Source: Opitutales bacterium
GTDB lineage: Bacteria; Verrucomicrobiota; Verrucomicrobiia; Opitutales; UBA9783
Reading direction: 5' to 3'
Assembly (NCBI GenBank): GCA_046881885.1
Contig: JBKSMP010000027.1
Location: forward strand, 1-25,384
DNA length: 25,384 bases
Shown: piece after piece, positions 1 to 25,384 of the stretch
Layout: each line of letters opens with the position of its first letter
Numbering within the stretch: position 1 is the first letter of the stretch
Translations under genes and position numbers: made by a program
Notes under the pieces: model-generated
Databases searched by the model: none
The model's input: the letters and a program-made list of their open reading frames with translations, nothing else
What the model was told of the DNA's origin: nothing

Positions 1-11
1 AAAAATTTTTA

Positions 12-896
12 ATGCAAAAATTAGGACTTCAAAAAAGTGAAGAGATTTTACAGTCAAAATACAAAGTTTTTTGGCAAAACGGAAAAAATGACGATTCTCT
101 TGACGAAATGACCGTTATCTTAGGAAGTGAACGAAGAATTGCTTTTAGAAAGATTGCTTACATTAGCGAAACTTTGTTTTTACAAGAATTTTATAATGAT
201 CCTTCTATTATTTCTTGGTCACATTTTGCTGCACACTCTATTGAATTTTGGAAAAAAATGATTTTAATACTAGGGAAATCCTATGTAAACAATATAATAA
301 CTTACGACAAATTTGGATTAACCTTATCAAAATTAAGATTATTTTCTTATCAAAAGTGTCAGAATGTTAATCATAAATATCACTTTGAATATACAAATAG
401 ATCTGATATGGATGTTTTTTTACAAGATGTAGAGAATACAATAAAACACTTAATGATGAAATCTTTACAAAAAATTGTTTTAATTAAAGGTATGCGTATG
501 GAAAAAGTAGCTGAAAAGATAGAAAAGTTTGAAATATTACAATCAAACGAAGGAATTGCTTTACTTCCTAAATATTCAAAACATATTGTTTTAAATGATT
601 ATAAAAGTATTGATTTAGCAAAGGAAGAAAATGATTCTCTTATGAGGCAATACATTAACTTTCCTTTAAATGAAAAGTCTTTTCAATATTTCCAAACAAT
701 AATGAGACAAAAGAAAGTTTTAGTTATTGTAGATGACGAAAGGTTGGCCTATAAATATTGGCTTTCAAACAAACATCCTACAAGGATTTTTTCAGAAGCT
801 AAAAATCTGCAAAAGGTTTTGGAAAATAATTACAATAGTGATATAATGCTTTATTATAATGGTATCTGTTTTCAAAAAATTGTAATAAAAGATTAA
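12..896 (+). CDS. hypothetical protein (294 aa), AT-rich orphan; true start may lie left of the window
   Basis: Long uninterrupted ORF in very AT-rich DNA, where stops are frequent by chance. The frame stays open back to position 3. No motif or signal peptide recognised. Confidence 0.55.
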   Translation: MQKLGLQKSEEILQSKYKVFWQNGKNDDSLDEMTVILGSERRIAFRKIAYISETLFLQEFYNDPSIISWSHFAAHSIEFWKKMILILGKSYVNNIITYDKFGLTLSKLRLFSYQKCQNVNHKYHFEYTNRSDMDVFLQDVENTIKHLMMKSLQKIVLIKGMRMEKVAEKIEKFEILQSNEGIALLPKYSKHIVLNDYKSIDLAKEENDSLMRQYINFPLNEKSFQYFQTIMRQKKVLVIVDDERLAYKYWLSNKHPTRIFSEAKNLQKVLENNYNSDIMLYYNGICFQKIVIKD

Positions 897-911
897 GACA
901 ATATTAATCTG

Positions 912-1496
912 TTAAAAAATAGAATTGGGTGTTACATTGCGAATAAAACTTCTTATGTATTTTCCAATGGGTGTTGTATAGTCAGGCATACAACGTATAG
1001 CACCTTTTAAGTGAATTGTGTCCAAAATTAACCCCAGCTCTATTTTCTTACAAAAATCCCATGGGATTGTGTAATTTTTTTTATTTGCGATTTTAAATAA
1101 ATAAGCATATCTGCAATAAAAATAATGATCTGGATAATCTATTCTTTCTTGTTTACTACACCAATCATGAAAAGTTTCTTCTGTATGGATAAGTTTTTCT
1201 AGTTCTTGTTTTTCCTCTTCATTATAGATTTTCCAATATTCATCTTCACAAATTTGTATTATTCCTTCAGGGAAGTTGAATTTTATGCCAATATATTCAA
1301 ACTTGTCATCATACTCATTCCATAATTCATGGGTCCAATCGCTAAGTTCTTGTGGCAACTCCACGCCATCGATTCCTTCTGCTACTAGCGTCGGACCTCC
1401 TTCATAAAATACATCTATCCGATTCCCCCAGGCACAGAGCCCGCTTAGCCCGATTATTACTCCAGCGCAAACTAATTTCGTGATTTTACTTAACAT
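912..1496 (-). CDS. hypothetical secreted or membrane-anchored protein (194 aa)
   Basis: The ATG is preceded on the minus strand by AAGGAGG-ACAA-ATG (plus 1497-1507), a canonical Shine-Dalgarno. The N-terminus MLSKITKLVCAGVIIGLSGLCAWG is a hydrophobic signal/anchor segment. The rest is acidic and Trp/Tyr/Cys-containing, with no recognisable family. Confidence 0.6.
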   Translation of the reverse strand: MLSKITKLVCAGVIIGLSGLCAWGNRIDVFYEGGPTLVAEGIDGVELPQELSDWTHELWNEYDDKFEYIGIKFNFPEGIIQICEDEYWKIYNEEEKQELEKLIHTEETFHDWCSKQERIDYPDHYFYCRYAYLFKIANKKNYTIPWDFCKKIELGLILDTIHLKGAIRCMPDYTTPIGKYIRSFIRNVTPNSIF

Positions 1497-1569
1497 TTGT
1501 CCTCCTTGTGTATGTTTTTCGTTCTATTTGCAGTGTCCGTGGCTTTCAGCCGTCCTTTTTACTTTGTAG

Positions 1570-1851
1570 CAGCTTTTTATCTCTTCTGTAAAGTACAAAA
1601 CTGATTTTTCTATTGTCCTGCTCACCGATCCTGACAATCTAGAAAAATGGGAATATCATCTCCGAGAGCAGAAATTTCCATTCTTTATTACCTTGGCTCA
1701 TGAGTTTTTACATGCATTGAATCAGTTAGAGAGAATTGCTAAAGTTTTTCGATGGCTAAAAGTAAAAAATGTGCAAGATTTGGTTAATAAATTGGATAAT
1801 CTAACTCAAGAAGATGCCTTTTTTAAGATAATACACTTATTTAATAAATAG
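1570..1851 (+). pseudogene. remnant of a zinc-metalloprotease-like gene (HExxH motif), lacking an N-terminus and start codon
   Basis: My translation of frame 1 gives QLFISSVKYKTDFSIVLLTDPDNLEKWEYHLREQKFPFFITLAHEFLHALNQLERIAKVFRWLKVKNVQDLVNKLDNLTQEDAFFKIIHLFNK*. It is bounded by TAG at 1567-1569 and TAG at 1849-1851. It contains no Met, and HEFLH lies at 1699-1713. Confidence 0.35.
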
Positions 1852-2290
1852 AGGATCTGCAAAAGTCTGGGAGAAAAAACGAGCGTAAGAAATATTGGGT
1901 TTCTAGTTAAGGTATTTAGCGAAGGAGAGGTTGTTTTCACAAAACTTTCTTTCTCGCCTTCAAATGGCTAACGACCATTGGTTTGTTCTTTTAGTATTTC
2001 TCAATTCAACAAAGGCATCTTGCTCCTCTGCGTATCTTGCCAATTGCCTTCAAAAACTTAATTTCACCTTTTTAGAAAATGTTTGTTACTTTGCATCTCT
2101 TGCTTCTGTATTCTCATGTGACCTTTATCAGTTTCACTTCAATCTTGATTCTGCACGGCTTCATTTTTTTAATGTTTTGTCTATTAGTTATCGGATTCTA
2201 AAAAATATTACGGGTTATGCCCCTAATATTTTATCTTTTAAAATGGAAAAATCCTTAAGATTTTTAGGTTGTTTTGCTTGGGCAATCTTC

Positions 2291-4168
2291 TTATTTTTTT
2301 ACTTTTTTTGCCTTGTTTTTGTGGTATTCAACCCCCAAATCCATAGCAGCTTGAAGATCGCTCTTTAATAACTCTGCATTAAACAAGCAATCTAAAGACA
2401 AATAAGTTTTGCCTATTTTTCCATCTAATGGTTTAAATTTCAAACATGTGTAAGTTCCGAAATGTTGTGCCGCAACAAAATTTTTTACTTTTATATTTTT
2501 TAACATGCGTATTAAATTCTCTGCAATTGCAAGAATTTTCTTATTTGATGCTTTAACATCAGTAGTATGTGCTTCAAAATATGCATTTTGAACAGCCATA
2601 AAACTCTGTTTTATATCATTTATTTTTATTTGTGTTTCTTTTAAGCTTTTTATCATTTTTTTCGCCTTGACAATATTTTTCTTCTTTTGGTCTTTTACTT
2701 TTAGTTTCGGATTTTGTAAACATTCTATAGGTAAAAAATTATCTTTATCAAGGCACTTAACATATTCATTTAGATCTGTTAAACTTAATGTACAGTATCT
2801 TTCAATTAAATAAAATGGATCTTCGTAAGCCCAAACATTTAAAGTTTCATAAAAATTTTCCATTCCACAAACTGTACTTAAAAAACTTTTATAAGGTTCT
2901 CTTAAAACTTTGCTCATTACTTTACCAATTTTCATCAAAAGCTTCATTCCGCGTTCTTTTACAGGATCATAACCAATATTACTTCCTAATGGCAAGCAAG
3001 GCACAGGATCTGCATAACTACAATATCCTAAAATATTTTGCCTCCCCATAACATTTTCGATTGTTTTTAAAGTATTGGCATCACCAATAGCTCTAGCAGG
3101 CGATAAACAAATAGCATGAGCTATATTAAATACCTTATTGTCAAAATTATTTCCATATAAATATTTTCCAACCCAACTTGTTATGTAAGGTGCAGCAATT
3201 TGGGTCAATCCGCCTCCTTGACTATGTCCAACAATATATAGCTTTATACTACATTTATTAACTTTATCTACTTGTTCCCTCAATTCTATTCCAGAAATAG
3301 AAGAATCATTTAAGTCTAAAGCATTAAAGTTTTTTATTTTTAATTTCTCAAATAAACTTTTAAGAATACCTTCTGTACTTATTTTAGAAGAAATTATTTT
3401 ATTGTAAAAACCTTCATGCAGTGATAATTTTTGTGCAGAATTTAATAAAAAGCTGCTAGGTATTTCCAAGCTTTGGGGATCTACATTTACTTTCTTTGCA
3501 TTAAAGTTTGTCATCCAACTTGCTCCCCCAACGCCTCCTAAAAATTGAAAGTTTTCACCTTGAGAACCTTCTTCTATAGCAAAAATTTGGATTTGTTTTT
3601 CGCTTCCTTTTAAAATTTCTTTATAAGCAATCATTCCCATAATACCATTTTCTTTTATTCTAGCAGCTCCATGCGTTCCATAAATAAAACCTGCAATTTT
3701 AACTCTTCTATTAGTAATCAATTTTTTAAAAGCAGGAGAAGCATCATTATTATTATCCTCCATTTTATTTTGAGGAAACAAAACCTTATCTTCTTGATAA
3801 CGTTTAGTTGTTTGGTATAGACACTGTGTTGCAACTAAAATGTCATAAAAAGTGTTTTTATCTAAAACATTTGTATCTATTTTACGGTTAGATCCTGTTT
3901 CTAGCCATAATTCTTTGGATTGTTTGGATAACAAGAATTGATTTCGTGCAGGTGCTATAGGTTTTTTTGGCCTTCTTGCCCGTACATCTCTTCTATTAAA
4001 TTTAGTTCTTTTAAAAGAATTAGGAGCTTTTGTAGAATTTTTGATATCATCTAAAACAAAAGTCTCATCTTTAAATCTATCTTCAACGGAAAAATTATCT
4101 GCTGATTTTGCATAAGCAGTCGATTTTAATGATAAAACAATTCCAATAAAACAAAAAAAATGCTTCAT
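2291..4168 (-). CDS. secreted class-3-lipase-like alpha/beta hydrolase (625 aa) with a long C-terminal extension
   Basis: N-terminal signal peptide MKHFFCFIGIVLSLKSTAYA. The order of conserved blocks is typical of the Lipase_3 family: HEGFY, nucleophile elbow VGHSQGGG (GHSQGG at plus 3212-3229, Ser codon 3221-3223), SPARAIGD, and the Asp block YADPVPCLPLG. About 220 further residues follow, ending in the Lys-rich tail HKNKAKKVKK. Confidence 0.7.
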   Translation of the reverse strand: MKHFFCFIGIVLSLKSTAYAKSADNFSVEDRFKDETFVLDDIKNSTKAPNSFKRTKFNRRDVRARRPKKPIAPARNQFLLSKQSKELWLETGSNRKIDTNVLDKNTFYDILVATQCLYQTTKRYQEDKVLFPQNKMEDNNNDASPAFKKLITNRRVKIAGFIYGTHGAARIKENGIMGMIAYKEILKGSEKQIQIFAIEEGSQGENFQFLGGVGGASWMTNFNAKKVNVDPQSLEIPSSFLLNSAQKLSLHEGFYNKIISSKISTEGILKSLFEKLKIKNFNALDLNDSSISGIELREQVDKVNKCSIKLYIVGHSQGGGLTQIAAPYITSWVGKYLYGNNFDNKVFNIAHAICLSPARAIGDANTLKTIENVMGRQNILGYCSYADPVPCLPLGSNIGYDPVKERGMKLLMKIGKVMSKVLREPYKSFLSTVCGMENFYETLNVWAYEDPFYLIERYCTLSLTDLNEYVKCLDKDNFLPIECLQNPKLKVKDQKKKNIVKAKKMIKSLKETQIKINDIKQSFMAVQNAYFEAHTTDVKASNKKILAIAENLIRMLKNIKVKNFVAAQHFGTYTCLKFKPLDGKIGKTYLSLDCLFNAELLKSDLQAAMDLGVEYHKNKAKKVKK

Positions 4169-4181
4169 GTATTAAAACGAA

Positions 4182-4196
4182 GCAATACTTATGCCA
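4182..4196 (-). promoter_or_regulatory. sigma-54-type -24/-12 promoter candidate upstream of the lipase-like gene
   Basis: The minus strand reads gtt-TGGCAT-AAGTA-TTGC-T. This is one mismatch (final C to T of the -24 hexamer) from TGGCAC-N5-TTGC, with the invariant GG and GC at correct spacing. It fills the 31-bp gap between the tRNA 3' end (4200) and the ATG (4168). The predicted TSS is about 4170. Confidence 0.4.
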
Positions 4197-4199
4197 AAC

Positions 4200-4273
4200 T
4201 GGTGCAGGTGGACGGAATCGAACCGACGAATCCAGCTTGGAAGGCTGGAGTTTTACCACTAAACTACACCTGC
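4200..4273 (-). tRNA. tRNA-Gly (anticodon UCC), CCA encoded
   Basis: The reverse complement is GCAGGTGTAGTTTAGTGGTAAAACTCCAGCCTTCCAAGCTGGATTCGTCGGTTCGATTCCGTCCACCTGCACCA. Acceptor stem GCAGGTG/CACCTGC, D stem GTTT/AAAC, anticodon stem CCAGC/GCTGG with loop CTTCCAA, T loop TTCGATT. There is one T-T mismatch in the T stem. Confidence 0.88.
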
Positions 4274-4286
4274 AAAACTGATAATA

Positions 4287-4315
4287 GTTATGGACTTTTG
4301 TTTAGGCTAGGTCAA
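4287..4315 (-). promoter_or_regulatory. sigma-70-type promoter candidate for tRNA-Gly
   Basis: The minus strand reads TTGACC (4315-4310), a 17-nt spacer, then CATAAC (4292-4287). This ends 13 nt upstream of the mature tRNA 5' end. Confidence 0.35.
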
Positions 4316-4542
4316 GTGAATTTTTATAAGAAAATAGAAATAAGAACTTTTGGAGTTTTGAAAAACCTAGCTAAGAAAAGTTTATGAAGCCGCATTAATA
4401 TTGGTAAAAGGGTAATTTGAGGATGTGATTTTCTTCTTTAAATTCTACGAACGCTGTATTTTGAAAAAATTTTCTTTTCGATATTTTCAAACCATTTATT
4501 AAGCTTATACAGCAAGTTTTAAGATGCTTTTTCATTTTAAGA

Positions 4543-4570
4543 TTGCATTTTAAGGTACAAGGTTTACAAC
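4543..4570 (+). promoter_or_regulatory. sigma-70-type promoter candidate for fabZ with leaderless geometry
   Basis: TTGCAT (4543-4548), 16-nt spacer, TACAAC (4565-4570), 7 nt, then ATG at 4578. There is no Shine-Dalgarno between the -10 and the ATG. Confidence 0.3.
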
Positions 4571-4577
4571 AGATGAT

Positions 4578-5036
4578 ATGGTTGAAAACGGATATGTAGA
4601 TGCAAATGTTTTAAACGCAATTCCTCATCGAGAGCCTTTTTTGTTTGTAGATCGGATTGTTGAATTAACGGATGAAAAAATCGTTACAGAAAGGGTTTTG
4701 AAGAAGGAGGAATTGTTTTTTAAAGGACATTATCCGCAAATGCCGATTATGCCTGGGGTGTTGATGTGTGAAGCTATCTTCCAAACAGCCGGTGTATTTA
4801 TGAGCAAAAAGCTTTTAAATGAAGCAGAAGTGGAAGGTAAAGTTCCGGTTTTAACGCGTATTGAATCTGCAAAGTTTAAGAAAATGGCTTTCCCGGGAGA
4901 TGTTTTGCAGTTAGAAGCTCAATTTGTGCAAAAACTAAAGGATTTTTATTTCTTTAAAGGTTGTGCCAAAAAAGATGGACAATTGCTCGTTTCTATCGAG
5001 TTTATTCTTGGAATGGTTAATAACTCGAGCTTATGA
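4578..5036 (+). CDS. fabZ: 3-hydroxyacyl-ACP dehydratase FabZ
   Basis: 152 aa. Hot-dog fold signature HREPFLFVDRI plus FFKGHYPQMPIMPGVLMCEA. A 4-nt ATGA overlap links it to the next lipid-synthesis gene. Confidence 0.93.
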   Translation: MVENGYVDANVLNAIPHREPFLFVDRIVELTDEKIVTERVLKKEELFFKGHYPQMPIMPGVLMCEAIFQTAGVFMSKKLLNEAEVEGKVPVLTRIESAKFKKMAFPGDVLQLEAQFVQKLKDFYFFKGCAKKDGQLLVSIEFILGMVNNSSL

Positions 5037-5824
5037 GTTTCCTAAATTTAGACGGTAAGACAATTTTAATTTTCGGCTTAGCAAATCGGAAAAGTATTGC
5101 TTGGTTTACAGGGAAATTACTTGAAGAGCAAGGTGTGCAGGTTTTGTATAGTGTACGCAGTGAAAAACGAAAGGCTGAATTATCTCGTTGGATTCCCGAA
5201 GACCGATTATTTATTTGTGATGTCGAAAAAGAAGAAGAAATCCAACACTTAAAGGCAGAAGTTGAGCAAAAAGTTCCACAACTTGATGGGATTTTGCATT
5301 CAATTGCTTTTGCTAATTTTTCGGAAGGATTTAAGCCTTTCCATGAAACCCATCGAAACGATTTTTTACAAGCGGCACAAATTTCTTGTTTTTCTCTCGT
5401 AGAAATTTCTAAGGCCTTTAAATCTTTACTTTCCCCAAATGCTTCTGTCGTAACAGTAGGTATTTCTTCACAAGTAACAGCTATTCATTACGGATACATG
5501 TCTCCCATAAAAGCGGCTTTGGAAAGTACCGTTCGATTTTTAGCAAAAGCCTTTAGTGCAGATATGGAAGTACGCTTTAATTGCGTGGGTTCTGGACCTC
5601 TTAAAACCAGCGCTTCTGCAGGCATTCCAGGGTTTTTAAAGAACTATTTGTTTGCCGAAAAGTTGACCTTAAGAAAACGTGCCTTAGAAACGCAGGAAGT
5701 TGCCAATACCATCGCTTTTCTGTTAAGTTCAGCGTCGAGTGGTATTAATGGCCAAACGCTTGTGGTTAATGCTGGTATGGATTTTAATTATTTTGATGAA
5801 CAAGTGGTAGAAAAAGCAGTTTAA
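5033..5824 (+). CDS. fabI: enoyl-ACP reductase FabI (NADH-dependent SDR type)
   Basis: 263 aa. N-terminal GKTILIFGLANRKSIAW dinucleotide-binding segment. The Y-x6-K catalytic pair lies in YGYMSPIKAALE, aligning with E. coli FabI YNVMGLAKASLE. Translationally coupled to fabZ. Confidence 0.9.
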   Translation: MSFLNLDGKTILIFGLANRKSIAWFTGKLLEEQGVQVLYSVRSEKRKAELSRWIPEDRLFICDVEKEEEIQHLKAEVEQKVPQLDGILHSIAFANFSEGFKPFHETHRNDFLQAAQISCFSLVEISKAFKSLLSPNASVVTVGISSQVTAIHYGYMSPIKAALESTVRFLAKAFSADMEVRFNCVGSGPLKTSASAGIPGFLKNYLFAEKLTLRKRALETQEVANTIAFLLSSASSGINGQTLVVNAGMDFNYFDEQVVEKAV

Positions 5825-6808
5825 ATGGAACGGTTGCAATTTGTAGTTATGGGTGCAGGGGCCTGGGGGACGGCAATGGCAATCCACTTGGCAAAATTAG
5901 GGCATCGCGTTATTTTATCGCCACGCAATGTGGATAAAGCGCAAAAAATGCAAGAAATGCGTGAAAATCCATTTTATCTTCCGAGTATCCCTTTCACTGA
6001 TAATTTGCAGGTAGATGCTCATTTTGAAGCTTATTTAGAGGATTGCGAAGCTTTATTCATTGCTTGTCCAACGCAAGGTTTATTGGAGGTTTGTGAACGT
6101 TTAAAACCTTATAAAACTAAGATTAAACGTATTATTTCGCTTGTTAAAGGTCTTGAACGCAATTCCTTAAAAACGCCTTCAGATTGGTTGTCGGAGCATT
6201 TGCCGCAAGTTGAATGTTTTTGCTTATCGGGACCTACCTATGCAAAAGATTTCGCATTAGGGAAACGATCTGCTATGGTGCTCGCTTCTACGCATTCAAC
6301 GGTAGATTTACAAAAAGCCATCAGCAACGATACCGTTCGTGTTTATAGCAGTTCAGATTTACGAGGTGTGGAATTAGGAAGTTGCTTGAAAAACATTTAC
6401 GCCTTAGGTGCCGGTATTTTAGAAGGTTTGCAATTGGGTGATAATGCAAAAGCAGCTTATTTAACGCGAGCACTTCATGAAATGGCGCGTTTTGGTGTTC
6501 AGTTAGGCGGCCAAAAAGAAACGTTTTATGGTCTTAGTGGTCTCGGGGACCTTTTTGCTACAGCACAAGGTAGTTGGAGTCGCAATCGTTGCTTTGGAGA
6601 AAATTTTGCTAAAGGTCAAGCGATAGACGATCTTTTACGTGATCACGTTGTAGAGGGTTATTGGAGCGTTGGTTGCTTTTTCAATCTTGCACAAAAAATA
6701 AAGTTTGATGCACCTATTCTAATGGCGTTGTATCGTGCTCTTTATGAAAATTATCCACTTAAGCTTGCGATAAACGACTTAATGATGCGGGCTTTAAAGT
6801 CGGAATAA
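5825..6808 (+). CDS. gpsA: NAD(P)H-dependent glycerol-3-phosphate dehydrogenase GpsA
   Basis: 327 aa. N-terminal VMGAGAWGTAMA Rossmann motif, length and LKN..A/GLGDL-type blocks typical of GpsA. Its ATG directly abuts the fabI stop (TAAATG). Confidence 0.92.
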   Translation: MERLQFVVMGAGAWGTAMAIHLAKLGHRVILSPRNVDKAQKMQEMRENPFYLPSIPFTDNLQVDAHFEAYLEDCEALFIACPTQGLLEVCERLKPYKTKIKRIISLVKGLERNSLKTPSDWLSEHLPQVECFCLSGPTYAKDFALGKRSAMVLASTHSTVDLQKAISNDTVRVYSSSDLRGVELGSCLKNIYALGAGILEGLQLGDNAKAAYLTRALHEMARFGVQLGGQKETFYGLSGLGDLFATAQGSWSRNRCFGENFAKGQAIDDLLRDHVVEGYWSVGCFFNLAQKIKFDAPILMALYRALYENYPLKLAINDLMMRALKSE

Positions 6809-6811
6809 GCT

Positions 6812-7987
6812 TTACATAGAGGTAAAGTCGACGCCTTGAAAAAGTTGTACCAATGGGTAAAACAAGCTACAAACGATAATAAAGACAAAACACGCCAAAA
6901 AGAGAAGACAAGCCGGTTCAATCCATTTTACAAGCTGTAAAAGTTTGTTTTCATAATTTTGGTAATAGATAGTAGATAAATTACGTAAATTTTTAGCCAA
7001 TTCACTATTAATTTCTGCAGATTGTAGGGTTTGAATGAAGTCTTTTGGAAGTCCTTTTAAGGCATCCGATAAAGCAATTCCCTGTTGAAGTGAAAATGTT
7101 ATTTCTTCATAAGAATACCGACTAGGCAAGTGCGGCAAAGAAAGTTTTAAACCTTCAATTAAAGAAATGTTTTGTTCTAATAATTCTGCTAAGTTAATTG
7201 CGAACGAGCTGTAATAAAGTGGACTGAAGAATTTGTAAAAATAAGTTTCAAATAATTGCTTGAAATGGTTTTTTTGATACTTAAAAAGCAATAAGCTTCC
7301 CAAGCCTAAGAGAGCTAACAAAGGAAGGATTTTGGGTAATAGATGATTAAATGAGAAAATAAAACCTACCCAGCCGTTAAGCGGTAAACCTTGTTGGATG
7401 AAAAATTCTTGGAAACGTGGAACTAAAAAGAAAATTAGAAGGAAGCAAAAGCCAATGGTAAAACTCAGTACGCAACAAGGGTAAATTAAGTTTTGCCGTA
7501 ATTGCTTATGTATTTTATTTTTCAGCAGGAGTTGTTCATAAATGCGATCAATTCCTTGGGTTAAGTAACCACTCATTTCGGCACACTTTAATAACTTAAT
7601 TTGTTGTTGCGAAAAATGATATTGAGGATCTTGCAAAACGGAATAGAAATAGCGTCCACTCGATAGACATTCGAGAGCTTCTTTGATGAACTTTTTTTGA
7701 GCTTCGATGTGTATGTTTGAACCTAAAGCTTTTAAAGCATTTGATAAGTTCTTTCCACTATGTAAGTGAGCTGATAATTTTTCGAAAAAATAGATCCAAT
7801 GCTTAAGCTGGAGTTTTTCTGGTTGCTTAAAAAGCTTTTTAGTAAAAATGGATTGTAGAGAAAAAAGACGGTATGGATAATGCCCTTTTTTTACTAAATT
7901 CCGTAAACAATGCCATTGCGAACGAGCCCATTGCAATTTCCACCGGTAATGTTCTGAGTTTTGTTTGATTTGGTAAAAAAATAGCAT
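6812..7987 (-). CDS. type II secretion / type IV pilus inner-membrane platform protein (GspF/PilC family), divergent
   Basis: 391 aa with the duplicated family architecture. Two cytoplasmic helical domains contain LKCAEMSGYLTQGIDRIYEQL and LQSAEINSELAKNLRNLSTIY. Each is followed by hydrophobic transmembrane segments. Confidence 0.78.
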   Translation of the reverse strand: MLFFYQIKQNSEHYRWKLQWARSQWHCLRNLVKKGHYPYRLFSLQSIFTKKLFKQPEKLQLKHWIYFFEKLSAHLHSGKNLSNALKALGSNIHIEAQKKFIKEALECLSSGRYFYSVLQDPQYHFSQQQIKLLKCAEMSGYLTQGIDRIYEQLLLKNKIHKQLRQNLIYPCCVLSFTIGFCFLLIFFLVPRFQEFFIQQGLPLNGWVGFIFSFNHLLPKILPLLALLGLGSLLLFKYQKNHFKQLFETYFYKFFSPLYYSSFAINLAELLEQNISLIEGLKLSLPHLPSRYSYEEITFSLQQGIALSDALKGLPKDFIQTLQSAEINSELAKNLRNLSTIYYQNYENKLLQLVKWIEPACLLFLACFVFIIVCSLFYPLVQLFQGVDFTSM

Positions 7988-8038
7988 TTGTTCTTAGTTT
8001 CAAGAACTTAGGAAATAAAATCAAGCCTATTATAGTTT

Positions 8039-8815
8039 TTAAAATCTGGGATTTCTTGAAAAAAAGCAAAAATTACATAAAGTTTCTGCATGGACTCCCT
8101 GAAAACCTGGCTGTATAAGGCGTGTTCCGACAAATAATCCACGTCTGCAACCAGCTACGTAAGGTGTTTGAGTTGAAGAATCGTACAATGGATACCCAGC
8201 ACGTTTTCTAGCATTGGTGTAAAAAATGCCTGTCGTTTCATCTTGAGAAAAAAACTGAGGCCAATCGTTGGAGGTTGTATTGTTATTGGTACCCTCGCCT
8301 GATTCAGCAGTTTCGGTTGTTAATTTTGGCAAATACCCAACAGTTAAATTGGTAAGAGTATCTTTTGTTTCGTTAATGGGCTTACCGGTACCTACATTAG
8401 ACGAAAATGTTACTAAAGCTCTGTATAAGGGATAACAGTCTTGACCATTTAGTGATATTGCTTCACCAACATGATAAATAACACCGCGACCGCCTTCTAC
8501 CATACCACGTTCTTGTACAAAAAGGATGCAATTGCCTATGCAGGGTGCTGTTGGTAGGGTAAAATTACCGTTTTCCGGTGAAATTATTTCTTCTAGATTA
8601 TTAAATACATAAAAACTTAAAGCATTGTGAACATCTTTTTCTAAAAATTTTGATAAAATACGCAAACTTTCGTTTATTTTATTACTGCTACTAATATAGC
8701 GGTACTGATTTAATTGCGTCAGAAAAAATTGAATAATACAGGTTAAGGTAATACAAGCTAAAAAACTTGCCATTAACACTTCTACTAAAGTAAATCCGCT
8801 TTGTCGTTTTTTCAC
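8039..8815 (-). CDS. prepilin-type N-terminal cleavage/methylation domain protein (large pseudopilin/pilin-like, 258 aa)
   Basis: GTG start. The N-terminus MKKRQSG/FTLVEVLMASFLACITL matches the class III signal (G-FTLxE plus hydrophobic helix). It lies 51 bp upstream of the platform gene. Confidence 0.75.
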   Translation of the reverse strand: MKKRQSGFTLVEVLMASFLACITLTCIIQFFLTQLNQYRYISSSNKINESLRILSKFLEKDVHNALSFYVFNNLEEIISPENGNFTLPTAPCIGNCILFVQERGMVEGGRGVIYHVGEAISLNGQDCYPLYRALVTFSSNVGTGKPINETKDTLTNLTVGYLPKLTTETAESGEGTNNNTTSNDWPQFFSQDETTGIFYTNARKRAGYPLYDSSTQTPYVAGCRRGLFVGTRLIQPGFQGVHAETLCNFCFFSRNPRF

Positions 8816-8864
8816 ATAATTTATTCTACATTTTATACTTTTTTTTGCAATATTTAAAATGCTT

Positions 8865-8926
8865 TTGGCTCAAATTTGGTACAACTTGGCACAAATGTGT
8901 CATAAGTGTGTCGTTTTGGCACAAAA
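8865..8926 (+). promoter_or_regulatory. phased array of TTGG(C/T)(A/T)C-A-rich motifs; possible upstream activator/enhancer sites
   Basis: TTGGCTCAAAT at 8865, TTGGTACAAC at 8876, TTGGCACAAA at 8886 and TTGGCACAAAA at 8916, all in the same orientation. Offsets are 11, 10 and 30 bp. A fifth copy at 8998 is the -24 element of the sigma-54-type promoter, 82 bp further on. Confidence 0.4.
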
Positions 8927-8998
8927 AATGACAGTAATAAACTATCTGAAAGAAAGGTTTTTGTTTAAAGTCCGCATAAATACTAGGATTTGAAAAGT

Positions 8999-9013
8999 TG
9001 GCACGATTTTTGC
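8999..9013 (+). promoter_or_regulatory. sigma-54-type -24/-12 promoter, exact consensus, upstream of dnaK
   Basis: TGGCAC (8999-9004), GATTT, TTGC (9010-9013), an exact match to TGGCAC-N5-TTGC and to the extended form TGGCACG-N4-TTGC. It lies 17 nt from the -12 C to the dnaK ATG, so the predicted TSS is about 9025. Confidence 0.55.
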
Positions 9014-9029
9014 GAAATAAGAAGGTATT

Positions 9030-10982
9030 ATGAATAAAGTTACAGGAAAAGTTTTAGGTATTGACCTTGGAACAACAAATTCGTGTATGTCCATTATGGA
9101 AGGTAACGAACCAGTTGTTATTCCAAATGCAGAAGGAGCTCGTACGACACCTTCGATTGTTGCATTTACCAAGACCGGCGAACGTTTGGTTGGGCAGGCT
9201 GCAAAACGTCAGGCAATCACCAATCCAAAAAATACTATTTTTTCGGCAAAGCGCTTAATTGGTCGCAAATATAATGAAGTTAAGTCCAGTCTACAAGGCT
9301 TACCTTATAAGGTTGTAGAAGGTAAAAACGGTGATGCTTGGATCGAGTGTGAAGTAGGGGATAAAACCGAACGTTTTGCTCCAGAACAAATTTCGGCTAT
9401 GGTTTTGGCGAAATTAAAGGCGGATGCAGAGGCTTACTTAGGCGAACCGATTAAACAAGCTGTTATTACCGTTCCTGCCTATTTTAATGATTCGCAACGT
9501 CAAGCGACCAAGGACGCCGGAGCGATTGCAGGTTTAGAAGTTTTGCGTATTATCAATGAGCCTACAGCTGCTTCGCTTGCTTACGGTTTGGATAAGAAAA
9601 AAGATGAAACGATTGCCGTATTCGATGTTGGAGGAGGAACATTTGATATTTCCGTTTTGGAAATTGGTGATGGTGTTTTTGAAGTAAAAGCGACCAACGG
9701 TGACACTGTATTGGGTGGTGACGACTGGGATGATGCCATTATTACTTGGTTGGCAGATTCCTTCCAGCAAGAAAATGGAATTGATTTGCGTCAAGATCCA
9801 ATGGCACGTCAACGCTTAAAAGAAGAAGCGGAAAAGGCCAAGATCGCGTTGTCGTCTGCACAAGAAACGGATATCAACTTACCCTTTATTACAGCAGATG
9901 CTAGTGGTCCTAAGCACTTAAATGTGCACTTAACACGTTCGAAGTTGGAACAAATCTGTGATCCTTTGTATGAACGGTTAAAGACACCATTTTTTGCCTG
10001 CTTAAAGGATGCGGGAATTGATGATAAAAGCATCAATGAGCTTGTTTTGGTTGGTGGTATGACTCGTTCTCCTAAAGTCGTTGAATTAGCTAATGCTTTA
10101 GTTGGAAAACAAGCACACAAAGGTGTTAACCCGGATGAAGTGGTTGCCATTGGTGCAGCTATTCAAGGTGGTGTTTTAAAGGGTGATGTAAACGATATCT
10201 TGCTCTTAGACGTAACACCATTAACATTGGGTATTGAAACAGCAGGGGGTATTTCGACCCCAATGATCGATCGTAACACAACCATTCCGACCAAGAAAAC
10301 ACAGACTTTCTCAACGTATGCGGATAATCAAACTGCAGTCGATATTCACGTGCTTCAAGGTGAACGTTCGTTAGCTAAAGACAATAAGACTTTGGGCGTG
10401 TTCCGTTTAGAGGGTATTCCTATCGCACATCGTGGTGAACCAAAAATCGAAGTTACCTTTGATATCGATGCTAGTGGTATCTTGCATGTAACCGCTAAAG
10501 ATGTTGCAACTGGTAAAGACAAGAAGATTACTATTACAGGTTCGTCTGGGTTCTCGGATGAAGAAGTAGAACGTTTGCGTAAAGAAGCCGAACAATTCGC
10601 TGAGCAGGACAAGAAAGAACGCGATCGAATTGAAACCTTCAATCGTTTGGATACTCTTGTTTATCAAGCAGAGAAGCAAATCAAAGAGTTTGGAGACAAG
10701 TTGCCAGCCGACAAGAAGGAGTCTTTAGAAGCTAAAATTGCCGATATTAAAAAGGTTTTAGAGAATAAAGACGCCGATGGTGAATTGCTCAAGAACAAGG
10801 AAACGGAATTGATGGATTTGTTGCAAGCGATTGGAAGTGCTATGTATGCAAATGCTTCGGCAGAGAATGGTCAACCCAATCCACAAGCTGAACCACAAGC
10901 CAATGCAGGTTCTGCGAAAAAAGAAGATGGAAATGTCGTTGACGCCGATTTCGAAGTTGTTGATGATGGAAAAAAGGAATAA
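9030..10982 (+). CDS. dnaK: molecular chaperone DnaK (Hsp70)
   Basis: 650 aa. Contains [17 protein letters not shown]-type ([13 protein letters not shown]) and VLVGGMTR motifs. Full-length Hsp70 with an acidic C-terminus. Confidence 0.97.
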
Positions 10983-11010
10983 AGTTTTAATCTTAAGTTA
11001 GGAAAAAATT

Positions 11011-11307
11011 ATGTCAGTAAAAATACAACCTATTGGAGACCGTGTTTTAGTAAAAATGGTTGAAGATGCGGAACAAATTAAAGGTGGAATTATCATTCCG
11101 GATTCTGCTAAGGAAAAGCCTCAGGAAGCTGAAGTGATTGCTTTAGGTACCGGAAAGACCGATAAGGAAGGTCGTACGATTGCTTTCCAAGTTAAAGCTG
11201 GAGACCGCGTTTTAATTAGCAAATACGGTGGAACTGAGGTCAAATTTGGAGACGAAAAGTATACTTTGTTGCGCGAAGACGACATTTTGGGAATTATTAA
11301 TAAATAA
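11011..11307 (+). CDS. groES: co-chaperonin GroES
   Basis: 98 aa. [11 protein letters not shown] and [18 protein letters not shown] (mobile loop) are typical of Hsp10. It starts 28 nt after the dnaK stop. Confidence 0.96.
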
Positions 11308-12954
<1,647 letters not shown>

Positions 12955-12978
12955 TTCACACGCCATTCATAAAAAACT

Positions 12979-13017
12979 AAAGAGGGCTTTAGCTAAATGT
13001 AGCTACTGTCCTCTTTT
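12979..13017 (+). terminator. rho-independent terminator after groEL
   Basis: AAAGAGGGCTTTAGCTA-AATG-TAGCTACTGTCCTCTTT forms a long hairpin. It has a perfect TAGCTA/TAGCTA apical stem, a 2x2 internal mismatch and a GAGGGC/GTCCTC base. It runs into TTTT. Confidence 0.6.
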
Positions 13018-13087
13018 CATTTGATAGAAAATGTGTAGTTTTCTAATGGGATTTAACGGTAGATCTTCTGGAAAAACTAATTTAAGC

Positions 13088-13117
13088 TTGACAAAACCAC
13101 AAATATTTACCGAGAAT
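13088..13117 (+). promoter_or_regulatory. sigma-70-type promoter candidate with leaderless geometry for the 179-aa orphan
   Basis: TTGACA (13088-13093), 18-nt spacer, GAGAAT (13112-13117), 6 nt, then ATG at 13124. Confidence 0.3.
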
Positions 13118-13123
13118 AGGGCT

Positions 13124-13663
13124 ATGAAAAAAGAAATCGTAAAAGGGTTAAGTATTTTTGGGTTAAGTTTAATCATGAATTTAGGATTAGCATTTGGTGG
13201 CGGCAGTGAAAAATATAGTCTTTATCAATTGGATCAGCTTTACGCGTATTGCCAAGGAAATGAAGGAGATTGGCCAAGGGTTTTGGAAAACACAAAAGAA
13301 GCCGTTTTAGCAATGCTAGCCGACGAAGATTACAAACCAAGCAATACGGATTTGATGGCAGTAAACTCTTTCTGTTGTGGTTGCAACTATTATCTTATCA
13401 GTTGGTTTATGAAATCTAAATTTTATAACGAAGCCAAACATGCTGAATGCTTAAAAAATTTATTTAGATTATCTCACAAGATGGCGTGTATGTCTGACAT
13501 GGAACCAGAAGAGACTGTAAAAATGGAACAATACAAAGTCTTAATGGAGCAGCAATTTAAGAACGATAAAAATCTTTTAAATATCATAACCGCTACTCCA
13601 TTTTCAGAGCTAGCAAAGCTAGCTGCAGGTATTATTCAAAGTAATATTGACTGGGGTGAATAG
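13124..13663 (+). CDS. hypothetical secreted protein (179 aa from ATG 13124; the track ORF extends to 13031)
   Basis: The internal Met gives MKKEIVKGLSIFGLSLIMNLGLAFGG, a plausible signal peptide. The 31 codons upstream run into the groEL terminator region and look non-coding. No recognisable family. Confidence 0.55.
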   Translation: MKKEIVKGLSIFGLSLIMNLGLAFGGGSEKYSLYQLDQLYAYCQGNEGDWPRVLENTKEAVLAMLADEDYKPSNTDLMAVNSFCCGCNYYLISWFMKSKFYNEAKHAECLKNLFRLSHKMACMSDMEPEETVKMEQYKVLMEQQFKNDKNLLNIITATPFSELAKLAAGIIQSNIDWGE

Positions 13664-14939
13664 AATTGACTCCTGCAAGCTCTTTTACAATTTCTTTAAT
13701 ACCTTCAGTAATTGTTAGCTCGAGCGTCCAGTGCTCTGAATAAGGCTTGTAATAGTCTTTGGTGAAATCCTTTTTAAAAGTATAGATATCTAAGCACTTT
13801 TGGCGCTTCTGAAACCAAAAATTACAATGCCCCGTCCCATTGCACTGTCCAGCCTTACAAAACCTGCAATTCTCTCTTGGGTCCCTGCAACAAAAGGAAC
13901 AATAATGCCAATATACATTCTGAGTGATTTTATTTTTACCAATCTTATATAAACTCAACAAATTAAAACACACTGACGATCTTTTAGACGCGTCTATAGC
14001 TTTTTGCAATTCTTCTGCAGCAGTTTGTGAATGGAAATTAGCTAAAACAGCTTTTCCGTATTTTAGTACCTGAGCATCTAAAACCTTAAACATGAAGAAG
14101 TTTTTATTCATAGTTAACCAAGGAACTAATTTACACGAATTACAAGCTTCAAAAAAGGAATATACTGGACTACTCAATTGCATGTCTAAAGCAAAACTTG
14201 CCGGCAATAGGAGCCGTAAAATTTTTGCATATTTTATGACATCATCAAGTTCCCCTTCTTTTTCTATAAGATCTTTTTTTTCTAATTTATAAGTTTTTAG
14301 CACCGAATGAAAAGAATTCAAGATCGTATGAATTTGAAATTCGGTATGGCGTAATTGATCTAAGTTTTGAATATTTTTTGGGCAATCATTTAACACGGCC
14401 TTTTTCGCATTCTCTAAAGAAGCGATTGGTGTTTTTAGCCTATCGGCTTGATGGTCTATAAATTGCTTTTGCCAGTCTTCGCTTGTTGCCTCAGTAGCTA
14501 AATTGATATAGTTTTTTATTTCATTTTCGGAGGGTGTTAAAATAATGCTTGCTTCACTAAATTCTTTTTCAACACTTAACTTTTTTTCTATGGGATTATA
14601 TTTCTCAAAAATGTTCGGACTAAAATCAATTTTGCCGCTCTCATCTATTGATCCAACCAAAGCAACAATATCCTCTAGAGGAACGACGATAACATCAGGA
14701 CTTTTTTCAATCTCTGGATTCTGTTTAGAAAAATAATCACCGCTCTTTAGGACAATCGTCTGGCCGACACAATTTTTATAAGCAAGAACATTACCAGATT
14801 TTTTATAATGACTTTCAGACGGATTTGCATAAGACTCAATAATAGCTTTAGGTTCAGTCGCGAAACTAAAATTAAAACCCGTTACCACCAGCAAAGAAGC
14901 TTGGATAAGTTTATGAGTAATCGTTTTTATAATCTTCAT
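13632..14939 (-). CDS. hypothetical secreted protein (435 aa) with a C-terminal Cys-rich module
   Basis: ATG at 14939 gives MKIIKTITHKLIQASLLVVTGFNFSFA, signal-like. The track's TTG start at 14996 coincides with the sigma-54 -24 element and is rejected. There are 9 Cys within 36 residues (CSFCCRDPRENCRFCKAGQCNGTGHCNFWFQKRQKC, plus 13794-13901). Confidence 0.6.
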   Translation of the reverse strand: MKIIKTITHKLIQASLLVVTGFNFSFATEPKAIIESYANPSESHYKKSGNVLAYKNCVGQTIVLKSGDYFSKQNPEIEKSPDVIVVPLEDIVALVGSIDESGKIDFSPNIFEKYNPIEKKLSVEKEFSEASIILTPSENEIKNYINLATEATSEDWQKQFIDHQADRLKTPIASLENAKKAVLNDCPKNIQNLDQLRHTEFQIHTILNSFHSVLKTYKLEKKDLIEKEGELDDVIKYAKILRLLLPASFALDMQLSSPVYSFFEACNSCKLVPWLTMNKNFFMFKVLDAQVLKYGKAVLANFHSQTAAEELQKAIDASKRSSVCFNLLSLYKIGKNKITQNVYWHYCSFCCRDPRENCRFCKAGQCNGTGHCNFWFQKRQKCLDIYTFKKDFTKDYYKPYSEHWTLELTITEGIKEIVKELAGVNSIHPSQYYFE

Positions 14940-14980
14940 CGTTTTTAAAATTTTGTTATCGTTTGATAAAAGAAAAGGAA

Positions 14981-14995
14981 GCAAAGATTGTGCCA
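14981..14995 (-). promoter_or_regulatory. sigma-54-type -24/-12 promoter, exact consensus, upstream of the Cys-rich secreted orphan
   Basis: The minus strand reads aatttT-TGGCAC-AATCT-TTGC-T (plus gcaaagattgtgcca). It is an exact TGGCAC-N5-TTGC match and is near-identical to the dnaK copy. The predicted TSS is about 14969, giving a roughly 30-nt leader to the ATG at 14939. Confidence 0.55.
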
Positions 14996-15057
14996 AAATT
15001 TTTGCAGCTCAATTCTATGAATTTAATTACAAAATTAGAAACTCCACGAATTCGCTC

Positions 15058-15085
15058 TTGACGCAAAATAGGGCTTTGGTAATCT
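15058..15085 (+). promoter_or_regulatory. sigma-70-type promoter candidate for prfB
   Basis: TTGACG (15058-15063), 16-nt spacer ending in TGG, TAATCT (15080-15085), then 13 nt to the ATG at 15099. No Shine-Dalgarno is visible. Confidence 0.35.
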
Positions 15086-15098
15086 TTTTTATAATTGC

Positions 15099-16235
15099 AT
15101 GATAGTTGACGTAGAGAAAAAAGAAGCGATAGAAGCCTTAAATGAGCGCTGGGAAAAGGTTTTAAAGTTTTTGGATGTGGATGGCAAAGAAGCTCGTCTA
15201 AAACTTATACGTGAGCAATTATCAGATGATAGTTTTTGGCAATCTGGCCAATTGGATCAAGCGCAAGTCCTTCAACGCGAGGCTAAAGAAATCGAACGGG
15301 CATTAGGGGTTATTCATGAAGGCAAAAAGGTATTGCAAGATCTTTACGATACTTTAGAATTTTGTAAAGAAAGCGATTTATCGGCTGAAGAAGAAGCGGC
15401 TTGGAGTAGTGAACTCGACGCGTCTATTGAAACCGCTAAAAAGCTTGTAGATACCACGGAACTGCAAACTTTTCTGTCAGGACCAATGGATGCCAATAAT
15501 GCAATTGTAACGATTCATGCAGGAGCAGGTGGTACCGAAGCCTGTGATTGGTCGCAAATGGTTTTTCGGATGTATCTTCGCTGGGCAGAGCAACATGAAT
15601 TTAAAACAGAAATTCAAGCATTTCAGGATGGTGAAGAAGCGGGATTGAGTCGTGTTACCTTTCGTGTAGAAGGGGCCAATGCTTATGGGTATTTAAAGGC
15701 TGAGCGAGGGGTTCACCGTCTAGTAAGAATAAGTCCATTTGATGCCAACAAGAAGCGTCATACTTCGTTTTGTGCGGTGGATGTGGTGGCAGAATTAAGT
15801 GACGACATCGAAGTTCCTGTTGAGGATAAGGACTTGCGTATTGATACCTATCGTGCGAGTGGAAAAGGTGGTCAGCACGTTAATAAGACCGAATCCGCTG
15901 TTCGCATTACCCATATCCCAACCGGTATTGTTGTTACTTGTCAGAATGAACGTTCTCAGATCAAAAACCGTTTAACGGCTATGAAGGTTCTGAAGGCACG
16001 GCTTTTTGAACGTATGCAAGATGAAAAACGTTCTGCTTTGGAGCGTTTTTATGGAGAAAAAGGTGAAATTGGTTGGGGCTATCAAATTCGAAGTTACGTT
16101 TTCCAACCTTATCAAATGGTCAAGGATTTGCGTACCAATGTTGAAGTGGGCAATGTTCAAGCCGTTATGGATGGCGATCTCGACTTATTTATTGAATCCT
16201 GGCTACGCGCCGGACAACCTAGAACTCGCGCTTAA
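15099..16235 (+). CDS. prfB: peptide chain release factor 2, single uninterrupted ORF (no programmed frameshift)
   Basis: 378 aa. The SPF tripeptide (RISPFDANKKRHTSF) and GGQ motif (SGKGGQHVNKTESAVRITH) are present. The N-terminus aligns residue for residue with E. coli RF2 through Leu25, and codon 26 is GAT (Asp, 15174-15176) where E. coli has the in-frame UGA. Confidence 0.93.
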   Translation: MIVDVEKKEAIEALNERWEKVLKFLDVDGKEARLKLIREQLSDDSFWQSGQLDQAQVLQREAKEIERALGVIHEGKKVLQDLYDTLEFCKESDLSAEEEAAWSSELDASIETAKKLVDTTELQTFLSGPMDANNAIVTIHAGAGGTEACDWSQMVFRMYLRWAEQHEFKTEIQAFQDGEEAGLSRVTFRVEGANAYGYLKAERGVHRLVRISPFDANKKRHTSFCAVDVVAELSDDIEVPVEDKDLRIDTYRASGKGGQHVNKTESAVRITHIPTGIVVTCQNERSQIKNRLTAMKVLKARLFERMQDEKRSALERFYGEKGEIGWGYQIRSYVFQPYQMVKDLRTNVEVGNVQAVMDGDLDLFIESWLRAGQPRTRA

Positions 16236-16609
16236 TGGTGTATATTGGTAACGATATCATTGAAATCGAACGTATTCGACATTTCGTTCTTCGTCATAAA
16301 GAAGGATGTCTTGGCCGCGTTTTTACCGAAAAAGAATGGCATTATTGCTGGAATAAGCTTAATCCATTCCCTTCTTTAGCCACTCGTTTTGCCGCAAAAG
16401 AAGCCGTTGCTAAGGCTTTTGGTACGGGTATCGGGCAAGCCCTGAAATGGACTTCTGTTGAAATTTTAGTGGATTCTTTAGGCTGTCCTTTTGTTCAACT
16501 CGATACACTCGGACAAAAACTTATGCACGAACGTTCCATAAAATCTATAAGTATCTCTCTATCTCATTGCAGAACTTACGCCTTAGCAACAGCTTGCTTA
16601 AGTAAATAA
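16235..16609 (+). CDS. acpS: holo-ACP synthase (4'-phosphopantetheinyl transferase AcpS)
   Basis: 124 aa. GNDIIEIERI at the N-terminus, FAAKEAVAKA in the centre and SLSHCRTYA near the C-terminus. A 1-nt TAATG overlap links it to prfB. Confidence 0.88.
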   Translation: MVYIGNDIIEIERIRHFVLRHKEGCLGRVFTEKEWHYCWNKLNPFPSLATRFAAKEAVAKAFGTGIGQALKWTSVEILVDSLGCPFVQLDTLGQKLMHERSIKSISISLSHCRTYALATACLSK

Positions 16610-18073
16610 ATGAGAATTATCTCTCAAAAACCTCTCAAAGTCTGTTTTTTTGCAACGCCACTGCCAATTATTACCAATGGTTCCAGGGGTATTAACCCGA
16701 GCTTTAGAATCTAAACCTAGCCAATCCTGGAAAGGAATAATAACATGTTGTGTAGTACGATGCTTAAAAATCCAACGAATTAATTCTCTACTTACCGTTT
16801 CTTCTGTTAAGGTTTCAACAGATAAAATGTTGGCAACACGTTCTTGGTCTAGTGGACTCAATGATCTAAACCAACCACGAGTCGTATCATTATCGTGCGT
16901 TCCAGTATAAATAACTTGCTTTTCTTGCCACGCTTCGGGCAAATAAGGATTGTTTTCTCCCGAAAAAGCAAACTGTGCAATTGCCATGCCGGGTAAATCT
17001 GAGGTTTTTAAAAAGGTTTTTACAGCTTCATGTAAGTCACCTAAATCTTCCAGGATAAAAGGCATAGAAGGCCAATTTTGCTTTAATTTTTTCAAAAAAT
17101 CATTCTTGGGGCCTGACTTCCATTCACCCTGTTGTGCAGTTTTTGCGCCTTGTGGAACCGCCCAATAATCAAATAAGGCGCGTGCATGATCTATGCGCAA
17201 CACATCAAACCATTCGAATTGTTTTTTTATACGCTGCATCCACCAAGCAAATTGTGTACGCTTATGTTCCGACCAACGATAAAGCGGATTTCCCCACAAT
17301 TGCCCTTCTGCAGAAAAATAATCTGGCGGTACCCCAGCAACACTTTTGGGGCAATCTATCTTTTTATTCCACTGAAACAAACTGCGATCAGCCCAAACCG
17401 TCGCATTATCTAAGCCAACGTAAATCGGCAAATCACCAATAATTGTAATTCCGCTTTTTTTAGCATAACAACGAATTTTATGCCACTGCTCGTGTAACAA
17501 CCACTGCAAAAATGCGAAAAAATCAACCCATTTATGGTAATCTTTACGATAGGTTTGTACGGTTTCCGCAGAGTAACTACGATATTTTTCCGGCCATTCC
17601 CACCAAGGTTTTTGGAAAAATTTTGCTTTTAACGCACAAAAAGTAGAAAAAACAGCCAAAGCTTCCCCTTCTTTATCCTTAAAAGCTTCAAATTTGCGTT
17701 TTGCTTTCGACTGCTTAAAAGCCTCATAAGCTTTAAAAAACAAGGGCATAAGTTGTTGTTCAACGGCAGGATAATCGACTTGGTCTTGAGGTAATGTTTG
17801 AGCTATTTTTTCCCAATCTGCTTTCGAAATCCAATTACGTCGATATAAATCCTCTACATCTAAAAATAAAGGATTGAGGGCAAAATCAGAAAGGGTTTGA
17901 TAAGGAGAAGCGCCAAAACCTGTAGGCCCTAAGGGACATACTTGCCAAGCATTCATTCCGGCGGATTTAAGTGTATCTATCCACTGTATAGCATCTTTTC
18001 CAAAACAACCGATACCTTGACTGCTCGGTAATGAAAAAATTGGCAATAAAACTCCCGTATATGGCTTCTTCAT
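16598..18073 (-). CDS. malQ: 4-alpha-glucanotransferase (amylomaltase, GH77) MalQ
   Basis: 491 aa. Contains GVLLPIFSLPSSQGIGCFG, IIGDLPIYVGLDNATVW, LRIDHARAL and YTGTHDNDT, which are characteristic GH77 blocks. Confidence 0.92.
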   Translation of the reverse strand: MKKPYTGVLLPIFSLPSSQGIGCFGKDAIQWIDTLKSAGMNAWQVCPLGPTGFGASPYQTLSDFALNPLFLDVEDLYRRNWISKADWEKIAQTLPQDQVDYPAVEQQLMPLFFKAYEAFKQSKAKRKFEAFKDKEGEALAVFSTFCALKAKFFQKPWWEWPEKYRSYSAETVQTYRKDYHKWVDFFAFLQWLLHEQWHKIRCYAKKSGITIIGDLPIYVGLDNATVWADRSLFQWNKKIDCPKSVAGVPPDYFSAEGQLWGNPLYRWSEHKRTQFAWWMQRIKKQFEWFDVLRIDHARALFDYWAVPQGAKTAQQGEWKSGPKNDFLKKLKQNWPSMPFILEDLGDLHEAVKTFLKTSDLPGMAIAQFAFSGENNPYLPEAWQEKQVIYTGTHDNDTTRGWFRSLSPLDQERVANILSVETLTEETVSRELIRWIFKHRTTQHVIIPFQDWLGLDSKARVNTPGTIGNNWQWRCKKTDFERFLRDNSHLFT

Positions 18074-18079
18074 GTTTTT

Positions 18080-18108
18080 ATTTTATAAAACGACGGAGTA
18101 TTTGTCAA
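18080..18108 (-). promoter_or_regulatory. sigma-70-type promoter for malQ with leaderless geometry
   Basis: The minus strand reads TTGACA (18108-18103), 17-nt spacer, TAAAAT (18085-18080), AAAAAC, then ATG (18073). A consensus -35, a 5/6 -10 and the 6-nt gap put the predicted TSS on the A of the ATG. Confidence 0.5.
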
Positions 18109-18114
18109 TGACTC

Positions 18115-18708
18115 TCAATCTTGCCGAATTTTAGAAATGCCAAGCGGGATATGGGTTTGCTGAACAAAGTTTTTTACAACGGACCATGCCTTTTCTTTGT
18201 AGATAAAACTCGTCCAACCTCTTTTGTCAGAAATGCTATAAAAGGTATTTTTCCCAGGTGAATTTCCCAGGCATAAGGCTTTGAAAGAGTAAGTTTCTTG
18301 CCGATTTTTTTCTACCAAAAAACGCAATTGTGGCGCAATTGGCTTTATACGACGGCAGGGCCAACTAAGTTTTTTCTCTTTTTGAGGCTCTTCGGTTTTA
18401 AATTGCCAATCCTTAACGCCTAAATTACATGTTTCTTGGACAATTTCACGTCTAAAATTTGTTAATAATTCTGATGTATGTGGCAACAAAAGCGGCTTTA
18501 ATTTAGAAAAATTCAAAGAGGTTTGTAAACATAAAGGCCTATCATCCCAAGGATATCCAGCATTCTTCAGGTTCACATTATAGCTTAACCAAGCTTTTTT
18601 TTCAGGAAATAACAAAAGTGGCAACTCATGTTCGAAAGGATTTTTCAAAAAGCTATTAACTACGCAAAAAACAAGAAGCAAAAAAAGCAACACTCTAAAA
18701 ATTTTCAT
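18115..18708 (-). CDS. hypothetical protein (197 aa) with N-terminal membrane anchor/signal, last gene after the TolQ/TolR-like pair
   Basis: MKIFRVLLFLLLVFCVVNSF is a hydrophobic N-terminus. A 4-nt ATGA overlap links it to the upstream ExbD/TolR-like gene. No Pro-rich or recognisable TonB/TolA C-terminal motif. Confidence 0.6.
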   Translation of the reverse strand: MKIFRVLLFLLLVFCVVNSFLKNPFEHELPLLLFPEKKAWLSYNVNLKNAGYPWDDRPLCLQTSLNFSKLKPLLLPHTSELLTNFRREIVQETCNLGVKDWQFKTEEPQKEKKLSWPCRRIKPIAPQLRFLVEKNRQETYSFKALCLGNSPGKNTFYSISDKRGWTSFIYKEKAWSVVKNFVQQTHIPLGISKIRQD

Positions 18709-19145
18709 TGCGCTGCAACAGCCAATTGTACGGATTTATAGCCATGAAAATGGGCTTGTTCAAACAATTTTAGCACCCTTTCCCAGGCAATATGTTTATC
18801 AATAATCAACCAAAGCACTTCTTCAGTATCTAGCGAACCAGAAAATAAATCTTCCAAATGTTCAAAATCATAAACCTTTCGTTCGAAAAAAATAAATCCG
18901 CGCGCATCAACGATAATTGCGTGATTCAAAGGATAAGGTGTTTGTAAAGCAACTGAAGTCGTAGCTGTTGGCAATTGCAACTGAATACCTGGAGGACACA
19001 ACCATTTTGAACTTAAAAGCAATACTCCAAAGACCAACACCAATAAATTACAATACGGTACCCATTGAAGCGGAAAAGTAGTCTTTTCGGCCAAGATTTC
19101 TTGCGAAAGCAATCCCAAACGCTCAAAGGAATTAGTCGTTTTCAT
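18705..19145 (-). CDS. ExbD/TolR-family biopolymer transport protein
   Basis: 146 aa. A single N-terminal TM (VPYCNLLVLVFGVLLLS) is followed by GIQLQLP, and the periplasmic domain ends in FHGYKSVQLAV. The length and layout match ExbD/TolR. It overlaps the upstream MotA/TolQ/ExbB gene by 14 nt. Confidence 0.7.
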   Translation of the reverse strand: MKTTNSFERLGLLSQEILAEKTTFPLQWVPYCNLLVLVFGVLLLSSKWLCPPGIQLQLPTATTSVALQTPYPLNHAIIVDARGFIFFERKVYDFEHLEDLFSGSLDTEEVLWLIIDKHIAWERVLKLFEQAHFHGYKSVQLAVAAQ

Positions 19146-19761
19146 TAGATTTTTGTGGTGTTCGACTTAAAAAAATCACTATTTCATTCACCGACCATTC
19201 CATATCAAAAATAAGAGCTCGTAAGCGGCCTTTTAAGAAATGGTAAGCTAAATAAAATAAAAACATCTCAATAAAACCTATCAATGTTACCGATAAAGCT
19301 GAGGTAATATAAGGCGAAAAACTTGTTAAAGATGTATAAGCCTGCAAAGCTCCCAAGTTCCAAAAACCTTTTAACAAATAAAAAACAGAGCCAATCAATC
19401 CAACAACTGGCGCTAATTGAGCCATAAAACGCACCGATTCAATCCGTTTTCGCAGCAAAGGCAGCTCCAAAAGTGCGTTGCGACGTAATTCATCAAGAAT
19501 AAAATTTTGAGATTCTGAAGCATGAATAAGAGCAATTTTCATAAGACGAGCTACGGAACCAGGAGTTTCCTCACACAAGGTAATTGCCTCCATACGACGT
19601 CCTTTTTTTAACAATGCTTGAAGCCCAGTAAGAAAATTTTCCGGCCGAATTTGTCCTTTATGCAGAAACAAAGCTCTTTCTAAAAAAAAAACAATACCCA
19701 CAACCAACAAAATACCAAACGGATAAACAAACCACTCAATGCTGGAAATAATTTGTACCAT
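19132..19761 (-). CDS. MotA/TolQ/ExbB-family proton channel protein
   Basis: 209 aa with three hydrophobic segments. The conserved block LAPVVGLIGSVFYLLKGF corresponds to the family PLLGLLGTV..M..F motif. Confidence 0.8.
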   Translation of the reverse strand: MVQIISSIEWFVYPFGILLVVGIVFFLERALFLHKGQIRPENFLTGLQALLKKGRRMEAITLCEETPGSVARLMKIALIHASESQNFILDELRRNALLELPLLRKRIESVRFMAQLAPVVGLIGSVFYLLKGFWNLGALQAYTSLTSFSPYITSALSVTLIGFIEMFLFYLAYHFLKGRLRALIFDMEWSVNEIVIFLSRTPQKSNEND

Positions 19762-19762
19762 A

Positions 19763-20800
19763 TTAACGTTTTACTTGGGCAGATGGAGTATGATGCACAA
19801 CTTTTCCAAAACAAAAATCAGCCCAGTTACTAGGTGTTTCCTGTCCAGAATGAATGAAATCAATACGCTTCTGTGCTTTTTCAGAAATTTTTGTAAAAGG
19901 CGCTAGCAATTGAGCTTCATTATAAAACACAAGCGCACCTTCGGGATAATGCCGACGATACAAAAAATAATCCCCTAAAACCAAACGACTTTCCCCATAA
20001 AACGCACGCATTTCTTGAAGTTTTTGGCGAGCTAAAGCAATTTTATCCTGTAAACATTCATCTTGCGAATAGATCTGCAAGAAATCTTCGTAACAATGAA
20101 TTGCATTGCGCGTCATACCTTGGTCATTATGTGGACCATTCACAAAAGAAAAATAAATTTCGCCCTGCAACAAATAGGCATCTGGAACACAAGAATGTGC
20201 AGGATAGTTCTCGATAAGCTGATCTAATGCGGCAATCGCTTTAGCCTTATTCCCGCTATCACGCTCCAATTGAGCAATCAAAAACAATGCTCTTGCAGCT
20301 TTTTCAGAATGCGGAGCCATTGTTACGATATGCTGAAAACAATCAACAGCTTCTGTGGCATCTTTAAAAAACGATAAAAAACGCAAACGACTTTGTCGAT
20401 TGTAACGCTGCATAATTCGACAAGCTAAATCAAATTCCTCTTCAACCACTTGTCCATAATTACGATAATTAACATAATTTTTCGTAACAAACTTAAATTT
20501 TTCAAAAGCTTGTTCAATCTTTCCTAACTTACGCAATTCTTGGCCCCAACAAAAGAAAGCTTCAGGAGCAATTGTAGTTTCGAGGTACTGCGAACCAATT
20601 ATTTTAAACTGTTTAAAAGCTCTTTCCGTTTTGCCCTGCTTCAAATACCGTTGCGCCTCTTGGAAATAATGCCTTGCTTGACTATCACGTTCAGGAGATT
20701 TTTGCGCAATTTGAGAAGGCGGAATATCATTACGTATGGTATGAAAACAGCCTCCTAGAACGAGCAAAAACACATAAAATAAGTTTTTTAAACCTTTCAT
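19763..20800 (-). CDS. TPR-repeat outer-membrane lipoprotein, BamD/YfiO-like
   Basis: Start taken at MKGLKNLFYVFLLVLGGC (lipobox LGGC), which overlaps the fabH stop by 1 nt (TAATG). There are repeated TPR-like helices. Segments resemble BamD: ENYPAHSCVPDAYLLQGEIYF and ESRLVLGDYFLYRRHYPEGALVFY. The family assignment rests on recalled patterns only. Confidence 0.55.
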   Translation of the reverse strand: MKGLKNLFYVFLLVLGGCFHTIRNDIPPSQIAQKSPERDSQARHYFQEAQRYLKQGKTERAFKQFKIIGSQYLETTIAPEAFFCWGQELRKLGKIEQAFEKFKFVTKNYVNYRNYGQVVEEEFDLACRIMQRYNRQSRLRFLSFFKDATEAVDCFQHIVTMAPHSEKAARALFLIAQLERDSGNKAKAIAALDQLIENYPAHSCVPDAYLLQGEIYFSFVNGPHNDQGMTRNAIHCYEDFLQIYSQDECLQDKIALARQKLQEMRAFYGESRLVLGDYFLYRRHYPEGALVFYNEAQLLAPFTKISEKAQKRIDFIHSGQETPSNWADFCFGKVVHHTPSAQVKR

Positions 20801-21792
20801 TATGCGTATTTTATTAAACTGGCTCCCCATGTCAAGCCTCCTCCAAAGGCAACTAAAACAATGTAATCGCCTTTTTTGAAACAGTTTTGTTCATCTGCTT
20901 GTGCAAAAGCAATCGGAATAGAAGCTGCAGACGTATTTCCTGTTTTATCTAAATTACAAAAAATACGCTCCATAGGCACTTCCAAAGTCTGCGCTAAAGA
21001 CTGAATAATACGCAAATTTGCTTGATGAGGTACCAGCCAAGCAATGTCTGCATGGGTCAAATTATTTCGCTCAAGCAAATCTTCAACCGACTTCGCCATT
21101 AATCGAACAGCCATTTTAAACAACTCTTTGCCATTCATCGAAATCGTGTGTAAATGAGCTTGCACGGTATCGATAGATGCGGGCAAACGAGACCCACCTG
21201 CCGGTAAACAAAGTACTTCTGCGTGAGCTCCATCAGCCCCCAAGGTTTGATCTAAAATACCAATATTTGGCTCTTCAGTACGTTCTAAAACAAATGCTCC
21301 AGCACCATCGCCAAACAAAACGCAAGTACCTCGATCTTCCCAATTAACAATAGAGGATATTTTTTCTGCACCAACTACTAAAATACGCTTATAATGTGGG
21401 CACTTAAGCAAATTACGTCCCACTTCTAAAGCATACAAAAATCCGGAACAAGCTGCATTTATATCAAAACTTAAAACATTACGTAATCCCAATTTCGCTT
21501 GCACCAAAGCGGCCGTTGAAGGGAATAACATGTCTGGTGTTACGGTTGCGACAATCAAGGCATCAATTGATTCAGGATCGCATTGTGCATTTTTTAATGC
21601 ATTTTGTGCTGCATGATAAGCCAAATCCGAAGTCGCCTCTTCTTTAGCCGCAATATGACGCTCCGAAATACCGGTTCGCGTACGAATCCATTCATCTGAA
21701 GTATCTACGATTTTTGACAAATCATCATTCGTCAATCGTTTTTCTGGAAGATAATAGCCAACACCTTTAATTAAGATAGAATTGTCTTTCAT
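20800..21792 (-). CDS. fabH: 3-oxoacyl-ACP synthase III FabH
   Basis: The active-site Cys lies in INAACSGFLYAL, with later HQANLRI and GNTSAASIP blocks. Start chosen at MKDNSILIKGVGYYLP (ATG 21792) because AAGGGA lies 5 nt upstream. The alternative ATG at 21807 adds 5 residues. Confidence 0.92.
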   Translation of the reverse strand: MKDNSILIKGVGYYLPEKRLTNDDLSKIVDTSDEWIRTRTGISERHIAAKEEATSDLAYHAAQNALKNAQCDPESIDALIVATVTPDMLFPSTAALVQAKLGLRNVLSFDINAACSGFLYALEVGRNLLKCPHYKRILVVGAEKISSIVNWEDRGTCVLFGDGAGAFVLERTEEPNIGILDQTLGADGAHAEVLCLPAGGSRLPASIDTVQAHLHTISMNGKELFKMAVRLMAKSVEDLLERNNLTHADIAWLVPHQANLRIIQSLAQTLEVPMERIFCNLDKTGNTSAASIPIAFAQADEQNCFKKGDYIVLVAFGGGLTWGASLIKYA

Positions 21793-21793
21793 A

Positions 21794-22870
21794 TTATCCC
21801 TTTTCATCTAAATTTAATAGTGAATTTGCCCTTTCAATAGCCGAGGAAATTGCTTGTAAATCATAAAGTTCTAAGCAATTTAAACTCATATTTAATGCAC
21901 TTGCAATCGCTTCTGCTTTGCTGGATCCATGCGACTTAAATACCCAACCGTTAAGTCCCAACAGCGGTGCTCCACTAAATTTGTCTGGAGAAAATTGCTT
22001 GCGCATGCTTTTGAATACACCCGAAGCTAAGGTTGCACCTAATTTTCTCAAGTAGGTACGTTCAAATTCTTGCTTTAAAAACTCTTTTAAGTTTAAGAAT
22101 AGAGACTCGCAGGTCTTTAGCAAAATATTGCCAACAAATCCTCCACAAACGACCACATCCACACAATCTTCAAACAAGTCAAAGCCTTCGATTAAACCAC
22201 TATAGTTTAAGTATTCGCCATTTAACTGCTTCAAGCAATCATGTGTTTGTTGCACCAATTCGTTCCCTTTACCCTCTTCCGTTCCAATCGTCAACAATCC
22301 TACCCTTGGCGCTTTTTTACCTAAAACAGCTTTTGCAAAATAAGCCCCCAAAATGGCATTATGCACCAAATGCTTTACTGTAGAATTTGGATTAGCACCG
22401 ACATCAATAAGTACAAATTGGTGAGTTCTTGTAGGAATAATGCTCGCCAAAGCTGGACGTTCGACCCCTGGAATGGTACGTAACTTCAAAGTACTTCCAG
22501 CCATTAAACTGCCTGTGTTTCCGCAGCTTAAAACGGATTGCGCTGCACCTTGCTTTACCAAATCAATGGCCCGAAACATCGAAGCATCCTTCTTTTGCTT
22601 AAGCGTTTGCAAAGGTTTTTCATCCATCGCAATCACTTGAGAAGCATGTACAACTTCAATAAGCGATTCCCTGCTCAAACCTTCTGCTTGTACAATAGGA
22701 TTTAAGATGCTTTCGTCCCCTACAAGAAATAACCTTCCAATTCGAGATGCATTTGTTTCTAAAGCCAAGCGTACCCCTGCAATGATTTGTTGAGGTCCAA
22801 AATCAGCCCCCATCACATCAACTGCTAATTTAGGCAGCTGCTTCTGCTTACTTGGCAAAGAAACTTGCAT
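21794..22870 (-). CDS. plsX: phosphate acyltransferase PlsX
   Basis: 358 aa. LAVDVMGADFGP at the N-terminus, plus FKSHGSS-type and GNTG blocks typical of PlsX. The rpmF-plsX-fabH order is conserved. Confidence 0.92.
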   Translation of the reverse strand: MQVSLPSKQKQLPKLAVDVMGADFGPQQIIAGVRLALETNASRIGRLFLVGDESILNPIVQAEGLSRESLIEVVHASQVIAMDEKPLQTLKQKKDASMFRAIDLVKQGAAQSVLSCGNTGSLMAGSTLKLRTIPGVERPALASIIPTRTHQFVLIDVGANPNSTVKHLVHNAILGAYFAKAVLGKKAPRVGLLTIGTEEGKGNELVQQTHDCLKQLNGEYLNYSGLIEGFDLFEDCVDVVVCGGFVGNILLKTCESLFLNLKEFLKQEFERTYLRKLGATLASGVFKSMRKQFSPDKFSGAPLLGLNGWVFKSHGSSKAEAIASALNMSLNCLELYDLQAISSAIERANSLLNLDEKG

Positions 22871-22876
22871 GGAAGG

Positions 22877-23053
22877 TTATAACTCGACTTCAAGCACTTG
22901 GCGATCGCGATACATACCTGTAACCGGATTAACGCGATGACGCATTACCAAATTACCTTCGGCATCTTTCATAAGTGCAGGCATTTTAAAATTGTGAGCT
23001 CCACGCCGTAAACGACTGCGCATTTTTGATTGTTTTCTCTTTGGTTGTCCCAT
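22877..23053 (-). CDS. rpmF: 50S ribosomal protein L32 (bL32), Cys-less type
   Basis: Not in the ORF track (59 aa). My translation is MGQPKRKQSKMRSRLRRGAHNFKMPALMKDAEGNLVMRHRVNPVTGMYRDRQVLEVEL*. The PKRKxSK N-terminus and H..N..TG.YR.R.V C-terminus are typical of L32. The position upstream of plsX is canonical. Confidence 0.9.
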   Translation of the reverse strand: MGQPKRKQSKMRSRLRRGAHNFKMPALMKDAEGNLVMRHRVNPVTGMYRDRQVLEVEL

Positions 23054-23083
23054 AATTATGAACTCTGTTAAATAATAACTAGT

Positions 23084-23111
23084 AGTAAACCATTGCCTAC
23101 TCTCGCGTCAA
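23084..23111 (-). promoter_or_regulatory. sigma-70-type promoter candidate for the rpmF operon
   Basis: The minus strand reads TTGACG (23111-23106), 16-nt spacer ending in TGG, then TTTACT (23089-23084). It shares TTGACGC...GGC..TGGT...CT with the prfB promoter candidate. Confidence 0.3.
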
Positions 23112-23337
23112 GTTTAATTTCGCATAAAAGCTCCTTTTGTTAAATTAGTAAAAGATAAAAACTTTGAATATTAGGTGATTGTAAAAGCATAGAAAAACTG
23201 AGAAGGATCAAAAAATAAGATAACCTCTTATGTTTGGAAATATTTCTCTTAAAATAGAGTTTTGAATATGTTTTTACCGATTGCTTTTTTCCTTTAGACT
23301 TTTATAAGATGTCTATTATGTATATCATAAGCAGAAT

Positions 23338-23847
23338 ATGATTAAAAAAAATACGATTGGAGTTATTTTATTTATGGGATCAAACTTCATTTGTTTGTCA
23401 AATGTTTTAAAAATTTATCACGAAGCATCGATAATCATTATGAATAAAATCTTAAAAAATGAAGATTTATTATATTTTTCAAAAAATTTTTACATAAAAG
23501 ATATTACTTGTTTCTTTGAAAATATAATTTTAGCTGCTTATGCCTTGACCAATAAAGATAAAAATATGCTAAATATGGCATTCAGTAATTTTGAAATGTT
23601 ATTTGCTGATCCTCCTTTATTAAAAGAGTGTTTGAATAGTTTTTGCATATTGTTTGGTCATAAAAAATATGCTAAACATTTATCCTTAACGGCAATACGT
23701 AATCATTCTAAAGAAATTACTATATTTATTTGTGTGTGTAAAAAAATGGTAGAATGGATGCCGTTGGATTTATCTAAAAATGTCATTACCATTATTGAAA
23801 ACTATGAAAAAGACATAGAAATTTCAAAAGTATTTACTAAAATTTAA
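23338..23847 (+). CDS. hypothetical protein (169 aa), AT-rich orphan
   Basis: An ORF in very AT-rich DNA with a hydrophobic stretch near the N-terminus (IGVILFMGSNFICL). No recognisable motif. Its 3' end overlaps the convergent gene by 11 nt. Confidence 0.45.
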   Translation: MIKKNTIGVILFMGSNFICLSNVLKIYHEASIIIMNKILKNEDLLYFSKNFYIKDITCFFENIILAAYALTNKDKNMLNMAFSNFEMLFADPPLLKECLNSFCILFGHKKYAKHLSLTAIRNHSKEITIFICVCKKMVEWMPLDLSKNVITIIENYEKDIEISKVFTKI

Positions 23848-25384
23848 GCTGTCTGGTCTTAGTCTGCGTCGCATCAATAATTTCTTTAACCTTTTGTTTT
23901 AAAACCAGAACTTGTTTCCATTCTTCATCGGAAAGTTCATCGGGTTTATTTTTTACATTTACGTAACCAGATAGGCGCATAATATCCTTTTCTTCTATGT
24001 AGTCTTCATAGGCATTAAGTAATTTATTTGATCTTTTATTTTTATAAAATCCAAAAGAAATATTTTTTTCTGCTAAAGGTTTTATTAAGTTATTAGTTTC
24101 TTCCACAAACTCAGTTGAATAAATGTTTTCTTCAACACCAAACCAAACAGTTTCTAAATTTTTTATTTTATCTAAGCAATTAATAAAATATTTTACATCT
24201 CTCTGTAAATCTTGACAAATAATAGTTTTGCAAGAAACATTTTTGCCAACTTCTTCTAGCTCATCGCAAAACAAGGTATTACAAGTTACATTTTCCATCA
24301 TAACAATCGTTTTGGGAACAAATAGAATAGCTTCAGTGTTTTTAGGATTAACAATAGGTGTCTTTTCAACTTTTAAACAAGACGCATATTCTATCGGAAC
24401 AGAAAGGGATCCTTCTGTATAATTGTTGGTCAATGCTATTTCTTTAATTTTTATCCGATTTACACGGTTATCATGCACATAAGCATGCAACTGTTTTCTT
24501 AATTCTTTTTCCTCTGTTATTGGAAATAGTTTTTTTTCTGCTAGTATTGTTTTTAGTTTTTCTAGTACTTTTATAAATTCTTTTATTTCCTCTCTTAATC
24601 TGTATTTTTGTTCTCTCAATATCTCTATAAATTCCTCATTTGAAACAGCTTTAGAAATCTTGTCTAAATAAAGCTTTTTTCTAAATTCTTGTTTTAAATT
24701 TAACCCCAAGAGTAATTCCACGCCTTTTTTTAGTTCTTCTATGGATTCACCTTTTAAATATTTTAAAGCTAATTTGAGTTTTTCCTTTAATATTTGTTCT
24801 TCCGAAAAAGGTTTAAAAAAGACTCTTATAGTATCAAAACTTAAGTTTTCAATATCTAACTTAGCAAATTTTAAATAGTCATCAAAAGAGGTAACATTTG
24901 CCTCATAAGCAATTATTTGGCATTTACTTAAATCGTATCTTTTTTCAATTTCATCTTTATCAGCTGCGTTTGCAACTCTAAAAACAACAGGTTTACCATA
25001 TTTAATAAATGTATTATAACATTTCCCAAACCAATCTATATCACGATAAAATCCCCACATAAAAAAACTTTCAATAGAAAATTCATCGGTTTCTTCTATA
25101 GGCACTTCGTCATAATTTGTAAATCCTTGACGCTTAAAAATAATAGGCTTTTTTCCTAGTTTTTTAGCTTTATCTGTATGCAATGATCTAAGCTTGGTAA
25201 GAATTTCATTCAACTCGCGTTCACCAACAAGACATTCTACGATATACTGATCCATACCTTTTTGAATCACAAAACCATTTCTTTCGTAAAAAGCATCCCA
25301 ATCAGGAATCACTTGTACTTTTAATTCTTCGTTTGCTATTGTAGGTTTCTCTTTTACTTCATTGTTAGTTGTTGCCGTTTCTTG
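23837..25384 (-). CDS. hypothetical protein, 5'-partial (at least 515 aa; the frame is open to the window edge)
   Basis: The track start at 25312 is a GTG. The 24 codons upstream (QETATTNNEVKEKPTIANEELKVQ) contain no stop, so the gene probably begins beyond the window. The central K/E-rich helical region looks coiled-coil-like. A tandem NV(T/S)C.T..C..L motif lies at 24206-24292. Confidence 0.6.
   Translation of the reverse strand, partial: QETATTNNEVKEKPTIANEELKVQVIPDWDAFYERNGFVIQKGMDQYIVECLVGERELNEILTKLRSLHTDKAKKLGKKPIIFKRQGFTNYDEVPIEETDEFSIESFFMWGFYRDIDWFGKCYNTFIKYGKPVVFRVANAADKDEIEKRYDLSKCQIIAYEANVTSFDDYLKFAKLDIENLSFDTIRVFFKPFSEEQILKEKLKLALKYLKGESIEELKKGVELLLGLNLKQEFRKKLYLDKISKAVSNEEFIEILREQKYRLREEIKEFIKVLEKLKTILAEKKLFPITEEKELRKQLHAYVHDNRVNRIKIKEIALTNNYTEGSLSVPIEYASCLKVEKTPIVNPKNTEAILFVPKTIVMMENVTCNTLFCDELEEVGKNVSCKTIICQDLQRDVKYFINCLDKIKNLETVWFGVEENIYSTEFVEETNNLIKPLAEKNISFGFYKNKRSNKLLNAYEDYIEEKDIMRLSGYVNVKNKPDELSDEEWKQVLVLKQKVKEIIDATQTKTRQLKF

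Follow-up and report, generated by a model that had tools for sequence, protein, structure and literature searches.

The dnaK-groES-groEL operon of the Opitutales bacterium studied here is very probably transcribed as a single unit from a functional, enhancer-dependent sigma-54 promoter, a prediction that was reached by comparing sequences. As the same layout recurs in related phyla, the chaperones of this Verrucomicrobium and of the relatives that share the layout are probably switched on by an ATP-dependent activator rather than through sigma-32 or HrcA. Heat or proteotoxic (protein-folding) stress has about an even chance of being the inducing signal.

The promoter in front of dnaK and its conservation

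The window, which is the whole stretch of 25,384 nucleotides that was analysed, carries dnaK at positions 9030–10982 on the plus strand (650 residues, Pfam PF00012, HSP70). It is followed after 28 nt by groES (11011–11307, plus strand, 98 residues, PF00166) and after a further 9 nt by groEL (11317–12954, plus strand, 545 residues, PF00118). A terminator-like hairpin (12979–13016) with a U-rich tail, together spanning 12979–13024 on the plus strand (ΔG of −19.6 kcal/mol, z of −4.2 against shuffled sequences), is the likely end of the operon. The gene order dnaK-groES-groEL is kept in PVC loci.

The 214-nt gap between a prepilin-like gene and dnaK holds the putative sigma-54 promoter TTGGCACGATTTTTGCG (8998–9014, plus strand), which is oriented like dnaK and is followed 17 nt downstream by its ATG. 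As the original prediction stated, the sequence fits both TGGCAC-N5-TTGC, at 10 of 10 positions (8999–9013), and the extended form TGGCACG-N4-TTGC. The −24 GG (9000–9001) and the −12 GC (9012–9013) are exactly 10 bp apart. The window contains two exact matches to the consensus, whereas dinucleotide shuffles predict 0.06 and one of 100 shuffles reached two; the claimed excess over expectation is real. Both matches are intergenic and correctly oriented, again as had been claimed, the other (14995–14981, minus strand) being co-oriented with an open reading frame of 435 residues.

The dnaK loci used for comparison came from a species-representative genome set, from metagenomes and from contigs encoding close DnaK homologues. 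The best genome matches to DnaK were Puniceicoccales MAGs (82 and 71% identity), with Lentisphaerae and Victivallales coming next; many named Puniceicoccales/Opitutales DnaK proteins are 72–82% identical, and a relative from a Hadza gut metagenome reaches 86%. The motif TGGCA(C/T)-N5-TTGC, at most one mismatch away from the consensus, was found just upstream of dnaK in all ten Puniceicoccales/Opitutales loci, namely the window, L001, L002 and L166–L172 (DnaK identity 71–96%). The promoter site was also present with at most one mismatch in the Lentisphaerae/Victivallales loci L003–L006 and in the unclassified metagenomic loci L085, L088 and L089. Two further unclassified metagenomic loci, L086 and L087, have two mismatches (TGGC[CT]C-N5-CTGC), and six Omnitrophota-type loci have TGGCA(C/T)-N5-TTG(A/T). 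The controls were 128 loci (Acidobacteriota, Chloroflexota and others) in which DnaK is without the N-terminal signature of the PVC type; one of them has a strict match within 120 nt of the dnaK start.

In an alignment of seven relatives (78–100% DnaK identity), the intergenic region averages only 60% identity, and invariant columns form three islands only: two blocks of the upstream activating sequence (UAS) and the promoter with a GG that follows it. The promoter is conserved at the orthologous position while its flanks diverge. Phylogenetic footprinting speaks for a genuine sigma-54 promoter at this site. Together with the conserved enhancer and the presence of RpoN in the clade, both described below, it likewise supports the assignment of this promoter to dnaK-groES-groEL in the original prediction.

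Some dnaK loci outside the PVC group (L024 from Latescibacterota, L100, L110, L096 and L078) carry TGGCACG-N4-TTGT or TGGCATAGGAATTGC 53–114 nt upstream of the gene. There are hints that sigma-54 control of dnaK may reach some FCB-related and other lineages.

The upstream enhancer and its candidate activator

An array of half-sites of the TG[GA][CG][AG]CA type with a phasing of about 10 bp extends over positions 8866–8933 (plus strand), as judged from the sequence, from half-site enrichment and from the islands of the alignment. It consists of TGGCTCA (8866), TGGTACA (8877), TGGCACA (8887), TGTGTCA (8896), TGTGTCG (8907), TGGCACA (8917) and TGACA (8929). Four of these form two dyads on the plus strand: dyad I, TGGTACAACTTGGCACA (8877–8893, TGGTACA-ACT-TGGCACA), centred at −140 from the predicted start, and dyad II, TGTGTCGTTTTGGCACA (8907–8923, TGTGTCG-TTT-TGGCACA), centred at −110. 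The dyads are 30 bp apart and have the form TG..(C/T)CA-N3-TGGCACA. Dyad II matches TGTGCCA-N3-TGGCACA at 12 of 14 positions and is the sole 17-mer of the 25-kb window that scores 12 or more. The arrangement is that of an NtrC-type UAS, in which at least two 17-bp dyads lie about 80–150 bp upstream on the same helical face. The A/T-rich segment between the array and the promoter (8934–8997, plus strand; alignment columns of about 100–165) is poorly conserved and may act as a spacer for looping.

Half-sites TG[GA][CG][AG]CA occur 31 times in 18 upstream regions of 200 nt, against about 2.7 expected, and are enriched about 10-fold between −80 and −150. A best dyad scoring at least 12 of 14 was found in 9 of 19 loci and in none of 700 background windows, a scoring that is partly circular because the seed came from one of the scored loci. 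Among loci of 8–25 kb, no dyad reaching a score of 12 lies anywhere but upstream of dnaK. A perfect palindrome, TGTGCCATGTTGGCACA, is present in L168 and the dyad CGTGCCAAAATGGCACA in L169, both accompanied by a second dyad 31–32 bp upstream; the two centres are at −130 and −98 in L168 and at −128 and −97 in L169. Two dyads separated by 30–32 bp recur in L168, L169, L004 and L088. In L164, where an activator gene is adjacent, the dyad TGTCTCGTTTTGGCGCA is near-identical to dyad II of the window. No recognisable dyad was found in L171, L172 or L089, though the promoter is present there. In the window alone, loose clustering of half-sites is highest upstream of dnaK, at a level that 18 of 200 shuffles also attain and that is not significant. 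The case for the enhancer is for this reason built on the cross-species evidence.

Sigma-54-like matches in reverse orientation were noticed in L004 (2806–2820, minus strand, exact) and L088 (1714–1728, minus strand, one mismatch). They consist of an enhancer half-site (TGGC[AG]CA) and a nearby TTGC. They were rejected as promoters, there being no divergent gene to serve, and were judged to be by-products of the half-site sequence.

The conserved enhancer implies an activator that bears a helix-turn-helix (HTH) domain. Neither rpoN nor a sigma-54 activator gene was found in the window, and the contigs encoding an identical DnaK are at most 20 kb long and lie inside its span; the presence of both genes in this genome is expected from relatives. 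In L169 and L173 (86% DnaK identity), rpoN is divergent from dnaK (minus strand; 1243–2601 of L169, equivalent to 8243–9601 of L173). The encoded protein has the Pfam AID, CBD and DBD domains, scores 399 bits with TIGR02395 (cut-off 277), and contains the RpoN box ARRTITKYR. There, rpoN and dnaK-groES-groEL share a control region of 400 nt, an adjacency that is not kept in the window or in L166–L168. No activator gene was found in the 10-kb flank around the rpoN-dnaK locus of L173. Every sampled Opitutia genome, including that of the Puniceicoccales member Coraliomargarita akajimensis, has one sigma-54 and about 7–8 activators (PMC12316311 supplement).

In six Omnitrophota-type loci (L007, L009, L015, L025, L116 and L164), genes for a kinase and an NtrC-type regulator are located immediately upstream of dnaK, and the intervening gap before dnaK holds both the dyad and the promoter. 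The kinase has a PAS-HisKA-HATPase architecture, and the response regulator a receiver-AAA+-HTH_8 architecture with a GSFTGA loop. As the regulator is below the NCBIfam cut-offs for AtoC, NtrC and ZraR, it is regarded as an unassigned member of the NtrC family. A homologue search with this response regulator gave only Omnitrophota orthologues, and no verrucomicrobial counterpart was found by it. A search of representative sequences returned a continuum of NtrC-family proteins at 45–55% identity, with cluster names from Kiritimatiellae, Spirochaetales and Omnitrophota. A kinase-regulator pair from Kiritimatiellae does not adjoin chaperone genes. In the Kiritimatiellae MAG locus L174, a dyad-like sequence, TGTGACAAAGTGACACT (4786–4802), is located 35 nt before an operon for a PAS histidine kinase and an NtrC-type regulator, which encodes the closest named PVC homologue, outside Omnitrophota, of the dnaK-adjacent activator. 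This site is the sole hint of a link to the chaperone circuit and may reflect autoregulation.

The predicted start site and alternative readings

With C9013 taken as the −12 position, transcription is predicted to start at G9025, the last G of AAGAAGG, 5 nt before the ATG. The predicted start GG (9024–9025, plus strand) is 11–12 nt after the −12 C, and the leader would be of about 5 nt (GUAUU-AUG), giving an mRNA with the 5′ end 5′-GUAUUAUG... The purine run AAGAAGG is at 9019–9025, and not at 9018–9024 as originally given. The GG is found at +11/+12 from the −12 C in the window, L166, L168, L169, L001, L170, L171 and L172, and L167 has a G at +12. The distance from the GG to the ATG varies from 1 nt (L001, L169) to 21 nt (L171). 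Being fixed relative to the −12 element and variable relative to the ATG, the GG is assigned to the promoter and initiation region rather than to a ribosome-binding site. The −12 C and the ATG are 12–17 nt apart in the window, L166–L169, L001, L002 and L085–L087, 28–33 nt apart in L170–L172, and 35–85 nt apart in Lentisphaerae. The short leader had been put forward as a caveat against the promoter. The predicted 5-nt leader stands, but it appears to be a conserved design rather than a weakness, with purines that track the promoter and not the ATG. The geometry has a precedent, as sigma-54 promoters of Chlamydia trachomatis are 16–18 nt from start codons (18 for hrcA, 16 for murA and polA; PMC7482065 Table 1).

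Translation of the dnaK mRNA would then be near-leaderless and independent of a Shine-Dalgarno (SD) sequence. An SD-like sequence within 20 nt of the start is absent from most of the 24 predicted genes of the window, and the lineage appears to rely largely on SD-independent initiation. The JGI gene calls begin DnaK about 19 codons downstream (632 residues) of the NCBI calls (651 residues) on the same contigs, as exemplified by P0176–P0180 versus P0166–P0170 in the list of homologues. The JGI start would remove the conserved phosphate-binding loop GIDLGTTNS. It is probably an artefact, the missing SD having misled the start calling.

Two other sigma-54-like sites are present in the window. The second exact consensus, TGGCACAATCTTTGC (14995–14981, minus strand), is 42 nt before the ATG (14939) of a hypothetical protein of 435 residues that is Cys-rich, secreted and without a Pfam match. 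No UAS of the dnaK type was found at this site. The gene and a neighbouring open reading frame of 205 residues are both missing in L167 (93% DnaK identity), where prfB directly follows groEL, and the region 13046–14995 for that reason looks like a variable island. A third candidate, TGGCATAAGTATTGC (4196–4182, minus strand, one mismatch), is 4 nt after a tRNA-Gly(TCC) gene (4200–4273) and is separated by 14 nt from the ATG (4168) of the downstream lipase-like gene (2291–4168), which encodes a secreted, signal-peptide protein of 625 residues with a class-3 lipase domain. It would give rise to another predicted near-leaderless sigma-54 transcript. The G+C content of the window is about 36–40%, with about 40% in the core and 26–27% at both ends. 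The low-G+C ends (1–1000 and 23000–25384) carry open reading frames of 169–491 residues without Pfam match, which may be foreign or fast-evolving genes.

Other heat-shock controls were searched for. The CIRCE inverted repeat TTAGCACTC-N9-GAGTGCTAA has no match with up to three mismatches in the whole window. The best match upstream of dnaK to the sigma-32 promoter CTTGAAA-N11-16-CCCCATNT has 5 mismatches out of 14, the commonest value in random windows. No Rfam family (RNA thermometer or leader RNA) was matched at E-values up to 1 between 8700 and 9200. A scan of 8700–13200 for sigma-70-like promoters gave 10 matches against 7.9 by chance, none of which is conserved in the alignment of seven relatives.

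A single exact match to the consensus could arise by chance, since 0.06 are expected per window and many windows were scanned. It is nevertheless extremely improbable that the site is a match without function: more than 20 orthologous loci in three phyla keep it and it is absent from about 125 controls, so that the comparative data appear effectively to refute this reading. It was also considered that the TTGGCAC-containing sequences, in the promoter and the upstream repeats alike, are operators of a factor other than sigma-54, such as a heat-shock repressor, the −24/−12 likeness being coincidental. The UAS half-site TTGGCACA is indeed nearly identical to the −24 element, and in L004 and L088 a half-site and a TTGC suffice to create the reverse-oriented matches mentioned above. 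However, the proximal site retains GG-N10-GC and TTGC where the UAS half-sites differ (L085–L087 and Lentisphaerae), and it has no dyad partner. Moreover, the gene of an NtrC-type sigma-54 activator adjoins dnaK in Omnitrophota, and rpoN adjoins it in L169. Operators of this kind are therefore very unlikely. The idea that the supposed promoter is one more UAS half-site was rejected on the same ground that a dyad partner is missing, and because the TTGC is kept at a fixed spacing.

The sigma-54 site might also be real and yet not the main source of transcript. In such a tandem or poised arrangement, most transcription would start from an upstream sigma-70-type promoter and yield a leadered mRNA with AAGAAGG as the SD sequence, and the sigma-54 holoenzyme would modulate this transcription, or block it when unactivated, as proposed for hrcA of Chlamydia. 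This reading is considered unlikely. If essential chaperones depended on an activator-dependent promoter alone, either basal activation would have to be constant or a further promoter would be required; sigma-70-like hexamers are present upstream (8811–8839, 8832–8860 and 8916–8943), and a purine run does precede the dnaK ATG. Against this, the sigma-70-like matches are as frequent as by chance and none is conserved. The GG follows the −12 element instead of the ATG and, when 1 nt from the ATG as in L001 and L169, is too close to serve as an SD. The conserved enhancer argues for activation over mere occupancy. An activated sigma-54 promoter is thus the preferred reading.

Proposed mechanism and relation to known systems

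In the proposed mechanism, sigma-54 RNA polymerase would bind TTGGCACGATTTTTGC as a closed complex. An activator of the NtrC family (receiver-AAA+-HTH), which is what is presumed to act in this genome, would bind as dimers to the dyads at 8877–8893 and 8907–8923 and to the flanking phased half-sites; its partner is probably a cytoplasmic PAS histidine kinase. The activator would oligomerise, loop over the A/T-rich spacer and open the promoter with ATP. Transcription would proceed from the conserved GG (9024/9025) to the terminator near 13020, and the dnaK mRNA, with about 5 nt before its AUG, would need no Shine-Dalgarno sequence for its translation, which appears to hold for most genes here.

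The two-dyad layout resembles the enterobacterial glnAp2/NtrC enhancer, in which two 17-bp dyads about three helical turns apart are located some 100–140 bp upstream of the −24/−12 promoter. The NtrC site has the form TGCACCA-N3-TGGTGCA, and the likeness extends from the dyad geometry to the half-site form TG...CA-N3-TG...CA. The two differ in that the half-sites here are TGTGCCA/TGGCACA and the target is a chaperone operon and not the nitrogen regulon. Sigma-54 with an activator is also known to drive heat or stress proteostasis genes, as in HsfB/HsfA-lonD of Myxococcus xanthus, where the NtrC-type response regulator HsfA is paired with a kinase, and at the Escherichia coli stress promoters pspA (with PspF), ibpB and rpoH P6. 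Those cases concern accessory genes controlled alongside sigma-32, whereas here it is the operon of the principal DnaK and GroESL, with no other heat-shock element visible.

A close parallel is with another PVC bacterium, Chlamydia trachomatis, whose sigma-54 targets include hrcA-grpE (PMC7482065, PMC8762339), within the CtcB-CtcC (AtoS-AtoC) regulon that contains hrcA-grpE(-dnaK) (Soules 2020; Huang 2022). In both bacteria a sigma-54 promoter (here a predicted one) precedes a core chaperone operon, a two-component kinase and an AAA+ activator are involved (here as candidates), and the promoter is close to the start codon (17 nt here versus 18 nt for hrcA and 16 nt for murA/polA). In Chlamydia, however, sigma-54 acts on hrcA-grpE, which also has a sigma-66 promoter in tandem and an operator of the CIRCE/HrcA type, while here the target is dnaK-groES-groEL, with a conserved DNA enhancer and no CIRCE element. 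The chlamydial CtcC is not known to have a DNA-binding domain.

Predicted sigma-54 promoters have been reported to be enriched at the COGs of GroEL, GroES, GrpE, DnaJ, DnaK and IbpA in Planctomycetota and Bacteroidota (Carrera-Reyna, Cruz-Flores and Merino 2025, PMC12316311). In that survey, the chaperone cluster was not reported for Verrucomicrobiota (Opitutia), Lentisphaerae or Omnitrophota, and no enhancer, activator or start-site geometry was given. In a full-text literature search, no report of dnaK or groESL being controlled by sigma-54 came up for Verrucomicrobiota, Lentisphaerota or Omnitrophota. The original prediction had called sigma-54 control of chaperones unusual: the control itself is supported, but the adjective was an overstatement given these precedents (PMC7482065, PMC8762339, PMC12316311). 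It is a known kind of control in a new lineage and at a new operon. The details that appear to be undescribed are the conserved NtrC-style enhancer, the candidate two-component activator and the predicted start site abutting the start codon.

A more general proposal is possible but should be taken as tentative, being rather less probable than its opposite. A dedicated sigma-54 system, composed of a PAS histidine kinase and an NtrC-type activator acting on TGTGCCA-N3-TGGCACA dyads, would be the master proteostasis or heat-shock switch that replaces sigma-32/HrcA in Verrucomicrobiota, Lentisphaerota and Omnitrophota and, with Chlamydiota and Planctomycetota, perhaps in the whole PVC group. In Opitutae, the promoter would have moved right up to the start codon, leaving the induced dnaK mRNA with effectively no leader.

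The control of core chaperones is poorly known outside Proteobacteria and Firmicutes, and in many PVC and FCB lineages neither a sigma-32 nor an HrcA circuit has been described. The locus and its relatives offer a testable circuit made up of a promoter with its predicted start, a defined enhancer sequence and a candidate two-component activator, and extend to at least three more phyla an observation that had been scattered between experiments in Chlamydia and predictions in Planctomycetota and Bacteroidota. For annotation, they warn that a purine run directly ahead of a start codon may belong to the context of the transcription start and not be a ribosome-binding site. As a naturally occurring sigma-54 transcript with a predicted leader of 0–5 nt, the dnaK mRNA would be useful for the study of SD-independent translation of a highly expressed gene.

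Follow-up and report, generated by a model that had tools for sequence, protein, structure and literature searches.

The stretch of DNA analysed here (the window, 25,384 nt from an uncultured Opitutales bacterium) carries a dnaK-groES-groEL operon on the plus strand (9030–12954, with intergene gaps of 28 nt and 9 nt) and, beyond it on the minus strand, a gene at 13632–14939 for a fast-evolving protein of 435 aa, the orphan of what follows. Between groEL and this gene lies a plus-strand gene (13124–13663) for a second orphan, a 179-aa protein with a signal peptide and a CCGC motif; it is convergent with the first and always accompanies it, and the 3' ends of the two genes overlap by 32 bp (13632–13663). 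Co-transcription of the 179-aa gene with groEL is unlikely, given the hairpin with a T-run 3' of groEL that separates the two genes and the gene's own sigma-70-like TTGACA-18-GAGAAT, which ends 7 nt before its ATG. On its upstream side the 435-aa gene is bordered by a 159-bp intergenic region and the divergent prfB, one uninterrupted ORF of 378 aa in which a programmed frameshift site is not visible; with the likely -35 (TTGACG) and -10 of prfB, at 15058–15098 on the plus strand, its leader would be just a few nucleotides long. The order acpS, prfB, orphan, predicted secreted neighbour of 179–213 aa, groEL-groES-dnaK is kept in related loci, and one close homologue lies on a contig of the uncultured Opitutales MAG GCA_964543635.1. 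The order dnaK-groES-groEL also occurs in loci L010, L012–L014, L017 and L023 of the collection of relatives described below. Near one end of the window is a class-3 lipase-like gene (2291–4168, minus strand). Positions 1–4200 and 23000–25384 form islands of 26–31% GC, compared with ~33–45% for the rest; apart from the weak class-3 lipase match, the proteins of both have no Pfam domain, and the two resemble islands of accessory or effector-type genes.

In the intergenic region, the minus strand from 14995 to 14981 reads TGGCACAATCTTTGC and fits TGGCAC-N5-TTGC at 10 of 10 positions, bearing out the first-pass annotation, which had reported an exact sigma-54 consensus here. This is the core found in classical enterobacterial sigma-54 promoters, e.g., glnAp2. 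With one flanking base on each side (14996 to 14980) the sequence is TTGGCACAATCTTTGCT, with the GG at 14994–14993 and the GC at 14982–14981, and the putative -24/-12 core promoter as a whole, TTGGCACAATCTTTGC, occupies 14981–14996. The site is intergenic and co-oriented with the gene at 13632–14939, and its GC is 41 nt from the ATG at 14939. A sister copy, TTGGCACGATTTTTGCG (8998–9014, plus strand), lies before dnaK, and the two differ at 3 of 17 positions, the figure given earlier. On both strands of the window there are two exact matches to TGGCAC-N5-TTGC. Dinucleotide-preserving shuffles (n = 100) gave a mean of 0.06 exact matches, with two reached in one of the 100, and the Poisson probability of two exact matches is ~0.002. 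Both strands were also scanned for sites with GG and GC correctly spaced. The best three intergenic sites were at 8999–9013 (10/10), 14981–14995 (10/10) and 4182–4196 (9/10). Five sites had at most one mismatch; three of these sit 14–42 nt upstream of a co-oriented start codon, and the remaining two, both 9/10, are inside genes. Intergenic DNA makes up 8.6% of the window and strand positions within 60 nt upstream of a start ~2.8%; the probability that three of five sites would fall within 60 nt upstream of a start is ~2e-4. A simple and rather crude consensus scan found no sigma-70-type -35/-10 pair on the minus strand between 14940 and 15098.

The general geometry of sigma-54 promoters places the transcription start relative to the -12 element. 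With C14981 taken as -12, the predicted start is ~14969 and the nearest purine is A14967, so that a start within ~14967–14970 would give a leader of 28–30 nt (14940–14969) ahead of the ATG at 14939. The start at ~14969 and the leader of ~30 nt that had been proposed for this gene are therefore sound as geometry, counted from C14981. Neither a fold signal (z = -0.12) nor an Rfam match was found in the predicted leader. The same element bears on the gene model. The mechanical ORF, 13632–14996, opens with a TTG made up of T14996, T14995 and G14994, which is the TTG of the -24 element, and public gene calls instead give the 435-aa product beginning at ATG 14939. In the orthologues, the aligned start codon is GTG in L004 and ATG in L005 and L007, with an in-frame stop one to five codons upstream, and between the -12 element and the start codon there are indels that are not multiples of three, so that leader length differs from one orthologue to the next. 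Because of these upstream in-frame stops and non-triplet indels, the model beginning at ATG 14939 is correct and the TTG-14996 model is wrong, as had been argued from the overlap of the TTG with the -24 element. The annotated TTG start is a piece of the promoter sequence, and the gene model has been corrected. In L005 (6558–7627), the orphan gene is called in two pieces of 87 and 275 aa.

The 435-aa protein begins with what reads, by eye, as a Sec-type signal sequence, which suggests secretion, and further on has an HTE segment, a CxxC and a C-terminal Cys cluster. It had been described as a Cys-rich secreted orphan. The description holds only for the C-terminal cluster, 8 Cys in ~36 residues, which is not conserved in the homologues and is poorly modelled. 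Among 5.8 billion clusters there are only four close homologues, and an exhaustive HMMER search gave a family of 38 representative clusters. The protein had no match in Pfam, NCBIfam, PDB or BFVD, and none of the 38 family clusters had a Pfam domain or a sequence relative in the PDB. In an alignment of 28 sequences, H198, T199, E200, Q202, P246, S261, C269, W274 and F282 are invariant, and E264 and C266 nearly so. An AF2 model built from the 28 sequences has a pLDDT of 77, exceeding 90 over most of residues 30–320; AF2 with only five sequences gave a pLDDT of 47, too poor for use. Foldseek searches of PDB and BFVD with the 28-sequence model returned nothing at E <= 0.001. The segments RHTE(I/F)Q..ALL and LFEACxxC resemble, by eye, the zinc motifs of deaminases (H198-T-E200 and C266-x-x-C269). 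Membership in the cytidine/nucleotide deaminase superfamily was rejected: hhalign against TadA gave a probability of 0.6%, Pfam yielded no deaminase family and Foldseek was empty. We flag the family as small and fast-evolving, with a fold that is predicted confidently and matches no solved structure. Sigma-54 control is not a property of the whole family, since the distant members L090 and L091, in other organisms, are without the motif; the promoter link is thus specific to this lineage. Two divergent copies of the locus occur in one MAG, each on its own contig (L004/L008 and L009), with orphans of 425 aa and 353 aa. The L009 copy is not a paralogue; it comprises the groEL 3' end, a 213-aa gene and an orphan variant, and is a second strain copy of the locus. 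The presence of so divergent a copy in the same MAG points to strain-level hypervariability of the orphan gene.

Conservation of the orphan promoter was judged from four loci, the window and three syntenic relatives (L004, L005 and L007). L004 and L007 have the exact motif; L005 reads GGGCATAATCTTTGC, with GG, GC and their spacing unchanged. In the four-way alignment, 16 of the 18 columns of the motif are invariant, versus 3–7 of 18 in flanking windows. The orphan protein of L005 is 39% identical to that of the window, compared with 76% for the adjacent 179-aa protein and 95% for DnaK. Set against the 39% identity of the driven protein, the constancy of the motif indicates that the promoter has been held steady before a fast-changing gene, with the proviso that the compared genomes are closely related, as the DnaK identity of 95% shows, so that the power of the conservation is limited. 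Besides the motif, conservation extends over much of the 159-bp intergenic region, namely over a large upstream part that includes the TTGACG (the -35-like element of the divergent prfB) and an A/T-rich block, AGTTTCTAATTTTGTAATTAAATTCATAGAA, at 15013–15043 on the minus strand (-44 to -74). The block is nearly invariant in 4/4 loci and could be a site for an activator or a bending protein, or could belong to the control region of the divergent prfB.

The dnaK promoter offers a parallel case. Its exact-consensus core (8998–9013, plus strand) is invariant in L004 and L005, and the predicted start, 9025, precedes the ATG at 9030 by 5 nt. Upstream, at 8884–8936, is an enhancer-like block with two TTGGCACAA repeats 30 bp apart and a palindrome, TGGCAC-AAAT-GTGTCA (8887–8902), whose centre is ~115 nt upstream of the predicted start. 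In the divergent L005, the block is 100% conserved between flanks that cannot be aligned, and the palindrome is perfect there (TGGCAC-AAAT-GTGCCA). Comparison with L005 leaves only two conserved blocks in the dnaK upstream region, the -24/-12 box with its short leader and 8884–8936. Read from the DNA, this is the classic layout of an enhancer plus a sigma-54 promoter. To set it among relatives, 80 metagenome loci with DnaK relatives were fetched, and the counts that follow use those with usable upstream DNA. All five of the closest DnaK relatives (L011–L015, 65–67% identity) have a site of the TGGC-N-TGC type no more than 90 nt from dnaK, compared with 2 of 68 more distant relatives having a -24/-12 site (Fisher P = 1.4e-6). 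With a conserved enhancer-like palindrome and a -24/-12 site in 5/5 closest relatives, the sigma-54 site claimed earlier for dnaK is credible. From the GC to the dnaK ATG there are 16 nt in the window and 15, 12 and 11 nt in L011, L012 and L013, respectively, giving predicted leaders of 0–5 nt (0–1 nt in L012 and L013). If the start is at 9025, the Shine-Dalgarno-like AAGAAGG before the ATG would be untranscribed. We do not hold this near-leaderless geometry against the dnaK promoter, because it recurs in independent lineages. In L011–L014, GC-rich repeats or palindromes occur ~90–110 nt upstream of the dnaK -24/-12 site, where the window has its enhancer-like block; examples are TGCGCCA(C/T)TCTGTC(C/T)C in L011–L013 and GGCGCA-ATGTG-TGCGCC in L014. 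Alignment by eye revealed no convincing motif common to the dnaK enhancer block and these repeats.

Taken together, the exact consensus, the position and orientation, the conserved island and the lack of a sigma-70-type promoter in the scan make the sigma-54 promoter proposed for the gene at 13632–14939 look genuine, as judged from sequence. We put the probability at about three in four that the minus-strand sequence at 14996–14981 is a functional sigma-54 (RpoN) -24/-12 promoter. A rather unlikely reading is that sigma-54 does bind the site but that another type of promoter chiefly drives the gene; the site would then be vestigial, or the complex on it would be poised or act as a block, with an effect on the divergent prfB promoter as well. 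Many non-productive sigma-54 binding sites are known from genome-wide studies (the subject of PMC4551910), the -35-like TTGACG of prfB is only ~65 bp from the orphan site, and the sigma-70 scan was crude; still, no alternative promoter was found on the minus strand, the site has the location, the orientation and the spacing from the start codon that a working promoter has, and the geometry of the site is kept in four loci despite the indels in the leader. Somewhat more doubtful again is the idea that the site is an operator or activator half-site for a protein other than sigma-54, maybe the one that binds the TTGGCACAA repeats before dnaK. That idea draws on the 10-mer TTTGGCACAA at 14997–14988, which is identical to the dnaK repeat unit at 8915–8924 and fits the unit at 8885–8894 at 9 of 10 bases. 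The dnaK repeats, however, read TGGCACAAATGTGTC and TGGCACAAAAAATGA and are without a TTGC at the -12 spacing, whereas at the orphan site the TTGC is exactly placed and kept in all orthologues, and no palindromic partner half-site accompanies it. That the match is a functionless accident of A/T-rich intergenic sequence is very improbable: two exact matches did turn up in one shuffle of 100 and the compared genomes are near kin, but the statistics on position, orientation and distance, the island of conservation between flanks that have diverged, and the dnaK site, a parallel with support of its own, all speak against it.

We return to the sigma-54 reading and to the lipase-like gene, for which a third sigma-54 promoter had been proposed. 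The site, TGGCATAAGTATTGC (4182–4196, minus strand), is weaker and -24/-12-like, with a 9/10 match, and its predicted start at 4170 is 2 nt before the ATG of the gene at 2291–4168. Its location 5' of a co-oriented start agrees with the proposal. Against it, the -24 part is TGGCAT in the window and TGGTAT in L004, where the site reads TGGTATGAATATTGC, and the site adjoins a tRNA gene. The tRNA-Gly(UCC) gene (4200–4273, minus strand) ends 4 nt before the -24 element, and at this distance the lipase-like transcript could instead arise by read-through from the tRNA promoter. The larger claim, that the chaperone operon and two secreted proteins form a single regulon, was not supported in the sense of one shared activator, no activator site common to the three promoters having come to light. 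Neither the dnaK palindrome (8887–8902) nor the TTGGCACAA repeat pair was found elsewhere in the window, the three upstream regions (dnaK, orphan and lipase-like) have no informative 8–9-mers in common, and near the orphan promoter no activator-binding site is recognisable and the dnaK-type palindrome is absent. To judge by sequence, the three genes may share sigma-54 dependence, though not demonstrably one activator. Sigma-54 activators without a DNA-binding domain exist (PMC7482065).

Compared with glnAp2-type promoters, those described here have the same core, and the dnaK copy also has an NtrC-style palindrome (GCAC core) ~100 nt upstream; unlike glnAp2-type promoters, they precede genes that are not nitrogen genes, and the orphan promoter is without a recognisable enhancer. 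For the presence of sigma-54 there is class-level support: one rpoN was reported in each of 6/6 Opitutia genomes (PMC12316311, supplement), and the same survey gives enhancer-binding proteins for several Opitutia members. The first-pass annotation had gone on to suggest an undescribed regulatory system. We do not sustain that suggestion, since sigma-54 control of chaperones together with exported or Cys-rich proteins is already known in Flavobacterium psychrophilum and Chlamydia trachomatis. In F. psychrophilum, sigma-54 promoters (motif SM4) precede chaperone genes and genes for exported proteins (Guerin et al. 2021, PMC9723704), and, as here, a chaperone operon is paired with secreted orphans. 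That organism belongs to another phylum (Bacteroidota), and start sites were determined there by experiment and one operon was studied by reporter mutagenesis, whereas the evidence here is of sequence and conservation; a further difference is that in the window dnaK, groES and groEL are in one operon that is nearly leaderless. The sigma-54/CtcC regulon of C. trachomatis contains hrcA-grpE(-dnaK), the Cys-rich OmcA and OmcB, secreted effectors and a phospholipase D (Soules et al. 2020, PMC7482065; Huang et al. 2022, PMC8762339). Chlamydia is in the same PVC superphylum, and its regulon parallels the chaperone operon, the Cys-cluster secreted protein and the lipase-like gene described here, although the proteins driven by sigma-54 there are unrelated in sequence to these. 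The Chlamydia activator CtcC is without a DNA-binding domain, and an activator of that kind would account for promoters that lack an enhancer site. The tandem promoter arrangement and the CIRCE element of Chlamydia are not seen here, and the dnaK promoter here, unlike that of Chlamydia, has an enhancer-like palindrome. PSSM predictions have also placed sigma-54 promoters upstream of GroEL, GroES, DnaK, DnaJ, GrpE and IbpA genes (PMC12316311); in that survey the chaperone enrichment is in Planctomycetota and Bacteroidota, not in Opitutia/Verrucomicrobiota, and the present locus with L011–L015 would extend those predictions. Our literature search found no report of sigma-54 control of chaperones or exported proteins for Verrucomicrobiota. 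In sum, the orphan site very probably represents a genuine sigma-54 promoter, one of an already known kind.

On this reading, RNA polymerase with sigma-54 would bind the orphan site as a closed complex, and an AAA+ enhancer-binding activator would spend ATP to open the DNA. Transcription would begin near 14969, and the mRNA would have a leader of ~30 nt followed by the coding sequence for the 435-aa, signal-peptide-bearing, rapidly evolving protein. The neighbouring dnaK-groES-groEL operon would use the same sigma factor with its own upstream enhancer-like palindrome. One may speculate further, and we regard this as a long shot, that in this low-GC Opitutales lineage sigma-54 and a stress-sensing activator replace sigma-32/HrcA as the regulator of heat-shock or proteotoxic stress, with a near-leaderless dnaK-groESL mRNA, and co-induce the hypervariable secreted protein, as an enzyme of unmatched fold with HTE...CxxC, and the lipase-like protein as host- or competitor-directed effectors. 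If this were true, effector release would be coupled to stress.

These findings do not overturn current understanding. Experiments have shown sigma-54 control of chaperones and exported proteins in Flavobacterium and in Chlamydia, predictions place it in Planctomycetota as well, and the window adds sequence-level evidence that such control reaches Opitutales (Verrucomicrobiota). Modest added interest comes from a dnaK geometry that is almost leaderless, from the conservation of the enhancer palindrome before dnaK and from a driven protein whose fold is unmatched. The palindrome and the three starts predicted here are directly testable targets in a poorly studied phylum.
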